This document shows, one piece after another, positions 1 to 64,000 of a stretch of 64,000 nt of DNA (the first letter of the stretch is position 1; every line of letters begins with the position of its first letter). Both the position numbers and the translations under genes were made by a program. The notes under the pieces are model-generated. The model worked only from the letters and a program-made list of their open reading frames with translations, did not search any database and was not told the origin of the DNA. This DNA comes from a virus. The stretch lies in IMG/VR virus record IMGVR_UViG_3300037042_003533, positions 1 through 64,000 of that record; one strand, given 5' to 3'.

Positions 1-329
1 ATCTAGTGATTCACGCTTATCACTGATTCCCCTCCACGATGGGTACCCTCATAGCCCGATTTTGCTATATATGTAATTGGTAAGGTATTTACTGTGCTCC
101 AAGTAGGACTCTTGTGTGGCCTAGTTTTTGCACCTATAAATGAGCGTTATTTTGCAGTGATTATCTGCTCTCTATGATCTTCAAATTTGTAAATTTAAGT
201 TGAAATTAACTATGTGTTATTCCCAAAGATGACTTGCAAATTTGAGTATCCAAAGAGCAGATAATTTTTAAGGTACTTTGTGCTTATTCACTGCCACTAG
301 TTTACTAGTTTTTGACTAGTAGCCTAGTG

Positions 330-350
330 GTAGGGGATAAACTCCCCTAC
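330..350 (-). terminator. Hairpin downstream of the - strand ORF 358..615, possible terminator
   Basis: GTAGGGGA-taaac-TCCCCTAC, perfect 8-bp stem just after the stop; no clear U-tract. Confidence 0.45.
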
Positions 351-357
351 ATATTTG

Positions 358-615
358 TCAGTCTGACCACAGGCTGTTGTCCTTGCTGGCTGCGAACATC
401 AGGTTCTGTCGCTCGATTGCCAGTGTATTGAGCTTGGCATCACGGGCGGCTGTTTGTGGCTGGCTGCGAATGCTTGTTATTTCACGAGCGATTGCATCGA
501 TTTTATTGATAAGTTCTAATCCTGTAGCTGTTGCATTCTCGTTTGTATTGTTGCTGTTGTTGACCATCTTGCTTGTGTTGTGCTTGGCTGCAATTTGTCC
601 TATTAGAGTAGTCAT
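358..615 (-). CDS. Hypothetical protein, N-rich then coiled-coil
   Basis: AAGGAA RBS upstream, promoter-like TTGAAA/TATAGT at ~663-688 on - strand, hairpin after stop. Confidence 0.6.
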   Translation of the reverse strand: MTTLIGQIAAKHNTSKMVNNSNNTNENATATGLELINKIDAIAREITSIRSQPQTAARDAKLNTLAIERQNLMFAASKDNSLWSD

Positions 616-1405
616 TTTTAGTTTTCCTTGTTAGTTAGTGCTGCTTTCGGTTTGTTATGGATACTATATCACAGTTAATTAGATTTCAAACATGACTAGA
701 ACGGTCAGATTATATTTTGAGCATAGTTCGTAGGGTAAACGTAGGTTTGCGTTCTACGTTCTATATTTTTAGAACATCGCAGCCAGGGTTATTTTGGGCA
801 GTGTAGCAAGGCATAGATCAGACCATCATTATATAGGACTCTATTGGAGCATGTTACTGGCTGCGATCTATAGCCTTCTATATAGGTACATTCTAGGTTG
901 TTAGAATGTGCAATATAATAACCTAGTATAATTAGACAATAAAGATAGACAATAAAATCAGGGGATAATATAAACAAAGATTATTATAATAATAATTAAG
1001 ACATTATTTGTGTACTTTAATCGTAGACTATTTTAATCTAATTATATTAGTTCGTGTAGTCAAACATTGTGCCGGTATGGGCCCGCGCCTTATTTTATGA
1101 AAAATTTTGAAAAATTAGTAGGAATACCTTTTTCACCTGTCCCCCTCTCCAACCTCAAACTCCTATCCAAGTACACAAATTTAACACACTTTCCACCTCA
1201 TCCCTTTCCCTCCAACCCCCTCATAAAACTCCCTAAATCTCCCCAAATCTCCTCAATTCCACCGCCTTTCTCCTCAAAACACCCCCATTCTCATACTTGT
1301 ATAGGAGTTTCCCACCAAAACTTCCCGACCCAAATTACCCCCTAAAACCCCCACAATCCCCCTTCTATACAGCCTACTTGATCAGGAGTTTGCTCTTGTT
1401 CCCCA

Positions 1406-1434
1406 TTGACATATCTCCTATTCCATGTCATACT
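1406..1434 (+). promoter_or_regulatory. Sigma70-type promoter
   Basis: TTGACA-17bp-CATACT with extended -10 TG. Confidence 0.8.
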
Positions 1435-1442
1435 ATAACTAA

Positions 1443-1563
1443 GGAGAACTAACCAACACAGTAAGGCTGAGTACAGTTGAGAACTCAGTAAGCGGAGGTA
1501 GGGGAGTGTTAAGTGAGTTCTGGTCGCAACTCCCACTGTAAAGGTTTTGTTGGTTAGTTCTCT
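1443..1563 (+). ncRNA. Structured RNA or leader, three-way junction
   Basis: Perfect 15-bp closing stem 1444-1458/1548-1562, CAGT/ACTG helix, two internal 6-bp hairpins. Confidence 0.6.
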
Positions 1564-1590
1564 CGTTTCTATTAAAGGAGAGGATAAATA

Positions 1591-1794
1591 ATGTCAAACG
1601 AAATGATCGAGATAACCTGTGGGACATGTGCAAATTGTAAATACATGAAGTTATCCACCTACATCGATGCAGGGAAAATAACATTGAAGTGTGTTGTGCA
1701 GCAACCATATCGTATCATCTACGATGGAAGCCGCACCCGGACGGCTATTATGATAGCTAGTGGAACGATTTGTGCTCTGCATGATTTTGGATAA
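1591..1794 (+). CDS. Cys-rich hypothetical protein
   Basis: AAGGAGAGG RBS; CxxCxxC motif. Confidence 0.7.
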   Translation: MSNEMIEITCGTCANCKYMKLSTYIDAGKITLKCVVQQPYRIIYDGSRTRTAIMIASGTICALHDFG

Positions 1795-2424
1795 AGGATT
1801 ATAAATGAAAGTCTTAATCGCGTGTGAATTTTCGGGAATCGTTCGGGAGGCATTTCGAGCCAAGGGCCACGATGCCTATTCGTGTGACTTGCTTCCCACA
1901 GAAATCCCATCCCCCTACCATATTCAGGGAGATGTTCTCAGCATTCTTAATGACGGCTGGGATATGATGATTGCTTTCCCTCCCTGTACTCACTTAGCTG
2001 TGGGTGGGGCAGTTTGGTTCGAACAAAAACGTAAAGATGGCAGGCAGCAGGAAGGCATAGGCTTCTTCATGGAGTTTACGAAAACCTCTATACCATTGGT
2101 AGCTATTGAGAACCCTGTTGGGATCATGTCAACAAAATACCGGAAGCCTGACCAAATTATCCAACCCTATTGGTTTGGACACGAAGCTCAAAAGAGAACT
2201 TGTTTGTGGTTAACAGGTTTACCTAAGTTAGTCCCAACAAACATGGTAGATAGGGGAGAAATCTGGGTGACTAAAGGTGGTAAGAAGCGAGGAGGGGCTT
2301 GGACAATGTGTCTTACGCCGTCTCCAGATAGATGGAAGATTCGCTCCCGCACCTTCCCCGGAATCGCAGCAGCCATGGCGGATCAGTGGGGAGATTTGTG
2401 CTCTGCATGATTTTGGATAAAGGA
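1767..2424 (+). repeat. 32-bp perfect direct repeat flanking the methyltransferase gene
   Basis: GATTTGTGCTCTGCATGATTTTGGATAAAGGA at 1767-1798 and 2393-2424. Confidence 0.95.
1805..2410 (+). CDS. Phage DNA cytosine-C5 methyltransferase-like protein
   Basis: VLIACEFSG N-terminus, FPPC catalytic motif, IENP motif, RSRTFPGIAAAMADQW C-terminus. Confidence 0.85.
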   Translation: MKVLIACEFSGIVREAFRAKGHDAYSCDLLPTEIPSPYHIQGDVLSILNDGWDMMIAFPPCTHLAVGGAVWFEQKRKDGRQQEGIGFFMEFTKTSIPLVAIENPVGIMSTKYRKPDQIIQPYWFGHEAQKRTCLWLTGLPKLVPTNMVDRGEIWVTKGGKKRGGAWTMCLTPSPDRWKIRSRTFPGIAAAMADQWGDLCSA

Positions 2425-2431
2425 ATGAGAG

Positions 2432-2680
2432 ATGAAGATTACATGGAAGAAAATGTCCGACCCATACATATCCGGTGAATCGGCCTACGTTGGCAAGTGG
2501 CGTGTTGGGGATGTGTACTTTGATGGTATGAGACGCGCAGAGACGGCACCTTATACGTTTACATGCTTGTTGCCTGGTCTCAAGCAGAAGAATGTTGGAT
2601 ATGCTACGTTAGAAGATGCAAAAGGGCGGCTGAAAGATTATGTTGCTCATTGGTTTAAGCAGGCAGAGGAGAGTAAGTGA
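2432..2680 (+). CDS. Hypothetical protein, paralog of 63401..63676
   Basis: RBS; shared MK.W / G..VG.V / LPG / Y..E.AK / W pattern. Confidence 0.7.
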   Translation: MKITWKKMSDPYISGESAYVGKWRVGDVYFDGMRRAETAPYTFTCLLPGLKQKNVGYATLEDAKGRLKDYVAHWFKQAEESK

Positions 2681-2861
2681 TGGAAGAAAAAGGTTTCAAC
2701 TACTACCGTGACACATCCCCGGAGGAGTTTCTTGCTGACCTGCGTGCTATCCTGGTGGACGGTGATAACATGTGTCCAGTCAGGCTGATCGAAGAAGTTA
2801 ATTACATGACAAGCCAATTCATTGAGGCGCAGATAGCAGAGGAGGGGGAGGAAAAATAAGC

Positions 2862-3926
2862 ATGGAAAGCATTACATCATTCAAAGACCTGTCCACAATC
2901 ATCATCAGCTCTAGGGGTAATGCAACCTCAGTTGACTGGAATCAGTTTGGGCTGGTCAATGTTCAGCAACAGAAAGACCTGATACTCTTTAGCTATAAGA
3001 AAGAATGTCAATTCAAGAAACCAGAAGAGTGGAACTGGTTCGAGAAGGTCAGCCGGGGTCTAGTGATGAATACTCAGGGAGAGATTGTTGCCAGACCCTT
3101 TGACAAGTTCTGGAATTATGGAGAAGTCTTCCCTGAAGGTCAGCCTGTAGAAATTACTGAGAAGGTAGATGGCAGTCTGATTCTCATCTATCCCTACGAA
3201 GAGGGAATCAGAACATCTACACGAGGCAGCTTTACCTCTGACCAGGCTTTGTGGGCCGCTGAGTACATTAAGAAGCATCTAAATCTTGAGGGACTGATTG
3301 GAAAAGGGATTACCCTGCTGTGCGAAGCCATTTACCCAGAAAATCAAATTGTGGTGGATTACAAAGGAAAAGAGGATTTAGTTCTTCTAGGGGTAAGAGA
3401 TCGAGAAGGTGGGGGAGATTGGTGGTACAGTGCTGTTAAACAGTTGGCAGATAGTTATGGGATGAGCACACCAAAATCCTATGACATTGCAGACATCGAC
3501 TCCTGGTTGGAGCGAGCTAAGACACTGGGTAGTGATTATGAGGGGTGGGTGGTTCGTTACGATAACGGAACTAGGGTTAAGGTTAAGGGGGCTCTTTATT
3601 TAGAGTTACATAAGTGGATTAACCGTCTGACCCTTAAAGTGGTTGCAAAAGCCATGGTTGACGGCACTTATGCTGAACTGGAGGAAGGCTGTCCAGCATA
3701 TCTGCTTGAAACTTTACGATCCTTGAGGTGCACAATAGAAAGACAGTATGCTGAGATTTACACAGAAATTCTAGTGACTTATATAAAAGCTCCTACCAGA
3801 GGTAGCCGGAAAGATTTTGCGATTTGGGTTAATAGTAACTATCCCCAGATGGCTAAATACCTTTTTGCGTGTCATGACAAGAAGGAACTTTTTGGGATGA
3901 TTCTGAAACAAGAGTATGGTGTTTAA
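2862..3926 (+). CDS. T4 Rnl1-like RNA ligase
   Basis: SRGLV, ARPFDKFWN, adenylation motif EKVDGSL, EGWVV and KVK motifs. Confidence 0.9.
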   Translation: MESITSFKDLSTIIISSRGNATSVDWNQFGLVNVQQQKDLILFSYKKECQFKKPEEWNWFEKVSRGLVMNTQGEIVARPFDKFWNYGEVFPEGQPVEITEKVDGSLILIYPYEEGIRTSTRGSFTSDQALWAAEYIKKHLNLEGLIGKGITLLCEAIYPENQIVVDYKGKEDLVLLGVRDREGGGDWWYSAVKQLADSYGMSTPKSYDIADIDSWLERAKTLGSDYEGWVVRYDNGTRVKVKGALYLELHKWINRLTLKVVAKAMVDGTYAELEEGCPAYLLETLRSLRCTIERQYAEIYTEILVTYIKAPTRGSRKDFAIWVNSNYPQMAKYLFACHDKKELFGMILKQEYGV

Positions 3927-3928
3927 CT

Positions 3929-4357
3929 ATGTCCCAACACTCAAAAGACCTATCTGGCCGCACCTTCAACCGGCTAACTGTGCTCTACCGTGACTACAAT
4001 CAATCACCCTCCCACACTTACTGGCTATGCCAATGTTCCTGTGGGGAAACCAAATCAGTCAGGGCCAGTCACCTGCTGTCTGGAAACACCCAATCCTGTG
4101 GCTGTCTGGCTCAGGAGCAGTTTCAGAAGAACTCCAAGCACCTTCTGGTGGATATGAAGGGGGAGGTGATGAAGGGGTGGGAGGTGGTCAGGAAGGCAAC
4201 CGGGTACGAGAGAAGGAATGTGCTGGGGTTGAAGGCTTCTGTCAGGCAGGCAGTTTGGGTGTGTAAGTGTGGGATGTGTGGGAAGGAAAGGTTTTTTGGT
4301 GGGCAGGAGCTGAGAGAGGGTAGGGTGGGGACGTGTAAGCATAAGGAGGAGATGTGA
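3929..4357 (+). CDS. Homing-endonuclease-associated Cys-repeat protein without a recognisable nuclease domain
   Basis: DLSGRTFNRLTV..WLCQCSCG..L.SG.TQSCGC module plus a degenerate second copy. Confidence 0.7.
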   Translation: MSQHSKDLSGRTFNRLTVLYRDYNQSPSHTYWLCQCSCGETKSVRASHLLSGNTQSCGCLAQEQFQKNSKHLLVDMKGEVMKGWEVVRKATGYERRNVLGLKASVRQAVWVCKCGMCGKERFFGGQELREGRVGTCKHKEEM

Positions 4358-4472
4358 TGATGACTGCGATATTGGGTATAGGGTTGTTTGTGGTAGTTGT
4401 TGTTACTTGGTTTGTGATAGGAGTTTGGATTATAAAAGGGGCTATTGAGGCTCATAGATAAGGAGAAACAAT

Positions 4473-4799
4473 ATGTGCCAGGGTTGTGTAGACGATGGAT
4501 GTCTATCTCAAGAAACATATGACAAGATTGAAGCGTTTTTAGAGAAATATCCCCAAGCTTCTTGGGGGCCAGCTCATGTGGTATTGGAAGATGATAATAC
4601 CGATGATTATAATATCAAATGGAGTTTGGGATTAGCCAAGGCAGCACTATCCCATGATTCTAATGATCTGTTTCATCCGGAAGAAGATATTATCACTATG
4701 AACAAGATGGAATGGTATGAAGATGAAGACCCGAAAGAGTTGCAAGCTACAGTGGCGTTTTTAGAGGAGTTGTTGGAAATACCAGAGAATGTGAGGTAA
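4473..4799 (+). CDS. Acidic hypothetical protein
   Basis: AAGGAG RBS, MCxxC start. Confidence 0.7.
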   Translation: MCQGCVDDGCLSQETYDKIEAFLEKYPQASWGPAHVVLEDDNTDDYNIKWSLGLAKAALSHDSNDLFHPEEDIITMNKMEWYEDEDPKELQATVAFLEELLEIPENVR

Positions 4800-4800
4800 T

Positions 4801-5106
4801 GTGAACAACTACCCAGGACAAACAGAGGCAGAGAGACTAGGTTATACTTTATACGGAAGTGCAGGTGATCATTCATCTGCCACCTATTTCAAAGATCACC
4901 TTTTCTTAACAGTTACAAAGAATGCTGATAATAAATTCAAAGGGGCTCTTTGGACTAACATTGGATTGGTAGAACTTCGTATTGCAGAGGTCAGCTTCCC
5001 TAACAGCAATTTTCACATATTCGAGCGGGATATGAAGGCTATTTCAGAGGCGGGGGAAAGGGCTTACAACAATATCCGAACAGCTAAGTTGATGAATCAG
5101 TTCTAG
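4801..5106 (+). CDS. Hypothetical protein
   Basis: GAGGT RBS, abuts upstream gene. Confidence 0.65.
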   Translation: MNNYPGQTEAERLGYTLYGSAGDHSSATYFKDHLFLTVTKNADNKFKGALWTNIGLVELRIAEVSFPNSNFHIFERDMKAISEAGERAYNNIRTAKLMNQF

Positions 5107-5108
5107 GG

Positions 5109-5137
5109 TTGACACATTCCTAACGCTGTGGTATACT
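5109..5137 (+). promoter_or_regulatory. Consensus sigma70 promoter
   Basis: TTGACA-17bp-TATACT with extended -10 TG. Confidence 0.9.
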
Positions 5138-5146
5138 ATAAGTAGA

Positions 5147-5222
5147 AGAGAGTTAGTGTAACGGTAACATCCCATGAGTCGCGCGCGATAGTGGAAAGCA
5201 GGTTCAATTCCTGCACTCTCTT
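5147..5222 (+). ncRNA. tRNA-like element 1, enlarged non-canonical anticodon arm
   Basis: 7-bp acceptor AGAGAGT/ACTCTCT, D arm GTGT-AACGGTA-ACAT, T arm GCAGG-TTCAATT-CCTGC; no CCA. Confidence 0.75.
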
Positions 5223-5268
5223 TTAGAGGCAGAGAAACTATAAGTGAGATAGCCAATCAAGACCTTAT

Positions 5269-5337
5269 GGTGTGTATAGTTCAATGGATAGAATGGCCCT
5301 GGCTGGGCTCAATACAAGTTCGAATCTTGTTGCACCT
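5269..5337 (+). ncRNA. tRNA-like element 2, shortened anticodon arm
   Basis: D arm GTTC-AATGGATA-GAAT, T arm ACAAG-TTCGAAT-CTTGT, acceptor GGTGTG/TGCACC; no CCA. Confidence 0.7.
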
Positions 5338-5478
5338 GCCTCTTTTGAAAAGGAGTTTATATGTTCCGTAGACTAATCCCCAAACATTTAGGACAAACTT
5401 TGCTGTTAATCACGATCTTCATGGTACTCTATCTTAGTACCATGGTATGTTTTGTTTGTTTTGTGATAGGAGCTTAAC

Positions 5479-5682
5479 ATGCTATCAGAACCAGTTGTCT
5501 TCATAAAGTGTGATTTCTGCTCAGTTACCGAAGAAGTTACTTTAACGGCTCTGGCTCGTGGGGCTTATGACGAGCGAAATGTACGGTCAACACTAGAAGA
5601 GTGGGGCTGGACACTTTCTGACCTGAATGAGGATATGTGCCCGGACTGCTCGTTTGAGTGCTCAATAGGAGAAAGGGTTTGA
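5479..5682 (+). CDS. Small zinc-finger protein
   Basis: CDFC..GW..CPDC; AGGAG RBS. Confidence 0.7.
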   Translation: MLSEPVVFIKCDFCSVTEEVTLTALARGAYDERNVRSTLEEWGWTLSDLNEDMCPDCSFECSIGERV

Positions 5683-5683
5683 T

Positions 5684-6565
5684 ATGATCATAGCCTTTGA
5701 TGTAGATGATGTAATAGCAGACCTTGTTCCTGTTTGGCTTGCTAGGTATAATGTAGATTATGATGATCATCTTATAGCTAATGATATAACTCAGTGGGAT
5801 ATTTTCAGGTTTGTTAAGCCTGAGTGTGGTAAAAAGATTTATGAGTATCTTACTGCTGATTTATATAATGATGTGTTACCACTTCCAGGTTCCTTAGAAG
5901 CAGTACAACATGCCCGAAAGGTTGGTAAGGTTATTTTCGTTACTTCTTGTGTTTGTCTTCATGCCGGTCGTAAGTTTACTTGGCTAAACGATCATGGATT
6001 TGAAGTTACACAAGATTGTTATGTAGAATGTTCAGATAAGAGTCTTATTGCGGCAGACATTTTGATTGATGACCGTCCGGAGAACTTAGAAACGTTCAAA
6101 GGTACGTTCAAGTATTTAATTGATAAGCCTTGGAATCATGTAATCAATGGTGGCTGGAAGCGTATGTTTGGTCTGACCGATAAGTCTTGGGGCACCGAGT
6201 TAGCAGTGTGGCAAGGTTTCTTCAAAACACCAGGGACGACTCCGGAGGACATAGCGACTAAGGCTGTTAAGTATGACACCGGTAAGCCCCGTATGGAATT
6301 ACTCTCCTTTTTGGTTCTGATGGAAGTAGCAAAAGTGATGACCAATGGAGCAGTAAAGTATGCCGATCATAACTGGAGAAAAGGTTTTAATTGGACACGA
6401 CCCATCGGAGCTGCTTTGCGACATATTTCAAAATGGTTGATGGGTGAGGATTTCGACTCGGAGTGGAATCTTCCACATCTAGCTCATGCCATTTGCTGTT
6501 TGATGTTTACACTAGAACATCAGTTGCTTGAAATGGGTATAGATGATCGGTGGAAGAAAGAGTAA
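5684..6565 (+). CDS. 5'(3')-deoxyribonucleotidase (HAD) fused to dATP/dGTP diphosphohydrolase (DUF5664-like)
   Basis: FDVDDVIAD and LIDD HAD motifs; C-terminal KYDTGKPR..GAVKY..NWRKG..ALRH..D.E..LPHLAHA. Confidence 0.85.
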   Translation: MIIAFDVDDVIADLVPVWLARYNVDYDDHLIANDITQWDIFRFVKPECGKKIYEYLTADLYNDVLPLPGSLEAVQHARKVGKVIFVTSCVCLHAGRKFTWLNDHGFEVTQDCYVECSDKSLIAADILIDDRPENLETFKGTFKYLIDKPWNHVINGGWKRMFGLTDKSWGTELAVWQGFFKTPGTTPEDIATKAVKYDTGKPRMELLSFLVLMEVAKVMTNGAVKYADHNWRKGFNWTRPIGAALRHISKWLMGEDFDSEWNLPHLAHAICCLMFTLEHQLLEMGIDDRWKKE

Positions 6566-6962
6566 ATGATGGGATACATAGACACAGGTTGTGCCAAGGT
6601 ACAATGCAGTCAATGTCATGGAGTAAGTTATAAAGATATTACCCGACATACGCCTGGTGGGTTTAAGGAGTCTATCCGATTGTGTCTAACGTGTGGGCAC
6701 GAGAAGGTATTCAGTGTTATGATTACAAGCGACATTCAGCCTCCGCTTGTGTACGTATTTGAAGTACCCAAGCCAGTTGATGCAGAGGAGTTCTGATGAA
6801 ACAGCACTGGCTAAAAGATTACATACAGCATTGTATAAAAACACAATCAGACACACTTATGTATATGAGTGAGGTTTCTAAAGATTCTTATATTTACCAA
6901 GTAAACGAGGTGAAGTTTAACTTGGTAAATATATACATTCAGATATTATTGCATGTGCAGCT

Positions 6963-7253
6963 TTGGAGAAATCTATGAAACAATACCTTCCCGTCTTCGA
7001 AAAGAGCCAAGATCAGTTTGTGGTGTTAGATGACAATTTCAAGGGAGCTTCCAAAGAAGAAGCTGAGCACATAGGTCTGGGAGCATCTATTGTAGAATGT
7101 GTTCTGTGGGGAGCCCGATATACCTACAGGATCATGGAGATTGAAGAGAACTTCATCGGCCTCTCAGCAACCATTGATGGCATACCTATTGCTATCGTAG
7201 GGGGAGAGAACTACGAGCGCGAGGTACATGTACCCAAGGAGATGATGAATTGA
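6963..7253 (+). CDS. Hypothetical protein
   Basis: Tightly packed operon; start may be ATG 6975 after GGAG. Confidence 0.6.
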   Translation: MEKSMKQYLPVFEKSQDQFVVLDDNFKGASKEEAEHIGLGASIVECVLWGARYTYRIMEIEENFIGLSATIDGIPIAIVGGENYEREVHVPKEMMN

Positions 7254-7574
7254 CCCGTAAAAGTAAATCCCGTCTTGCCAAACTCCATCAAGAGATGATG
7301 GATAAACATAGCGAGCAGGTAATAGAAAACCTTCGCAAGAAGTATGGGAAGAAGTGGGCAGCTAAACGGAAAAAGTTAGAGAGAATCGCAACTGCCAGCA
7401 GGAAAAGGAATTTTAGATGACAGATCGCGAGACTTTCATCAGCCAAGTTGTCCAGCATAATCCCACTCTTCTTGTTCGTATTGCTCTGCTGGTGGTAGCA
7501 GAAATTGTCTGGTTAGCTTATGTCATTTCTAGTAAGTTGTTAAATTCGAAGCGGTTGTGATAGAATAGGTTTCC

Positions 7575-7778
7575 ATGGAAGATACACTCTTTCTTACTAC
7601 CCAAGAGGTAGCAGATTTACTGGGGGTCTCAACATCTCGAATTCGCCAGTTGATTTTAGCAGGTAAAATACCAGCGACTAGAATCGGCGACAGATACCGA
7701 GGCTATTGGAAAGTTGACCCAGAACGTGTAGCTATTTTTAAGTTGACCCGCAGAGGGCCAGGAAGACCCAGGCGCTGA
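7575..7778 (+). CDS. Excisionase-like HTH DNA-binding protein with GRP (AT-hook-like) tail
   Basis: LTTQEVADLLGVS..RIRQLI..GKIPA; RRGPGRPRR. Confidence 0.85.
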   Translation: MEDTLFLTTQEVADLLGVSTSRIRQLILAGKIPATRIGDRYRGYWKVDPERVAIFKLTRRGPGRPRR

Positions 7779-8014
7779 TGATCATCCGTTGCATGGTTTG
7801 TAACAGCCCCATCTTTGGCAACACCTGTTTATGCAAACAGCGGGTGGTACGTTGCCCTGATTGTGGTGGTGACGGCAGGCGGAAGAGCATTGAGCTGCTG
7901 GAAGACAACGAAGGCTTTATGGGTTACATCTTGAAGACCCAAAAAGGTCTGTGTCCCATCTGTCAAGGAGTGGGCCGGGTTTCGGTGATTTATCGGCGGT
8001 ATAACGGCGGTTGA
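7778..8014 (+). CDS. DnaJ-type zinc-finger protein
   Basis: CPDCGGDG and CPICQGVG. Confidence 0.7.
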   Translation: MIIRCMVCNSPIFGNTCLCKQRVVRCPDCGGDGRRKSIELLEDNEGFMGYILKTQKGLCPICQGVGRVSVIYRRYNGG

Positions 8015-8022
8015 GGTAAAAC

Positions 8023-8637
8023 ATGACATTATCAGTTACAACCGTAGAGCTTTTAGATGAGCTATTTGGAAGTTTTCTTCTCAAGCCTGGAGATATTGTG
8101 TGGCTCGTTGGTGGGCATCAAGGACTTCAGGTTCAGTTTCTGTTGGATACCTACCCGGATATTCTGATTGAGGTTTACGAGCCCCAACCTGAATGGTCTG
8201 AGTTTTTGAAGAAGCGGTTTCTTGGCTACCCAGTTCGGGTTCACGCCTATGCGTTAGGAGATGTATCAGGAAACTTCTTAGCTGGGTTGCAGGACACAGA
8301 CTGCACCTTCCACTGGAAGCGACTTCAAAAGGAAGGTCTAATCGAAGGCCCGACCAGTATTCTGAAGATGGAAGAGGTTTGTCAAGAGTATTATCTCAAT
8401 TCGTGTAAGCCCACCCTGCTCATGATGAACTGTGAGGGGTCAGAGTTGGAGATTATTAAGCAACTTAACAAATGTAAGTTTATTCGTGAAATTCCTTATA
8501 TCTTGACACAGTTTCATAGTAGGGTGTTGGGGGTTGAGGGATGTCAAGAAGCTTACGATATTTTGGAAGAAACACATAGCATACACTGGCGATACAATGA
8601 GTGGTCTTGGGTGTATGCAGTCAAAAAGGAGAATTAA
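8023..8637 (+). CDS. FkbM-like SAM methyltransferase
   Basis: VGGHQG, YEP, HAYALG, LMMNCEGSE, QFH motifs. Confidence 0.75.
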   Translation: MTLSVTTVELLDELFGSFLLKPGDIVWLVGGHQGLQVQFLLDTYPDILIEVYEPQPEWSEFLKKRFLGYPVRVHAYALGDVSGNFLAGLQDTDCTFHWKRLQKEGLIEGPTSILKMEEVCQEYYLNSCKPTLLMMNCEGSELEIIKQLNKCKFIREIPYILTQFHSRVLGVEGCQEAYDILEETHSIHWRYNEWSWVYAVKKEN

Positions 8638-8641
8638 GTAA

Positions 8642-8974
8642 ATGTCAGAGTCATCGATTATGCAGTTAGTGGTAATGGTTGTTGTTCCATTGGTTATTCT
8701 CGTGCTGGCTTATGTCAACGAGAAGGGGTTTGAAAATCTTGTTTCTCAGATGATTGTTGAGAAGTATTTGAAGCCCTTGAAGCCCTATCAACCCCTGCTG
8801 GTGTCCGCTTTGGGTATTTTGCTGGCCTATATCAGCAAAATCGTTGGGGTAGGGATGGTACCTGACCTGGCTCCCTACCTCACAGCTCCTGGGGACATGG
8901 GTACGATTTTGGCGGGTATTTTGGTGGCTGTATTGAGTATGGCATTCCACCAGAAATCAAATGTGGTTGGGTGA
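8642..8974 (+). CDS. Three-TM membrane protein, possible holin
   Basis: Three hydrophobic segments, AAGGAG RBS. Confidence 0.5.
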   Translation: MSESSIMQLVVMVVVPLVILVLAYVNEKGFENLVSQMIVEKYLKPLKPYQPLLVSALGILLAYISKIVGVGMVPDLAPYLTAPGDMGTILAGILVAVLSMAFHQKSNVVG

Positions 8975-8996
8975 TATAGACGTATCGAATTAAATA

Positions 8997-9023
8997 AGAA
9001 GCTCCACAAGTGTGGGGCTTTCT
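8997..9023 (+). terminator. Probable intrinsic terminator
   Basis: AGAAGCTCCAC-aagt-GTGGGGCTTTCT. Confidence 0.6.
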
Positions 9024-9410
9024 GATTCTTTCAAGGATAACATCATGTACTTTATATCTAGGGATTTTGATTACAAAAGTTTTGTTCTGGGTGGGACTAC
9101 TAATAAACAAGCAGCTTATGACCTGGCAGAGGAACGGGCGGGCAAGAAGCTGGTCTGGGAATTATCTGAAAAGGGAGTGAAGGCTAAGGAAGGTTTGTTT
9201 GTTTACCGGATTGAAGAGGTGACGAGTTAGTGGACAAGTTAATCTATTTCTACGAGGAAATGGACAGTCATCTTTTCCAGGTTGTGGGAGAAGAAGGTCG
9301 TGTTATAGATAAAGTCGACACTTTAGCAGCCGAAGGATTGAATTATCGACTGAAGAAGGCGGGAGTTGATGTCAGGTGGGTAGATCGTAGCCCTAGCAAG
9401 GAGAGAAAAC

Positions 9411-9860
9411 ATGTTCGTCAGTTGGTATCGGATTATTCCAATCATTGTGTTGGTTGTTCTGCTGGGGTGTAGTGGGGCAGAGAGTTTTGTGGTTACATTG
9501 ACGCCGGAAGGAACTAAGGGTACAATCCCTACTATGACAAGTATGCCTTCTATTATTTACCCTACTTTAGTGCCAACTAGGGAACTTACTATAACGCCTA
9601 CACTCGAAGCTATGCTTTGTGATGAGACCCCTGTTACCATTGAGTGCAAGGCGACGGTGTGTATTGTGCGGGATAGCCCAAGTAGTGGCACAGGGGCAAT
9701 AGCTTATACAGTGCCTAATAGTACCTTGCTAGACGGCGCTCTAAGTTGCAGGTGTGAAACTTGTGCAAGTATCGAGCAGAACTGGTTTTACCTTGGAGAG
9801 ACCAACGAGGATCAGTTCTGGGCAATCAGCATGTACAAAGTTTGGGAATTAAAGGACTAA
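9411..9860 (+). CDS. Lipoprotein with Thr/Pro-rich linker and SH3b-like domain
   Basis: Hydrophobic signal with LLGC lipobox, TP-rich tract, IVRDSPS motif. Confidence 0.65.
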   Translation: MFVSWYRIIPIIVLVVLLGCSGAESFVVTLTPEGTKGTIPTMTSMPSIIYPTLVPTRELTITPTLEAMLCDETPVTIECKATVCIVRDSPSSGTGAIAYTVPNSTLLDGALSCRCETCASIEQNWFYLGETNEDQFWAISMYKVWELKD

Positions 9861-9864
9861 TACT

Positions 9865-11205
9865 ATGCCATATGTACCCATAGAAGCAATTCGTAGATTT
9901 CAAAATAACCCAGACTTAACAACGAAAGAATTGGAAAACATTCCAAACTATCTAGGTGTCCCTGCTTCAGCAAGAACGGCGCGACGCTGGCATTTATACT
10001 TGTTGGAGGGTTTAGCAGACCCACTTCCCCCAGAAGAGCCCCAGCAGGAGCTTGACGAGGGGATTTCTATGATTGAAGAAGATTATACACTTCAAATAAC
10101 AAGTAATTCCGAAACGATCAAGACTTTAGAGCAATTACTAGATTCATGTGAAGCTGATTTAAGTCTTTGGAAGGTAGATCGCTGGGAGATTAAGTCTTAT
10201 CAAGGATACCGTAAGGATGAACACAAGAACCTTCAGTTTAATGAAGGTAAGATGACCGGGATTATCATCGATGATGGTAATGTTAAGCTTGCTACAATGT
10301 ACTCGGTTAAAGTTTGGTTTGTAAAGCGAGAAGAAAAACCTTTCGAAGATGTTCTTGATAACTTAATAGCTAAACTAGAAGCAAGACCTCATCCGGTTAA
10401 TATTGTAAAGAATTATCCTAAAGGGGAGTATCTGCTTCTGCCGGGAATTTCAGACGTTCACTTTGCTAGACTGTCTTTAGACGGTAAATATACACCTGAG
10501 CAAACTCTAAAAGACCTTGATGATGTAGGGGATGCTATAATTGGTCGTTCACTGGCTATGGGGCTTCCGGTGAATCGAATACTGCTTCCTGTTGGGAACG
10601 ATTTACTAAATGTGGATAATCTATCCAACACCACGACCAGAGGAACCTGGCAAGAAAATTCGGCTGGTATCCGGGACGCCATTGATGCTGTTTGTATAGG
10701 TCTTGTTAATATGATTATAAAGTTTAGGGAAGTTGCCCCGGTTGATGTGAAGCTAATACCGGGAAACCATGACCGGTACAGCATGTATTGGCTGGGGAAA
10801 ACTCTGGAGGCTTATTTTCGCTCAGATAAGTATGTGTCAGTTGACAATGCTCAATCCCCCAGAAAGTATTATCAATATGGGGCTAACCTTATTGGTATGG
10901 AGCACGGGGATCGTGTAAAGGGTAAGGAACTAGCTCTTATAATGGCTCAGGAAGCCCCACAGATGTGGGGTAGCACCCGGCATCGTGTGTTTTTCCGAGG
11001 GCATTTTCACAAAGAGTATGAGATGTACGTCCCAATAGCTGACGCAGGTGGCGTACACGTTGTCACCTTCCCTGCCTTTTGTCCCCCCGATAGTTGGGAG
11101 CTTTTGATGGGATATATTGGTAACAATCGGGCAGGGATTGCACACTTCTTTCACTTTAATCAGGGTCGGGCAGGATCATTTCCAGTATTTATGAACGAGC
11201 TTTAG
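9865..11205 (+). CDS. Calcineurin-like metallophosphoesterase (nuclease-like)
   Basis: DVH, GND, GNHD, HGD, GHFH motifs. Confidence 0.85.
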   Translation: MPYVPIEAIRRFQNNPDLTTKELENIPNYLGVPASARTARRWHLYLLEGLADPLPPEEPQQELDEGISMIEEDYTLQITSNSETIKTLEQLLDSCEADLSLWKVDRWEIKSYQGYRKDEHKNLQFNEGKMTGIIIDDGNVKLATMYSVKVWFVKREEKPFEDVLDNLIAKLEARPHPVNIVKNYPKGEYLLLPGISDVHFARLSLDGKYTPEQTLKDLDDVGDAIIGRSLAMGLPVNRILLPVGNDLLNVDNLSNTTTRGTWQENSAGIRDAIDAVCIGLVNMIIKFREVAPVDVKLIPGNHDRYSMYWLGKTLEAYFRSDKYVSVDNAQSPRKYYQYGANLIGMEHGDRVKGKELALIMAQEAPQMWGSTRHRVFFRGHFHKEYEMYVPIADAGGVHVVTFPAFCPPDSWELLMGYIGNNRAGIAHFFHFNQGRAGSFPVFMNEL

Positions 11206-11429
11206 GAGAGTTAGATGTTGATTGACAAACGTATCATTAAAGACATCGAGTGGCTAGAAGATGAATCCGGTTGGTATTGGATAGCGACTGAAATTGATAA
11301 TAACGGGAAGCAGATTGGTAGAACAGGAAATTACTACGAATTATACTTAGACCCTAAAGATATGGCAACGTATCGCCTTTCAAAAGAAGACCAGGAAGAA
11401 GACATTAAACTACTATTTGAAATTCGTCC

Positions 11430-11458
11430 TTGACAACCTCCAATCTCTATGCTATACT
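11430..11458 (+). promoter_or_regulatory. Consensus sigma70 promoter
   Basis: TTGACA-17bp-TATACT with extended -10. Confidence 0.9.
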
Positions 11459-11480
11459 ATAATTAGAGAAAGGAAATAAA

Positions 11481-11720
11481 ATGAGAACACTACAAGATTT
11501 TAACAATAAGAACAAACCCATCGATGAGATGGTAGAAGAAAACATGGGATTTGTGACTTCGGACAGCGGCCCCTACCTAGAGATAGATTGGTATGCAGAA
11601 GATCACAACCCAGAAGAGAAATGGTTTGACACGGATTTAGGGCCCAACCCTAAAATCCAAGTAACTGTAGATGGTACGGTATATTTAAGAACAGATATAT
11701 CGCGGTTTTCAAAGAGTTAA
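11481..11720 (+). CDS. Acidic hypothetical protein in its own transcription unit
   Basis: Own promoter, AAAGGA RBS and terminator. Confidence 0.8.
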   Translation: MRTLQDFNNKNKPIDEMVEENMGFVTSDSGPYLEIDWYAEDHNPEEKWFDTDLGPNPKIQVTVDGTVYLRTDISRFSKS

Positions 11721-11738
11721 TTAAATAGCAGGCCAAAT

Positions 11739-11766
11739 AACAGGCTCCCATGAGGGGCCTGTTTTT
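11739..11766 (+). terminator. Intrinsic terminator
   Basis: AACAGGCTCC..GGGGCCTGTT followed by a T-run. Confidence 0.85.
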
Positions 11767-11808
11767 GATTCTATATCTTTCCTGTTACTCTTAAATGGGA
11801 GAGTAAAT

Positions 11809-12606
11809 ATGACTGGTGTACCGAAAATATCAACAACCGAAAAACGATACAGGGAAGGGCTAGGTAAGCAGCACCAGCGTGACGGTATAACTATCCGTTG
11901 CCAATGTGTCTCTAAAACTAATCTTCGCCGACTAAGGGTTGAACGGGGAGATATTGGGTTATCTTCCAGTGATGTTTGGCCTGAAGGTCAGTGTGTGCGG
12001 TCTGCTGTGCCGGGAACCTTTGCCTGTGAGCTTCACGGGGGTGATAGTTTAACTCTTAGGGGCAATAACCCTATAACTCAAGTATTACCCTACGATTTAC
12101 GGGAAAAAATTCAAATCCTTCAGCAGAACCCAGATTACATTAACCGGGAATTCCAAATATGGGAAGTTTTGGGAATGAACGCCCAACTCTACGAAAAGAT
12201 GGCAGAGTTGGGTGGTGGGCCGGACAGTTTTGAGAAGATTCTTGACGGTGTAACTATGATTGAGAAGGGTAACATTGTTGGTGGCACTGAGGGTATTCGG
12301 GAGGTTGTGTTGTCTGAGAAGGCTCAACGCGAGTTGCGAGACGAAATCCGTACTAACATGAGCCTTCTGAAGGAATTGACAAAGGTACAGGTGTCCACTG
12401 CTAAGGAACTCAAGACCATGGCAACCACTGACCAGGTTATGTCCATGGCTGAAGGGATTGTGGATGACTTCATTCACGACGTTAAGGAAGTTGTAGAGGA
12501 TAAGACAACGGCAAATCGCCTGATAGACCGATTTGTAAGATCGGTTAAGCTACGAATTAACGCGCGAGTCCCTGTGGGTAAGGAGATGCTTGATGCCAGC
12601 AACTAG
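11809..12606 (+). CDS. Putative terminase small subunit
   Basis: C..C..CELHGG zinc motif then helical region; directly upstream of TerL. Confidence 0.6.
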   Translation: MTGVPKISTTEKRYREGLGKQHQRDGITIRCQCVSKTNLRRLRVERGDIGLSSSDVWPEGQCVRSAVPGTFACELHGGDSLTLRGNNPITQVLPYDLREKIQILQQNPDYINREFQIWEVLGMNAQLYEKMAELGGGPDSFEKILDGVTMIEKGNIVGGTEGIREVVLSEKAQRELRDEIRTNMSLLKELTKVQVSTAKELKTMATTDQVMSMAEGIVDDFIHDVKEVVEDKTTANRLIDRFVRSVKLRINARVPVGKEMLDASN

Positions 12607-14341
12607 TGGAAATGGTGACCTCATCTCCTCTGCTCTGGAGAGAATGGTCAACAAGTTAGAAAATATTTCTGACCAACGAACCATCCCTCCTTCTGAGTGG
12701 CTTGAGAAGTATTTCTGGATTCCTGAACCCCGTGATCCGGTTACAGATATGTTGTATCCTCCAGGGCCCATTCGTTTGGTTGAACATCAGAGAAGAATTA
12801 TAGATGAAGCTCTGTCTCGTAAGCCTAATGGCCTCTTCAAGTACACAAACATCATTTACTCAGCCCCTAAGAAATCGGGAAAGTCCACTCTGGCTTCAGG
12901 GGTTGCTCTTTACCTAACTTATCACACCCCCTATGGGAAAATCTTCTGCCTGGCAAATGATGGCAAGCAAGCAGATGACAGACTTATGGGCCCTATTCTC
13001 CAATGTATAGACTTCCATAAAGCCAACGGGCTTCTTCTAAAAGATGTAAAAACAATTCCATCCGAAGCGAAGGCAAAACTTAGTAACAAGGCAGTTATCG
13101 AGGCTATCCCCTGTGACGCTGCTGGAGAGGCTGGGTCAGAGCCGACCGGTGTTTTCCTGAGTGAAGTTCACGCCTATACTTCTCTCCCCAAGCGAAAGTT
13201 GTTCACAGAATTAACTATTCCTCCCACCAAATGGGGGAGGGCGATCAGGTGGATTGATAGCTATGCTGGCTACATGGGTGTTTCGGTTCTGTTGTGGGAA
13301 ATTTATCAAGAAGCTGTTCTGAATGCAGTTCCCCATCCCGACTTTCTTGATCTCACCAGTGAGGGCGAGCCGGTTGTGTGGATAAATGAGGGGGCTAGTA
13401 CCTTCTGCTACTGGGATCATGAGCAGAGACTAATGAGGGATGTAGAGGCTTACTACCAGCAAGAAGCCAGGATGCTTACTCCTTCTGAGTTTGAACGTAT
13501 TCATAAGAATCGCTGGGTCAGTGCTCTGGGCTCCTTTGTCCAACCGGAATGGTGGGATGCTTGCCAGGATGAGAGCATAGGGCCTTTGCTGGATAATAAA
13601 ACACCTGTTGTGATAGCAGTTGATGCGGCAGAAACTAATGACTGTGCTGCGATTGTGGCTGTAACAAGGCATCCTAAGTACCCAGAAACTGACATAGCTA
13701 TCAGGGCCTGTAAAATCTTCCGGCCTATTCCCGGCAAAAGTGTAGTGATCTTAGAAGACACTATCGGGAAGACTATTCAGGAATGGGGTAAGAAGTGGAA
13801 TATTGTTTGTATAGCCTATGATGCTTTCCAGATGGCAAAACTGGTACAGGATTATCGTCGTGGTCAGGTGACATTAGACCAGAATGATATTAAGGGCATG
13901 AATGATGAAGAAATCAATGCCTATATCAAAGAGATTCAGAGAGCTATCCAACGATGGTATTTCAGGTTCTCCCAGCAAACTACTCGGTCTATTGCGGATA
14001 AGCAGCTCTATGACATGATTGTCAATCAGCAGATTCACTGGAATCCTAACGACCGAGATAGTGACATCACTCCCCGTGGTAACGACGAAACTTTAACCAA
14101 GCATGTCAAGCAGGCGGGGGTAGATCAGACCAAGGGCCAGTACCGTATCAAGAAGCTATCCAACGATCTAAAGATCGATGCGACGGTTGCTCTTTCAATG
14201 GCAGCCGAGCGTTGTATGACGTTAATTTTAGAAAATAAAGAAAACAGCGATAATACAATAGAATCATTGTATCGAGATCAACTAATTGATTACAGCGAGT
14301 ATATAGCTCGCAAAGCAAGGGCAACTGTAAAGAATGTCTAA
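12590..14341 (+). CDS. terL: Terminase large subunit
   Basis: Walker A PKKSGKS, Walker B-like FLSEVH, nuclease IAVDAA..D, YDAFQ, KIDATVALSMA. Confidence 0.92.
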   Translation: MMPATSGNGDLISSALERMVNKLENISDQRTIPPSEWLEKYFWIPEPRDPVTDMLYPPGPIRLVEHQRRIIDEALSRKPNGLFKYTNIIYSAPKKSGKSTLASGVALYLTYHTPYGKIFCLANDGKQADDRLMGPILQCIDFHKANGLLLKDVKTIPSEAKAKLSNKAVIEAIPCDAAGEAGSEPTGVFLSEVHAYTSLPKRKLFTELTIPPTKWGRAIRWIDSYAGYMGVSVLLWEIYQEAVLNAVPHPDFLDLTSEGEPVVWINEGASTFCYWDHEQRLMRDVEAYYQQEARMLTPSEFERIHKNRWVSALGSFVQPEWWDACQDESIGPLLDNKTPVVIAVDAAETNDCAAIVAVTRHPKYPETDIAIRACKIFRPIPGKSVVILEDTIGKTIQEWGKKWNIVCIAYDAFQMAKLVQDYRRGQVTLDQNDIKGMNDEEINAYIKEIQRAIQRWYFRFSQQTTRSIADKQLYDMIVNQQIHWNPNDRDSDITPRGNDETLTKHVKQAGVDQTKGQYRIKKLSNDLKIDATVALSMAAERCMTLILENKENSDNTIESLYRDQLIDYSEYIARKARATVKNV

Positions 14342-15929
14342 AAAGAAAAAGGCAAGCGAGCTGGTGGTAATTGACCCACCTCAAGTAGAAGAGAAGAAAT
14401 TTAGTGCTGAGCTAACTCAGCAATCTGTGATGGCAACTCCAAAAGCAGCAGAAAATGTCAATCCTTCTGCTCCTTTGCTGTTCATGGTGAGTTCTGTTGC
14501 GGATAGCATTACACCATGGGGGACAAGTATCAAAAAGCGAGATAATGAGTTACGGGAGTTTGTAGTCTCGGAACCTGTGTTATCTTCTGCGGTGTATAGT
14601 GCCTCGGTAAGAAATGCCTCCTTTGAGTGGGAGATTATTCCTGCTGACCCAGAGGCTCCCAACCCTAAAAACACTATCAAAGCAGTTACGAAGATGTTGG
14701 TTAATTCCAATCGGGGTTTGGGTTGGAAGAATTTGATGCTGAAGACCTGTAGTGATCTTTACCAAATGGACAATGGGTCTTTTTGGGAAGTTATTCGGGC
14801 AGCCGACGACCCTTCTTCGGCTGTTCTCAATGTAGCTCATCTAGATTCAGCTCGCTGCTATCGAACAGGTGATCCTGAAATTCCAGTGCTCTATATTGAT
14901 CGATTGGGTGTATATCATTTCCTTAAGTGGTATCAGGTTATAACTATTGAGGAGTTTCCTTCCCCTATTGAGAGTTTGTATGGTATTCAAGTATGTGCGG
15001 TCTCACGTGCGCTCAGGATGGCACAAATCCTGAAGGATATTGAGGTCTACAAACTTGAGAAGGTATCAGGTCGCTGGGCCCGCTCGATTGAGTTGGTGGG
15101 TGGCATTTCCCGTGGTGAGATTGAGGATGCCTTCAAGTTAGCTTCTGCCGAGTTTGACAACATGGGTCTGACCCGGTTCAATCCTCACGTTATTATCCCC
15201 GGCATTGACCCAACCTCTGCTGTATCCCACGAAACCATTGATCTAGCCAGCTTGCCAGACAATTTCTCCTTCGATGAAGAGATGAAATGGTATGTGGCAA
15301 TCCTCGCTATGGCTTTTGGTGTGGATTATCAGGAATTTGCTCCTCTGCCCTCTGGTAACTTAGGTTCTGGACAGCAATCAGAAATCCTTCACATGAAAAC
15401 CAGAGGAAAGGGCCCTGCTATGATTATGGGTCTCTTCGAGTATATCTTGAATAACTGTGGTCTTATACCTTCTACTGTAAAGTTCCAGTTTAAGGTTCAT
15501 GACTCACAGGCGGAAGAGAGTCAAGCAAACAGCAGGTTCTTGCGCGGGAAAGATAGGGCGCTTAGAGTTCAAAGTGGTGAGTTGGATATTATCGGGGCTA
15601 GACAGCTTGCAATCAAGGATGGAGATTTGCCTGAATATCTTGCTAATGACATGGATGAGAGGGGGGTTGAGACAGACGGAGAAAATATTCCTGCTGTTGA
15701 GCAGTCGGGGACTCCAGATGGTACAGGGGGCTTTCTTCCTAAAAATGAAGGTGGGGAGAATATGACTTCAAGTCAGATTGAGAGCGGGACTGCTTCTCGA
15801 AATCAGCGCAAGGCAATTGCTGAGGGTGGTATGAGGGGACTACCAACAACCAATCTACCTATGATCCTAGATGAGGATATTGAGAAAGAACGCAGGGACT
15901 TGGGCCAGTATTTGTTAGGAAAAAGCTAA
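14334..15929 (+). CDS. Portal protein
   Basis: Follows TerL; size; DLYQMDNGSFWEV and AMAFGV segments typical of portals. Confidence 0.85.
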   Translation: MSKKKKASELVVIDPPQVEEKKFSAELTQQSVMATPKAAENVNPSAPLLFMVSSVADSITPWGTSIKKRDNELREFVVSEPVLSSAVYSASVRNASFEWEIIPADPEAPNPKNTIKAVTKMLVNSNRGLGWKNLMLKTCSDLYQMDNGSFWEVIRAADDPSSAVLNVAHLDSARCYRTGDPEIPVLYIDRLGVYHFLKWYQVITIEEFPSPIESLYGIQVCAVSRALRMAQILKDIEVYKLEKVSGRWARSIELVGGISRGEIEDAFKLASAEFDNMGLTRFNPHVIIPGIDPTSAVSHETIDLASLPDNFSFDEEMKWYVAILAMAFGVDYQEFAPLPSGNLGSGQQSEILHMKTRGKGPAMIMGLFEYILNNCGLIPSTVKFQFKVHDSQAEESQANSRFLRGKDRALRVQSGELDIIGARQLAIKDGDLPEYLANDMDERGVETDGENIPAVEQSGTPDGTGGFLPKNEGGENMTSSQIESGTASRNQRKAIAEGGMRGLPTTNLPMILDEDIEKERRDLGQYLLGKS

Positions 15930-16552
15930 TGCGTGTGTCTGAAGCTCAGATAAGACTCTATCAAGATGAGATGGAGCGAGTTAAAGCAGAGTTTGCTAAC
16001 TATGCTGATGATTATCTTGCGCGGGGAAAGGATTTAGGACTGTTTAAGTACCAGATGCAGCAGGGTCTTAAAAGTTACTACATCCGTATTGCTCTGATAG
16101 CAAAAGGTCAGAAGAAGTTCACGAAACTAGATAAAAAAGACCTTCAAAGGTTTTTAGGTATGATCTATGGCTATCTTGATGGCTTTATAGCTGATTTGGG
16201 CAACTACAAAGCACTTGCTTCAGACCAGGGTGTTGTTTCCAGAGCATCCTCTTATGGATATGGTTGGGGAGTATTCAGCCGTTACACAATTCCAGGAGAA
16301 CTGGCTGATATGCTGCCTGACCTCCCCGGTGTTTCTTGCATGGGTGGGGAAGCTTGTGGGTGTTGGTTGGAATATGACGCGGATGAAGAGGGGTATCATG
16401 TTTACTGGTATGTTACACCTCTCAAGAACCATTGTCCTGTGTGTGCTGACCTGACAATCGAGTGGAGTCCTCTAACTATTTCACGGGAGGAGTTGGTGGA
16501 GGAGTGGGGGGATGAGATACTTGATGAGAACGGGGAAATCATCGAATTTTAA
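15929..16552 (+). CDS. Head morphogenesis-like protein
   Basis: Position after portal; C.G...C.C and HCPVC motifs. Confidence 0.5.
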   Translation: MRVSEAQIRLYQDEMERVKAEFANYADDYLARGKDLGLFKYQMQQGLKSYYIRIALIAKGQKKFTKLDKKDLQRFLGMIYGYLDGFIADLGNYKALASDQGVVSRASSYGYGWGVFSRYTIPGELADMLPDLPGVSCMGGEACGCWLEYDADEEGYHVYWYVTPLKNHCPVCADLTIEWSPLTISREELVEEWGDEILDENGEIIEF

Positions 16553-16567
16553 TTTAATGTTTTGTAG

Positions 16568-17113
16568 TTGTATAGTGGTGTCATGAAGGAAAGCATTGTC
16601 ATTCGGCCTATTTTGCCTGCTAACATGAGATTTTTCTCTGATGCAGACGAAATTATAAAAGATTCTCTAAAAGCTGCTATGGTGGGACCGGTGGCAAAAC
16701 TTCTAAAGGGCGCAGAGGAAGAGGTTATTGAGGATTGGGAACACAAACCTGCCATAGCTTCTGTCTTTGAAGAATTAAAAACTTTATACAGATTAACGGT
16801 TCTACCAAAAGGTGTTAATAAACGATACTGGGTATTTGTGTCCTTTGGTATTGAGCCTCATCCGATAAGGTCTAAATCTGGTTCTAACCTTTTTATAAAA
16901 GGTGGATACTCAGCTAAAACAAGGGCAGGCGGGGGTAAAGGGTCAGGGGGTTATGCGGGGCCGATGTACTGGTGGCCCAATCCAGTAGTTGATAACTGGC
17001 CTGGCATTAAACCTAGATACTTTGAGAAGAGAATTAAGAAGGATAGCGAGAGAAAGATTGTGTCTCTTATTATGTCAGCCTGGAACAAGGCTTGTGCTAA
17101 AGCGGGGAAATGA
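16568..17113 (+). CDS. Virion morphogenesis protein (HK97 gp10-like)
   Basis: FVSFG..PH.I and PGIKPRYF motifs. Confidence 0.55.
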   Translation: MYSGVMKESIVIRPILPANMRFFSDADEIIKDSLKAAMVGPVAKLLKGAEEEVIEDWEHKPAIASVFEELKTLYRLTVLPKGVNKRYWVFVSFGIEPHPIRSKSGSNLFIKGGYSAKTRAGGGKGSGGYAGPMYWWPNPVVDNWPGIKPRYFEKRIKKDSERKIVSLIMSAWNKACAKAGK

Positions 17114-18963
17114 TGGGGAAATTAGGGGAAGAATTACAAGCGAGGATGCAGCAAAGCCTGGAGGCTGAGATTAACTTCTATGTTGGTCGCGGTTTGATCA
17201 ATAAGGAAGAACAAACTCTAATTGTTAATACCTTTAACAAGGCTAATGAAGTTGCTTCCTATGCCTTACCGTTCGATCTCAACTCCCGTGAAATTCTCCC
17301 TGGCACTATTATAGTAAAGGATCACGAAAATTTAGTTAGAAAACTGGGGAAGGTTGTAGAAGAGGCAATGATAAAACTGGGGGTTAAAGCAACTTACGAT
17401 GATTCTCCTTGGAATGGGGATGCTGGTCAGTGGGACACAGCAGAAGCTTACTGTGCATCTTGTCTAATTGACATGAATGAGGGTAGTGGGCCCAAGACAA
17501 AGGATCGTTGTAAGTTACCTTATAAGAAACCAGGCAGCAATTCCATCAACAAGGGGGCATTGCGGGCAATGGCTTCTGGGGGTAGGGGCCTCCCTGCCCT
17601 GAAGGATGTCCCTAGAGAACAGATTGTAAAAGCTGCCAACTTTATGATCCGTCACTGGCAGGGAGCTTTTGATAAGCCTGCCCCCGCTAATATTTATCGT
17701 ATTGCTGGAAAAACCCCCCCAGAAGGAACAAAAGAGTCTTCTACACACTTTATCAAGGACAAGGAAGGTCAGTGGTGGATGTTGGGGATTTACTCCAACC
17801 GCTGGATGGATAGAGACAGAGAAATCTTGTCGGAAGCTTCTCACAAAGAGTATGCTGACTGGGTTAATAAGTCAGGTTTCAAACCCCAGGTTATTGTTTA
17901 TCACCTTCCTAAAGTTCCTGAAGGTTTTTGGCAAAAGGTGTGGGAAAAGTTTGGTGACCGAGTAGACATTCTGAATGAGATTGTTAAAACTATCTATGCA
18001 AAGACATCTTTGGGGCAGGTTGAGAAGATAGTTTATCTCAATGGATTCTCGATAGCAATCTCTAAAATATACCCAACCCGCTATGAAGCTGCTGAAAAAC
18101 TTTCACAGATGGATGACATGGGAATGTCCCATGGATTTCTAGCTTATGGGCAATCTAGCCCTGATAGTTTTAGTCCATTGAAAAATACTGTTAATATAAT
18201 TGATAAGTATCGTACTTTCGAAGTGAGTATATTAAAACGGGACCGGGCGGCTAACTATGGCACGGCCCCAATAATCTTGGAGGGAAAAGCCGTGCGCGAT
18301 GAAGATAGAAAGATTTTAGCTGACCTGCTTCCTAAAGAAGTGGTGGATGCCTTGGATGACAATACTAAAGGTACAGCCGAAATCCTTGATGCTCTTTTAG
18401 AGCATAAGGAGTTATCTGACCCAGAAGTTCCTGTTCCTCAAGAAGCGGAACCAAAGGCAGAAGAAGTTAAAGCTGTTGATCCTACGATTGACGAGGAAGA
18501 AGAGGAAGAGGATATGGAGGAAGAAGAGAAGAAAGCACCAGAAGCTGAGCAAGAGGAAGCAAAAGAGGTTTCCGAGCCAGCTCCTGCTGTTCCGGTAGAG
18601 GAGGTGGTTAAGGAAGTTTTGAAGGCTATCAACGTTGAACAGCTTCAGACTCTTCTACAGACAATTGTAGATAACCAAAAGAAATTATCTGATGATATGG
18701 CTGCTTTGCAGGCAGAAAGGTCTGTTCTGGTTAAAGAAGTGGCGGAAATCAAGCAGACCGAGGATGAGAAGATTGCGGCTAAGTTGTCACCCATCAACTG
18801 GGCGGCTACTGGTTTTGCACCTTCACAATCTGTGGCTAACACGACAATTCCGCAAGAAAAGGCTGAGCAGTTGGCAAAGGCTATTGAGAGTCAGGGCAAA
18901 GTTTCCCCGACCGGTGATGCTTCAACTGATTTATTTTTTAACTCTATTCTAAAGAATAGCTAA
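17110..18963 (+). CDS. Prohead protease-scaffold fusion
   Basis: DRDREILS, GMSHGF, EVSIL..AAN protease motifs; acidic coiled-coil C-terminus; precedes capsid gene. Confidence 0.8.
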   Translation: MMGKLGEELQARMQQSLEAEINFYVGRGLINKEEQTLIVNTFNKANEVASYALPFDLNSREILPGTIIVKDHENLVRKLGKVVEEAMIKLGVKATYDDSPWNGDAGQWDTAEAYCASCLIDMNEGSGPKTKDRCKLPYKKPGSNSINKGALRAMASGGRGLPALKDVPREQIVKAANFMIRHWQGAFDKPAPANIYRIAGKTPPEGTKESSTHFIKDKEGQWWMLGIYSNRWMDRDREILSEASHKEYADWVNKSGFKPQVIVYHLPKVPEGFWQKVWEKFGDRVDILNEIVKTIYAKTSLGQVEKIVYLNGFSIAISKIYPTRYEAAEKLSQMDDMGMSHGFLAYGQSSPDSFSPLKNTVNIIDKYRTFEVSILKRDRAANYGTAPIILEGKAVRDEDRKILADLLPKEVVDALDDNTKGTAEILDALLEHKELSDPEVPVPQEAEPKAEEVKAVDPTIDEEEEEEDMEEEEKKAPEAEQEEAKEVSEPAPAVPVEEVVKEVLKAINVEQLQTLLQTIVDNQKKLSDDMAALQAERSVLVKEVAEIKQTEDEKIAAKLSPINWAATGFAPSQSVANTTIPQEKAEQLAKAIESQGKVSPTGDASTDLFFNSILKNS

Positions 18964-18976
18964 CGGGGGATATAAG

Positions 18977-20440
18977 ATGGCTGATGAATTAGTTAAAGAG
19001 CAAGTGCAGCGAGCACTGCTTGAACTTCTGGGTGGTACTGCGGGTCAACCTAGACAAAAACATGATCTAACCGCAGGTTTTACGGTTACGACTAACTTGA
19101 TGCACGGGGTTAATGGTATTTTTGGGGCGGCTGGTGTTGATCCTCAAGTTTTCTCGACTCGTGTTAAACCAACTGGCTTGAGTGCTGTTCTTCCGTCTCG
19201 CCCTTCTAATGACACTCACCCGATTGTCGGTTATTTAACTGGCTTTACGGATGATGAAGCAGCGGCTGAGAAAAACGGTGTTTGTGATGATCCTTTGGCG
19301 GCTGGAAACCTAAAGTCGTGTTTCCAGGGTTCTGCCTTTGGTCGTGTTGAGCGCAAGACTGCTACCATCGAACTGAACAAGCTGGGTGAGCGCGTTAATC
19401 GTGGTGAGTTTGATGATCTGATGCTGGTGAATGAGCCTGTGGTCACAAGTGACTTTGGCACGCCTTCTCTGGCAGGCACATTTGGTTCGGCCTTCCGTAG
19501 TGAGCTAAATGCGCGTCTTATGACGCTGGGTGTGGCTTTCCAGAACAAGATCGGCGGGATGAACTGGACTGGTAACCCGGTTAATAACTCGGTTGGTGGT
19601 GGTTATTCTGAGTATAACGGCCTTGAGTTGCTAGTTACGACAACCCACACAGATGTTTTGACTGGGGTAAGCTGCCCTTCATTGGCTTCTGATGTTAAGA
19701 ATGCTAATTATCGGACAGTTGAAAGCCAGGCGGCTGACATTTTCAGTTATCTGACGATGATCTACCGTTATGTCAAGCATAACGCGCGTACCATGGGTTT
19801 TGACCCGGTGAACTGGTTCTTGACCATGCGCGGGGACTTGTTCCAGCAACTGACTGACTACTGGCCCTGTGTGTTTGCAACCTATCGTTGTGCTGGGTCA
19901 GCAGGAAATCCCAATGGGACTGATGCTCTGACCATGCGCCAGATGGCTATGGACATGCAGAACGGGTATTATCTGATGATTGATAATGTTCGTCTGCCAG
20001 TTGTTATTGATGACTTCATTCCTGAAGCCACTAATACAAATAATGCTCGTGTTCCTAGTGGCTCGTTTGCTTCTGACATCTACCTTCTGCCACAGTCTGT
20101 TCGTGGTGGGATTAGCACCCTGTTCTATGAGTATTTTGACTTCACCGGGGCTAATGCTGCACTTCAGGCTGTTCAGGAAGGTCGTCTGAGCAATACCTGG
20201 ACAACTGACGGCGGCAAGTTCTTGTGGACAAATCAACAGACTCTCTGGTGTGTTGAGTGGATGGCTAAGATTGAGCCTCGTCTGCGTTTGCTGACGCCTC
20301 ATCTAGCTGGTCGCCTCCAGAATGTTATGTATTCGCCGCTTCAGCACTTCCGTGATCCTGATCCTGCTTCTGCATACTTTGTGGACGGTGGTAACCAGAC
20401 TGTGGCTAACAGTCCGTATTACTCGGATCGTTATCAATAG
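18977..20440 (+). CDS. Major capsid protein
   Basis: Position, size, GLELLV segment, strong terminator after the stop. Confidence 0.85.
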   Translation: MADELVKEQVQRALLELLGGTAGQPRQKHDLTAGFTVTTNLMHGVNGIFGAAGVDPQVFSTRVKPTGLSAVLPSRPSNDTHPIVGYLTGFTDDEAAAEKNGVCDDPLAAGNLKSCFQGSAFGRVERKTATIELNKLGERVNRGEFDDLMLVNEPVVTSDFGTPSLAGTFGSAFRSELNARLMTLGVAFQNKIGGMNWTGNPVNNSVGGGYSEYNGLELLVTTTHTDVLTGVSCPSLASDVKNANYRTVESQAADIFSYLTMIYRYVKHNARTMGFDPVNWFLTMRGDLFQQLTDYWPCVFATYRCAGSAGNPNGTDALTMRQMAMDMQNGYYLMIDNVRLPVVIDDFIPEATNTNNARVPSGSFASDIYLLPQSVRGGISTLFYEYFDFTGANAALQAVQEGRLSNTWTTDGGKFLWTNQQTLWCVEWMAKIEPRLRLLTPHLAGRLQNVMYSPLQHFRDPDPASAYFVDGGNQTVANSPYYSDRYQ

Positions 20441-20457
20441 GTTTGGATGGATAATTG

Positions 20458-20484
20458 AGGGGAGGGGGAAACCTCTCCCCTTTT
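20458..20484 (+). terminator. Intrinsic terminator after capsid gene
   Basis: AGGGGAGGGG..CCTCTCCCCT followed by TTT. Confidence 0.85.
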
Positions 20485-20502
20485 AATTAGGAGTTAAATA
20501 GA

Positions 20503-20808
20503 ATGGGTCATTTTGCAAAAGGTGGGGTGCAGAATAGTTATAGCTTCCCGTTTCTAGCTACTGGTCAGTTTATTCCCGGAACAACGGCTAAGAGATTGGA
20601 TAATATACCCTGTGAACAGGTATATATAAGAGCTGGAACTTCCAATACAGGGACAATTTATGTTGGGGGAAGTAATGTAAGTTCTGCACAAGGGATGACA
20701 TTAGCTGCTGGAGAGTTTACTCCTTGGCTCCCGATACAGAATCTAAACATGCTTTATGCAATAGGTACAGTAGCTACGGATATAATTAAGTATTTCATTG
20801 TGAGATAA
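20503..20808 (+). CDS. Small beta-rich virion or decoration protein
   Basis: N.GTIYVG..NV...G..L..GE pattern seen in phage structural proteins. Confidence 0.55.
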   Translation: MGHFAKGGVQNSYSFPFLATGQFIPGTTAKRLDNIPCEQVYIRAGTSNTGTIYVGGSNVSSAQGMTLAAGEFTPWLPIQNLNMLYAIGTVATDIIKYFIVR

Positions 20809-20809
20809 T

Positions 20810-21772
20810 ATGCCTGGGTCTTTGTTAAAGCATAATGGTTCTATATATGGTAATAGTCTAGTCGGCGTGGCGGGGGGTAGTGCAGCTTATAATATAGCAC
20901 TTCCAAGTGTTATCACACCTTCCACTGACGAGAAGTTGCTGAATGGAACTTTTGCATCCTGGACTGGTGACAATCCGACGAATTGGATTACCTCCGGTGA
21001 GGTAGGCACAAATCCAGAAGTGTCTGAGGTTGGCGCGGGAGAGGGTCACGGCGGCGCTGGAACTGGTATGTGTAATATTTACACTACTGGTGCTACAGTA
21101 CACATTCGGCAGGCCGTGTTAGTTGTTCACTCCTTTTATCGTGTGACTGGCGTGGTGGATAATACAACTGGCGCGGGTGTTACCAGATACGTGGGGGCTA
21201 CTGATTTTGCTAAGGCTGGAATTACATGGAGCGTTGCTGGATCATATCAGTCAGAGATGAGGTCGCAAGGCACGACGTTCAGTATTTATCGTCAAGGCGC
21301 AACAGACACTACAATTGATAATGTGTCTGCATTATTGCTGACAAATTTGTATTCTGCTATACACTCACACACTGATTCACTGAGTTATAACCAAATTACC
21401 ATGTCGATTGCCGCTAATAGTGCGGCAGGGGTGTGGCATCGACATGTTGCATCAGGTGATGAGGTGCTGGCATATATTGATAGAATTAAGTCAACACTTT
21501 GGTTGCTTAAAAAGGTAGGCGGCACAACAACTGAGGTAGCAAGTGTGGCTATCACATATGTGGATGGTAAGGCGATCAAATTACGTCATTCTGCCGCCGA
21601 CACGTGGGAGGTGTATTACGATACACCTGCGAATCTGAACGGTGGATTTGTTGCAGCACTGATTACCAACAACACACTTACTGATATTAACTTGGATTTA
21701 TGTGATGCGGATGGTTATTTTGCAGCTAACCCTGTTACGTCTTTTGTGGATTACCGTTATGCCCCAGGTTGA
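20810..21772 (+). CDS. Putative virion protein with carbohydrate-binding-like domain
   Basis: LLNGTF..W...P..W start and IDNVS end of a CBM-like jelly roll; Thr/Gly-rich. Confidence 0.55.
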   Translation: MPGSLLKHNGSIYGNSLVGVAGGSAAYNIALPSVITPSTDEKLLNGTFASWTGDNPTNWITSGEVGTNPEVSEVGAGEGHGGAGTGMCNIYTTGATVHIRQAVLVVHSFYRVTGVVDNTTGAGVTRYVGATDFAKAGITWSVAGSYQSEMRSQGTTFSIYRQGATDTTIDNVSALLLTNLYSAIHSHTDSLSYNQITMSIAANSAAGVWHRHVASGDEVLAYIDRIKSTLWLLKKVGGTTTEVASVAITYVDGKAIKLRHSAADTWEVYYDTPANLNGGFVAALITNNTLTDINLDLCDADGYFAANPVTSFVDYRYAPG

Positions 21773-22516
21773 ATGCACGTCGTACCGGGGGAGGTGCTGG
21801 CTACGCTGACAATCTATGCACAAACAGATTGTCACGTAGAATACTTGGGACAAGTTGGTTATGACCCAGGCAATGCAGCAGGCGAAGCTAACTTTGTGAC
21901 GTGGATCGCACTGGCTAACGCAGCAGGGTGTGATGCGGCTATTAGCATGGGTGACATGGTACAAACGACAGAGAACGTGCCAGAGGCGGGCAATTATCTA
22001 GATACACTAAGCAACTCATATGCTGTCATGGGAAATCACGAGATGGCTGTGCCCTATGCAACTACAAAAGCAACAGCGGTTACTGAGTATAGTATGCCAT
22101 CTAGTTACTATGTTACGACGATTGGGTTCTTGAGACTTATTATCTTGGATGATCAATATGATGAGTTTGATGCTGATTACCCAGGACTTGCAGGATGTCT
22201 ACCTGACACTGAGATAGCTTGGCTTGCTGGAGAGTTGAATGCTTGGCCGGGGCCTGTGCTGGTTTGTAACCATCACCCAATTGTATCAACACACTTCAAC
22301 ACAGATGACATTGTGGCAATTTTGGCGGTGCTTGGTACTCGCAGCAATATATGGTTTCTTAATGGACACATACACCCAACCGCCAACGTGTTACGACCAC
22401 TGGCGAGTACATTCCAATGGACACTGGCGGCTACGGTGGATGGTAAGTATTCGATTATCACGATAACACAGTATTCACACGCTGTTAAGTTTGCGATTGC
22501 ACAACAGACATTTTGA
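21773..22516 (+). CDS. Metallophosphoesterase (CpdA/ADP-ribose diphosphatase-like)
   Basis: DCH, GD, GNHE, HHP, GHIH motifs. Confidence 0.85.
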   Translation: MHVVPGEVLATLTIYAQTDCHVEYLGQVGYDPGNAAGEANFVTWIALANAAGCDAAISMGDMVQTTENVPEAGNYLDTLSNSYAVMGNHEMAVPYATTKATAVTEYSMPSSYYVTTIGFLRLIILDDQYDEFDADYPGLAGCLPDTEIAWLAGELNAWPGPVLVCNHHPIVSTHFNTDDIVAILAVLGTRSNIWFLNGHIHPTANVLRPLASTFQWTLAATVDGKYSIITITQYSHAVKFAIAQQTF

Positions 22517-22559
22517 TAAGCGATAAGCGTTATAATCAGTAAGTATTTTAGGAGATAAT

Positions 22560-23171
22560 ATGGCACGGGGAGTTTTAGGGGGGAATGCCACACCAGTTTA
22601 TATCACGGGGAGTGATGTAACTGAAACTGAGGCTATAAATGTTCAGATTACCTCCCCCTCCGGAGGGGAGATTTATGATGAACTGACAGGGGCTATGCTG
22701 TCTATAGATATTGCTCATCATGAAGTTCATGAAGGGCATAGTTTTGTAGCATCCACATATAACTCCGCTGTCGTGAACAGTGCTTCCTTAATCTTACTTA
22801 TTACAACGACCTCTAAGTCCCCACATCTGGTGTTCAGGTGTGCTGCTGGAGGAGATGCCACGGTCACCTTTTACGAGGGAGTAACAACAATAACAGATGG
22901 CACAGTTGTAGCAGTAGTTAATTTGAGCCGAATATCTACTGAGGTATCTTCGGTTACCGCACATCATACTCCCAACACTTCAGGTTTAGGAACAACCTTA
23001 GAAACACAATTCCTAGCAGGCGGAACGGGACCGAGCCAGTCTAGTGGTTCTGAAGTTAGACGTAATACAGAATGGATTCTAAGGACAAATACTAAATATC
23101 AGATTACTGTCACTAATATATCTGGCAACAATCAACCAGTTTCCATCAACATAGAATTCTATACCCTTTAG
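22560..23171 (+). CDS. Putative structural protein
   Basis: AGGAG RBS, Thr/Ser-rich beta protein in head module. Confidence 0.55.
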   Translation: MARGVLGGNATPVYITGSDVTETEAINVQITSPSGGEIYDELTGAMLSIDIAHHEVHEGHSFVASTYNSAVVNSASLILLITTTSKSPHLVFRCAAGGDATVTFYEGVTTITDGTVVAVVNLSRISTEVSSVTAHHTPNTSGLGTTLETQFLAGGTGPSQSSGSEVRRNTEWILRTNTKYQITVTNISGNNQPVSINIEFYTL

Positions 23172-23200
23172 GGTTTATTTTCCTACGGGAAATTAACTAG

Positions 23201-23233
23201 AGCAGGCATAAGTCTCTCCCTATGCCTGCTTTT
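23201..23233 (+). terminator. Intrinsic terminator
   Basis: AGCAGGCATA-10nt-TATGCCTGCT followed by TTT. Confidence 0.85.
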
Positions 23234-23245
23234 AATTTTGGGGGT

Positions 23246-23274
23246 TGCAAAGGAGAGAAAAATGGTATACAATT
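23246..23274 (+). promoter_or_regulatory. Probable sigma70 promoter for the glycosylation cluster
   Basis: TTGCAA-17bp-TACAAT. Confidence 0.55.
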
Positions 23275-23297
23275 ATAGGTATGGGAGAGAAATAAAC

Positions 23298-23645
23298 ATG
23301 ACTTCAAACGACGGCTCAGAAAATAAAGCCCCAACAGAAAAAATTGAAGATTATTTGGGTTGGCTATTAGCAGGCAAACTTGCTGAATGGCTTGGTATGA
23401 AGGTTGGTGTAGAGCAGAGTGGGGACGGTGAAGTATTTATTCTAGTTATAGAATTGCCCTCTGGTCAGGTACACAAAGTTATCCCCGGCTATGCTGTGGA
23501 AGGTAAGTGGAAGAAGTTTAATTCAGAAGATTATCAAAACCGCAGACATTTTGATGAGGTTAGGTCTATTGAAGATTGCCTGAACGGGTTTTTAGTATTA
23601 CAACACAAGTTGGTTATTCCTGAGCAGAAAGAGGAAATTGAATAG
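23298..23645 (+). CDS. Hypothetical protein (start reassigned to ATG 23298)
   Basis: GGGAGAGA RBS before ATG 23298. Confidence 0.6.
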   Translation: MTSNDGSENKAPTEKIEDYLGWLLAGKLAEWLGMKVGVEQSGDGEVFILVIELPSGQVHKVIPGYAVEGKWKKFNSEDYQNRRHFDEVRSIEDCLNGFLVLQHKLVIPEQKEEIE

Positions 23646-24592
23646 TGTCTGAATATAGAGGACTAAAAGGGAAAGTTTGTATTTCTGGGGGCACAGGTTC
23701 TCTCGGAACTGCTATCTTATCCAGAGCAGAAAGAGAGAATTGGGATTGTTCGTTTAGTATTTTTGCAAGAAATGAATTAAAGATAAACCAAACAAAAGCT
23801 CGGTTTCCTGATGTAGAGTGCAGGGTTGGGGATGTCCAGGACATAGATTTTCTGCGTACTGCTTTCATAGATTGTGATTTGATAATTCATGCGGCTGCTG
23901 CCAAAGTTGTCCCTCTGTGTGAAAGCAATGTGCGTAATTCTATCTTGTCTAATGTGATGGGAACAATGACAGTTTGTCAAGCGGCTGTGGAGTGTGGAGT
24001 AGGGCGGGTTGTTACTATTCTAACTGACAAACTCGTAAAATCGACTACGGTATATGGTGCAGGGAAATTCTTAGCTGGAGCCATCACTAGAGAAGCAAAC
24101 GCTTGGGGAAACACTCAATTTAATTCGACGCGCTATGGAAACGTGGTTGGATCAGCGAACTCCATCCGGCCCAGACTACTAGAGTTGAGGGAGCAGGGCA
24201 AGCCATTTGTGATTACTGACTCACGTTGTACACGGTTCTGGCTAACCTACCAAGATGCTATTAACCTTATTTTAGTGGCTTCTGATTTAGAAGAGCCTGG
24301 AACTACAGTAGTTCCTAAAGCTCCGGCAAGTTTGGTATTGGACTTATTCAAGGCCGTTGACCCAGATTGGCCTGTTGTTGAAGAATCTATCCGGCCTGGC
24401 GAGAAGATTCATGAGCAACTTATAGATGAGGTTGAATCCAGGCAAACGTATGATAATGGGGAGTATTTTATAGTTTACCCACCGGATAGTAATAAGGGTA
24501 CAAACCTACCGGATGGTTACGGGTACTACAGCAACAATCCTGCCCATCAACTGACTGTAAAAGAGTTGAAGCACATGATGGAGAGTAACTAA
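23645..24592 (+). CDS. UDP-GlcNAc 4,6-dehydratase-like SDR (PseB/CapD family)
   Basis: GGTGSLG, GDV.D, HAAA.K.VP.CE, TDK, YGAGK, RYGNV.GS, TRFW, IRPGEKIHE. Confidence 0.92.
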   Translation: MSEYRGLKGKVCISGGTGSLGTAILSRAERENWDCSFSIFARNELKINQTKARFPDVECRVGDVQDIDFLRTAFIDCDLIIHAAAAKVVPLCESNVRNSILSNVMGTMTVCQAAVECGVGRVVTILTDKLVKSTTVYGAGKFLAGAITREANAWGNTQFNSTRYGNVVGSANSIRPRLLELREQGKPFVITDSRCTRFWLTYQDAINLILVASDLEEPGTTVVPKAPASLVLDLFKAVDPDWPVVEESIRPGEKIHEQLIDEVESRQTYDNGEYFIVYPPDSNKGTNLPDGYGYYSNNPAHQLTVKELKHMMESN

Positions 24593-25143
24593 TGTACCGT
24601 TATCAGGAACTGAACGGGAATTGCCCCTATGCTATGCCCGAAGAGTTGGAGTTTATCCGTCAAGAAGCTCTCAAACTCTCTCAGGATCAGCGACTAGTGA
24701 TGTTGGGTTGCGGGCCCGGCGTGATGGCAGTGAGTGCCCTAGAAGCCCACCCTCATCCACCCCTCACATCTATTGTAGATTTAGACACATTCTACTACTG
24801 TGAGGCCCACCTGCGCGGGGCTGGAGTAGATTTGACTAGAGTTGCCTTCCTGACTGGAGATTCATCTAAGATCGGCGAGTTGTGGGATATTCCAATTGAC
24901 TTTTTGATTGTTGACGGCGATCACACCTACAGTGGTGTCAAAAAGGACATCCGCGCCTGGTGGGGCACTGTCAAGGTAGGGGGAACAATATTTTTCCACG
25001 ACTCCCTTGAACGCGACGGCGGATTTAATGGCTCAGGAGATTGGGAGTTTGGCGGGGTTCATTGGGCAATCGAGGATAGCAAGGATAGTAGCTGGGAGTT
25101 TGTTTGTAGTGTAGGAATAAGTGAGGTTTACCGAAAGGTTTGA
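24592..25143 (+). CDS. Class I SAM methyltransferase (Methyltransf_24-like)
   Basis: LGCGPG, GDS, IDFLIVDGDHTY, GG.I.FHD. Confidence 0.85.
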   Translation: MYRYQELNGNCPYAMPEELEFIRQEALKLSQDQRLVMLGCGPGVMAVSALEAHPHPPLTSIVDLDTFYYCEAHLRGAGVDLTRVAFLTGDSSKIGELWDIPIDFLIVDGDHTYSGVKKDIRAWWGTVKVGGTIFFHDSLERDGGFNGSGDWEFGGVHWAIEDSKDSSWEFVCSVGISEVYRKV

Positions 25144-25838
25144 GCGTGGGAGAGATACCTGCTGTTTATTGTTTGATAACAACCTATAACCGGCTAGAGA
25201 TGTGTCTACGAACGGTTCGGGGGATTAAAGAAAATCTCCGATGGCCGAATCTTGGATTTATTCTTGTAGATGATGGGTCTGGGCAGGAATATGTGGATAG
25301 GGTTGTTGAGGAAATTGGTGTAACTAACCACCTTTGGGTTTATCAGAGTAATCATAAGGGTGTTGGGCACAACATGAATGTGGGGTTGCAGCACATATTT
25401 GATCTAGGAGGTGAACTATTAATGCTCCTTGAAGATGATTGGGAGCTAACTACCCCCCTTGATTTAACTCCTTATGTCAATGTGGTGCTAAACAATGATG
25501 TAGGACTTATTCGTATGGGCTACCTGAACGTAGGACTAAGGGCTGAATTGGTAAGTCACGAGAATATGCTGTGGTGGCAACTGGAAAGGAAACCAGAAGT
25601 TCAGCAGTACACATACACAGGCCACGCAGGACTCCGTCACAAGCGACTGTTTGATAGAGTTGGGATGTTCTCGGAGGGGCTTTCTCCAGGACAGAATGAG
25701 TTGGATTATTGCTCGAAGTATAACTATGCACAAAATCCCCCAGCAATTCTTTGGCCCGCAGAGTGGGGCGTGTGGGGAAAGTTTGAGCACATCGGCGGCG
25801 ATAGTCTCTCCTCGATAGTCCCTGGGGGAGGTGGGTAA
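25140..25838 (+). CDS. Glycosyltransferase family 2
   Basis: ITTYNR, VDDGS, LEDDW. Confidence 0.9.
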   Translation: MSVGEIPAVYCLITTYNRLEMCLRTVRGIKENLRWPNLGFILVDDGSGQEYVDRVVEEIGVTNHLWVYQSNHKGVGHNMNVGLQHIFDLGGELLMLLEDDWELTTPLDLTPYVNVVLNNDVGLIRMGYLNVGLRAELVSHENMLWWQLERKPEVQQYTYTGHAGLRHKRLFDRVGMFSEGLSPGQNELDYCSKYNYAQNPPAILWPAEWGVWGKFEHIGGDSLSSIVPGGGG

Positions 25839-26506
25839 TGGTGCTTCCGATTTCGGTAGTTATTCCAGTCGGCCCACAAGAAGCCTACAAGGATTACTTG
25901 GAGGAGTGCATACAAAGTGTATACGAGAACGATCCTGCCGAAGTAATCGTGATTGACGATTTAGCCAACCTGGGGCCGCGCTGGAAGCAGAAGCATTCTG
26001 AAATACAATACTATAGAAATGACTGGCTTACGGGCTGTTCAGATTCGTGGAACAGGGGGGTTGCCCGTGCTGAGAACGAGTTAGTGTTCCTAATGGGCAG
26101 CGATGATAAATTCACCTCCCCCCATTGCTTGGAAGCCTGTGTCAATGCCTATGAGACCAACAACTATCTGGATGCCTGGTACAATGTTACCTGCATTACT
26201 CAGTCTGGGGAGATAGTTTCGGCGTTTAACAACGCAGCAGCAGTCACACGCGGTCTTTGGCAGCTTCTAGGGGGCTTTGGCCCTAGCGCCTTTGCCGCCC
26301 CCGATGCCTGGGCAGTATCGATCATGATGGTGCATATGTCAGAAAGACTGATACAGGTGGAAAAAGATGTGCCACACTACTGGGTAAGAGAACATTCCGA
26401 ACAGGATACACCCAGACAGTTTGGTAGGTTCTTCGAGGCTGCTCACAGTATCCGCAATATCGCGACACGGGATTGGGTTCCGCCAACATGGAAAGGTTGG
26501 GAATGA
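25838..26506 (+). CDS. Glycosyltransferase family 2
   Basis: SVVIP, IDD, WNRG, GSDD. Confidence 0.85.
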   Translation: MVLPISVVIPVGPQEAYKDYLEECIQSVYENDPAEVIVIDDLANLGPRWKQKHSEIQYYRNDWLTGCSDSWNRGVARAENELVFLMGSDDKFTSPHCLEACVNAYETNNYLDAWYNVTCITQSGEIVSAFNNAAAVTRGLWQLLGGFGPSAFAAPDAWAVSIMMVHMSERLIQVEKDVPHYWVREHSEQDTPRQFGRFFEAAHSIRNIATRDWVPPTWKGWE

Positions 26507-26768
26507 TGGTAAACCGACGTAAAGAAATCACAGAAGAAGAAGCAAAACGGGTTATCCCTAATGGAGTTTATTGCTATGACTACGAAGGCGGAGAGTATAG
26601 GAGATGTCCCTTCTTGGAGATTATGACTAAGGAAGATGATGGTCAAACTTATGAAGAGGGCTGGTGCCATTATTTACACGAAACCGATCTCCTGCTGTGG
26701 GATGCTGTGAAACTGTGTGCTGTCAATGATGAAATTACGTGGGATGAAGAAGGAAACGAGGTAAAATA

Positions 26769-27704
26769 ATGGCGTGGAAGGAGGGCCGAAAGGATTTAAC
26801 TGGACAAGTGTTTGGCAGGTTGACTGTGATTGGGTTTAGTCATACAAATAATAAGCGTCTTTCATACTGGAAAGTCACCTGTTCTTGTGGGGCTCAGAAA
26901 GTTGTTCGTGGAGCAAGCTTAATTGCCGGTGAAATTAGAAGTTGTGGGTGTCTGCAAAAAGAATCTACTATAAAACAGCGCCTAGATTTAACAGGGGAAG
27001 TTTTTGGAAGACTGACCGTCTTAGAGTTTAGTCATATAAATAAAAATAGACAAACAATGTGGCGGGTACAATGCTCGTGTGGGAACCAAAAAATTATGGG
27101 TGGGAGTACAATTAAAAATGGGTATATCTTGAGTTGTGGTTGTCTAAACCATGAGTTAGAAAGTAAAGGGTGCTACAAAAATTTAGTGGGACAACGATTT
27201 GGTAGGTTGTTGGTGATGGAGCGAACAGAAAGAAGGCAAGGGAGGCAGATAATTTGGCGCTGTTTATGCTCCTGTGGCAAGGAAACCTTTGTTAGAACAG
27301 GAAGTTTAACAAGTTTATGGACACAAAGTTGTGGGTGTCTTAATAGAGATGTAATAACTACCCACGGTAAGAGTAAAACAAAGGAATATAATACAGCCAG
27401 AAATAGAATAAGATATGAACGAAAACGCAACCAAGACGGGGAGTGGACAATTTTAATGGAAATTTGTCTTAGGGATTACCAACCTGCTTGTGTGGTTTGT
27501 GGCTCAACTGATAGTTTATCTGTGGATCATGTTGTTCCTGTTGCTAAAGGAGGGGGGCTCAAACCTGGAACGGCTTGTATTCTCTGTAAACGACACAACA
27601 GTATGAAGGGGGCCAAATCCTTGGATCAACTTCCCTTAGATATGGCAAACAAGATCAGGGATGCTGCTGAATCCTTTCGGGTTGCGTGGTCAGGGGGTTT
27701 TTAA
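26769..27704 (+). CDS. HNH homing endonuclease with three tandem Cys-rich modules
   Basis: Three copies of (D/N)L.G..FGRL.V..W.(V/C).CSCG..SCGC; C-terminal CVVCGS..DHVVP..GG..C..HN..K. Confidence 0.9.
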   Translation: MAWKEGRKDLTGQVFGRLTVIGFSHTNNKRLSYWKVTCSCGAQKVVRGASLIAGEIRSCGCLQKESTIKQRLDLTGEVFGRLTVLEFSHINKNRQTMWRVQCSCGNQKIMGGSTIKNGYILSCGCLNHELESKGCYKNLVGQRFGRLLVMERTERRQGRQIIWRCLCSCGKETFVRTGSLTSLWTQSCGCLNRDVITTHGKSKTKEYNTARNRIRYERKRNQDGEWTILMEICLRDYQPACVVCGSTDSLSVDHVVPVAKGGGLKPGTACILCKRHNSMKGAKSLDQLPLDMANKIRDAAESFRVAWSGGF

Positions 27705-30592
27705 TGCGAGTCTACCTTAATCCCAGTTTTGACCACGAAGAAAATGCAGATGGGGGAATCCGCCGTGTAGTGGAAGCTCAGAAGGCCCACTTCCCTAGTC
27801 TGGACATTGAAATAGTTAAAGACCCTAAACAGGCTGACATTGCTGCTTGCCATGGTACAGAACTTCTTCTTGATCATCCTTGCCTTGTTCATCACTTGCA
27901 TGGCCTCTACTGGAGTTCTTCAACCTGGAATGCTTGGGCGCACAAAGCCAACGAGCTTCTGGTTCAGGGCATAAAACGAGCCAAAATTATAACAAGCCCC
28001 AGCGATTGGGTAAGTAATAGTGTTATGCGTGGTACCCTTCGAACGTCACACACTTTATACCACGGTGTTGAAGTAGATGAGTGGGTTCCTGTAGACAAGA
28101 AGCCCTTTGCGCTGTGGGCAAAAAACAGAGTAGACTCTATATGTTCCCCCAAGGATATGAACAAATTAGCAGAACTTATTCCGGGGTATCAGTTTATTTC
28201 TACCTTTGGAAATGAGGCAGACAATGTGCTAATCATAGGCCCCCAAAAGTTAGCAGCTATGAAGCCTATTATTCAGGCGGCTTCACTCTACGTCTGCAAC
28301 GTCCTCGAAACTGGGTCAGTAACTCTGATGGAATGTATGTCATCGGGGGTTGTGCCGGTCGGTTGGGATTTTGGGGCTAATGCAGAAATCATCACTCACG
28401 GCGTTGATGGTTGGTTGGCTAAGCCGGGGGACTTCACGGGGCTTTTAGAGGGGTTTAACTACTGCCTTAGCAATTTAACAGAGATGAGTTCTGCTGCAAG
28501 ACATAAAATAGTTGAACGGTTCCAATGGAAAGATACAATCAAAAAGTACCGTGAGGTTTATGACCTTGCTCTCCAAGAACCTGCCACCGGCCCTGCTGTG
28601 AGTATAATTGTAACAGCCTACAATCTGGCAAGCTATCTACCAGACTGTCTAGAATCAGTTCTCAGTCAAGACTTCTCTGACTGGGAGTGCATCGTAATTG
28701 ATGACGCAAGCCCTGATGAATGCGGGGCAATAGGAGAACATTATGCAGAAAAAGACAGACGAATTAAAGTCATTCACAATCAATCCAACGCTTACCTTTC
28801 CGAGGCACGAAACATCGGAATCCGTGCCTCTTCCGGTCGTTATATCTTGCCCTTGGATGCCGATGACCAGTTGGGCGCTGGTGCCCTCAAAACTCTGGCA
28901 GGAGCTTTGGACAGAAGCCTGGAACTCGACGTTGTCACCGGAAGCATGGAGTTGGTGGAAACAGACGGCAGAAGATGGGTCTCAACTTGGCCTCCAAGTA
29001 ACCCTAACTATAACGAGCAGATAGCCGAGCATAACCAAGTACCATATTCCTCCATGTACCGCCGGTGGGTCTGGGAAAAAACAGGCGGATACCGACGACG
29101 ATACAAAACAGCAGAGGACGCAGAATTTTGGGCACGGGGTTTCAGCTACGGTGCTGTTCCCGCCAAAGTAACCAATAATCCAACTCTAATTTACTCTAAC
29201 CGCTCATCCTCTATGTCACACAAAGAGCCACCTATTTCGTGGACATCCTGGCTAACTTGGTCGAAATTCCCGGAACTCACGCCCTATGCAGCTTCAGGCG
29301 AGCCCCCGCGTGATCAACTGTTTTGGGACGTAAATAGCTATGGACCCGTTGAAGTCTCAGTGGTTATCCCTGTGGGGCCAGGACATGACTGGTATTTGCA
29401 AGATGCTTTAGACAGTTTGGTAGCCCAAACCTTCCTAAACTGGGAAGTTATACTGGTGAATGACACGGGCACTCCATGGATGGACGGCGACCAACTCATT
29501 AACCCTTATCTTGCTGGCTTCCCTTGGGTCAAACTAATAGACTCGGACGGTACGAACCATGGTGTAGCTTGGGCTCGCACGCAAGGCACAATGATGGCAA
29601 AGGCTCCCCTTGTGTTCTACCTGGATGCAGATGATTATCTCCAGCCGCTGGCTCTGGATGCTTTTGTGAAGACCCAGAAGCAGTATGGTGGTTGGGTTTA
29701 TTCTGACTGGTTTGACCAAGACGGTCAGCTAAAGGAAGCCAAAGACTGGTCGGCAGACGGCTTAGTTGAAAAGATGCTTGGGCCTATGACGGGCCTGTAC
29801 CCACGCGATCACATGTTGGCAGTGATGTTTGAAGATTTCGGCGGCTGGGAAGATTGGGATGCTCAGTTGTCTTTGTTGGAACGAGGGGTTTGTGGCACAC
29901 ACTTAGCTTATCCTCTGTTTACGTACCGCTATCACACAGGCACGCGCAGGGAAGATAATTTTGAAAATGCTGCAAATCTGTTAAAGTATGTTAGAACTAA
30001 ACATAAAAATCTCTTGAGGGAGGAAGTCATGGCTGGATGTAGAAGTTGTGGAGGCGGGGGTGGAAAGCCCAAAGCGAGTTTAAGTGTAGCTGCTGGAAGA
30101 AAAGCAGTAGCACCCGCAGAGATGGCTCTTATTGAGTATATTGGGCCGATGACCCAGTTCCAACAGTTCAAAAGCAGGGTTAAAGCAGGAACTACCTATC
30201 GCTTTGGGGGTGATCCTGGGGAGGACAGCAGGAAGTTTTATATCTACCAAGGGGATGCAGAATGGATAACATCCAATCCGGTCTACAGGATTGTGCCTGA
30301 AGTAGTTGAAAACACCACAGTACCTGATGTTCCTGTGCTGACAGCTTACACCCGCCCGGCTCCTGTGGATTTCAACGACTTTATGAGGCAAGCTGAGTTT
30401 ATAAAGGCAGTTGAACCTGCTGCTATCGAAGCCCTCCCGCTTTCTCCTGAGACTGTTTCTATCCTGAATAGTGCCGGGTTTGATACTATCGAGCAAATTA
30501 AATCTCTGTCGGTGGCTCAACTCGTAACAATCAAGGGAATCGGGGCTACTAGAGCTAACAAGATTATGCAGGCAGTTAAGGAGTATAAATAA
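27704..30592 (+). CDS. Multidomain glycosyltransferase GT4-GT2-GT2 with C-terminal HhH/RNAP alpha-CTD-like domain
   Basis: GT4 ETGSVTLMECMSSG; GT2 SIIVTAYN..DDAS..LDADD; second GT2 SVVIP..LDADD; L..AG..TIEQI...L.TIKGIG. Confidence 0.9.
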   Translation: MRVYLNPSFDHEENADGGIRRVVEAQKAHFPSLDIEIVKDPKQADIAACHGTELLLDHPCLVHHLHGLYWSSSTWNAWAHKANELLVQGIKRAKIITSPSDWVSNSVMRGTLRTSHTLYHGVEVDEWVPVDKKPFALWAKNRVDSICSPKDMNKLAELIPGYQFISTFGNEADNVLIIGPQKLAAMKPIIQAASLYVCNVLETGSVTLMECMSSGVVPVGWDFGANAEIITHGVDGWLAKPGDFTGLLEGFNYCLSNLTEMSSAARHKIVERFQWKDTIKKYREVYDLALQEPATGPAVSIIVTAYNLASYLPDCLESVLSQDFSDWECIVIDDASPDECGAIGEHYAEKDRRIKVIHNQSNAYLSEARNIGIRASSGRYILPLDADDQLGAGALKTLAGALDRSLELDVVTGSMELVETDGRRWVSTWPPSNPNYNEQIAEHNQVPYSSMYRRWVWEKTGGYRRRYKTAEDAEFWARGFSYGAVPAKVTNNPTLIYSNRSSSMSHKEPPISWTSWLTWSKFPELTPYAASGEPPRDQLFWDVNSYGPVEVSVVIPVGPGHDWYLQDALDSLVAQTFLNWEVILVNDTGTPWMDGDQLINPYLAGFPWVKLIDSDGTNHGVAWARTQGTMMAKAPLVFYLDADDYLQPLALDAFVKTQKQYGGWVYSDWFDQDGQLKEAKDWSADGLVEKMLGPMTGLYPRDHMLAVMFEDFGGWEDWDAQLSLLERGVCGTHLAYPLFTYRYHTGTRREDNFENAANLLKYVRTKHKNLLREEVMAGCRSCGGGGGKPKASLSVAAGRKAVAPAEMALIEYIGPMTQFQQFKSRVKAGTTYRFGGDPGEDSRKFYIYQGDAEWITSNPVYRIVPEVVENTTVPDVPVLTAYTRPAPVDFNDFMRQAEFIKAVEPAAIEALPLSPETVSILNSAGFDTIEQIKSLSVAQLVTIKGIGATRANKIMQAVKEYK

Positions 30593-30921
30593 TGACAGAG
30601 TGTTGTTGTCCACAATGCAGACTCGGAAGGGGTGAAATAACTTTTGAGGAAGCCTTAGAAATAAATTCTAGCACCAGACGAGGTACTAAAGAACAACCCA
30701 GTGTTGGTAGAGTTGTACATTATGTAGCCTATGGAACTCCTGGAGGAGAGTTTCCTGCTGGGGCTCATCGGGCAGCAGTAATAACCGAAGTAGAGGATGA
30801 AGGAAAACACATCGTGTCTCTTTGTGTTATGAATCCAACAGGACTGTTCTTTAACCAACATATTAAATATGATAGTACAGTCCAGATGCCTGGTACATGG
30901 CACTGGCCGGAGATAGTTTAA
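30592..30921 (+). CDS. Conserved phage hypothetical protein
   Basis: PSVGRVVHYV..AAVIT..W.WP. Confidence 0.7.
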   Translation: MTECCCPQCRLGRGEITFEEALEINSSTRRGTKEQPSVGRVVHYVAYGTPGGEFPAGAHRAAVITEVEDEGKHIVSLCVMNPTGLFFNQHIKYDSTVQMPGTWHWPEIV

Positions 30922-32663
30922 TGTCACAAATATCACTAAGTGGGATCGGTTTTCTGCTGGGCGATAATCAGCAAGCCGTAGATCGGATCAACGGAAATAC
31001 TGCTACAACGGGCATTGAACCACGGTGGGTCAAAGTTCACAACTCTATGATTCACCTTCAACAGTTGCGAATTGGCAACCCTCACACTAACTTGATGTGT
31101 CGTCTAACAGCAATCGAGCCTTATTTCGAGAACTACATTCGTAGGATGCAAAACGGCGAGACTGTTGACCCGGCTGCTTCGGCTCGTGAATACTACTCTT
31201 ATATGAAGGCAGTAATGGGTGGTGCAGCTCCTCCAGGAACGTACATGGAAGTTTGCCCTCCAGGGTTTGCCACCTGGCAATACTCTACATGGCTGAACAG
31301 CTATTTCCTAACCATTATGCCCCTGCTGGAAGCTGACGGCCTGTTTGCTGTTATTTGCAACTGGTACACAGGTAATCCTCATACAATATCAGATGGTACC
31401 GACGGCTGGTCACCTTTCCTGCCTGCTATCCAATACGCGGCGGCTCATGGACATATTGTGGGGGCACAAGCTTACTGGGAGAACCCTGACAAAGCTATGG
31501 AAGACTTGGGGCACTGGACAGCCTACCGCCCACTGCGAGTAAACAGCGACTATGTTCTGCCTGCTAATCTAAAGTGGGTGCCCTCGGAGTTCGGGTTTGA
31601 CGGCCCTGGAGGATACAAAGCTAACAGCATCGATGATGGTCAGTATCGAGCAGCTATTAACAGAGCGGATTTGGCTTTCCGAGGGACGCTGGTAGATGGG
31701 TTCACAATCTTTATCTTGCAGGAATATGGCACTGAGTGGGACGATTTCCTCTTCTGGGGTATCTTTGATGGCTTGCTGGCTGATATAGCTGCTGCTGGCC
31801 CTGATACTGGCTCGCCTCCTCCTCCACCCCCACCGCCGCCTCCTCCCCCGCCTCCACCACCTTCTGGGGAAAACCTTATTCTCAACGGGTCTTTCGAGAA
31901 TGGCTCTACCAAAATCACGGCGGATTTAGATGTACCCACTGATTGGCATGTTTGGTTGGGAAGTGGAAGTAATATAATTCATAGTGAGATCGAACATCAC
32001 CCCCCACACGTAGTAGAGGGTGTGTCTGCTGGTAGACTGTGGCAGGGAGATCACGGAACTAGAGCATCAGCTTACTATCAACAGGTAGATGTTGAAGAGG
32101 GTGCTGAATATCAACTTTCTGCTCAGGCTTTTGGGATGAGCACAAACACACCGATTGTGGGGACTCCCTCCGAATCTGGGATGGTTGTTATGGTTGGTAT
32201 TGATCCTGATGGGGGAACTAACGCGACCCTCCCTTCTGTAATATGGTCTACTATCTGCAATCCACAAGATATGTATACCTCTCTATCTGTGAAGTCTGCG
32301 GCCTTTAATGACTTTATTACTGTGTTTCTGTATGCTTACCCGATGGAAGCTCGTTTGAGGAGTGACATCTTCTGGGATGTTGTTAGTTTGGTAAAGACCC
32401 AAGATGCTCCTGAGCCAGAAATCATGGTGACTACTGGTAACCTAAACTTACGTACAGGCCCTGGCGCTACATTTAGCAAGATGACTATCATCCCTAAAGA
32501 CACTGAAGTCTTTGTGTATGAGATCGAAAACGGTTGGGCTTTTGTAGAAGTGACGTTGGATATTTGGCCGTTGGCAATGGAAGTAGCTGCGTCAAACTAC
32601 AAGACATGGGTAAAGGGTGAAGCAACCCTGATTGGTTACTGTTCAGCAGACTACTTGGAATAG
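30921..32663 (+). CDS. Putative cell-envelope hydrolase: GH-like domain, poly-Pro linker, CBM, SH3b
   Basis: SEFG nucleophile-like motif, long poly-Pro, NLILNGSFE and GIDPDGG CBM, LNLRTGPG SH3b; GGAG RBS before ATG 30921. Confidence 0.7.
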   Translation: MSQISLSGIGFLLGDNQQAVDRINGNTATTGIEPRWVKVHNSMIHLQQLRIGNPHTNLMCRLTAIEPYFENYIRRMQNGETVDPAASAREYYSYMKAVMGGAAPPGTYMEVCPPGFATWQYSTWLNSYFLTIMPLLEADGLFAVICNWYTGNPHTISDGTDGWSPFLPAIQYAAAHGHIVGAQAYWENPDKAMEDLGHWTAYRPLRVNSDYVLPANLKWVPSEFGFDGPGGYKANSIDDGQYRAAINRADLAFRGTLVDGFTIFILQEYGTEWDDFLFWGIFDGLLADIAAAGPDTGSPPPPPPPPPPPPPPPPSGENLILNGSFENGSTKITADLDVPTDWHVWLGSGSNIIHSEIEHHPPHVVEGVSAGRLWQGDHGTRASAYYQQVDVEEGAEYQLSAQAFGMSTNTPIVGTPSESGMVVMVGIDPDGGTNATLPSVIWSTICNPQDMYTSLSVKSAAFNDFITVFLYAYPMEARLRSDIFWDVVSLVKTQDAPEPEIMVTTGNLNLRTGPGATFSKMTIIPKDTEVFVYEIENGWAFVEVTLDIWPLAMEVAASNYKTWVKGEATLIGYCSADYLE

Positions 32664-32743
32664 TTGACAGTTTGAGGTAAAATATACCCAGATGTCTCTA
32701 GGAATGGGGTGTCTGGGTATAGGAAATGTTGAGGGAGAGAGAG

Positions 32744-35567
32744 ATGGCAGAAATAGTTTACGAACAATGGCAATGTGATTTCTGCAAGACAGTCAGTCTA
32801 CCTATAAAAGACAAAGCCAACCCACCAGACTCATGGATGATGGTTAGTCTAGCTCCGGTATTTAGTGGTATCTATTATTTTTGTAGTAAAACCTGTTTTC
32901 GTTGCTATGGGGATTCCAAGTTAATAAGTTTAGCAGAAAGTAGGGAGAGATGATTAAAATTATTTGCAATCTTTGTGGGGAAACACAAGAAATGGAGTAT
33001 GATGCTTCTGAAGGTTTTGAGTGTCTATCCCCCGTCGTTCCAGAGGGATGGTCTTGTTTTAAGGGTAATGGAAAAATTTTGCATTTCCACGACAAAGAAG
33101 AGGGAAGTTGTTTAGAACTGTGGATGCAACAGGAGAGAGATCAAAATGTATAGTCCAGAACCCTTCCGTATCTATGTACATGATTTTTATTGTGGGAACG
33201 GAGAATATCCTTGGGAGGGTAAACAAGTAATAACTGTAGGAACCTTTGGTTGCGCGTGGGCACAAACCTACGAGTTGAATAAAATGCACCCCCCTTGTGG
33301 GGTTACTTGCTACCAATTAGATTTATGGGTATTAGGTAGATTTATTAAGTGTTTATTTTCAGGCAACTTAGTTTTGTGTTTTAATGAGTGGTGGTTAAAC
33401 CCTAACGCTTAGTGTAGAAAGTAGGGAGAGAGATGTAAATTTTGAAGTTGGTGGAACAATCTTCGATTTGGCGTTCTTTATAGATCAGGGAGTAAATATA
33501 AACAGAGAACCACAAGAAAAAGCTGTAGACGATGCGATTAATCTATTCCTGCAACTATACCCTCGATGGAAATCTATTCCGAGAGAAGAGTTGGTTGCAA
33601 GAAGTGTGACTACATTTAACTCATGGCACGATGAAAGGTAGGGAGAGAGATATGATCTTATGGATAGTAGGGAGGATTCACGGAGATGATTGGGAGTTGC
33701 AAGGAGTGTGTGAGTCTGAGCAACTAGCAAAAACTTTTTGCCACCACGATGAATACTGGTCTTATTTTATTGGGCCGGTTGAATCCAATAAAGAATTACC
33801 TATCAAAACGGAATCATGGCCTGGAGCATATTTTCCGTTGGATAATAATTAAAGAAAGTAGGGAGCCTAATGTTAGCTTGGAGAGAAGAGTTAGACAAAG
33901 CAATATGTAAGGAAATTGCCTCACATACACCATTCTCGATAGAGGATGTTCGTACTGCTTATAAGAAAAGTAAGTCTTTTGATAAGGTTCTTGAGGCTGT
34001 TGATGTTTGTGGTCAGTGGGGACTGCATAGCATTGAATTTGCACTGGATTTCAAAACAGATGAGCTAAACGTTGAATAGAGAGTAGGGAGAGAGAGATGA
34101 TAGAAAATAGAATAACAGATATAAAGAATTTTATTCCCAAAAATCTTGGGGGGCATTGCTGGCACTTAACCAACCCTCATATGACATTATCAGACGGTAT
34201 ATCTAAATTTCCAGATTACACCTGTTGCTATTGTGGTGTTAGATCAGTTGCGGCAATTCCTTTTGAAAAGAGACCAACGGATCACGGGGAATTTTATCCT
34301 GGTGCTTTATTGAAACAGGAAGACTACTGGGAGTTTACTGGTAATCACTATAAATGCCAAAAGGGTATAACAGGGGCTTGTAAAGGACTTGTATTTTATG
34401 TACCTACTCCCAGACCAGAACCCCCCAAACCGGAGTTCTATGATTCGGGCGGGCGAAATAATCCTAATCTATATCCAAGGTAGGATTTAACAGAAAGTAG
34501 GGAGAGATGATTTTTGAAGGCAGACATTCAATGACTGTGGGTGAGCTTTTGGATGAACTAAATTTGTTACCCTCTGATGCTATTGTCATAACGGCGGGAT
34601 GTGACTGTATGGGCGATGTGGCAGAGGTTAGTTATGATAGCAGTAACAACACAGTTTATTTAGATAGAACTGATAACCATTATGGTCATTGTTTCAGTTT
34701 TAGTGAAATCATAGAATAACCCTAACGCTTAGTCTTAGAATACCGAAGGTAATATGCTAGAAATCAAAGGAGATCATATGACCACACCAGACCCAAGACA
34801 CCCAGTCAAAACTTCTCAGGATACTTGTCAAGGGTGTAAACACTCTATGACCGTTGACTACATGTTACTAACCTGCATGTGTGAGTTATGTGACCACTAT
34901 AATCACCTCTTGATTAAGACTCATCCAAAATGCTCTTGGTCGGAGGATAAACAAATTGGGGAGTAGCCTTAGAGATTTAGTTGCCTTTGCCTTGTTTGAG
35001 GGTGATCGAGGAAGTGGGCATAAACATATTAAAACTGATATGTCTATGTGGGAAACCTTTTATGTTAATACTGAACACAACAAAGGGCAAGGCCGTAAGT
35101 GCTTTGATAATTGTGGTCGATGTGAGATGGATAGATTTTATAAGTTAGCAGACGAAATATTGTTTACTTGGAAAGGTTAGGGTTATGAAGAAAGTATCTC
35201 ATACAACAGAATATATAGCCTTCGGTTGTGGAGTAGCAACCTTGTGCTTTGTGATGAATCTACCCCTTGAATCAATTGCACTCTTTTCTATTTTATCTGT
35301 GTTTGGTGTTTGGTTTATAATAAAACTAAGTGGGGGTATTTGATGTGGAATATAACGTTTCCTCAACCAATTCAAGGATGGGAGTGCCCTAGATGTCATT
35401 TGATCAATTCACCACAACGGATGTCGTGTCCATGCTCAGCGAAAAATATGCCCAGCATCTCCACGACAAGCAGCGCCGCGCCCTACGGTACCGAAGGAAC
35501 AACTTGCGACGGCGGGATGGGGTGCAAGTGTTCGAGCTACAAAGAAGACGGCGATACCAAAGAGTAG
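32744..35567 (+). other. Array of about 13 small ORFs (50-130 aa, many Cys-rich) separated by repeated junction motifs
   Basis: ORF track plus AGAAAGTAGGGAGAG before several ATGs. Confidence 0.8.
33433..33641 (+). pseudogene. Probable gene inactivated at its start codon
   Basis: Leader motif is followed by ATG-TAA, while the frame starting GTA at 33435 is open for 68 codons. Confidence 0.55.
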
Positions 35568-35594
35568 TACAAAAGCAAGAAGCTAGAAGGGAAA

Positions 35595-35954
35595 TTGACC
35601 ATGCTGGACTGGATTTTATCGAATCTCTCAGAGAATATTAACTGGTTCTGGTTGGTAGCAGGCTGTATTGCAACCTGGCGAATAACTTCTATCATTCATG
35701 TAGAAGGGATAGCCGCCCCAATTCGAAAGTTCTTTGGTGGTGTTCATGATGCAGAAGGAAACATTAAATACCATCCTCTTAAGATACTAGGAAAACAAAC
35801 TACATTCTTCGCTGAACTCATGTCCTGTTTTTGGTGTCTATCTGTTTGGGTGGGGGGAGCAGTCACTGTAATTGTTTTGATTTGCCCCTATATTCTGTTA
35901 CCATTTGTTATGAGCGCTGTTGCAATCATACTAGAGAAGATTTGGGATAATTAA
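35595..35954 (+). CDS. DUF1360-like membrane protein
   Basis: ATWRIT..I and L.SC.WCLSVW motifs, TM segments. Confidence 0.75.
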   Translation: MTMLDWILSNLSENINWFWLVAGCIATWRITSIIHVEGIAAPIRKFFGGVHDAEGNIKYHPLKILGKQTTFFAELMSCFWCLSVWVGGAVTVIVLICPYILLPFVMSAVAIILEKIWDN

Positions 35955-35956
35955 TC

Positions 35957-36406
35957 ATGAGTGATAATGAACTAACAATGGATGAAAAATATTTTGACTT
36001 GCAGAATAGGCTGATTGAAACCAAATTATCCGCGATTGCAAGCGCGGTGGAGAATTTTGGCAAGGATATTAAGAAAGTTTTGGATGACCACGAGTTACGA
36101 CTGAGAGAACAGGCTAAATCATCTACTATCAATGCTCAGGAGATTATTGCCCTGAGTGCTGTTAATGCCCAAAAGCTTGTAGTCATGGAGAATGGGCAGA
36201 AAGAACTTAAATGTTCTATTATTGCTCTGGAAGCAGAAGCAATGAAACGGTTGGATGCTCTTGCTAAAGAGCGTGAGGAAAACTCCCGCAAAGAACTTAC
36301 TCTCTGGCAAACAATAGCAATTGAAGCAATCAAGTTCACCTTCTTGGGAGCTGGTGGTGGTGGTGTCATCATAGCAATAGTTAAACTATTTGGGATCACA
36401 CTCTAA
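35957..36406 (+). CDS. Coiled-coil protein with C-terminal TM, possibly lysis-associated
   Basis: DHE.RLR coiled coil and terminal hydrophobic helix. Confidence 0.55.
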   Translation: MSDNELTMDEKYFDLQNRLIETKLSAIASAVENFGKDIKKVLDDHELRLREQAKSSTINAQEIIALSAVNAQKLVVMENGQKELKCSIIALEAEAMKRLDALAKEREENSRKELTLWQTIAIEAIKFTFLGAGGGGVIIAIVKLFGITL

Positions 36407-37654
36407 ATGGCCTACGCAAGTGTTCGTACTCTTATCCCCCTCGATAATTGGGCTAGGGTTATTCAACTAGACCCAATTCATTTCAATTCTATCCTGACTG
36501 ACCTCAGACCAGAGACCAGCGCCTGTGATAGTGTTTATGCACAGCACGACTGGCAGGACACGGGCAGAGTCTCGCGAGAGGCTGTGGCGATGGCACTGAA
36601 GCAGGCAGAGGATACAGTAACTATCTATCTGGGGTATTTTCCTGTTCCTACTTGGGTTGAAGAGGAAGAGCACGAGCTGACCCGGCCCTTTAAGCCGGAA
36701 CTTTCTTATGCTGTTAATTTGGACATAAGAGGTAAAAAACAGTCTATTGCTACGAGAAGGGGCTACTTCATCGAGGGAGGCAGAAAAGCCAAAGTCCTCA
36801 TTGAAGCAGGAAGTGTAGTAACCTACTCGGATTCAAACGGGGACGGGTATAATGATCTGGCTACAGTCACTGTAGTCACACCTATCACAGAACCATCTGA
36901 AATTTGTGTCTTCTACCCAGGGAAATCTGGCGCTGATATATGGGAGATAAGACCAACAACGGTAACATTCGCAGCAGGTGTGGCTACAATAACTTTCCAG
37001 AAGTACCAGGTTCCCCTTGAAGTGCTAATTGAGAAACTAGCAAACTCCCCCGGTGATCCCAACTTCAGAGCAATTGATGGAGATGTGGATACTAACTTTA
37101 TCCGAACCGCTGACGTGTACAGGGTGTACAACGACCCATCACAGCAACTGAACTTCCTATCAGAAGATAGTTGTGTGTCCTGTGGGGGAACAGGTTGTAT
37201 AGCATGTAATGAGTATTCTGAATCGGGTTGCATGTATCCTAGAAACAGCCGTCTAGGAGTTGTGGCTGTATCTCGGTCAACTTGGGATGCTGTCACAGAA
37301 ACATTTGTGTCCACCAGTTTTACTAACTGCTTGCTGCCGGATAAAGTAAAAATCTGGTATCGTTCCGGTTATCAGAATAGAGACATGGATGTGCCTTTAA
37401 TAAACATGGACCCGACGTGGGAACGTTTGATTGTATATTACAGCTTAACTCTGATTGATACAGAAATCTGTGGCTGTGATAACACCAAGCGTATCATCTC
37501 CTCTATGCGGCAAGACTTAGCTAGACCAACTACCCAAGGGGCTTTTGCAATGACTTCCAGAGACCTGGACTGCCCTCTTGGTACAAGCCGCGCGGGGCTC
37601 ATGCTGTGGAAGAAAATAATCTCGCCGGGCACCCGGCTGGTACAAGCCAGGTGA
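36407..37654 (+). CDS. Putative head-tail adaptor
   Basis: AL..AE..V..YLGY and VKIWYRSG motifs; precedes tail genes. Confidence 0.6.
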   Translation: MAYASVRTLIPLDNWARVIQLDPIHFNSILTDLRPETSACDSVYAQHDWQDTGRVSREAVAMALKQAEDTVTIYLGYFPVPTWVEEEEHELTRPFKPELSYAVNLDIRGKKQSIATRRGYFIEGGRKAKVLIEAGSVVTYSDSNGDGYNDLATVTVVTPITEPSEICVFYPGKSGADIWEIRPTTVTFAAGVATITFQKYQVPLEVLIEKLANSPGDPNFRAIDGDVDTNFIRTADVYRVYNDPSQQLNFLSEDSCVSCGGTGCIACNEYSESGCMYPRNSRLGVVAVSRSTWDAVTETFVSTSFTNCLLPDKVKIWYRSGYQNRDMDVPLINMDPTWERLIVYYSLTLIDTEICGCDNTKRIISSMRQDLARPTTQGAFAMTSRDLDCPLGTSRAGLMLWKKIISPGTRLVQAR

Positions 37655-37671
37655 TTTTAAGGAGAGTTTGA

Positions 37672-37980
37672 ATGCGTGTAAACTATAGTGAAGAAAATGG
37701 AGATATTCAGATCAGGGAAGTTCCCGACAAAGCCGATCCTAAAAGCTATAAATATGGGGTAGTGATCGGCCCACCTGATCTGAGTGATCTTAGTCTTTCC
37801 AGCAAACTTATAAAACAATTATCCAGAGAACTAGCTTTAGCTGGTTTTGGTAATTATAAAGATACGATGAGCAGGAGAGGGGAGCTTCTTGATGTTGTTA
37901 GGAAGGTAACGGGGAATAAAGACAAAACCCTTCTTAAACAAATTTTGTATATCTATCAAAAGAATTACTTTGAGGACTAG
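37672..37980 (+). CDS. Hypothetical protein in neck/tail module
   Basis: AAGGAG RBS, operon position. Confidence 0.6.
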   Translation: MRVNYSEENGDIQIREVPDKADPKSYKYGVVIGPPDLSDLSLSSKLIKQLSRELALAGFGNYKDTMSRRGELLDVVRKVTGNKDKTLLKQILYIYQKNYFED

Positions 37981-37991
37981 GGAGTAAAATT

Positions 37992-39506
37992 ATGCCAAAC
38001 GAAGGTGTTATTATAACGGGCGGAAAAAGCCGCGTTTTCTCGATTGAAGGTCAGGCTGGCCCTGACAATGTGCCGTTTTACCACAGTTGGGCGGCTGCTG
38101 GCTCTGTAGAACAGCCCGTAGGGGATATTACCAGGGTTGAAGCCCCCTCTGTGACAGAGTATGGTGGGTTTGATGTTGTGGGTGAAGTGCTGGGAGCAGA
38201 AGAGAATGCTACCATTACCCTGACCCTGCAAGATCGTATGTCGGTCTCGGAAGTGTTGGGTTATGCTCGCCGTCGTTGTCCTTTTGACCTGCAAATCCAT
38301 CAGGGTTCTTGTCAAGACCCTCGTGACTTTGATGCAGGCTGGGATAAGATTCGTGTGTTCGAGCGTGCCCGCGCAACTGGGTATAGCACGGATGATCTCG
38401 GTTCGCTGGAATCAGGGGACGTGGGCAAGGTAACTGAGAGTCTGGATGTTTCTGCTCTTCGGTACTACGAAATCCTGCCAATGACTTATGCTGAGAAAGC
38501 CACAACCGAAGTAACCAATGAAATCATTGCCATCTCGGTCTGTGACAAGCCGTCCTGCGGTGATTGCAACAACGCTTCTAATGGTTGTAGCAAGGTTTTT
38601 GCTATCTCCGCTCCTGCTGGGAGTTCTCCTGGGCTTGGCTCGGAAGTTATCTTTACGGATGATGGCTTTGCTACTGCTGGAGATTCTCCTATCACTACGC
38701 TGGCTGCTGGGCAAGACCCTGACGACGCCACCTGTGTTGGGCCTAACCTGGTAGTTGTGTCTAATTCTGCTACTGGCTTCGGTATTCACTGGGCTCCTAG
38801 CGCGGACATCCTGGATGGAACAGAAGTTTGGACAAAGGTAACTACTGGACTGGTTGCAGCCCACTATCCTACCTGCATTACTTCTGCTTCTCCAAGAGAT
38901 ACCTGGATGGGTGGTGACGGTGGCTATATTTACTTTGCCACTGACCCAACCAACGGGGTTACGGTGCAGGAAGCTGGTGCTTTGTCGGTTCAGAACATCA
39001 ATGACATCTATGCCTTCTCAACCAAGCTCGTGGTAGCGGTGGGGGCTTTGAACACTATCCTGTACACCACCAATGGTTCGGATTGGTCTCTAATCGCAGG
39101 CCCTGCTGCTCTTGCGGCAGTTAACCTTAATTGTGTAACTATCCGGGGTGAAACTGAGTGGTGGATTGGTGCTGCTAACGGCAGTGTCTACTATACCACA
39201 GACTCAGGTGCTCACTGGAGTTTGAAAGCCTTCCCTGGCTCTGGCGCTGGTTCTATCGAAGCTATCGCGTTTGCTAGTGACACGGTTGGTTATATTTCTC
39301 ACAAGACAGCCGCTCCCAAGGGAGTTATCCTACGCACGATTTCTGGTGGAAACACCTGGTACATCGTTCCCGAAGGAACTTCTACGGTACCGGCTGCTGA
39401 CGCCTTTAATAGTATTGCAGTTTGCATCGACGAAGCCAATATCCTGTACGCAGGTGGGCTGGCCGACAACGCTGCTGATGGCATTATTATCAAGGGCTCT
39501 TACTAA
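37992..39506 (+). CDS. Major tail protein with C-terminal BNR/YCF48-like beta-propeller
   Basis: Upstream of chaperone and tape measure; repeats YTTNGSDW, YTTDSGAHW, RTISGGNTW. Confidence 0.7.
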   Translation: MPNEGVIITGGKSRVFSIEGQAGPDNVPFYHSWAAAGSVEQPVGDITRVEAPSVTEYGGFDVVGEVLGAEENATITLTLQDRMSVSEVLGYARRRCPFDLQIHQGSCQDPRDFDAGWDKIRVFERARATGYSTDDLGSLESGDVGKVTESLDVSALRYYEILPMTYAEKATTEVTNEIIAISVCDKPSCGDCNNASNGCSKVFAISAPAGSSPGLGSEVIFTDDGFATAGDSPITTLAAGQDPDDATCVGPNLVVVSNSATGFGIHWAPSADILDGTEVWTKVTTGLVAAHYPTCITSASPRDTWMGGDGGYIYFATDPTNGVTVQEAGALSVQNINDIYAFSTKLVVAVGALNTILYTTNGSDWSLIAGPAALAAVNLNCVTIRGETEWWIGAANGSVYYTTDSGAHWSLKAFPGSGAGSIEAIAFASDTVGYISHKTAAPKGVILRTISGGNTWYIVPEGTSTVPAADAFNSIAVCIDEANILYAGGLADNAADGIIIKGSY

Positions 39507-39620
39507 ATAGAATAGGCTCAGGCCCTATCTATCCTCTGGTGAGAGGATGTAACAATCTGAGCATACGGGCTACCGAACAAGGGACTAAGGTAGCCCACCT
39601 TTAGTTTATGGGAGAGAGAA

Positions 39621-40181
39621 ATGTCAGATAATTATAATGAAACACTTGGTATTGCCCTAGATAGTGTAAAAGAGACAGAAACTGTTCAGGATGATGGGTA
39701 TATTCATCTTAGTTCTGGGGTTGTGCTGGCCCCCCGCAAAATTAACCCCCTTGTTTTCCAGCAAGTAGCTTCCCAGTTCAAAGACCCTGTTGTACCTTAC
39801 GTATGGGATGAGAAAAAACAACGTAAAGAATACAACCCAATGAATCCAGAATATCTTGAGGAAAAGAAACGGGTTGAAGCTGAGCGTAGCATGGCAACCA
39901 TCGATGCGGTGATTGCTCTGGGGACAAAACTTAGTTCAGAGCACCCTATGCCCCCGGATATTAGTTCACTGGAAGATGATGATTGGATATATGATTTAGA
40001 AGCTGCTGGTCTTGTCTTCGATACAGACAACAAACGTATGCGCTATCGCACATGGGTTAAATTTATTGCTTGCCCGGAAGTTAAGGACATTGAAATTCTT
40101 ACCAATAAGGTGCTTAAATACATCGGGGTGCTAGAGGAGAATGTCGGCGCTGCCGTGGACTCCTTTCAATATAAAACGTAA
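39621..40181 (+). CDS. Tail assembly chaperone (gpG equivalent)
   Basis: Between tail tube and tape measure; GGGAGAGAG RBS. Confidence 0.75.
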   Translation: MSDNYNETLGIALDSVKETETVQDDGYIHLSSGVVLAPRKINPLVFQQVASQFKDPVVPYVWDEKKQRKEYNPMNPEYLEEKKRVEAERSMATIDAVIALGTKLSSEHPMPPDISSLEDDDWIYDLEAAGLVFDTDNKRMRYRTWVKFIACPEVKDIEILTNKVLKYIGVLEENVGAAVDSFQYKT

Positions 40182-40452
40182 TGGGGTTCTGCTTACCCAA
40201 GCGGAAATAAAGACAACGATTGATACCGGGATTACTATGTCTGGTTTTCCTGGCATAGTTAATCCCTTCTATGAGATAGCTGCTTGCAACGCAGCTAATT
40301 ATAAATACTATCACGACTGGCAAGACCTGTCTTCAGAACAAAAGGAAGTTTTAGTTGGGCACTACTTTGCTGGTACACTGTTAGAGAATCATAAATCAGA
40401 CGCTCAAAATCGTGCATCGGAAAAGGCTAGTAAGGGACGAGGCAAGAAGTAG
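40165..40452 (+). CDS. Frameshift extension of the chaperone (gpGT equivalent), +1 frame
   Basis: Overlapping +1 ORF ending 3 nt before the tape measure gene; TCC TTT C at 40161-40167. Confidence 0.65.
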   Translation, partial: FNIKRNGVLLTQAEIKTTIDTGITMSGFPGIVNPFYEIAACNAANYKYYHDWQDLSSEQKEVLVGHYFAGTLLENHKSDAQNRASEKASKGRGKK

Positions 40453-40455
40453 AGA

Positions 40456-43400
40456 ATGCCCGAACAGATTGGTGTTGAGGTTGTTGCAGTGGGAGTTGCG
40501 GCTTTTAGCCGCGCTTTGCGTACTGCCCAAGATGATCTTGAACGGTTTCAAGGGTCTATACTTACATCTGCCAATTCTGCTACCACGTTAGGAAACAACC
40601 TTATTTCCATTGGTGGAAATATGGAGCGTCTTGGGAGGGCAATGACTATTGGAATCACAGCCCCCTTGGGTATTTTAGCAGGCACTCTCATTAGTGCTGG
40701 TATTGCCTTCGAAGACTCTTTCGCAGGTATCACCAAAACAGTTGATGGACTTGGTGTTGGTTTTGACGAGATTAGAAATGCAGCTCAAAGTCAACTTGGA
40801 ATTGTTGTTACCAATATGGATGAGGCTAGAGATGCCGCCGCTAAAATGGGAATATCTTTTGGTGACCTAACCCCATTAGGGGAGGAGGTTAGAAAACAGT
40901 TCCGGGAGATGGCTCTTGAAATCCCTCTAACTGCCTCGGAGTTAAATAAGTTTGGAGAAACGGCTGGGCAATTTGGTGTGGCAGCTTCTGAGATCGAGGG
41001 AGTTACACGATCTATGGCCGCTCTTGAGGTAGCCACTAACTTAGCAGGTGACGCCGCCGGTTCTCAGATAATCCAACTTAGAAACATTACTAAATCTAGC
41101 ATGGATATGTCAGAATTTGTTAATAGAGCTGGCTCTGCCTTGGTTTACTTGGGGAACAGTTCTGTTTCGACAGAAAGTCAGATATTAGATGCCACCATGA
41201 GAATTGCGGCTGCTGGTGACGCTGCAAACTTCACTGAACAGGAGATGTTTGCTTGGGGAACCACTATTTCTGACTTAGGGGTCAGAGCAGAAAAAGGTGG
41301 TACTGCTGTTAGTCGTATGATCAATGAAATGTTGATTGCAGTAGAAACTGGTAGTGATAATCTTGGCACCTTTGCTGGCGTGATGGGAATTAGTGTTGAA
41401 GACTTACAAAAGATGTTTGAAGAAGATGCTTCAAATGCTATCTTTACCTTTACACAAGCTTTAACTACTAATATTAAAGCCGGTAATGTTTCTAAGAAGA
41501 TGCTGACTGAGTTGGGTCTTGGTGGTGTGAGAGCTATTGATGTTGTTCAAAGGCTTTCTGGGGCCCAAGATATGTTTACTACTAACTTGGATAATGCTAA
41601 TAAATCTTGGGCCGAAGGAGTTGCTCTTCAAGAAGAGGCGGAGAAACGTTATAACACAGTTAAAAGTCAGATTCAATTAACCAAGAACGCTTTCAATGAT
41701 TTAGGGATTACTATCTTTGATTTAGTGAAGGGAGATATTAGCAACCTTCTCGAAAAAATACGAGAAGGCATAACTTGGTTTAAGAACTTAGATGCTGGTC
41801 TTATAAAAACAATCCTAAAGTTTGCCGGAATTGCAGCAGCAATCGGGCCAGTGCTAGTTGTACTGGGAGCACTTATATCGGCAGTCGGAACTGTATTTAC
41901 AGCTATAGGGGGTATTCCTACTGCGCTGAAGTTAATAAGCCGGACTCTACTTAGCACACTTGGCCCCGTGGGGCTTCTGATCTCTGGACTTATGCTGTTA
42001 ATCCCCCTCCTTTCAGGTACTGGGTTCAAGCTTAATATAGATTTCTCAGAAATTATAGATAAATTTAATGGTCTCGTAGAAACAGTTAAAACAAGTTTAG
42101 GGGAAATTGTCTCAGCTTTCGCAAATCTTAAAATTGGGGATACGGGTCTGCTTGAGTCTTTACAAGGTTTACTAGACACCCTCATCAACAGTATTATAAA
42201 TAAAATTACTAGTGTAATGGAATTCTTCCAAGACATGGCTAAAGGATTCTCTGACACTTTTACACCCTTTATAGTTGACAAAGGCCCCCAAATAGAGCGT
42301 ATTCTAATCAACGTGAAAACTATTGTAGACGAAGTTAGAACAGCTTTTGAAAAAGCAGGAGCTGCTATCGCTGCTGCTTTAGGGTTAAATACTAATGGAA
42401 CGGGAGTAGGGGAATTTCTTGGGGCCTTAGCTGGTCTAGCTTTCGAGGAGCTACTAAATGGTCTTGAGGCAGTTACTGGTTTTATTGCTAAGTTAGATGA
42501 GGGTATTACCAAAATCGCAGAGAACCAGGCAGTAAAGGATGTTATAAGTGGGATTGCTGATTCTTTTATTAGAATAAGGGACGCCGCTGCGGGAATATCT
42601 GTTTCTTGGATTAACGGAGTTGCTAGTGGATTCCAAAATATCACTAATTCTATAGCAAATTCAGAAACATTACAGAGTTTTGTGTCTTTAATAAAAACAT
42701 TGTTTGATATAATTTCTAAGTTTGCTTGGCAAGCAATAAACGATAACGTGAATAATCTAAAAGATGCTGTTAGAGGATTCATTGAGGGTATTACACCTTT
42801 TATTCAATCACAGGGCCCCAGGCTGCAACAAATCTGGGAAAATCTAGCAACAGTTTGGGAAAGATTAGGGCCCCTGTTTGAGGCGATAGAAAAACTAGCC
42901 CAAGCCTTTGAGAAACTAGGCGCGGCGGCTGGTATTAATGTTGATTGGGAAACTATCGGAAAATTCTTTGGGTTTTTGGCTGGTCTAGTTCTCGATGGAA
43001 TTATTCGTGGGATTGAGTGGTTCACAAAATCCTTAATTGATGCTGTCAGTATAATGACAATTTTAGTAAACGCGGGTACACGGTTTGTTTTATTTCTTCA
43101 AAATTCTTCTGGAACTATAAGCGGTGTAGCTGCAAATATAGGTAGTGCTATAAGCAGAGCTTTTAGTCCGATAGTAAATTTATTTGATGCTGCCCGAAAT
43201 AGTATAGACCGGATGAAAGAAACTTTTTATGGAGTCCAGAACACAATTAATAATGTTATGTGGTCATTTGATATGTTACAATGGAAGATTGGAAACGTTG
43301 TAAATACTGCCAAATGGTATCTCGACCAACTAGGATCAAAAGTACAAGAAGTTCTCAGAATGATCACAGGATCACCGGAACTAATCATTCAGCACCCCTT

Positions 43401-43641
43401 CGAGAAATTTGAAGGTTATTTGAAAGCAGTTGATTTTAGCAAGCTTATAGAAGGCTCCATGGCTCTAAACAGTATGAATCAAATATCAATGGTAGCCCCC
43501 TCTGCTTCTAGTAATCAACAAACTATTACCAACGACCGCCGTGTACAGGCCAATATTACCGGTGTTCCCATGGACACTGCTAGTGGTATAGTAGACATCT
43601 TGCAGCGTCAAACTAGGATGGCAGAGGTATTCCAGTCATGA
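40456..43641 (+). CDS. Tape measure protein
   Basis: 1061 aa, helical and Ala/Gly-rich, TP901-like core (FEDSFAGITKT, AE.GGTA.SR). Confidence 0.93.
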   Translation: MPEQIGVEVVAVGVAAFSRALRTAQDDLERFQGSILTSANSATTLGNNLISIGGNMERLGRAMTIGITAPLGILAGTLISAGIAFEDSFAGITKTVDGLGVGFDEIRNAAQSQLGIVVTNMDEARDAAAKMGISFGDLTPLGEEVRKQFREMALEIPLTASELNKFGETAGQFGVAASEIEGVTRSMAALEVATNLAGDAAGSQIIQLRNITKSSMDMSEFVNRAGSALVYLGNSSVSTESQILDATMRIAAAGDAANFTEQEMFAWGTTISDLGVRAEKGGTAVSRMINEMLIAVETGSDNLGTFAGVMGISVEDLQKMFEEDASNAIFTFTQALTTNIKAGNVSKKMLTELGLGGVRAIDVVQRLSGAQDMFTTNLDNANKSWAEGVALQEEAEKRYNTVKSQIQLTKNAFNDLGITIFDLVKGDISNLLEKIREGITWFKNLDAGLIKTILKFAGIAAAIGPVLVVLGALISAVGTVFTAIGGIPTALKLISRTLLSTLGPVGLLISGLMLLIPLLSGTGFKLNIDFSEIIDKFNGLVETVKTSLGEIVSAFANLKIGDTGLLESLQGLLDTLINSIINKITSVMEFFQDMAKGFSDTFTPFIVDKGPQIERILINVKTIVDEVRTAFEKAGAAIAAALGLNTNGTGVGEFLGALAGLAFEELLNGLEAVTGFIAKLDEGITKIAENQAVKDVISGIADSFIRIRDAAAGISVSWINGVASGFQNITNSIANSETLQSFVSLIKTLFDIISKFAWQAINDNVNNLKDAVRGFIEGITPFIQSQGPRLQQIWENLATVWERLGPLFEAIEKLAQAFEKLGAAAGINVDWETIGKFFGFLAGLVLDGIIRGIEWFTKSLIDAVSIMTILVNAGTRFVLFLQNSSGTISGVAANIGSAISRAFSPIVNLFDAARNSIDRMKETFYGVQNTINNVMWSFDMLQWKIGNVVNTAKWYLDQLGSKVQEVLRMITGSPELIIQHPFEKFEGYLKAVDFSKLIEGSMALNSMNQISMVAPSASSNQQTITNDRRVQANITGVPMDTASGIVDILQRQTRMAEVFQS

Positions 43642-44591
43642 CAGTAAGAAACTTCCGCCGTGCTGTTACTGAGTTAATCCAGTACATCACGCCAGACGGC
43701 ATTGTAGTTAATCTACACGATCCTCCTGGTGGGAGGTCTATCTTGCTCTACGAGGGCGACGGCTTACCCTCGCTTTCCTATGATACTACTAGAGGCCCCT
43801 TCCAACACGGTTCAAGTGTTCTGGGGGCTAAAGAACCAGAACGGGAAATAAATCTAGCGGTTCGCTGGAATGCCTGTGACCGTGATGAATATTGGGATAT
43901 GCGTCATGAGTTTGGAAACTACATGCGCCCTAATCGTACAGATATGAACAACCCAGAGCCTGGGATTATCCGAAGAGTTCTCAGTAATGGCGAAATCTAT
44001 GATCTAGACGTTTATCTTGTAGAAGGGCCAAAATATGTTTTTCCAGCAGAGTGGGATCATTTCTCTTTCCAAGAAGCTTTATCTTTTATTGCTTACAACC
44101 CTATTCTCTACAAGCCAGAGGATATAACTTGTACTTTAACTGACTTTGATCCCGGCGTTTTGCCAGATATTGTTTTTCCTTTCGAGTTTCCTTTTGAGTT
44201 TGCAGAAGAAGACCCGACGGTAGCCAAGTCCTGTGTTATTAACTATGATGGTAACTGGGAATCGTTCCCCATCATCACTGTGGAAGGCCCATGGACAAAT
44301 CTACTAATAACTCACACCAACACTGGGGATGTGATCGAGATAGTAGGCTACACATCGCCAGCAGCCGAGATAACAACATTTGACCTGACCTACAACGTGA
44401 AAACTATTCAAACGGGAGCTGGTATATCATTGATGGGCTATCTGGTCAACCCCAACGATCTGGGAACTTTCAGTATAGAGCCGGAACCAACTGTTGCGGG
44501 GGGTATCAATACCATCAGTATAACTGTAGAGGGTGGCACGGCTGCCACAGAAGCTATCATAACGTATAAAGAGAGGTTTATCACAATCTAA
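43638..44591 (+). CDS. Distal tail protein (Dit-like)
   Basis: Follows tape measure; REINL, AYNP..Y, FPFEFP, NYDG...FP.I...GP. Confidence 0.8.
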   Translation: MTVRNFRRAVTELIQYITPDGIVVNLHDPPGGRSILLYEGDGLPSLSYDTTRGPFQHGSSVLGAKEPEREINLAVRWNACDRDEYWDMRHEFGNYMRPNRTDMNNPEPGIIRRVLSNGEIYDLDVYLVEGPKYVFPAEWDHFSFQEALSFIAYNPILYKPEDITCTLTDFDPGVLPDIVFPFEFPFEFAEEDPTVAKSCVINYDGNWESFPIITVEGPWTNLLITHTNTGDVIEIVGYTSPAAEITTFDLTYNVKTIQTGAGISLMGYLVNPNDLGTFSIEPEPTVAGGINTISITVEGGTAATEAIITYKERFITI

Positions 44592-46969
44592 TGGCTGAAG
44601 ACTCTGCATATTGGGGAGGACATTTAATAGGGGACGCCGCTTCCGCAACTTTGTGGCAAGCTCCCTACTCGTCTGCCGAGTGGTCAGATGTACTGTCAAA
44701 ACTCCTTACCTCTAATAATACGCTTGGTGGTTATATTGTTCCTGACTGTGATAGTGAGTTAGTTGTTACAGAAGCTAACCCTGCTGCTATGTCAGTGCGA
44801 GTCTTTGCTGGGGTCATGAACATCCACGGGCGAGTGTATGAGAATACCACTACTGAGACACTAGTCATTGGAGCTAACGCCACAGGCAACCCTCGAATTG
44901 ATAGGGTTGTAGTTAGAATAAGTGTTGCTGCCCAAACTATTCGTCTGGCGGTTTTGCCGGGAGCTGCTGCTGCCTCTCCTTCTCTGCCTGCTTTAACCCA
45001 GACTGCCGCAACCTATGAAATATCCCTGGCCTACATTTGGGTAGCAAACGGGGCAGCTACTATTGTAGATGAAGACATCCATGACGAGAGATTGTTTCTT
45101 GCCAGTTCCGGCAACAGTGAAGATGTTACTCCTGTCGATAACCTGATCCGGAACAGTGAGTTTTATGGTTACAGCAAGATGAGTGGATTTGCTGTTGCTA
45201 CTGATCCCCCGGATGGTTGGAGTTTGGTGTCTACTCCTGCATCTATTGGGTTCTATGCTAAACCTGCTCAAATGGTTCGAGGGAGAGCTTTAGAAATAAT
45301 TGCTAATGGTGCTTCAGAAGGAATTTCTTACACCTTCTCTGTGCTGGCTTCTACTTCCTATGTTATTAAATTATTGACGCAGGTCACTGCTGGGGATATT
45401 GGGTCAATTGTGGTAACAACAAATGCTGCTGCTCCCACCACGATAACTCGCTACACTAGAAGAACTGCCGCCTGGATAGAAGAGTTAATTTATTACACGA
45501 CAGAAGCCGACGCTACTACCATGACAGTTCAGTTACTAGCTTTAGCAAACACCGATGTGATTCAATATGGGCAGGTACTTGCCGTCAAAGGCCATATTCC
45601 AGGGCCCTTTAGAATGTGTAAGGAAGTTATCTACCACATTAAGGGTGTAACTGATACCAACTGGGCGGCGGATACTAAGTCGGATGGAACTACTACCATC
45701 GATCTAGATGCGGACTTCCAAGCAATTATTCCCGGTGGGGCAAAGAAAGTTTTAGTTGGGTTAAAGGCCCAAGATTCTACTGTTGCAGGAGATAATATTC
45801 TAACTGAATATGCTGTTGCTAATCAAGATGTAGGAGTTCCTCTGCGGGGCCCTTCTGGAGCGGGGGGAACAGCCGCTATAACTGGAACCGGGACTCCTAT
45901 TCGTATAGGCGATAGTGCTAATTTAGACTATTGGGAGGCCCAATCCTTTACAACAATTACATCTGGTAGATTATCTCAACTGACATTTACTTTACTAGCC
46001 AACACCGGAACACCAGTTGGGGACATTACTTGGGAAATCTGTACCAACAATGTATCAGTGCCATCTGCAACAATTTTGCAGACTGGCACAATTACTCCCA
46101 CTGCAAGTGCAGTTAACACAGTAACTATTACTAATGGAGTATTTCTTAGCACAGGTACTACATATTGGCTTGTATTGCATCTTCCGGATCAAACCACAAA
46201 TAATGGTTGTAATTTGGATTGTCAAGATTCTTCCGACCCTGATGGTAACATGGCCTACAGTACAAATGGGGGAGGTTCTTGGACAGCCACTACGTATGAT
46301 TGTGCCTGTACTATTACTACCAACCCCGTTAGTGTCGGGGATAAATTAGCTCAATCCTTCCAAATAGCTGCTGACTCTTCCGTAACAGGAGTTAAACTAT
46401 ACTTACTCAAGGTTGGTTCGCCTGTCGGAACAATGACCTTACGCATCGAAACTAACAATGCAGGGTCGCCTTCGGGGAACTTAGCTCATGCCAATGCTAC
46501 AATAACTTTGGCTGAGAGTGGGCTGGGGGCTGCTTATGCTCTAACAACATTTGCTTTTGCCACGGCTGCTTCCTTATCAGCAGCTACAACATACTGGATA
46601 GTTCTATCGACAGACCGTGTTGCTAGTACAAGTAACTATGTCCTGTGGGGAAGTGATGCTTCGGCTCCCGGATATGCTTCTGGAGAACTGAAGTCTCAAG
46701 TTGGAGCAGCTTGGAGTGCTGAGTCTAAGGATGGGTGCTTCCAAGTTTACTTAACTATTGTAGCTTTAACTTCCAGTTTATCAGCGAGGGCAAAATCTGG
46801 TACAATTGATTTTGCAAAAGTAAGTCTAGCTGGGTTGGTGGGTAGTACAAATTATTATGGGCAGGGATGGGTTCCGGTAGACTCACTTAACAGATTTGAT
46901 CTTTATGTTGTTGATACCATAGCTAGTTCACTTATTTGTACTGTGTTGCTGTTAGGATTGGAGATATAG
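44591..46969 (+). CDS. Receptor-binding/baseplate protein 1 with two inserted repeat domains
   Basis: NPRIDRVV..P.LP.LTQ..YEISLA anchor, CBM-like domain, two AQSF..L..G.P.G..YW.VL domains. Confidence 0.8.
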   Translation: MAEDSAYWGGHLIGDAASATLWQAPYSSAEWSDVLSKLLTSNNTLGGYIVPDCDSELVVTEANPAAMSVRVFAGVMNIHGRVYENTTTETLVIGANATGNPRIDRVVVRISVAAQTIRLAVLPGAAAASPSLPALTQTAATYEISLAYIWVANGAATIVDEDIHDERLFLASSGNSEDVTPVDNLIRNSEFYGYSKMSGFAVATDPPDGWSLVSTPASIGFYAKPAQMVRGRALEIIANGASEGISYTFSVLASTSYVIKLLTQVTAGDIGSIVVTTNAAAPTTITRYTRRTAAWIEELIYYTTEADATTMTVQLLALANTDVIQYGQVLAVKGHIPGPFRMCKEVIYHIKGVTDTNWAADTKSDGTTTIDLDADFQAIIPGGAKKVLVGLKAQDSTVAGDNILTEYAVANQDVGVPLRGPSGAGGTAAITGTGTPIRIGDSANLDYWEAQSFTTITSGRLSQLTFTLLANTGTPVGDITWEICTNNVSVPSATILQTGTITPTASAVNTVTITNGVFLSTGTTYWLVLHLPDQTTNNGCNLDCQDSSDPDGNMAYSTNGGGSWTATTYDCACTITTNPVSVGDKLAQSFQIAADSSVTGVKLYLLKVGSPVGTMTLRIETNNAGSPSGNLAHANATITLAESGLGAAYALTTFAFATAASLSAATTYWIVLSTDRVASTSNYVLWGSDASAPGYASGELKSQVGAAWSAESKDGCFQVYLTIVALTSSLSARAKSGTIDFAKVSLAGLVGSTNYYGQGWVPVDSLNRFDLYVVDTIASSLICTVLLLGLEI

Positions 46970-46970
46970 A

Positions 46971-48362
46971 ATGGCTGAAGGTTCTGCTTATTGGGAAGGT
47001 GTAACCACAGGGGATGCAGGAACTTCGGCTGTTTGGGATGCTCCTTATACACATTCGGAATGGTCAAGCATTAAAAATTATCTTCTCGCTAATAGTGGAG
47101 AAGGTGGGTTTGTCCTTCCGGGGTACAACAATAACTTAGTAGTATTAGCATCAGCTCCTGGTGCTATGACAGTTGAAGTTGGGTCGGGAGCGATGTTTTC
47201 CCAAGGCAGAATTTACGAAAACACCACTACCCTAGTATTAAATATAGCTGCAAATACTTCGGGTTACAATCGAATAGACCGGATTGTTGTACGAACTACA
47301 TTTGCTTCTCAAACAATCCGAACGGTAGTAATAGAAGGAACTCCTGCTGTAGTTCCGGCCTTGCCCGCTTTGGTTGATTCAATCACTTACTATGATGTAC
47401 CCTTGGCCTATGTTTGGGTAGATAACGCGGCAGTTGCAATAGCAGACACAGCAATTCATGACGAGCGATTGTTTGCAAGTAATCATCTATCTTTGAATAG
47501 CTACTATGATAAATCAAACCTTCTTAAAAACTCTGAGTTCATGGCATTTAGCCAACTAAATGGGGGGGCTACCACCAATCCACCAGAGTGCTGGGATTTG
47601 GTTGGTACACCATCCGATATTGCTTCTTACTCACGACCTTACCAAATGAGTCGGGGGCGAGCAGTACAAGTAACAGCCGATGGAGCCTCAGAAGGTATAT
47701 CCCAGACAGTTACAGTGAAGCCCTCGACTCCTTACGCGATAAGACTGCTTACCAGAGGAACTTCAGGAGATGTTGGACTTATTTCAGTTACAACTAACTC
47801 AGGGGCCCCAGGCACAATTTCCAGATATACTAGGAGATCAGATTCTTGGGTGGAAGAAACCCTTGTCTACATAACTGAAGCTGATGCTTCAACACTAACA
47901 GTAAGTTTGCTTGCTCTTAATAGTGGGGATATTATTCGCTACGGTCAGGTAATTCTTGTGGAAGGTTATATCTCAGGGCCGTACAGAAAATGTCACGAGA
48001 AAATAGAATTCACTGAAGCTGTTACAGACTTCTTTTGGACTGTTTCCACTCGCGCAAATTATATATATACCGTGGATTTAACTACAGAATTTCAGGGGAT
48101 AATACTAGAAAACACCAAAGGGATTCTTGTGCAGCTATCTGGCTATGATGCAGTTGCCGCCGACAGCACTATATATGTAGGTCTAGGGCAAGCTACTGTC
48201 TCAACTGCTAACGTAGCAGAAAATATAACATTATACTCTACAGCTTGGGTGGGACTACAGACAAATGATGTTTCTGATTATCACACGTTCTATGTTTTTA
48301 GTTACTCTAACCCTGTATCCTCTTTTCGTATTACTATCAAAATATTAGGGATTGTGATCTAA
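46971..48362 (+). CDS. Receptor-binding/baseplate protein 2 (paralog)
   Basis: Same anchor and NLLKNSEF CBM-like domain. Confidence 0.8.
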   Translation: MAEGSAYWEGVTTGDAGTSAVWDAPYTHSEWSSIKNYLLANSGEGGFVLPGYNNNLVVLASAPGAMTVEVGSGAMFSQGRIYENTTTLVLNIAANTSGYNRIDRIVVRTTFASQTIRTVVIEGTPAVVPALPALVDSITYYDVPLAYVWVDNAAVAIADTAIHDERLFASNHLSLNSYYDKSNLLKNSEFMAFSQLNGGATTNPPECWDLVGTPSDIASYSRPYQMSRGRAVQVTADGASEGISQTVTVKPSTPYAIRLLTRGTSGDVGLISVTTNSGAPGTISRYTRRSDSWVEETLVYITEADASTLTVSLLALNSGDIIRYGQVILVEGYISGPYRKCHEKIEFTEAVTDFFWTVSTRANYIYTVDLTTEFQGIILENTKGILVQLSGYDAVAADSTIYVGLGQATVSTANVAENITLYSTAWVGLQTNDVSDYHTFYVFSYSNPVSSFRITIKILGIVI

Positions 48363-49723
48363 TGTCTGAAAATTCTGCCTTCTGGGATGGTATTGCTGTA
48401 GGAGATGCTGCTTCAGGAACAGGCTGGAAAGCAAAATACTCTAGTTCTAATATGAGTGATATTCTGTCTAAGGTTTTATCTAATGATAGTATATCGGGAT
48501 ATGTTGTTCCTGAGTACGAAGACGAGCTAATGGTGCAGAGTAGCACACCTTATAGCATGAATGTTGTTGTTGGGGTAGGAAAAGCTCTTGTTAGCGGCAG
48601 GATTTATGCCAATACAGCTAATAAAACACTAGCTTTAGCCCCTAACGTTTCAGGTCAGGCTCGTTTAGATAGGGTTGTTTTACAAGTTGCCATAGCTCCT
48701 CAAACTTGCCGTCTTATTATACTAGAAGGAACACCGGGGGCTCCTCCTGTCCTCCCAACATTAACCCAAGATGCTAATATATTTGAGGTTCCCCTAGCCT
48801 ATGTTTGGGTTCCTGCGGCGGCTGCTAATGTAGTAGATGCTGATATACACGATGAGAGATACTTCTTACAAACATTCTCAACCCTAAATAAGTATGCGGG
48901 AGCAGACACAGAAATTTGCAACTCTGAGTACATGATCACAGATAGGCTTGCCGCAGCAGGCCCTAAATATTACTACTACCCTACAAATTGGATTGGTGAT
49001 ACCAAAACAGAAGCTATTTATAGTGCTGCTCCATCTCAAATGACGAGAGGGAGGGCCATAACTTTAACAGCCATAACAACTTCTACTACAGGTATCTACC
49101 AAGACTTCCCAATAAAAGCTAGTACCCACTATGCAATCAAAGTTTTAGTCAAAGTAGCCATAGGTTCAGTCGGTTATATTACTGTAACTACAAACTCCTC
49201 TTCCCCAGTTACTATAACCAAGACTATCCGAAGAACAAATCTGTGGATAGAAGAAACAATCTACTATACTTCCGAATATGATTCTTCTAATATGACTATA
49301 GCATTTTATCTCCCGGCTGTTAATGGACAGGTAATGTATGCTGGGCAAGTTTTAGCTGTAGAAGGGTATCATCCTGGGCCTTTTCGACCGATACACGAAA
49401 CTATCTTGTGTAGTTCAGAAATGGCATTCCATATAGACTTGCCTGGTTCTCATAGCTCCTCAACCGACACAGAAGATTGGAGTACAGTGTTTCCGGGGGC
49501 CAAAAGTCTTTTCCTACGGTCAAGTGCTGATGATACCTTAGACACAACAGGAGCCTTTTACAAACAATATGGTGGAACAGATGTATGGGTTGGTTGTGTG
49601 GGGGGTAGATCGCACAACAACGGCGAGATAGCCTTGATTGACAACAAATATGATGTAGAATATGTTGCTTCAGGGGTAAACACTATTTCAGCCTACTTGT
49701 ACATAGACGGGATTCAAACATGA
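48362..49723 (+). CDS. Receptor-binding/baseplate protein 3 (paralog)
   Basis: Same anchor; QMTRGRA and GPFR motifs. Confidence 0.8.
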   Translation: MSENSAFWDGIAVGDAASGTGWKAKYSSSNMSDILSKVLSNDSISGYVVPEYEDELMVQSSTPYSMNVVVGVGKALVSGRIYANTANKTLALAPNVSGQARLDRVVLQVAIAPQTCRLIILEGTPGAPPVLPTLTQDANIFEVPLAYVWVPAAAANVVDADIHDERYFLQTFSTLNKYAGADTEICNSEYMITDRLAAAGPKYYYYPTNWIGDTKTEAIYSAAPSQMTRGRAITLTAITTSTTGIYQDFPIKASTHYAIKVLVKVAIGSVGYITVTTNSSSPVTITKTIRRTNLWIEETIYYTSEYDSSNMTIAFYLPAVNGQVMYAGQVLAVEGYHPGPFRPIHETILCSSEMAFHIDLPGSHSSSTDTEDWSTVFPGAKSLFLRSSADDTLDTTGAFYKQYGGTDVWVGCVGGRSHNNGEIALIDNKYDVEYVASGVNTISAYLYIDGIQT

Positions 49724-50856
49724 GTGCTCTCTACGAGATTACTTTCTATGATGAAAACCTGGTTCCTCAAGGTATTCTGCAAGGCTGGGAATATTTGGAA
49801 CTTACCCAACGAGTTAACTCTCCTTGGAATATAAATATACGCTTAAAAACTAGCAACAGTAGTACCATGACCAGTTTTTTACGTAACACCGACGGCATGG
49901 TGGACTGGATATTCCTTGTTCGAAGAATAGACCCAGTTGCAAATATTAGTCATCTTGTTTATGAGGGGTTCAATCGTACTGTAGTAGATCAGTTTGATAG
50001 CCATGGTAACATTATCTTCAATTTATATGGGGTGGGATTCACAGAATTACTGCAAAGACGGATAGTTGTTCCTCCCACAGGATCAGAGACACTGGTGTAT
50101 TCTGGGTATGCGGAAACTGCTATGAAAGATTTTGTAAACTCACAGTGTATTAACCCGGCTGATCTTGCTAGAAGGGTGCCGGGGCTTACAAATGAAGTTA
50201 ATAGCTCAACAGGGAATCCTGTGACTTACTCTGCCCGTTATACAGTTTTAGGAACTGTAATAAACAAATGTGCAGTAGACGGCGAGGTAGATTATGGGAT
50301 TGTCGGGGGTGATCCTGCTGTTGGAGGAACAGTAGGTGACCTTGAGTTTCAGGTTAGACCCACATGGGGGACAGATAAGCGAGTCGGAAACACCTTTGGC
50401 AACATCCCCACCATATTTGATGCTAGTTATAACAACATGGCTATCCCCATATACTCTGTAAACTCATCGGGGGAGAAAAACTACGTATATGTAGGGGGGC
50501 AGGGCCAAGGTGTTGATAGAATTATCAGACAAAATAGCAATGTAGATGGATTAGCAAAATCCCCTTGGAACAGACGAGAGGACTTTGCTGACGCTAGACT
50601 CGAAAATACAACTTCTGCCCTCGATCTGTATGCTTCTGATTTGCTGAATACTTACAAAATAAAACGATCCCTGACATTTAATGTCATTCAAACTATAGGC
50701 ACTCGTTGGGGGGTTAATTGGAACTTGGGAGATATTATCACCTCCCGATATTATGAAGTTCAGACAGACCAAAAAATTGTGGAAATAACTGCTAGAATAA
50801 GTCCTAACCAGAACACCGAAACAATTTCTGCCGAGTTCGAGCAACTAGAGGTATAA
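49720..50856 (+). CDS. Baseplate hub/Tal-like protein (ReqiPepy6 gp37-like)
   Basis: L.RRIV, N.VYVGGQGQG..R, RRE.F.DAR, WNLGDIIT. Confidence 0.85.
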   Translation: MSALYEITFYDENLVPQGILQGWEYLELTQRVNSPWNINIRLKTSNSSTMTSFLRNTDGMVDWIFLVRRIDPVANISHLVYEGFNRTVVDQFDSHGNIIFNLYGVGFTELLQRRIVVPPTGSETLVYSGYAETAMKDFVNSQCINPADLARRVPGLTNEVNSSTGNPVTYSARYTVLGTVINKCAVDGEVDYGIVGGDPAVGGTVGDLEFQVRPTWGTDKRVGNTFGNIPTIFDASYNNMAIPIYSVNSSGEKNYVYVGGQGQGVDRIIRQNSNVDGLAKSPWNRREDFADARLENTTSALDLYASDLLNTYKIKRSLTFNVIQTIGTRWGVNWNLGDIITSRYYEVQTDQKIVEITARISPNQNTETISAEFEQLEV

Positions 50857-50857
50857 T

Positions 50858-51367
50858 ATGTCTCAGGAAAGAGAAGTTAAAGGGATACTTCAATCCCTAA
50901 ACAAAACCCCGGCTGAGCTTGAAAAACGTCTTGCCTACTTAGAGAAGGCTGAGTATTCAAAACTTAACTACTATGCAGCTATTTACTTAGCAGTAGGACA
51001 AATATTAGATACCACTGCTGGACTAACTATAATTCCAAGTATGACCTCCACTTATCTGAAGGGGTTTACACTAGCTTCTTCGGCTCTAACCTGCACAGAA
51101 GCTGGGGTGTATGTGCTAAATTACAGCATAAGTGTTTCTACAGCAGTCAGCACTACTTTGGCTAGTCTTGTGTACAAAACTGGAGTTTTTGCCCCTGGAA
51201 GCTATATGCAGCTTAATGCTGCTGCGTCGGCCATTAGTGTTTTATCAGCTCCCTTAATTGTATCTTTGGAAGTTGGTGACACAATCAGCTTAATGATGGA
51301 TTCTACCCCTAACAATATTGTAGTGGGGCAAGCTTCCTTGGTTCTAAACCGTGTTGGTGATAACTAG
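50858..51367 (+). CDS. Tail fibre-like protein with C1q/BclA-C-like domain
   Basis: LEKRL..LE coil; T..EAGVY.LNYS..L.VGD.I.L. Confidence 0.65.
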   Translation: MSQEREVKGILQSLNKTPAELEKRLAYLEKAEYSKLNYYAAIYLAVGQILDTTAGLTIIPSMTSTYLKGFTLASSALTCTEAGVYVLNYSISVSTAVSTTLASLVYKTGVFAPGSYMQLNAAASAISVLSAPLIVSLEVGDTISLMMDSTPNNIVVGQASLVLNRVGDN

Positions 51368-51402
51368 CTTATAATACAGGAAAAGAATAATTTTCAAATA
51401 AT

Positions 51403-51435
51403 AAGAGGAGGGCTGAACTAACAGCGCCTCCTCTT
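51403..51435. terminator. Hairpin between convergent arms, probable bidirectional terminator
   Basis: AAGAGGAGG-GCTG..CAGC-G-CCTCCTCTT. Confidence 0.75.
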
Positions 51436-51589
51436 TACCATATAAACACCAGTCTGTGCCAGTAGATGGCTCTACTACTGTGAGATCATCCTGCAAGGCA
51501 TTGTAGATGATCAATGCGTGCTGAGGCTCTTCCAAGACATCAATTTTCGAGCATGAGGGAAAGTCCCAAAAAGATTCTTTCATGACCAA

Positions 51590-51618
51590 AGTATACTAAA
51601 CTTTACCTGGTTTGTCAA
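51590..51618 (-). promoter_or_regulatory. Consensus sigma70 promoter at the end of the RuvC gene
   Basis: TTGACA-17bp-TATACT on - strand. Confidence 0.85.
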
Positions 51619-52084
51619 GATTGCCCCAGTCCAGTGTTTTTGCTACACCAAACCCCCATATACCAACAGCTATCGCGTCACATTCATCCTCTGACAGCTT
51701 CTCATCAGGCAGAATCATAGTTGCTAAGTTTCTGATGTGTAGTTTACGACCTTTGTGGGTGATCCCACAAGCAGAATCTATGGCAGTTGTCATCCCAGCA
51801 AATGTCCTGGGGCCTATTACTGAGCACCAACCTTCAACCCAGCCAACAAGCCACTTTGTTTGGCCGAAGTTTCGAATGTTTTTGCCATAGTAGCAATCTT
51901 CAATAGCAACCCAATCGGGAGCAATCTCCCGAAGCCATTCCGTGGTCTTGTGAGCCATCTCTAAGGGGGTTTTTGCTGTGTACACACAATGATACACAGG
52001 CTCTTCATCATGCCAGACCACTAGCCCCGTATGAGTTGGGGCTAGGTCTAGGCTTACTCCGATTGTGGTCATCTGCTCTCCCAC
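51596..52084 (-). CDS. RuvC-like Holliday junction resolvase
   Basis: SLDLA..TG, VAIED, DECDAIAVG acidic catalytic residues. Confidence 0.85.
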   Translation of the reverse strand: MGEQMTTIGVSLDLAPTHTGLVVWHDEEPVYHCVYTAKTPLEMAHKTTEWLREIAPDWVAIEDCYYGKNIRNFGQTKWLVGWVEGWCSVIGPRTFAGMTTAIDSACGITHKGRKLHIRNLATMILPDEKLSEDECDAIAVGIWGFGVAKTLDWGNLDKPGKV

Positions 52085-54352
52085 TGACCCGGTAGCGGTA
52101 TAGCCTCACTAACGGGGGGATAGATAAGACCATCTTTTGTCTCAATTTTTATAAGGCTACAATCTTTTGACAAAGTTCTCTCTTTGATAAATGTTATTGG
52201 GTCAGTAATGTTTGTTCTCACCTCTTTAACTAAGTACCCAAGTACACAATATGGATCACCATATTCCTCTTCGAACGCTAATAGACAACAATCATCGCAA
52301 GCTTTATAAGTGATCATTTTACTTTCCTTGTACTGTCTACCATCCCATACACCATAGGGTACACAGCAAACAATGTTGTAAACACAGCACAACTAAAACT
52401 TTCCTCCACTGTTATTGGGAGAGAAAATATTCTAACAACAAGAAATATAATTGTTGTAATGACAGCAACTATTCCTAAGTTAAGAACCAGCATTCCGAGG
52501 GCTGTTTTGTAGCTCATGTTTTAATAACTCCCACAGTTTTATACTTCCCAAAGTGATCTGGGTCAGAAATCTCAATCTTTGTTGAATCTTCTTCTTGTTT
52601 TTCTGTTACTTCTTGATCGGTCATCCTATTATGAAATTTCTTTATCTGCTTCGCTGTTTTTATCCCCAAGTCCTCTACCAACTCCCAGAAATTACCACAC
52701 AGCTCTTCATGTACACATATAAGATCAGCAGTGCCCTTGAATTTTACTACTAAATTTCTGCCTGTGCTAGTATCTTGAGATAAACGAGCCCATACTATTT
52801 CATCTTTGTTGATTATAACTTCAGTAAGATTATCAACCATTTCTCTCCCTTTTCCTAATGTCCTATAACACTTATTCTAGTAGCGAGCGTTAGGGTTAAA
52901 AACTTCTAAACAATCTTCCTTAGAAATTTCCAGCCCCTCTAAAAAATCTTTTAGAGAAAAGGATTCTTGACCAAGCATAAACCCGCTATCATGTGTGCCT
53001 TCTACCAAGATTCTCTTAGTCTGTTGATCATAATCTATTAGGATATGATCTTGGTATTTAGTTCCTTTTGGTATATAAAGTCTAGACATCTCTCCCTACT
53101 TTCTCAAGAGCTTTTCTGGCAATTTCTCTCATGTAGTCACGTTCCCCATTGGACCCATACAGAGTACCATAACTAATAGGATCACCGCTGGGCCAAGTTT
53201 CCCCTGTCTCAGGAAACTCTCCAAACCACTTTGTAATACATCGAAGAGCTTCTACCAAGATAGTTTCGTTGGTCATTTCAAATCCTTTCTAAGACTGAGC
53301 GTTAGAGTTATTTGTTTCAAAATAACTCGCTATAAAATCAGGGTAGGATTCTAACCATCTTCCGTAACAACCATTACCTGAGCAAAAATTGTAGTAATGA
53401 TCCGCCCCGTCTTGGTCAGTATACAAAACACCACACCAACCAATAGGCAAAAGTATGTTTTGAGTCTTACACCCAGATTCAGTTATGAAATACCGGGCAG
53501 GCTCAACCAGTCTACAACCATCACAAATTATTTTAACTGACATCTCTCCCTGCTTTCTAATAGTCAAATTTGTTCGGGCTGAAAACCCACAAAAGATACA
53601 AGGCACCTAAACCTATAGTTAGTCCATGAACAAATCTTTCCCAAGTTAATTTTCTGTCTCGAATAACCTCCATAATAATCCAACCCACCATAAAAGCTGT
53701 AAGCTAAGTTAGCGCCTTCATTTCAAATCCTCTCCATCCTCAACTTCAATCTCGTTCTCTTCATCGGGGGGTCGCAGTAACCACAAGTCCAGACAATCCC
53801 CCAATTCACGATCATGGAAGTGTCCTCTGTCTGAAAAATACATATTCCCGTCTGAGGGATTAACAATTTCTTCCAGACAATAATCACAGAATATTTTAAT
53901 CATTTCAAATCCTTTCTAATGATGCCATCCATTATGTAACTTAGCCTCAATCCATATTTCCAGCCGTCTGAGCCAGGACTTTGGTTGAATTAAAAATCCC
54001 TGAGCTACTTCATAAGTACTCCCATCTACACTAACAATCACATGATAGCGTGTGCCAGCCTCTAGGGTTTCAACCACTTTACCGGAGGGGTAGCCGTTTT
54101 TATCTGTTTCAACATGACCGTGTAGTTTATCCAACATCAAAACCCACCTTTCTTCTCTTTATCATACTCCACTACGATCTGCCAAAACCTATCAATTATT
54201 TTCTCTAGCTCTTTGGCATCCTTAGAACTCATGCAGGGAGCAACCCGCTGGTCATGCAGGTTCAGCAGCGCCCGCAGGTAAGGAATGGTAGCCCGCATCA
54301 GTTCGATGCTGTCTTCGCTCATTCTCCCCACCCTAAATATAGCGTGCCCCAA
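52069..54352 (-). other. Second array of small ORFs with the same junction motifs
   Basis: AGAAAG(T/C)AGGGAGAG, TAGAAAGGATTTGAAATG and CTAACGCT motifs at gene junctions. Confidence 0.8.
53557..53721 (-). pseudogene. Small membrane-protein gene with in-frame TAG at codon 6
   Basis: MKALT*LTAFMVGWII..FDY; RBS motif before ATG 53721; TAG at 53704-53706. Confidence 0.5.
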
Positions 54353-54909
54353 ACATTATCCCCTGTCAAGTAAGCTGCTACCTCTTTGCATTCAGTGCTG
54401 ACGTACAGTGCTGGAGGGGGGTCAAGACAAACCCAAACATCTTTCTGGGGATAGACATATAACAAGCTGTAAACCTTAACCAACTCCCCTTCCTTAATCT
54501 GCCTTATTACAGGACAAACATTCCCAACTGCCGCACACTTACGCACGTTACGTAAGCTGTTCGGAACATAGATACCCTCGTAGTCCTGAGCAAGAAGCCC
54601 GCTGGTTTGTTCTGTTGGGTATCCACCTAAAGGTGTTGCCTCTATAATGGACAAGGTAGTTATCTGGGTCGGCGTAGGCCCTGGGAAAGGTATCTCTGTG
54701 GGAGTCACTGTGGTAGTAGGCATATCAGTTGCTGTCGGTACCACCACAGGCTCAGGAGAAGGTGTGGTAGTAAGTATGGGGGCCTGAGTAGGCTCCTGGG
54801 TCTGGGTAGCAGACGGAGTCTGGGTAGCAACTGGCTCTACAGGGATATAGTTTAGGTTACAAGCCCCCAACACGATTATTATAATCAGGATTAGTATTTT
54901 ATTCTTCAA
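54319..54909 (-). CDS. Lipoprotein with Thr/Pro-rich linker and SH3b-like domain (start reassigned to TTG 54909)
   Basis: GGAAGGTG RBS, KNKILILIIIIVLGAC lipobox, TP tract, RNVR..C..I..GE.V.V. Confidence 0.7.
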   Translation of the reverse strand: MKNKILILIIIIVLGACNLNYIPVEPVATQTPSATQTQEPTQAPILTTTPSPEPVVVPTATDMPTTTVTPTEIPFPGPTPTQITTLSIIEATPLGGYPTEQTSGLLAQDYEGIYVPNSLRNVRKCAAVGNVCPVIRQIKEGELVKVYSLLYVYPQKDVWVCLDPPPALYVSTECKEVAAYLTGDNVWGTLYLGWGE

Positions 54910-55118
54910 AATCACCTTCCTCGGCCCACAAAGGTTTGGTTGTGTCAACTTCACTCTCATCCAGTACCTTGTGATTCCGCGCATCCTGTGCGATATGTTC
55001 AATGTCCACCAGCAATTCCTCCAAGTCTGAGGAGGATAGTACAACTGGACTAAGGGTAAAGGCCACAGGCACACCTTTGTTGTAATAGACCTCGCGAACG
55101 CTATAAGTAATTTTGTTG

Positions 55119-55681
55119 TCAACGTTCTGACGTAAGACTCTGTAATTCCACACTGTTTGGGTCCTCCAAATATTTAAGATACTCTTCATCGGCAAACTGT
55201 TTCAATGCTTCTCTCACATCTTTAAGTGTAGCACATAAAGCACAATTTGTGCCAACCAATTCCCTCTTCTCACCTCGATAGGACACAAGCACCTCAGCAC
55301 ATCTTATGAAAGGCTGGGCTTCAATATACCAGGCAACTATTCTACCCTTCTTGGAGCTGTGAAAGACCTTGCAGCCATCATCCAGGTAAAATAGTGTCAG
55401 ATAGTAGTCTAGTTGCATGAGTCAAAGTATCCCATCAGTTCTGTTTCTGTAAATTGATCCAGCGATTGAACTAAGTCATATTTGCTGTGGCAAAAACTAG
55501 AGTTAGTTCCTAATTCCCGGTCATTCTTATTGTAAACTACCTCTAGGTTGACCCACATGAAATTTTCCCCGCATAAACTTAGGACTCTTCTGCGTTTTCG
55601 GGTGTAGAAGGTCATAACGGGCATGGTGGCATCTTTTTGTAAATCTACCCGAAAGATCGCCTTGATATTGTTTAGTATCAT
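55119..55681 (-). other. Two tandem paralogous hypothetical genes
   Basis: Both carry V.Y...REL.GTN...C....D....L.QF...E...Y.D. Confidence 0.65.
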
Positions 55682-56584
55682 TCTTCCCCCATCTCTAACA
55701 CATGAAAAACACAAGCATCACAATCACAGCCTATTTCCAGCCGTGCCTCATCCTGTGCCTCATCCCAAGTGACCCAAGACCCATTAAGCTTAAAGACCTT
55801 AACAACGTCTGGGCAACATCGGTCTGCTTCTGATCTAGTGGTATAAATATCTCCACAGACATTACACATATATCTACATGCAGGTGTCATCTTGTTCTCC
55901 TATGCTACTTGAATTACATCCCCCTGGTACCAAGGAGTGTGAATATAAGTAACAGAAACTTTATCAATCCCATTAGGGTAGTGTGGTAGTTCATCATCTG
56001 GATAGACTACTTCTAAGTTTCCGTGAATTACTTCTAGTTCTTGCAGATGTATGATCAGTTCTGATACGTTCATTTATTTTCCCCTCCCCTTAACCCATTC
56101 TATAAGTTCCTTGTCTAAGTCGTCACCCCAATCTATTGCATCTTGCAATAGATCATTAAAATCTTGTGGAAATACTTTCCCATATAAGATGGTGTGACCA
56201 ATGAAGGGAGTATTCTCGAAACATCCCCAATGATCTGTTAATTCAATTGACACACTAAAACCGCCTTCAGACTTTATTATAAAGTCCCATTGTCTGTTTA
56301 TTCTCTGAATCTTTCTATCAAAGTTCATTTATCTCTCCTCTTCCATGTCCGCTCTAATTGTCCACACTAACTCACATACAAGTTTCCCGGTTTCTTCTGC
56401 ATCCCAAAAATCAAATTTAGGCGTGCAAGGCAAATCCTGAAGTGAGGGGGTTTTGGAAACTTCAGTCAATAATGCTCTCTTAATATCTTCTTGATTAAAA
56501 GTTACAGTAACTTTCTTGAGTCCAACGAACTCTTTTTCTATCTCCATTTAATCCTCTAGCTTTCTATAAGGCAAATTCTAATAC

Positions 56585-56968
56585 CTAGCCTTCGGTCTTG
56601 GGCATTATTCCATAGGCTAGATAACCAAAACGATTATCATCACTCATATCTGATTTCCGTAGCACTGCCCCCCCATTGATGTCTACACACTTTATAGTGT
56701 CAGCCAAAAACGGGAAAAGCCACAAGGGGATCAGAAATATTGGATCATCTGACCATAACCCAAAACCGAGTATCTGCATTTCATCTTTAGTTAACTCTGC
56801 TGGGTTGATGTCCCTGTACCAATCAGACCCCTTTATGCGTGCTGGAAGGTCTCGAATTTGTGAAACAGAAAAAGACTCAGACCATGAAGAGTAATTCATA
56901 ACTTCCGCTGTGGTCGATAGAATAACCAACTTAATGTGCTTGGCAATCTCAAATGTACTTTCCATCAC
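56585..56968 (-). CDS. Conserved phage hypothetical protein
   Basis: LT..E...LGF..W, LIPLWL, D.D.RFG.LAYG. Confidence 0.7.
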   Translation of the reverse strand: MMESTFEIAKHIKLVILSTTAEVMNYSSWSESFSVSQIRDLPARIKGSDWYRDINPAELTKDEMQILGFGLWSDDPIFLIPLWLFPFLADTIKCVDINGGAVLRKSDMSDDNRFGYLAYGIMPKTEG

Positions 56969-57180
56969 TTTATCTCCTTATGAATTTAATCTTACCTTCG
57001 GCAATAGCTTTTAGCAGACCTATATACAAAATTTGTGTTGCTACAGCGCTTATGGTAGCAGCTAATTCAGAAGACTCTGCTTTGGAAGCAATCTTAATTA
57101 TGTTGTTCATCTCAAGATTAAGAAAGGCTGTTAAAAATTCTGACCTATCTGTTGGGCCGTGTAGAATAAGATCTTCTAAG

Positions 57181-58131
57181 TCACTCATTATCTTCTCCAA
57201 AATCATCCCACATCTCAGCCATCTCACCCAAATCCCCCCTCTTGCCGATGTATTTCTCGGTGACGACAGAGGAACTGTGACCCAAATCATCTCTCACCGT
57301 CTCAATGCTCGCTCCCCCTAACCTGCTGACCAGAGCATGACTACGCCGCAGGTCGTGAGGAGCAACACCAAATCCACACAGGGTTGAGTATTCTGTTACA
57401 ATACGGTAAATGGTCTGAGTCGTAATCTTGCCTCTCTTATTCCCATGGCGGTCATAAGACTGAATAATCCGTGCATCCTTGTCCCATGGCTCTATACAGT
57501 ATTCCACCAACATTTTATACACCCAAGCAGGCAGATTGACTGTTCTGATCCGCCCGTGTTTGCCTCGGATGTCAGCAATAACGAACAACTCTCCATCTCT
57601 GCGTATCTGGCCCCAAGTCAGGTTGCAAACTTCCGACCGTCGCAAGCCACAGCCCACCAGCAACCCTAGCACTGCTCGATCCCGCAGGCCAAGCGCTGTA
57701 GTAGGGTCTGGAGCAAAACACAGGATTTCTAGTTGACTTTTAGATAGCCGCGTCCCATAAACATCCCCATGCTGGGGGATATTGCGGATGTTTTTGATGG
57801 CTATGCTGACTTCATGGTTGAAGGGCCAGCCGGTCTTGCCAATACCTAACGTAGCAGCAACTTCGAACAGCCGCCGAATGGAGGACAGTTTCTTGTTGAC
57901 AGTTGCCGGTTTGAGCTTCATATCCTCAGAGAGATACTTCCGATAGCCGGTAACAGCCGCGATGGGGTTATTAGTTCCTGATCGTAGCCACCACTGAAGA
58001 AACTCATCCACTGAAGGGCCATAGGAAAGACCAGTCAAGGCACTCACACTGTTAAGTAGAGTTTCCTTGACTGGCTCCCAGAAGGTTAAAAAGTTCTGTT
58101 CTTGTTCTGATTCGTAAACGGTGATGCTCAT
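57181..58131 (-). CDS. Tyrosine recombinase/integrase (XerD-like)
   Basis: T.N..LS.IR, RDRA.L..L..CGLRRSE, GK, HDLRRS, LGHSS...T..Y. Confidence 0.95.
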   Translation of the reverse strand: MSITVYESEQEQNFLTFWEPVKETLLNSVSALTGLSYGPSVDEFLQWWLRSGTNNPIAAVTGYRKYLSEDMKLKPATVNKKLSSIRRLFEVAATLGIGKTGWPFNHEVSIAIKNIRNIPQHGDVYGTRLSKSQLEILCFAPDPTTALGLRDRAVLGLLVGCGLRRSEVCNLTWGQIRRDGELFVIADIRGKHGRIRTVNLPAWVYKMLVEYCIEPWDKDARIIQSYDRHGNKRGKITTQTIYRIVTEYSTLCGFGVAPHDLRRSHALVSRLGGASIETVRDDLGHSSSVVTEKYIGKRGDLGEMAEMWDDFGEDNE

Positions 58132-58171
58132 GATAAATTCCTTGTATGTTATAGATTTATTATCTATTTAC

Positions 58172-58200
58172 AGTATAACATACAAGGGCCAGCTTGTCAA
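58172..58200 (-). promoter_or_regulatory. Consensus promoter of the recombinase, overlapping a 14-bp inverted repeat
   Basis: TTGACA-17bp-TATACT; CCTTGTATGTTATA 58140-58153 and TATAACATACAAGG 58174-58187. Confidence 0.85.
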
Positions 58201-58371
58201 GAATCTTCTATTTCCTTAGTTTCTTTTTCAAGAGCTTCTTTAATCACAGCAATCAACCAGAAAGCATTTACAGGCTCCGTAAACCTAACTTCATATTCAT
58301 AACAAAGGTTGTCAGAGGTTGCTTGAAATGGGCTTGCGGATACCTCAAACAATATCTTAGCCATTATTTCC

Positions 58372-58668
58372 TCACTTAGTCTTCAGAAACTTCTCCATAG
58401 CATCATGGTCAAGTAGCCGTTCAATAATCAACACACCAGAGCTGCTGATGTTAAACAGGAACCGCCAGCCCTGATTTCCCTGTGTGACATAGCCCAACCA
58501 AGCTGTTTCCATACTGTGCTTGACCTTATGGGCGCACACTGAGGGAAGTAGGGTCTTAGTCAGTACAATATTCCTAATAGCTTTGTTGAAGCGCTTCTGA
58601 ATATCGTCTGGCACACGATCCCAATCTGTCCAAAATTCATCACTAAAAATAATATCTTTAATCTTCAT
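58372..58668 (-). CDS. RelE/ParE-fold protein
   Basis: I.FS..F..D....P..IQ.R, P....HKV, WRFLF, L.I....DHD. Confidence 0.65.
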   Translation of the reverse strand: MKIKDIIFSDEFWTDWDRVPDDIQKRFNKAIRNIVLTKTLLPSVCAHKVKHSMETAWLGYVTQGNQGWRFLFNISSSGVLIIERLLDHDAMEKFLKTK

Positions 58669-59266
58669 TGTTATAATTCCAATCTAACCAATATAACTGA
58701 GTAGGGTACTTGTTCCGTAAGCCAGAACACCATTTTATTAACATGTATGCGGTAGCGTCTGTTCTACGATCCCCTGTGAAAGAAGGTCGCTTGCTTAGCA
58801 CCCAAACTTCTGAAGGGGGGAACTCTTTCCACAATCCCCCTCCCCTCTTTTGCCCTTCCAAGAAGTTCAGCCGCAGTAGGAAGATAATGTCACCATTTCT
58901 TCGAAGAAGGCTGTGACTCTTCCAGATAAACTCCTCTGCCAACCTGTAGGGAGGATTTCCTACAATCAAATCATAAGGCGCATTAAACTTAGATTTTTCT
59001 TCTAGGAAGTCCTGTTTGAATATTGCGTTGTAAATTTTCCCCATCTCAATTTGAGGAGATATGTCAACGCCGTCTATGTAAACTTGGGAATATATCTCTC
59101 TGGCAGCTTGCCCCCAAACACCTGTCCCACAACCTGGGTCTAGAACGTTACGAGGGGAAGTGAGTGTTGATAAATCCACCCCTGCCCGGCACAACTCAAT
59201 GGGCGTGGGGTAGTGATCGTTTTTTTCTCTAGGTCTCAAAGTTTTGGTCGTCTGAATAATAGACAT
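58658..59266 (-). CDS. DNA N6-adenine methyltransferase
   Basis: D.YPTP, LDPGCGTG, GNPPY, LRLNFLEG..R, RPSFT. Confidence 0.9.
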   Translation of the reverse strand: MSIIQTTKTLRPREKNDHYPTPIELCRAGVDLSTLTSPRNVLDPGCGTGVWGQAAREIYSQVYIDGVDISPQIEMGKIYNAIFKQDFLEEKSKFNAPYDLIVGNPPYRLAEEFIWKSHSLLRRNGDIIFLLRLNFLEGQKRGGGLWKEFPPSEVWVLSKRPSFTGDRRTDATAYMLIKWCSGLRNKYPTQLYWLDWNYNNED

Positions 59267-60101
59267 CGTTTAATTCCTCGCTTTCTCGGATCATAGTTAC
59301 ATGTTCATCTAAAGTTATCCCCAGCATCTCCATCAGTTTATCCAGGGCTCTGTGTTTCAGTCCATAACTATCCTCAAAATACCCTTGCCAGTTCAATTCA
59401 CCTATCTCGGCTTCATTACCATTCTCGTAAGCCACCAGAACTGGCCCCTCCATCCTGAACCGTAAGCTGAGCTGGATAGGCCGATCTGCCTGCTCGTTCA
59501 CCTCGTAAACACTCTTTACCATCTGAGAAGAACTTACATGATCATCTGACATCATGGTCCACAATTGTCGGGTCATTTTACCCTGCTCAGCCAGGGGCAC
59601 TGCTACCTTCAGTTTAGCCAGGGTAGATTTGGTAGGGTCCCACTCTACTTGGGTGGTAAGGGCCCTGCCGTTCTCATCTTTCTGAATCTGCCCGGACACA
59701 TCCCGCATGGGCACATCAATCATCCCAAAGGGTTTGACTGTGTTATTGTTGAGCAGAAAGACCCGCACGGCCCGTAGGTCAGACCGGATAGTAGATGGGC
59801 GGCGCGAATATCTTCGAAAGGCCAGAGTTAAAAAATCACCACCATATTGTGCTTTCCACTCCTCATCCAACTCGGCCCAATGATCCTCCACAATGGCTAA
59901 CAAAACAGCCTCAATAACCGAGAGGCCATTCCCTAGTCCATGTATAGTATCGAGTATCGAGATACATTCATCTCGCCATGCTACTGTAGGCTCAAAGGTG
60001 CTGTTAAATCGCAAAACATCAGATAGAACTCGTTTTGTTATTAACTCCGAACCCTGTGTGTAAAGTGCTCTACCTAAGATTTCTTTTACGTTGCGATCCA
60101 C
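59229..60101 (-). CDS. Hypothetical protein in replication operon
   Basis: 290-aa ORF tightly packed between PolA and the methyltransferase. Confidence 0.7.
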   Translation of the reverse strand: MDRNVKEILGRALYTQGSELITKRVLSDVLRFNSTFEPTVAWRDECISILDTIHGLGNGLSVIEAVLLAIVEDHWAELDEEWKAQYGGDFLTLAFRRYSRRPSTIRSDLRAVRVFLLNNNTVKPFGMIDVPMRDVSGQIQKDENGRALTTQVEWDPTKSTLAKLKVAVPLAEQGKMTRQLWTMMSDDHVSSSQMVKSVYEVNEQADRPIQLSLRFRMEGPVLVAYENGNEAEIGELNWQGYFEDSYGLKHRALDKLMEMLGITLDEHVTMIRESEELNDVYYSDDQNFET

Positions 60102-60106
60102 GATTT

Positions 60107-61858
60107 TTATACCTTATCCCAAGTTTTAGCAACCCCAGCATCTGCCGGAATAGATACATCCGGGCATATTTCGTGAGCTGCGCTTTCCATAGCCCCTACT
60201 AAGTTATACATCACTTCATCTGCAATTTTATCAGGAGCTTCCAATACAATCTCGTCATGAATGACAAGCACGGGTTTTACACCTTCTATACCTTTATAAT
60301 ACTCCCGAATCTTGATAAGCGCAAGCTTCCCGATGTCCGCCGAAGTACCCTGCACAGGGGTATTAACTGCCTGGCTTGCAAATTTCCAGTATTCATCCGG
60401 CCTTGTTCCTGTAACCTCTGGGAAGTACCGCCGCCTACCCCACAGGGTTGTAACGTAACCAGATTTAATCAAATTCTCTAACTGTTTGTCAGCATATATC
60501 CTCATACCTGGGTAAGTAGAAAAAATCATCATACGTAACTTCTCTGCTTCGTCTTCTGTTGTACCCAGCACTGCTGCCAGTTTTGTTTTCCTCGCGCCAT
60601 AAGCACAGGCTAGAACCGCTGTCTTTACCAAGAACCTACGCTCAGAACCTTTTTCCACATCCTCATTGAACACTTGTTTGGCAATCATGGTATATACATC
60701 ACCAGATTCACAGGCTGTTCGAAGATTAGGATCACCACATATTTGAGCAAAGACCCTTGCTTCCTGTTGGCTATAATCTGCTATAATTAGATTACAGCCC
60801 TCGGCACCTTTGAAAAGGTGTCTGAAATTAGGATCACCCTCTTTAGGTCTTGGTGTCTGCTGTAAGTTGGGCCCGGAACAACTAAACCTACCGGTTTCCG
60901 CGTTTAAGGGGTTCCAAGACGGGTGAATTCTCCCAGTAACCGGGTTTACATCTTGATCATAGCCCCAACTTACTTTCTTGCGCCAGTCTTTCCATGCAAT
61001 CACCTGCCCCAGTAAATTAGCCTGCTCAGTGCCCGCGTGCTTCTCTACGTAAGCTTGGAAGGTTGCTTCACGAGTATCCTTGACGTTAATTCCATGCTTA
61101 TCCAGCAACCCCTTAAGTTGCTTCACAGAATTCAGATTGATGTCTAACTCTACCTCGCCGAAGAAAGAGGTTGCGTACCCGCAACCGGTAATCCCCATGA
61201 TACTCTTTTTTATCTCTTCTAGCCTTCGGTTAATCCACTCCATGTGGGAAGCCCACAACTCTTTATCAAACCCCACACCGGCCAGATACATATCCACCAC
61301 AGTCAGCATAGCCTTGTTCTCAAGCCCGGCAATCTTGCCCAAGCCCGCACTACTGATCTCCTTGACCTGCTGCTCTCGCAGGGCAGGGAGGTGAATAACA
61401 TCGTTTGCAGCATAGGCTATCTGCTCCTCAGTCAGTTCCCCTCTGTGGGACATAAACTGAGACCGGGTGGATTTATCCATGTAAATGCCTAGCTGAGCCA
61501 GGCAATCATCCAGACCATGCCTCATGCCTCTTCCCGCATGAATCATACGACTCATCAGCAGGCTATCTGAGATATTGACCGGATCAGCTTCTAGCTGATA
61601 GACAAGAAATGAAGCGTCGAATATGGCATTGTGAATTATTTTCTTCTTGGTTGGGTCATTAACCAGTCCCACTACTGACCTAAAATTACCGTCAGGCGGG
61701 ATAATCCACACATCCGTGCCATCACTGACCGCAATGCTTACGATCCTATCTTGGAATGGGTTCGAGATAGAGTTGCCAGGTGTGCTGGTGGTCTCGATGT
61801 CTAACGCCACCACCCTACTCTCGATATTGGGTAAATCATGAACAACTTGTATAGTCAT
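60107..61858 (-). CDS. polA: DNA polymerase family A with 3'-5' exonuclease
   Basis: LDIET, HNAIFD, YAANDV, TGRFS..PNLQQ, ADYSQQE, K...L...YG, QGTSAD, IHDE. Confidence 0.95.
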   Translation of the reverse strand: MTIQVVHDLPNIESRVVALDIETTSTPGNSISNPFQDRIVSIAVSDGTDVWIIPPDGNFRSVVGLVNDPTKKKIIHNAIFDASFLVYQLEADPVNISDSLLMSRMIHAGRGMRHGLDDCLAQLGIYMDKSTRSQFMSHRGELTEEQIAYAANDVIHLPALREQQVKEISSAGLGKIAGLENKAMLTVVDMYLAGVGFDKELWASHMEWINRRLEEIKKSIMGITGCGYATSFFGEVELDINLNSVKQLKGLLDKHGINVKDTREATFQAYVEKHAGTEQANLLGQVIAWKDWRKKVSWGYDQDVNPVTGRIHPSWNPLNAETGRFSCSGPNLQQTPRPKEGDPNFRHLFKGAEGCNLIIADYSQQEARVFAQICGDPNLRTACESGDVYTMIAKQVFNEDVEKGSERRFLVKTAVLACAYGARKTKLAAVLGTTEDEAEKLRMMIFSTYPGMRIYADKQLENLIKSGYVTTLWGRRRYFPEVTGTRPDEYWKFASQAVNTPVQGTSADIGKLALIKIREYYKGIEGVKPVLVIHDEIVLEAPDKIADEVMYNLVGAMESAAHEICPDVSIPADAGVAKTWDKV

Positions 61859-61892
61859 ATTCTCTCCTATAATTACACCTCATGAGTCGTAA

Positions 61893-63404
61893 TTAGAAAT
61901 CTCCAAAACTAGTATCTCTTATCGCCACCACCTTAGCAGACGTGCCATTGATGCTTTCGGTAACTTCCTTCAGGTGGTCAAACACCAAATCACTCCGAAC
62001 CAGTGGGTCTGTGTACTGAGTGCATTCAGGATTCCAGTTTAGCCTCACAGAGCCCAAACTCCCGTAACGACACTTCTGAACAAACAACGTTACATGATGC
62101 TCACTTACACCTTCTATTTGAGCATATTTCATGCCAGCAGCCTTCATATAAAGAGGATTCCAAACTTCCATAATAGAATCTGCTGCATGTTGTATAGCTT
62201 TTGAATATCTTGGGCCTCCTGGACCCGCAGGATAGATGGTTTTAGACTCCCCGCTGTATGTTGTTTGACTAATGATTGTTACATTAGCTCCTGTTACTCT
62301 GGCTAAACGTAAATGCTCGTGAATAATATGATCGAGTTTCTGTTCTTTATTGTCCCCCTTGTCACTATCAAATAACTCAATATAGTCGGCGGAACATTTC
62401 CGAACAGGCCCCCATTCTGATGTATGAAGACCCTCAGTTGCAAACTGCATGGCTGAAGTGGTTAAAAAATTTGTCTGGTCTATATAAACAGGCAAAGTAG
62501 CTACGAACTCCAGCCATTTTGATAATCTATTAAAATCCTCGTCAGATAATCCGTCTAGGTAATTAAGTTTACTAGTATCTACTCCCGCTAGTAGAGCAGC
62601 AAACCTTCCAGTAAGCCGCTCTTGTGGCATTTCTAAAGAGAACTCAGCCACACAGCCAGGAATGTTATTCATCCTAAGCCCAATAGCAATACCTAAATCA
62701 CTTTGATGCACAAGAGCACTTTTTCCCGCCCCACTCAAGCCGTGTACTACAGTTAAATCACCAGCAGCAAAAAATCCTGCTCCGATCAAACTAGGCATCC
62801 CAGAGGGTAAAAATGTCATTTGCTCCCCTCGGCGTTTCCTATTCCATATTTCTTGAACATTGTTAGCAGCTACTGATATATGTTGTAAACCCCCTGTGCT
62901 GACCTTGAGGGTATTGCGAAAGGCGGCCAGCTTTGTGTTAGCCCAACCATCTATATCATCGATGTGAAGAACTTCCTTCTCGAATCTATCCTGATTACTA
63001 AGACCATCCGCTATATCTGAAGCCTTAGCCATCAGAGCATAAGCACTGCCTACTTTGTCAATAATCTCAGCCCAATGCCGGATGGTTGGTTCATCTACAT
63101 CATACACATGGTATCTATCAGTAACCTGCCCCGCCAGTGCCTGTAAATATAGACGAATATCGTCTGATTTATCTTGTATATGTGACAAGACATTGGGTAT
63201 GTTGACGGTTGATCGGTCTACTAGATAGGTAGTCTCGATTGCCCTCCAGATGTCCCTGTGCTGGTAAGAGCCAAACTTACCATCAGTCCCATAGATATAG
63301 CGATCTGGTGTCAGAGCAGGCAGTACAAGGTTAGCTGCCTCATTGCCATAACGCAGGACGGTTCCGATTAGAAGGCTTTCTATGTCAAACGGTGTTAGAT
63401 TCAC
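61893..63404 (-). CDS. dnaB: DnaB-like replicative helicase
   Basis: GLSGAGKS, FSLEM, DYIEL, ISQ, IQHAAD, K.RYG. Confidence 0.9.
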   Translation of the reverse strand: MNLTPFDIESLLIGTVLRYGNEAANLVLPALTPDRYIYGTDGKFGSYQHRDIWRAIETTYLVDRSTVNIPNVLSHIQDKSDDIRLYLQALAGQVTDRYHVYDVDEPTIRHWAEIIDKVGSAYALMAKASDIADGLSNQDRFEKEVLHIDDIDGWANTKLAAFRNTLKVSTGGLQHISVAANNVQEIWNRKRRGEQMTFLPSGMPSLIGAGFFAAGDLTVVHGLSGAGKSALVHQSDLGIAIGLRMNNIPGCVAEFSLEMPQERLTGRFAALLAGVDTSKLNYLDGLSDEDFNRLSKWLEFVATLPVYIDQTNFLTTSAMQFATEGLHTSEWGPVRKCSADYIELFDSDKGDNKEQKLDHIIHEHLRLARVTGANVTIISQTTYSGESKTIYPAGPGGPRYSKAIQHAADSIMEVWNPLYMKAAGMKYAQIEGVSEHHVTLFVQKCRYGSLGSVRLNWNPECTQYTDPLVRSDLVFDHLKEVTESINGTSAKVVAIRDTSFGDF

Positions 63405-63676
63405 TTTAATCCTGTCCCTTCAATCCAAAATTTAACCTCATCTTCAACTATCTCTTTTGCTGCTTCAATAGATGAGTATAGTTGGTATTCTAAATTAACC
63501 CCAGGTAAGTGAACCATAGCCTGATACTTATCATCAGGTGTAACTTTCATATAATACCAACTCCACCCAACTTCTCCCACCTTAACTGTTCCTAGTATAT
63601 ACTCGTATAAACACTCCCCGTTGCCACTAAATTCCGTTGGGGTATTCTGTAGATATTCAACCCATTTTAGCTTCAT
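63401..63676 (-). CDS. Hypothetical protein, paralog of 2432..2680
   Basis: AAGGAA RBS before ATG 63676; shared motifs. Confidence 0.65.
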   Translation of the reverse strand: MKLKWVEYLQNTPTEFSGNGECLYEYILGTVKVGEVGWSWYYMKVTPDDKYQAMVHLPGVNLEYQLYSSIEAAKEIVEDEVKFWIEGTGLK

Positions 63677-64000
63677 TAAAAATTTCCTTTCGCTAATGAC
63701 CAACTCTCAGCCGTCTGTAACAACACGACAGCCATAGTAGAATAAGAATGTGCTAACTCTAACTGCCTGATTAAATCCTGCCACTCAGAAGCCGTCGTCA
63801 CCTCGAAAGGGTAACTCGAAGCCACACACTGCATCTTGTGACTTACTGACCACCACTTATATCCAGTCTCTTCTAAGATAACCAGCAACTCAATTGCCTT
63901 CTCCCCCTGCCCCAGCGAGACATACTCTAAGATGTCTTTAACCGTTTGGGCATGAGCAGTGTTTTCTATGAATGGGCTTTTACTCACCTGTAACACCTCT

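What the first reader, a model, noticed from the sequence alone, without database searches (positions are those of the whole stretch)
5109..5343. Two tRNA mimics with intact D/T elbows but non-decoding anticodon arms
Seen: directly after a perfect promoter are two cloverleafs. In element 1 the D-to-T distance is 27 nt (canonical ~22-23) with CCAT/GTGG, an internal loop and a TCG-CGCG-CGA cap instead of a 7-nt loop. In element 2 it is 19 nt with GGCCC-TGGCT-GGGCT (5-nt loop, or a 4-bp stem with a GGC triplet). Neither encodes CCA. Element 2 is additionally enclosed by AGAGGCAG (5225-5232)/CTGCCTCT (5336-5343). Damage is concentrated in the anticodon arm while D and T arms are intact, which argues against random decay. 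Inference: decoys for tRNA-targeting toxins or tRNA sensors, or RNase P/Z processing signals.
Basis: partly seen in the sequence, partly recalled or inferred. Interest (0 to 1): 0.75.

Follow-up and report, generated by a model that had tools for sequence, protein, structure and literature searches.

The report
Phage tRNA look-alikes that cannot decode
An uncultured sediment phage transcribes two tRNA-shaped RNAs, built on ordinary phage glutamine- and arginine-tRNA bodies, whose anticodon arms are closed hairpins; they cannot read codons, and it is undecided whether they are kept for another job or are decaying tRNA genes.

Summary
Both cloverleafs pass Rfam's tRNA threshold (39 and 34 bits). 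They follow a near-consensus promoter and have intact acceptor, D and T arms. The D-to-T spacing is 27 and 19 nt, against a canonical 22-23.

Element 1 sits on a phage tRNA-Gln-type body and element 2 on a tRNA-Arg-type body. Of 45 IMG/VR tRNAs sharing those bodies, 44 are canonical. The genome holds a third aberrant cloverleaf (6-nt loop, outside the window) and no canonical tRNA. In 3.5 Mb of comparison DNA about 7% of tRNA-shaped units are aberrant.

The only reachable relative (ligase 51% identical) has a normal tRNA-Leu(UAG) at the same promoter slot. Closer strains in a metagenome keep element 2 but replace element 1.

Elements 2 and 3 are each one indel from a canonical arm. Element 1 is not.

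My best reading is tRNA-derived, non-decoding RNAs that host tRNA-maturation enzymes cut from an operon leader. The decoy idea has no direct support. Plain decay remains a strong rival.

This scan has reported similar non-decoding phage tRNA look-alikes on other DNA. Interest is moderate to low.

The parts
2862..3926 (+). T4 Rnl1-type RNA ligase gene, about 1.2 kb upstream. It is context only: it is linked to the promoter-tRNA module in a relative.
   Evidence: Pfam RNA_lig_T4_1 at 1.6e-20 and PHROG 562 at 4e-53. The KxDG motif residues K101, D103 and G104 are invariant among 12 homologues. In L167 the order ligase, promoter, tRNA is kept although the module sits elsewhere in the genome.
5109..5137 (+). 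Sigma-70-type promoter TTGACA-17(TG)-TATACT, one of about 9 copies of a phage promoter family followed by nnAAnTAG. The predicted start is near A5144.
5147..5222 (+). Element 1: a cloverleaf on a phage tRNA-Gln-type body. It has a 7/7 acceptor stem, U8, a D arm with G18G19 and a T arm with loop UUCAAUU.
   Evidence: Rfam tRNA, 39 bits. The MFE structure is a cloverleaf. Body typing against IMG/VR: 7 of 8 hits are canonical tRNA-Gln(UUG).
5143..5225 (+). Extended closing helix of element 1. The leader (5143-5146) pairs with the trailer (5222-5225), which lengthens the acceptor to 10-11 bp and sequesters the predicted 5' end.
   Evidence: The inverted repeat is 11 nt and 91% complementary. The fold of 5144-5226 gives z = -3.28, against -2.13 for the bare cloverleaf.
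5172..5194 (+). Arm that replaces the anticodon arm in element 1. It is 23 nt long: CCAU/GUGG, an internal loop, a 4-bp stem and a CGCG tetraloop. It contains the 10-nt palindrome at 5179-5188.
   Evidence: No single 4-5-nt deletion restores a 5-bp stem with a 7-nt loop and U33.
5223..5269 (+). 47-nt spacer with a predicted hairpin. The hairpin loop carries UAGCCA (5250-5255), which is complementary to the loop of element 2.
   Evidence: MFE folds. The complementarity is read from the sequence, was noticed post hoc, and was not tested for significance.
5270..5338 (+). Element 2: a cloverleaf on a phage tRNA-Arg-type body. The acceptor stem has a U2.C71 mismatch and two G.U pairs. The discriminator is G, followed by CC-U.
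   Evidence: Rfam tRNA, 34 bits. ARAGORN calls it tRNA-Ala(GGC). All 37 IMG/VR tRNAs with this body have a 26-nt gap and canonical arms, nearly all with Arg anticodons; element 2 has 23 nt.
5295..5309 (+). Shrunken arm of element 2, GGCCC-UGGCU-GGGCU. It reads either as a 5-nt loop on a 4-5-bp stem or as a 7-nt loop CUGGCUG on a 3-4-bp stem.
   Evidence: A single 3-4-nt insertion would restore a canonical arm.
5225..5232 (+). 5' arm of the 8-bp inverted repeat that encloses the spacer and element 2.
   Evidence: Present but at chance level.
5336..5343 (+). 3' arm of the same inverted repeat. It overlaps the last two acceptor positions of element 2.
5361..5477 (+). First gene of the operon: a 38-aa hydrophobic peptide with RBS AAGGAG at 5350-5355. 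It contains a 10-bp hairpin followed by a U-rich run (5419-5445).
   Evidence: An RNA-library contig of a relative covers 5349-5540. The two differences listed inside the ORF, at 5435 and 5441, are synonymous third-codon positions, and the one that lies in the hairpin stem (5441) keeps its pair as G.U (with my reading of the frame).

Best explanation
The two elements are remodelled copies of ordinary phage tRNA genes. Element 1 has a tRNA-Gln-type body and element 2 a tRNA-Arg-type body. They occupy a promoter-plus-tRNA slot that holds a working tRNA in a relative.

They are transcribed from a strong phage-family promoter as the first 200 nt of an operon transcript.

They keep a 7-bp acceptor stem stacked on a canonical T arm, and an intact D/T elbow. 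Host RNase P, the 3'-end trimming enzyme and the CCA-adding enzyme should therefore treat them as pre-tRNAs. That would cut the leader at defined points, release two tRNA-shaped small RNAs and give the downstream mRNA a fixed 5' end.

Their anticodon arms are closed hairpins of the wrong length, so they cannot pair with a codon on the ribosome. Element 2 also lacks the alanine identity pair.

Shown: the tRNA ancestry, the promoter context and the aberrant arm geometry. Inferred: transcription, processing, and that the module is kept for this processing or tRNA-shape role rather than merely not yet deleted.
For: Both elements pass Rfam's tRNA threshold, with the anticodon arm skipped.

Body typing: 7 of 8 IMG/VR matches to the D/T body of element 1 are canonical tRNA-Gln(UUG). 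All 37 matches to the body of element 2 have canonical arm lengths, nearly all with Arg anticodons.

The spacing of 27 and 19 nt compares with 22-23 nt in 373 of 537 tRNA-shaped units in 3.48 Mb of comparison DNA.

The slot is conserved. L167 has -10, then AGAAGTAG, then a canonical tRNA-Leu(UAG) of 53.7 bits. The window has -10, then ATAAGTAG, then element 1 one nucleotide later. In both, the slot follows the RNA ligase gene.

The genome has 3 tRNA-shaped units. All are aberrant and none is canonical, against about 7% aberrant elsewhere.

No single deletion can turn element 1's arm back into a canonical one. Its closing helix extends 3-4 bp into the leader, with z = -3.28.

Other promoters of the same family also drive long structured leaders, with z = -3.47 and -4.38.

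A metagenome strain keeps 5223-5392 at about 93% identity.

RNase P and the CCA-adding enzyme recognise the T-arm/acceptor stack and the elbow, not the anticodon (PMC4919913).
Against: There is no direct evidence that these RNAs are made or processed.

Only one syntenic relative could be read, and it has a normal tRNA.

Element 1 is replaced beyond position 5154 in one strain. The 198 nt upstream of the small ORF are unalignable in another strain. The region therefore turns over quickly.

Element 2 folds no better than shuffled sequence (z = -0.23) and has a weak acceptor stem.

Leader-trailer pairing at element 1 could hinder RNase P.

Detection bias explains part of the intact-elbow, broken-arm pattern.
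Confidence: 0.45

Rival explanations
1. These are decaying tRNA genes. The lineage no longer needs its own tRNAs, indels have inactivated all three genes, and they persist only because they sit inside promoter-leader modules and have not yet been deleted. They have no selected function.
For: Element 2 is one 3-4-nt indel from a canonical arm, and the third element is one 1-nt indel away. Element 2 also has an acceptor mismatch and a fold z of -0.23. A relative has a canonical tRNA at the slot. Element 1 is replaced, and the region is unalignable, in closer strains. Rfam scores of 34-39 bits are well below the 44-75 bits of working phage tRNAs. Selecting for detectable cloverleafs biases towards lesions in the anticodon arm.
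Against: All conserved elbow and tertiary positions are intact in both elements. Element 1 needs several events to reach a canonical arm, and has gained a self-complementary cap and a longer closing helix. Three aberrant units out of three, against a background of about 7%, needs a lineage-wide cause. Phage genomes purge dead DNA quickly, yet a strain about 7% diverged across this stretch still has element 2.
Confidence: 0.3
2. These are tRNA-shape decoys. The abundant, non-decoding cloverleafs soak up a host factor that grips tRNA by the acceptor end or elbow, for example an acceptor-end nucleotidyltransferase or nuclease toxin, or a tRNA sensor of a defence system. They would work alongside the neighbouring RNA ligase.
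For: The promoter is strong and the elbow and acceptor are intact. The closed arms would keep the RNAs off the ribosome and out of reach of anticodon-loop nucleases. Ligase and tRNA(-like) genes stay linked despite genome rearrangement. Rapid cassette turnover fits an arms-race locus. Phage tRNAs are known to counter tRNA-targeting defences (PMC10264068; bioRxiv 10.1101/2023.03.15.532788, abstract seen).
Against: No candidate target is known. The known cases use decoding-competent tRNAs that keep 7-nt loops. A decoy for an anticodon nuclease should keep the loop. No polynucleotide kinase/phosphatase partner for the ligase was detected. Some relatives lack the ligase gene altogether.
Confidence: 0.13
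3. Element 1 is a 5'-end shield. It is not cut off. Its 10-11-bp closing helix begins at the first transcribed nucleotide and protects the operon mRNA from 5'-end-dependent decay, as do the other structured leaders of this phage.
For: The closing helix starts at the predicted +1. The leader of the promoter at 1406 also begins with a 16-bp closing helix 2 nt from its start, with z = -3.47. That 5'-terminal stem-loops stabilise bacterial mRNAs is established knowledge, recalled and not checked here.
Against: An intact T-arm/acceptor/elbow is what RNase P recognises, so cleavage is the default expectation (PMC4919913). The three extra pairs are weak (A-U, G.U, A-U). The start site is predicted, not mapped.
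Confidence: 0.07
4. Element 2 is a working, unusually compact tRNA, read as anticodon GGC in a 7-nt loop CUGGCUG on a short stem. It is charged and used in translation.
For: ARAGORN calls it tRNA-Ala(GGC) at default settings. U33 is present in that reading. CC follows the discriminator.
Against: The alanine identity pair G3.U70 is absent: the pair is G3-C70 and the discriminator is G73. That reading drops nucleotide 26, uses a 3-bp D stem and has a U.C mismatch atop the anticodon stem. C32 and G38 can pair and close the loop to 5 nt. Position 37 is U. All 37 tRNAs with the same body are 3 nt longer.
Confidence: 0.05

Closest known systems
Canonical phage tRNA genes, Rfam RF00005 (tRNA-Gln(UUG) and tRNA-Arg types in IMG/VR phages; tRNA-Leu(UAG) in relative L167)
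   Same: The acceptor, D and T arms and all elbow nucleotides match. The D-arm and T-arm sequences are nearly identical to phage tRNA-Gln (element 1) and tRNA-Arg (element 2). The promoter-proximal placement is the same as the tRNA-Leu of L167.
   Different: The anticodon arm is 5 nt too long and capped by a tetraloop in element 1, and 3-4 nt too short in element 2. There is no usable anticodon loop. Model scores are low, at 34-39 bits.
Phage T4 RNAC and RNAD ('species 1 and 2' stable RNAs of the T4 tRNA cluster). This rests on my own knowledge and on earlier scan notes; no paper was opened.
   Same: They are phage-encoded, partly tRNA-like stable RNAs. They are co-transcribed and processed with tRNAs, do not decode, and their function is still unknown.
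   Different: The T4 RNAs are longer (about 120-140 nt) and sit inside a cluster of working tRNAs. Here the units are tRNA-sized, the genome has no working tRNA, and no sequence relationship was tested.
Phage tRNAs that evade tRNA-targeting defences through anticodon-loop changes (PMC10264068; T5 tRNA-Tyr against Retron-Eco7, bioRxiv 10.1101/2023.03.15.532788)
   Same: These are phage tRNA genes whose anticodon loops differ from the host's, set in a host-phage conflict. The association with tRNA repair by RNA ligase is classical, as in T4.
   Different: Those tRNAs keep a 7-nt loop and still decode, and they replace cleaved host tRNAs. The elements here cannot decode.
mascRNA/menRNA tRNA mimics of MALAT1 and MEN-beta (PMC11693755). 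The gammaherpesvirus-68 tRNA-like RNAs are a further example, from my own knowledge.
   Same: These are tRNA-shaped modules inside a longer transcript. RNase P recognises them and so defines transcript ends. They are not aminoacylated, and mascRNA has an abnormal anticodon arm.
   Different: They are eukaryotic or animal-virus systems and sit at the 3' end of, or upstream of, other RNAs. There is no evolutionary link.
Bacterial YrlA (Y-RNA-like) tRNA mimics, and the tRNA-like domain of tmRNA
   Same: They have an intact T arm and elbow without a decoding anticodon loop.
   Different: YrlA is circularly permuted relative to tRNA and binds Rsr. tmRNA lacks a D stem and carries an ORF. Rfam and ARAGORN's tmRNA search gave no such match.

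Membership tests
tRNA (Rfam RF00005) | Covariance-model score at or above the gathering score of 29 bits | tested here: met
   39.0 bits (5147-5222) and 34.0 bits (5270-5338). Working phage tRNAs in the comparison loci score 44-75 bits.
tRNA (Rfam RF00005) | 7-bp acceptor stem, U8, 4-bp D stem with G18G19, and 5-bp T stem with a UUCRANY loop | tested here: met
   Element 1 has 7/7 acceptor pairs. Element 2 has 6/7, with a U2.C71 mismatch and two G.U pairs.
tRNA (Rfam RF00005) | 5-bp anticodon stem closed by a 7-nt loop with U33 and purine 37, giving 22-23 nt between the D and T stems (class I) | tested here: not met
   The spacing is 27 nt and 19 nt. 373 of 537 tRNA-shaped units in 3.48 Mb have 22-23 nt. 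Body-matched tRNAs are canonical in 7 of 8 and 37 of 37 cases. RNAfold closes the arms with 4- and 5-nt loops.
tRNA-Ala (ARAGORN's label for element 2) | G3.U70 wobble pair and A73, the AlaRS identity set (established knowledge) | tested here: not met
   Element 2 has G3-C70 and G73.
tRNA-Gln (body type of element 1) | A YUG anticodon in a 7-nt loop, which GlnRS or GluRS recognition requires | tested here: not met
   The arm is a 23-nt closed hairpin with a CGCG cap. No single deletion restores a canonical loop.
tmRNA (tRNA-like domain) | Acceptor and T arm with G3.U70, no anticodon arm, linked to a tag ORF and pseudoknots | tested here: not met
   ARAGORN's tmRNA search of the whole genome found none. 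There is no Rfam tmRNA match.
Phage attP carrying part of a host tRNA gene | A 3' tRNA segment identical to a host tRNA gene and lying next to the integrase gene | tested here: inconclusive
   A tyrosine recombinase gene exists but lies 52 kb away, at 57181-58131. Full cloverleafs that include the 5' halves are present. There was no near-identical match in 602 sampled Chloroflexota and Bacteroidota genomes, but the host is unknown.
T4 RNAC/RNAD-type stable phage RNAs | Stable, RNase P-processed, non-aminoacylated RNA that accumulates during infection | not testable with these tools
   This needs RNA from infected cells. No sequence model of these RNAs was available to me.
Decoy or inhibitor of a tRNA-targeting defence | Binds or titrates a defined host nuclease, transferase or sensor and rescues infection | not testable with these tools
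   The host, the defence system and the binding partner are all unidentified.

The most novel reading that the evidence does not exclude
The phage has converted all three of its tRNA genes into closed-arm, tRNA-shaped RNAs. These are made in bulk from its strongest promoters and act as decoys for a host factor that grips tRNA by the elbow or acceptor end. They would form one counter-defence module together with the linked Rnl1 RNA ligase.
Probability: 0.12. Interest if true: 0.75.

Novelty: new member of a known kind. Interest (0 to 1): 0.36.

Why it matters
Phage tRNA genes are usually explained by codon supply or, more recently, by replacement of host tRNAs destroyed by defence nucleases. 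A phage whose only tRNA-shaped genes cannot decode fits neither account.

If such RNAs are maintained by selection, they point to a use of the tRNA shape itself. That use could be as a processing handle that punctuates phage transcripts, or as a competitor for tRNA-binding host proteins.

This locus alone cannot settle the question, because relatives are scarce and the region turns over quickly. It does add a clean, promoter-defined example, with typed ancestry, to a recurring class that annotation pipelines label 'pseudo' or miss. Default ARAGORN missed two of the three units here.

Tried and rejected
**Relatives that could not be reached**
The best relatives by RNA ligase are P0002 (59%), P0004 (56%), P0007 (52%) and P0010 (51%), on 49-84-kb contigs. 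They could not be fetched.
- INPHARED phages gave no DNA match and no ligase above 36% identity among the listed hits.
- IMG/VR scans with the NT5C/MazZ protein, the ligase, the terminase, the ligase alignment, an exact element-1 motif and the promoter-family pattern found no kin.
- The five IMG/VR records tried lack the terminase.
- The GTDB genome scan gave only ligases of 42% identity or less, mostly in Chloroflexota.
- BLAST of the elements against all fetched loci gave only generic D-arm or T-arm words.

**Expression**
- The one RNA library that holds relatives (X2) has no contig lying on 5147-5340 at 80% likeness or more. These are contigs, and a gap proves nothing, so this says nothing about expression.
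- The table of differences was truncated, so the substitutions inside element 2 in strain X4 could not be read.

**Features that turned out to be at chance level**
- The enclosing 8-bp helix.
- The 11-nt direct repeat at 4824 and 5225, by my estimate of expected repeats.

**Ideas tested and dropped**
- (CG)n slippage from a canonical loop: removing 6 nt still leaves G at position 33 and a G.A mismatch (and by eye).
- An attP origin: no host match in 602 genomes, and the integrase is far away.
- A tRNA-repair pair: no Pnkp-type kinase or phosphatase was detected.
- A 2-aminoadenine genome: no PurZ-like gene.

**Earlier notes**
- Earlier notes of this scan gave no look-alike of this sequence.

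Full report
**What the DNA is.** The window is the first 64 kb of an 83.7-kb IMG/VR virus record judged 97% complete. The record was assembled from a sediment metagenome. It is a tailed phage with a large terminase, a tape-measure protein and a family-A DNA polymerase. It also has a tyrosine recombinase.

Upstream of the finding lie a T4 Rnl1-type RNA ligase (2862-3926), an HNH endonuclease and two small ORFs. Downstream lie a 38-aa hydrophobic ORF (5361-5477), a 67-aa zinc-ribbon-like ORF and an NT5C/MazZ-like fusion protein.

**Checking the observation.** Rfam's tRNA model matches 5147-5222 at 39.0 bits and 5270-5338 at 34.0 bits; the threshold is 29. In both alignments the model jumps over the anticodon arm.

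Default ARAGORN reports only element 2, as tRNA-Ala(GGC). With relaxed settings it forces element 1 into a poor tRNA-Asp.

RNAfold returns cloverleafs for both elements. Element 1's substitute arm folds as CCAU/GUGG, an internal loop, a 4-bp stem and a CGCG tetraloop. Element 2's arm folds as GGCCC-UGGCU-GGGCU.

The promoter is TTGACA-17-TATACT with an extended -10 TG, which is 11 of 12 rather than perfect.

The 8-bp arms at 5225-5232 and 5336-5343 are real. Such a pair occurs in 15% of shuffles and 20% of windows of this genome, so it carries no weight.

**Ancestry of the elements.** I scanned IMG/VR for each element's D-arm and T-arm sequence with a free gap between them.
- The body shared by element 1 and the third element gave 8 hits. 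Seven are canonical tRNA-Gln(UUG) and one is another aberrant unit.
- Element 2's body gave 37 hits. All have exactly 26 nt in the gap and canonical arms, nearly all with Arg anticodons. Element 2 has 23 nt.

The elements are therefore ordinary phage tRNA bodies with altered anticodon arms.

**How unusual this is.** A simple scan for T arm, acceptor and D arm found 537 tRNA-shaped units in 3.48 Mb of fetched phage and metagenome loci. Of these, 373 have a D-to-T spacing of 22-23 nt. Most of the rest are class II. About 7% are not called canonical by ARAGORN.

The same scan finds exactly three units in this genome, and all three are aberrant. They are elements 1 and 2, plus a third at genome 68284-68353 on the minus strand. 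The third has a 6-nt loop and sits in a 560-nt non-coding block behind another promoter of the same family. There is no canonical tRNA. The lineage-wide pattern is beyond chance. It fits either general loss of decoding or general conversion to something else.

**Distance from working tRNAs.** I tried every single contiguous indel.
- Element 2 becomes canonical in shape with one 3-4-nt insertion.
- The third element does so with one 1-nt insertion.
- Element 1 cannot be rescued by any single deletion.

Element 1's arm contains a 10-nt palindrome that holds the only GCGCGC site in 83.7 kb.

Element 2 lacks G3.U70 and A73, so it is not a tRNA-Ala whatever its loop does.

**Comparative evidence.** This is thin.

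The one syntenic fragment I could read is L167. Its ligase is 51% identical and its neighbouring genes are 55-60% identical. After its ligase gene it has a -10 box, then AGAAGTAG, then immediately a canonical 83-nt tRNA-Leu(UAG) of 53.7 bits. The window has TATACT, then ATAAGTAG, then element 1 one nucleotide later.

The ligase-promoter-tRNA module sits at a different place in that genome. The module therefore travels as a unit.

Laying public contigs on 2800-6600 gave these results:
- In one DNA run, a strain covers 5223-5392, which includes element 2, with 11 differences and one gap.
- In the same run, another contig follows the window to 5154 and then diverges. Element 1 is replaced there.
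- In an RNA-library run, a contig matches 5349-5540 at 97% but its 198 nt upstream are unalignable.
- Contigs in two runs join 2845 to 3929, so some strains lack the ligase gene.

The slot is a fast-changing cassette.

**Transcript context.** The genome has about nine copies of one promoter family, TTGACA-17(TG)-TATACT-nnAAnTAG. The predicted start for this copy is A5144.

Element 1's acceptor helix extends through the leader, pairing 5143-5153 with 5215-5225, to give 10-11 bp. With those flanks the fold z-score improves from -2.13 to -3.28.

Two other family promoters drive strongly structured leaders, at 1441-1570 (z = -3.47) and at genome 69911-70050 (z = -4.38). Structured promoter-proximal RNAs are therefore a habit of this phage, and two of the four long leaders contain tRNA-derived modules.

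**Mechanism.** Bacterial RNase P and the CCA-adding enzyme measure from the tRNA elbow along the T-arm/acceptor stack and ignore the anticodon (PMC4919913). Both elements offer exactly that surface.

The default expectation is therefore as follows. They are cut out of the leader like pre-tRNAs. CCA is added. They accumulate as tRNA-shaped RNAs that cannot decode. The downstream mRNA starts near 5339. All of this is inferred, not shown.

Whether selection maintains the module for this punctuation, for a decoy role or for nothing cannot be decided here. My odds are:
- 0.45 for processed, non-decoding modules that are retained.
- 0.30 for plain decay.
- 0.13 for a decoy.
- 0.07 for a 5'-end shield.
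- 0.05 for element 2 being a working tRNA.

**Comparison with known systems.** The nearest things in print are:
- Phage T4's RNAC and RNAD stable RNAs (my own knowledge).
- tRNA mimics such as mascRNA, which serve as RNase P handles (PMC11693755).
- Phage tRNAs with altered, but still decoding, anticodon loops that escape host nucleases (PMC10264068).

Earlier notes of this scan describe similar non-decoding tRNA look-alikes in other phages. Those notes are unchecked by me. My own census also turned up further examples in unrelated phage contigs, such as L284, L304, L077 and L294. This is therefore a new member of a recurring, poorly characterised kind, not a new kind.

**Verdict.** The non-decoding nature is well supported. 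The decoy interpretation is unsupported. Decay is not excluded. Interest is moderate to low, at 0.36.

Noticed in passing
L004:4284-4353 (minus strand; genome 68284-68353, outside the window): A third tRNA-shaped unit on the same tRNA-Gln-type body. It has a 6-nt loop (AUAUGU), an A.A mismatch in the T stem and a G3.U70 pair in the acceptor stem. It lies inside a non-coding block of about 560 nt behind a TTGACA-17(TG)-TATTCT promoter. Rfam did not report it at E<=1; relaxed ARAGORN did.
   Followed up: partly
window 1406-1570; L004:5875-6109 (genome 69875-70109): Two further promoters of the same family drive long non-coding leaders that fold far better than shuffles (z = -3.47 and -4.38). The first starts with a 16-bp closing helix 2 nt from the beginning of the folded stretch.
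   Followed up: partly
window 2846-3934; L240:1119-2187: The RNA ligase gene is an indel among strains. Contigs in two public runs join 2845/2846 to 3929/3935 with 7-12 other letters between. In L240 a 74%-identical ligase gene is interrupted by about 1.06 kb. An HNH endonuclease gene abuts the ligase in the window. This suggests homing-type mobility.
   Followed up: no
window 5684-6565: A fusion of an NT5C-type 5'-deoxynucleotidase with a MazZ-like dATP/dGTP diphosphohydrolase domain (PF18909). No PurZ-like adenylosuccinate synthase is in the genome, so this is a nucleotide-pool editing enzyme without the usual 2-aminoadenine partner.
   Followed up: partly
window 5179-5188: The 10-nt palindrome in element 1's arm holds the only GCGCGC in the 83.7-kb genome, against roughly nine expected from base composition by my own estimate. 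Being self-complementary, it could also pair two element-1 molecules.
   Followed up: no
window 5250-5255 and 5300-5305: UAGCCA, in the predicted loop of the spacer hairpin, is complementary to UGGCUG in element 2's loop. A loop-loop contact in cis is possible. This was noticed post hoc and not tested for significance.
   Followed up: no
window 5419-5465: A 10-bp hairpin followed by a U-rich run lies inside the 38-aa ORF and looks like an intrinsic terminator or attenuator. In an RNA-library contig of a relative, the two listed differences are synonymous, and one keeps the stem as G.U.
   Followed up: partly
window 57181-58131 (minus strand): A tyrosine recombinase/integrase gene (Pfam Phage_integrase, 72.9 bits) behind a family promoter at 58200. 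The phage may be temperate. No attP was looked for next to it.
   Followed up: no
L284 (IMGVR_UViG_3300045988_042591), 6157-6379 and 13564-13632: An unrelated 104-kb phage carries several aberrant tRNA-shaped units: 8-nt loops, a 6-nt loop on the same Gln-type body, and one with a 69-nt insert between the D and T arms. L077, L294, L304 and L189 hold other examples.
   Followed up: no
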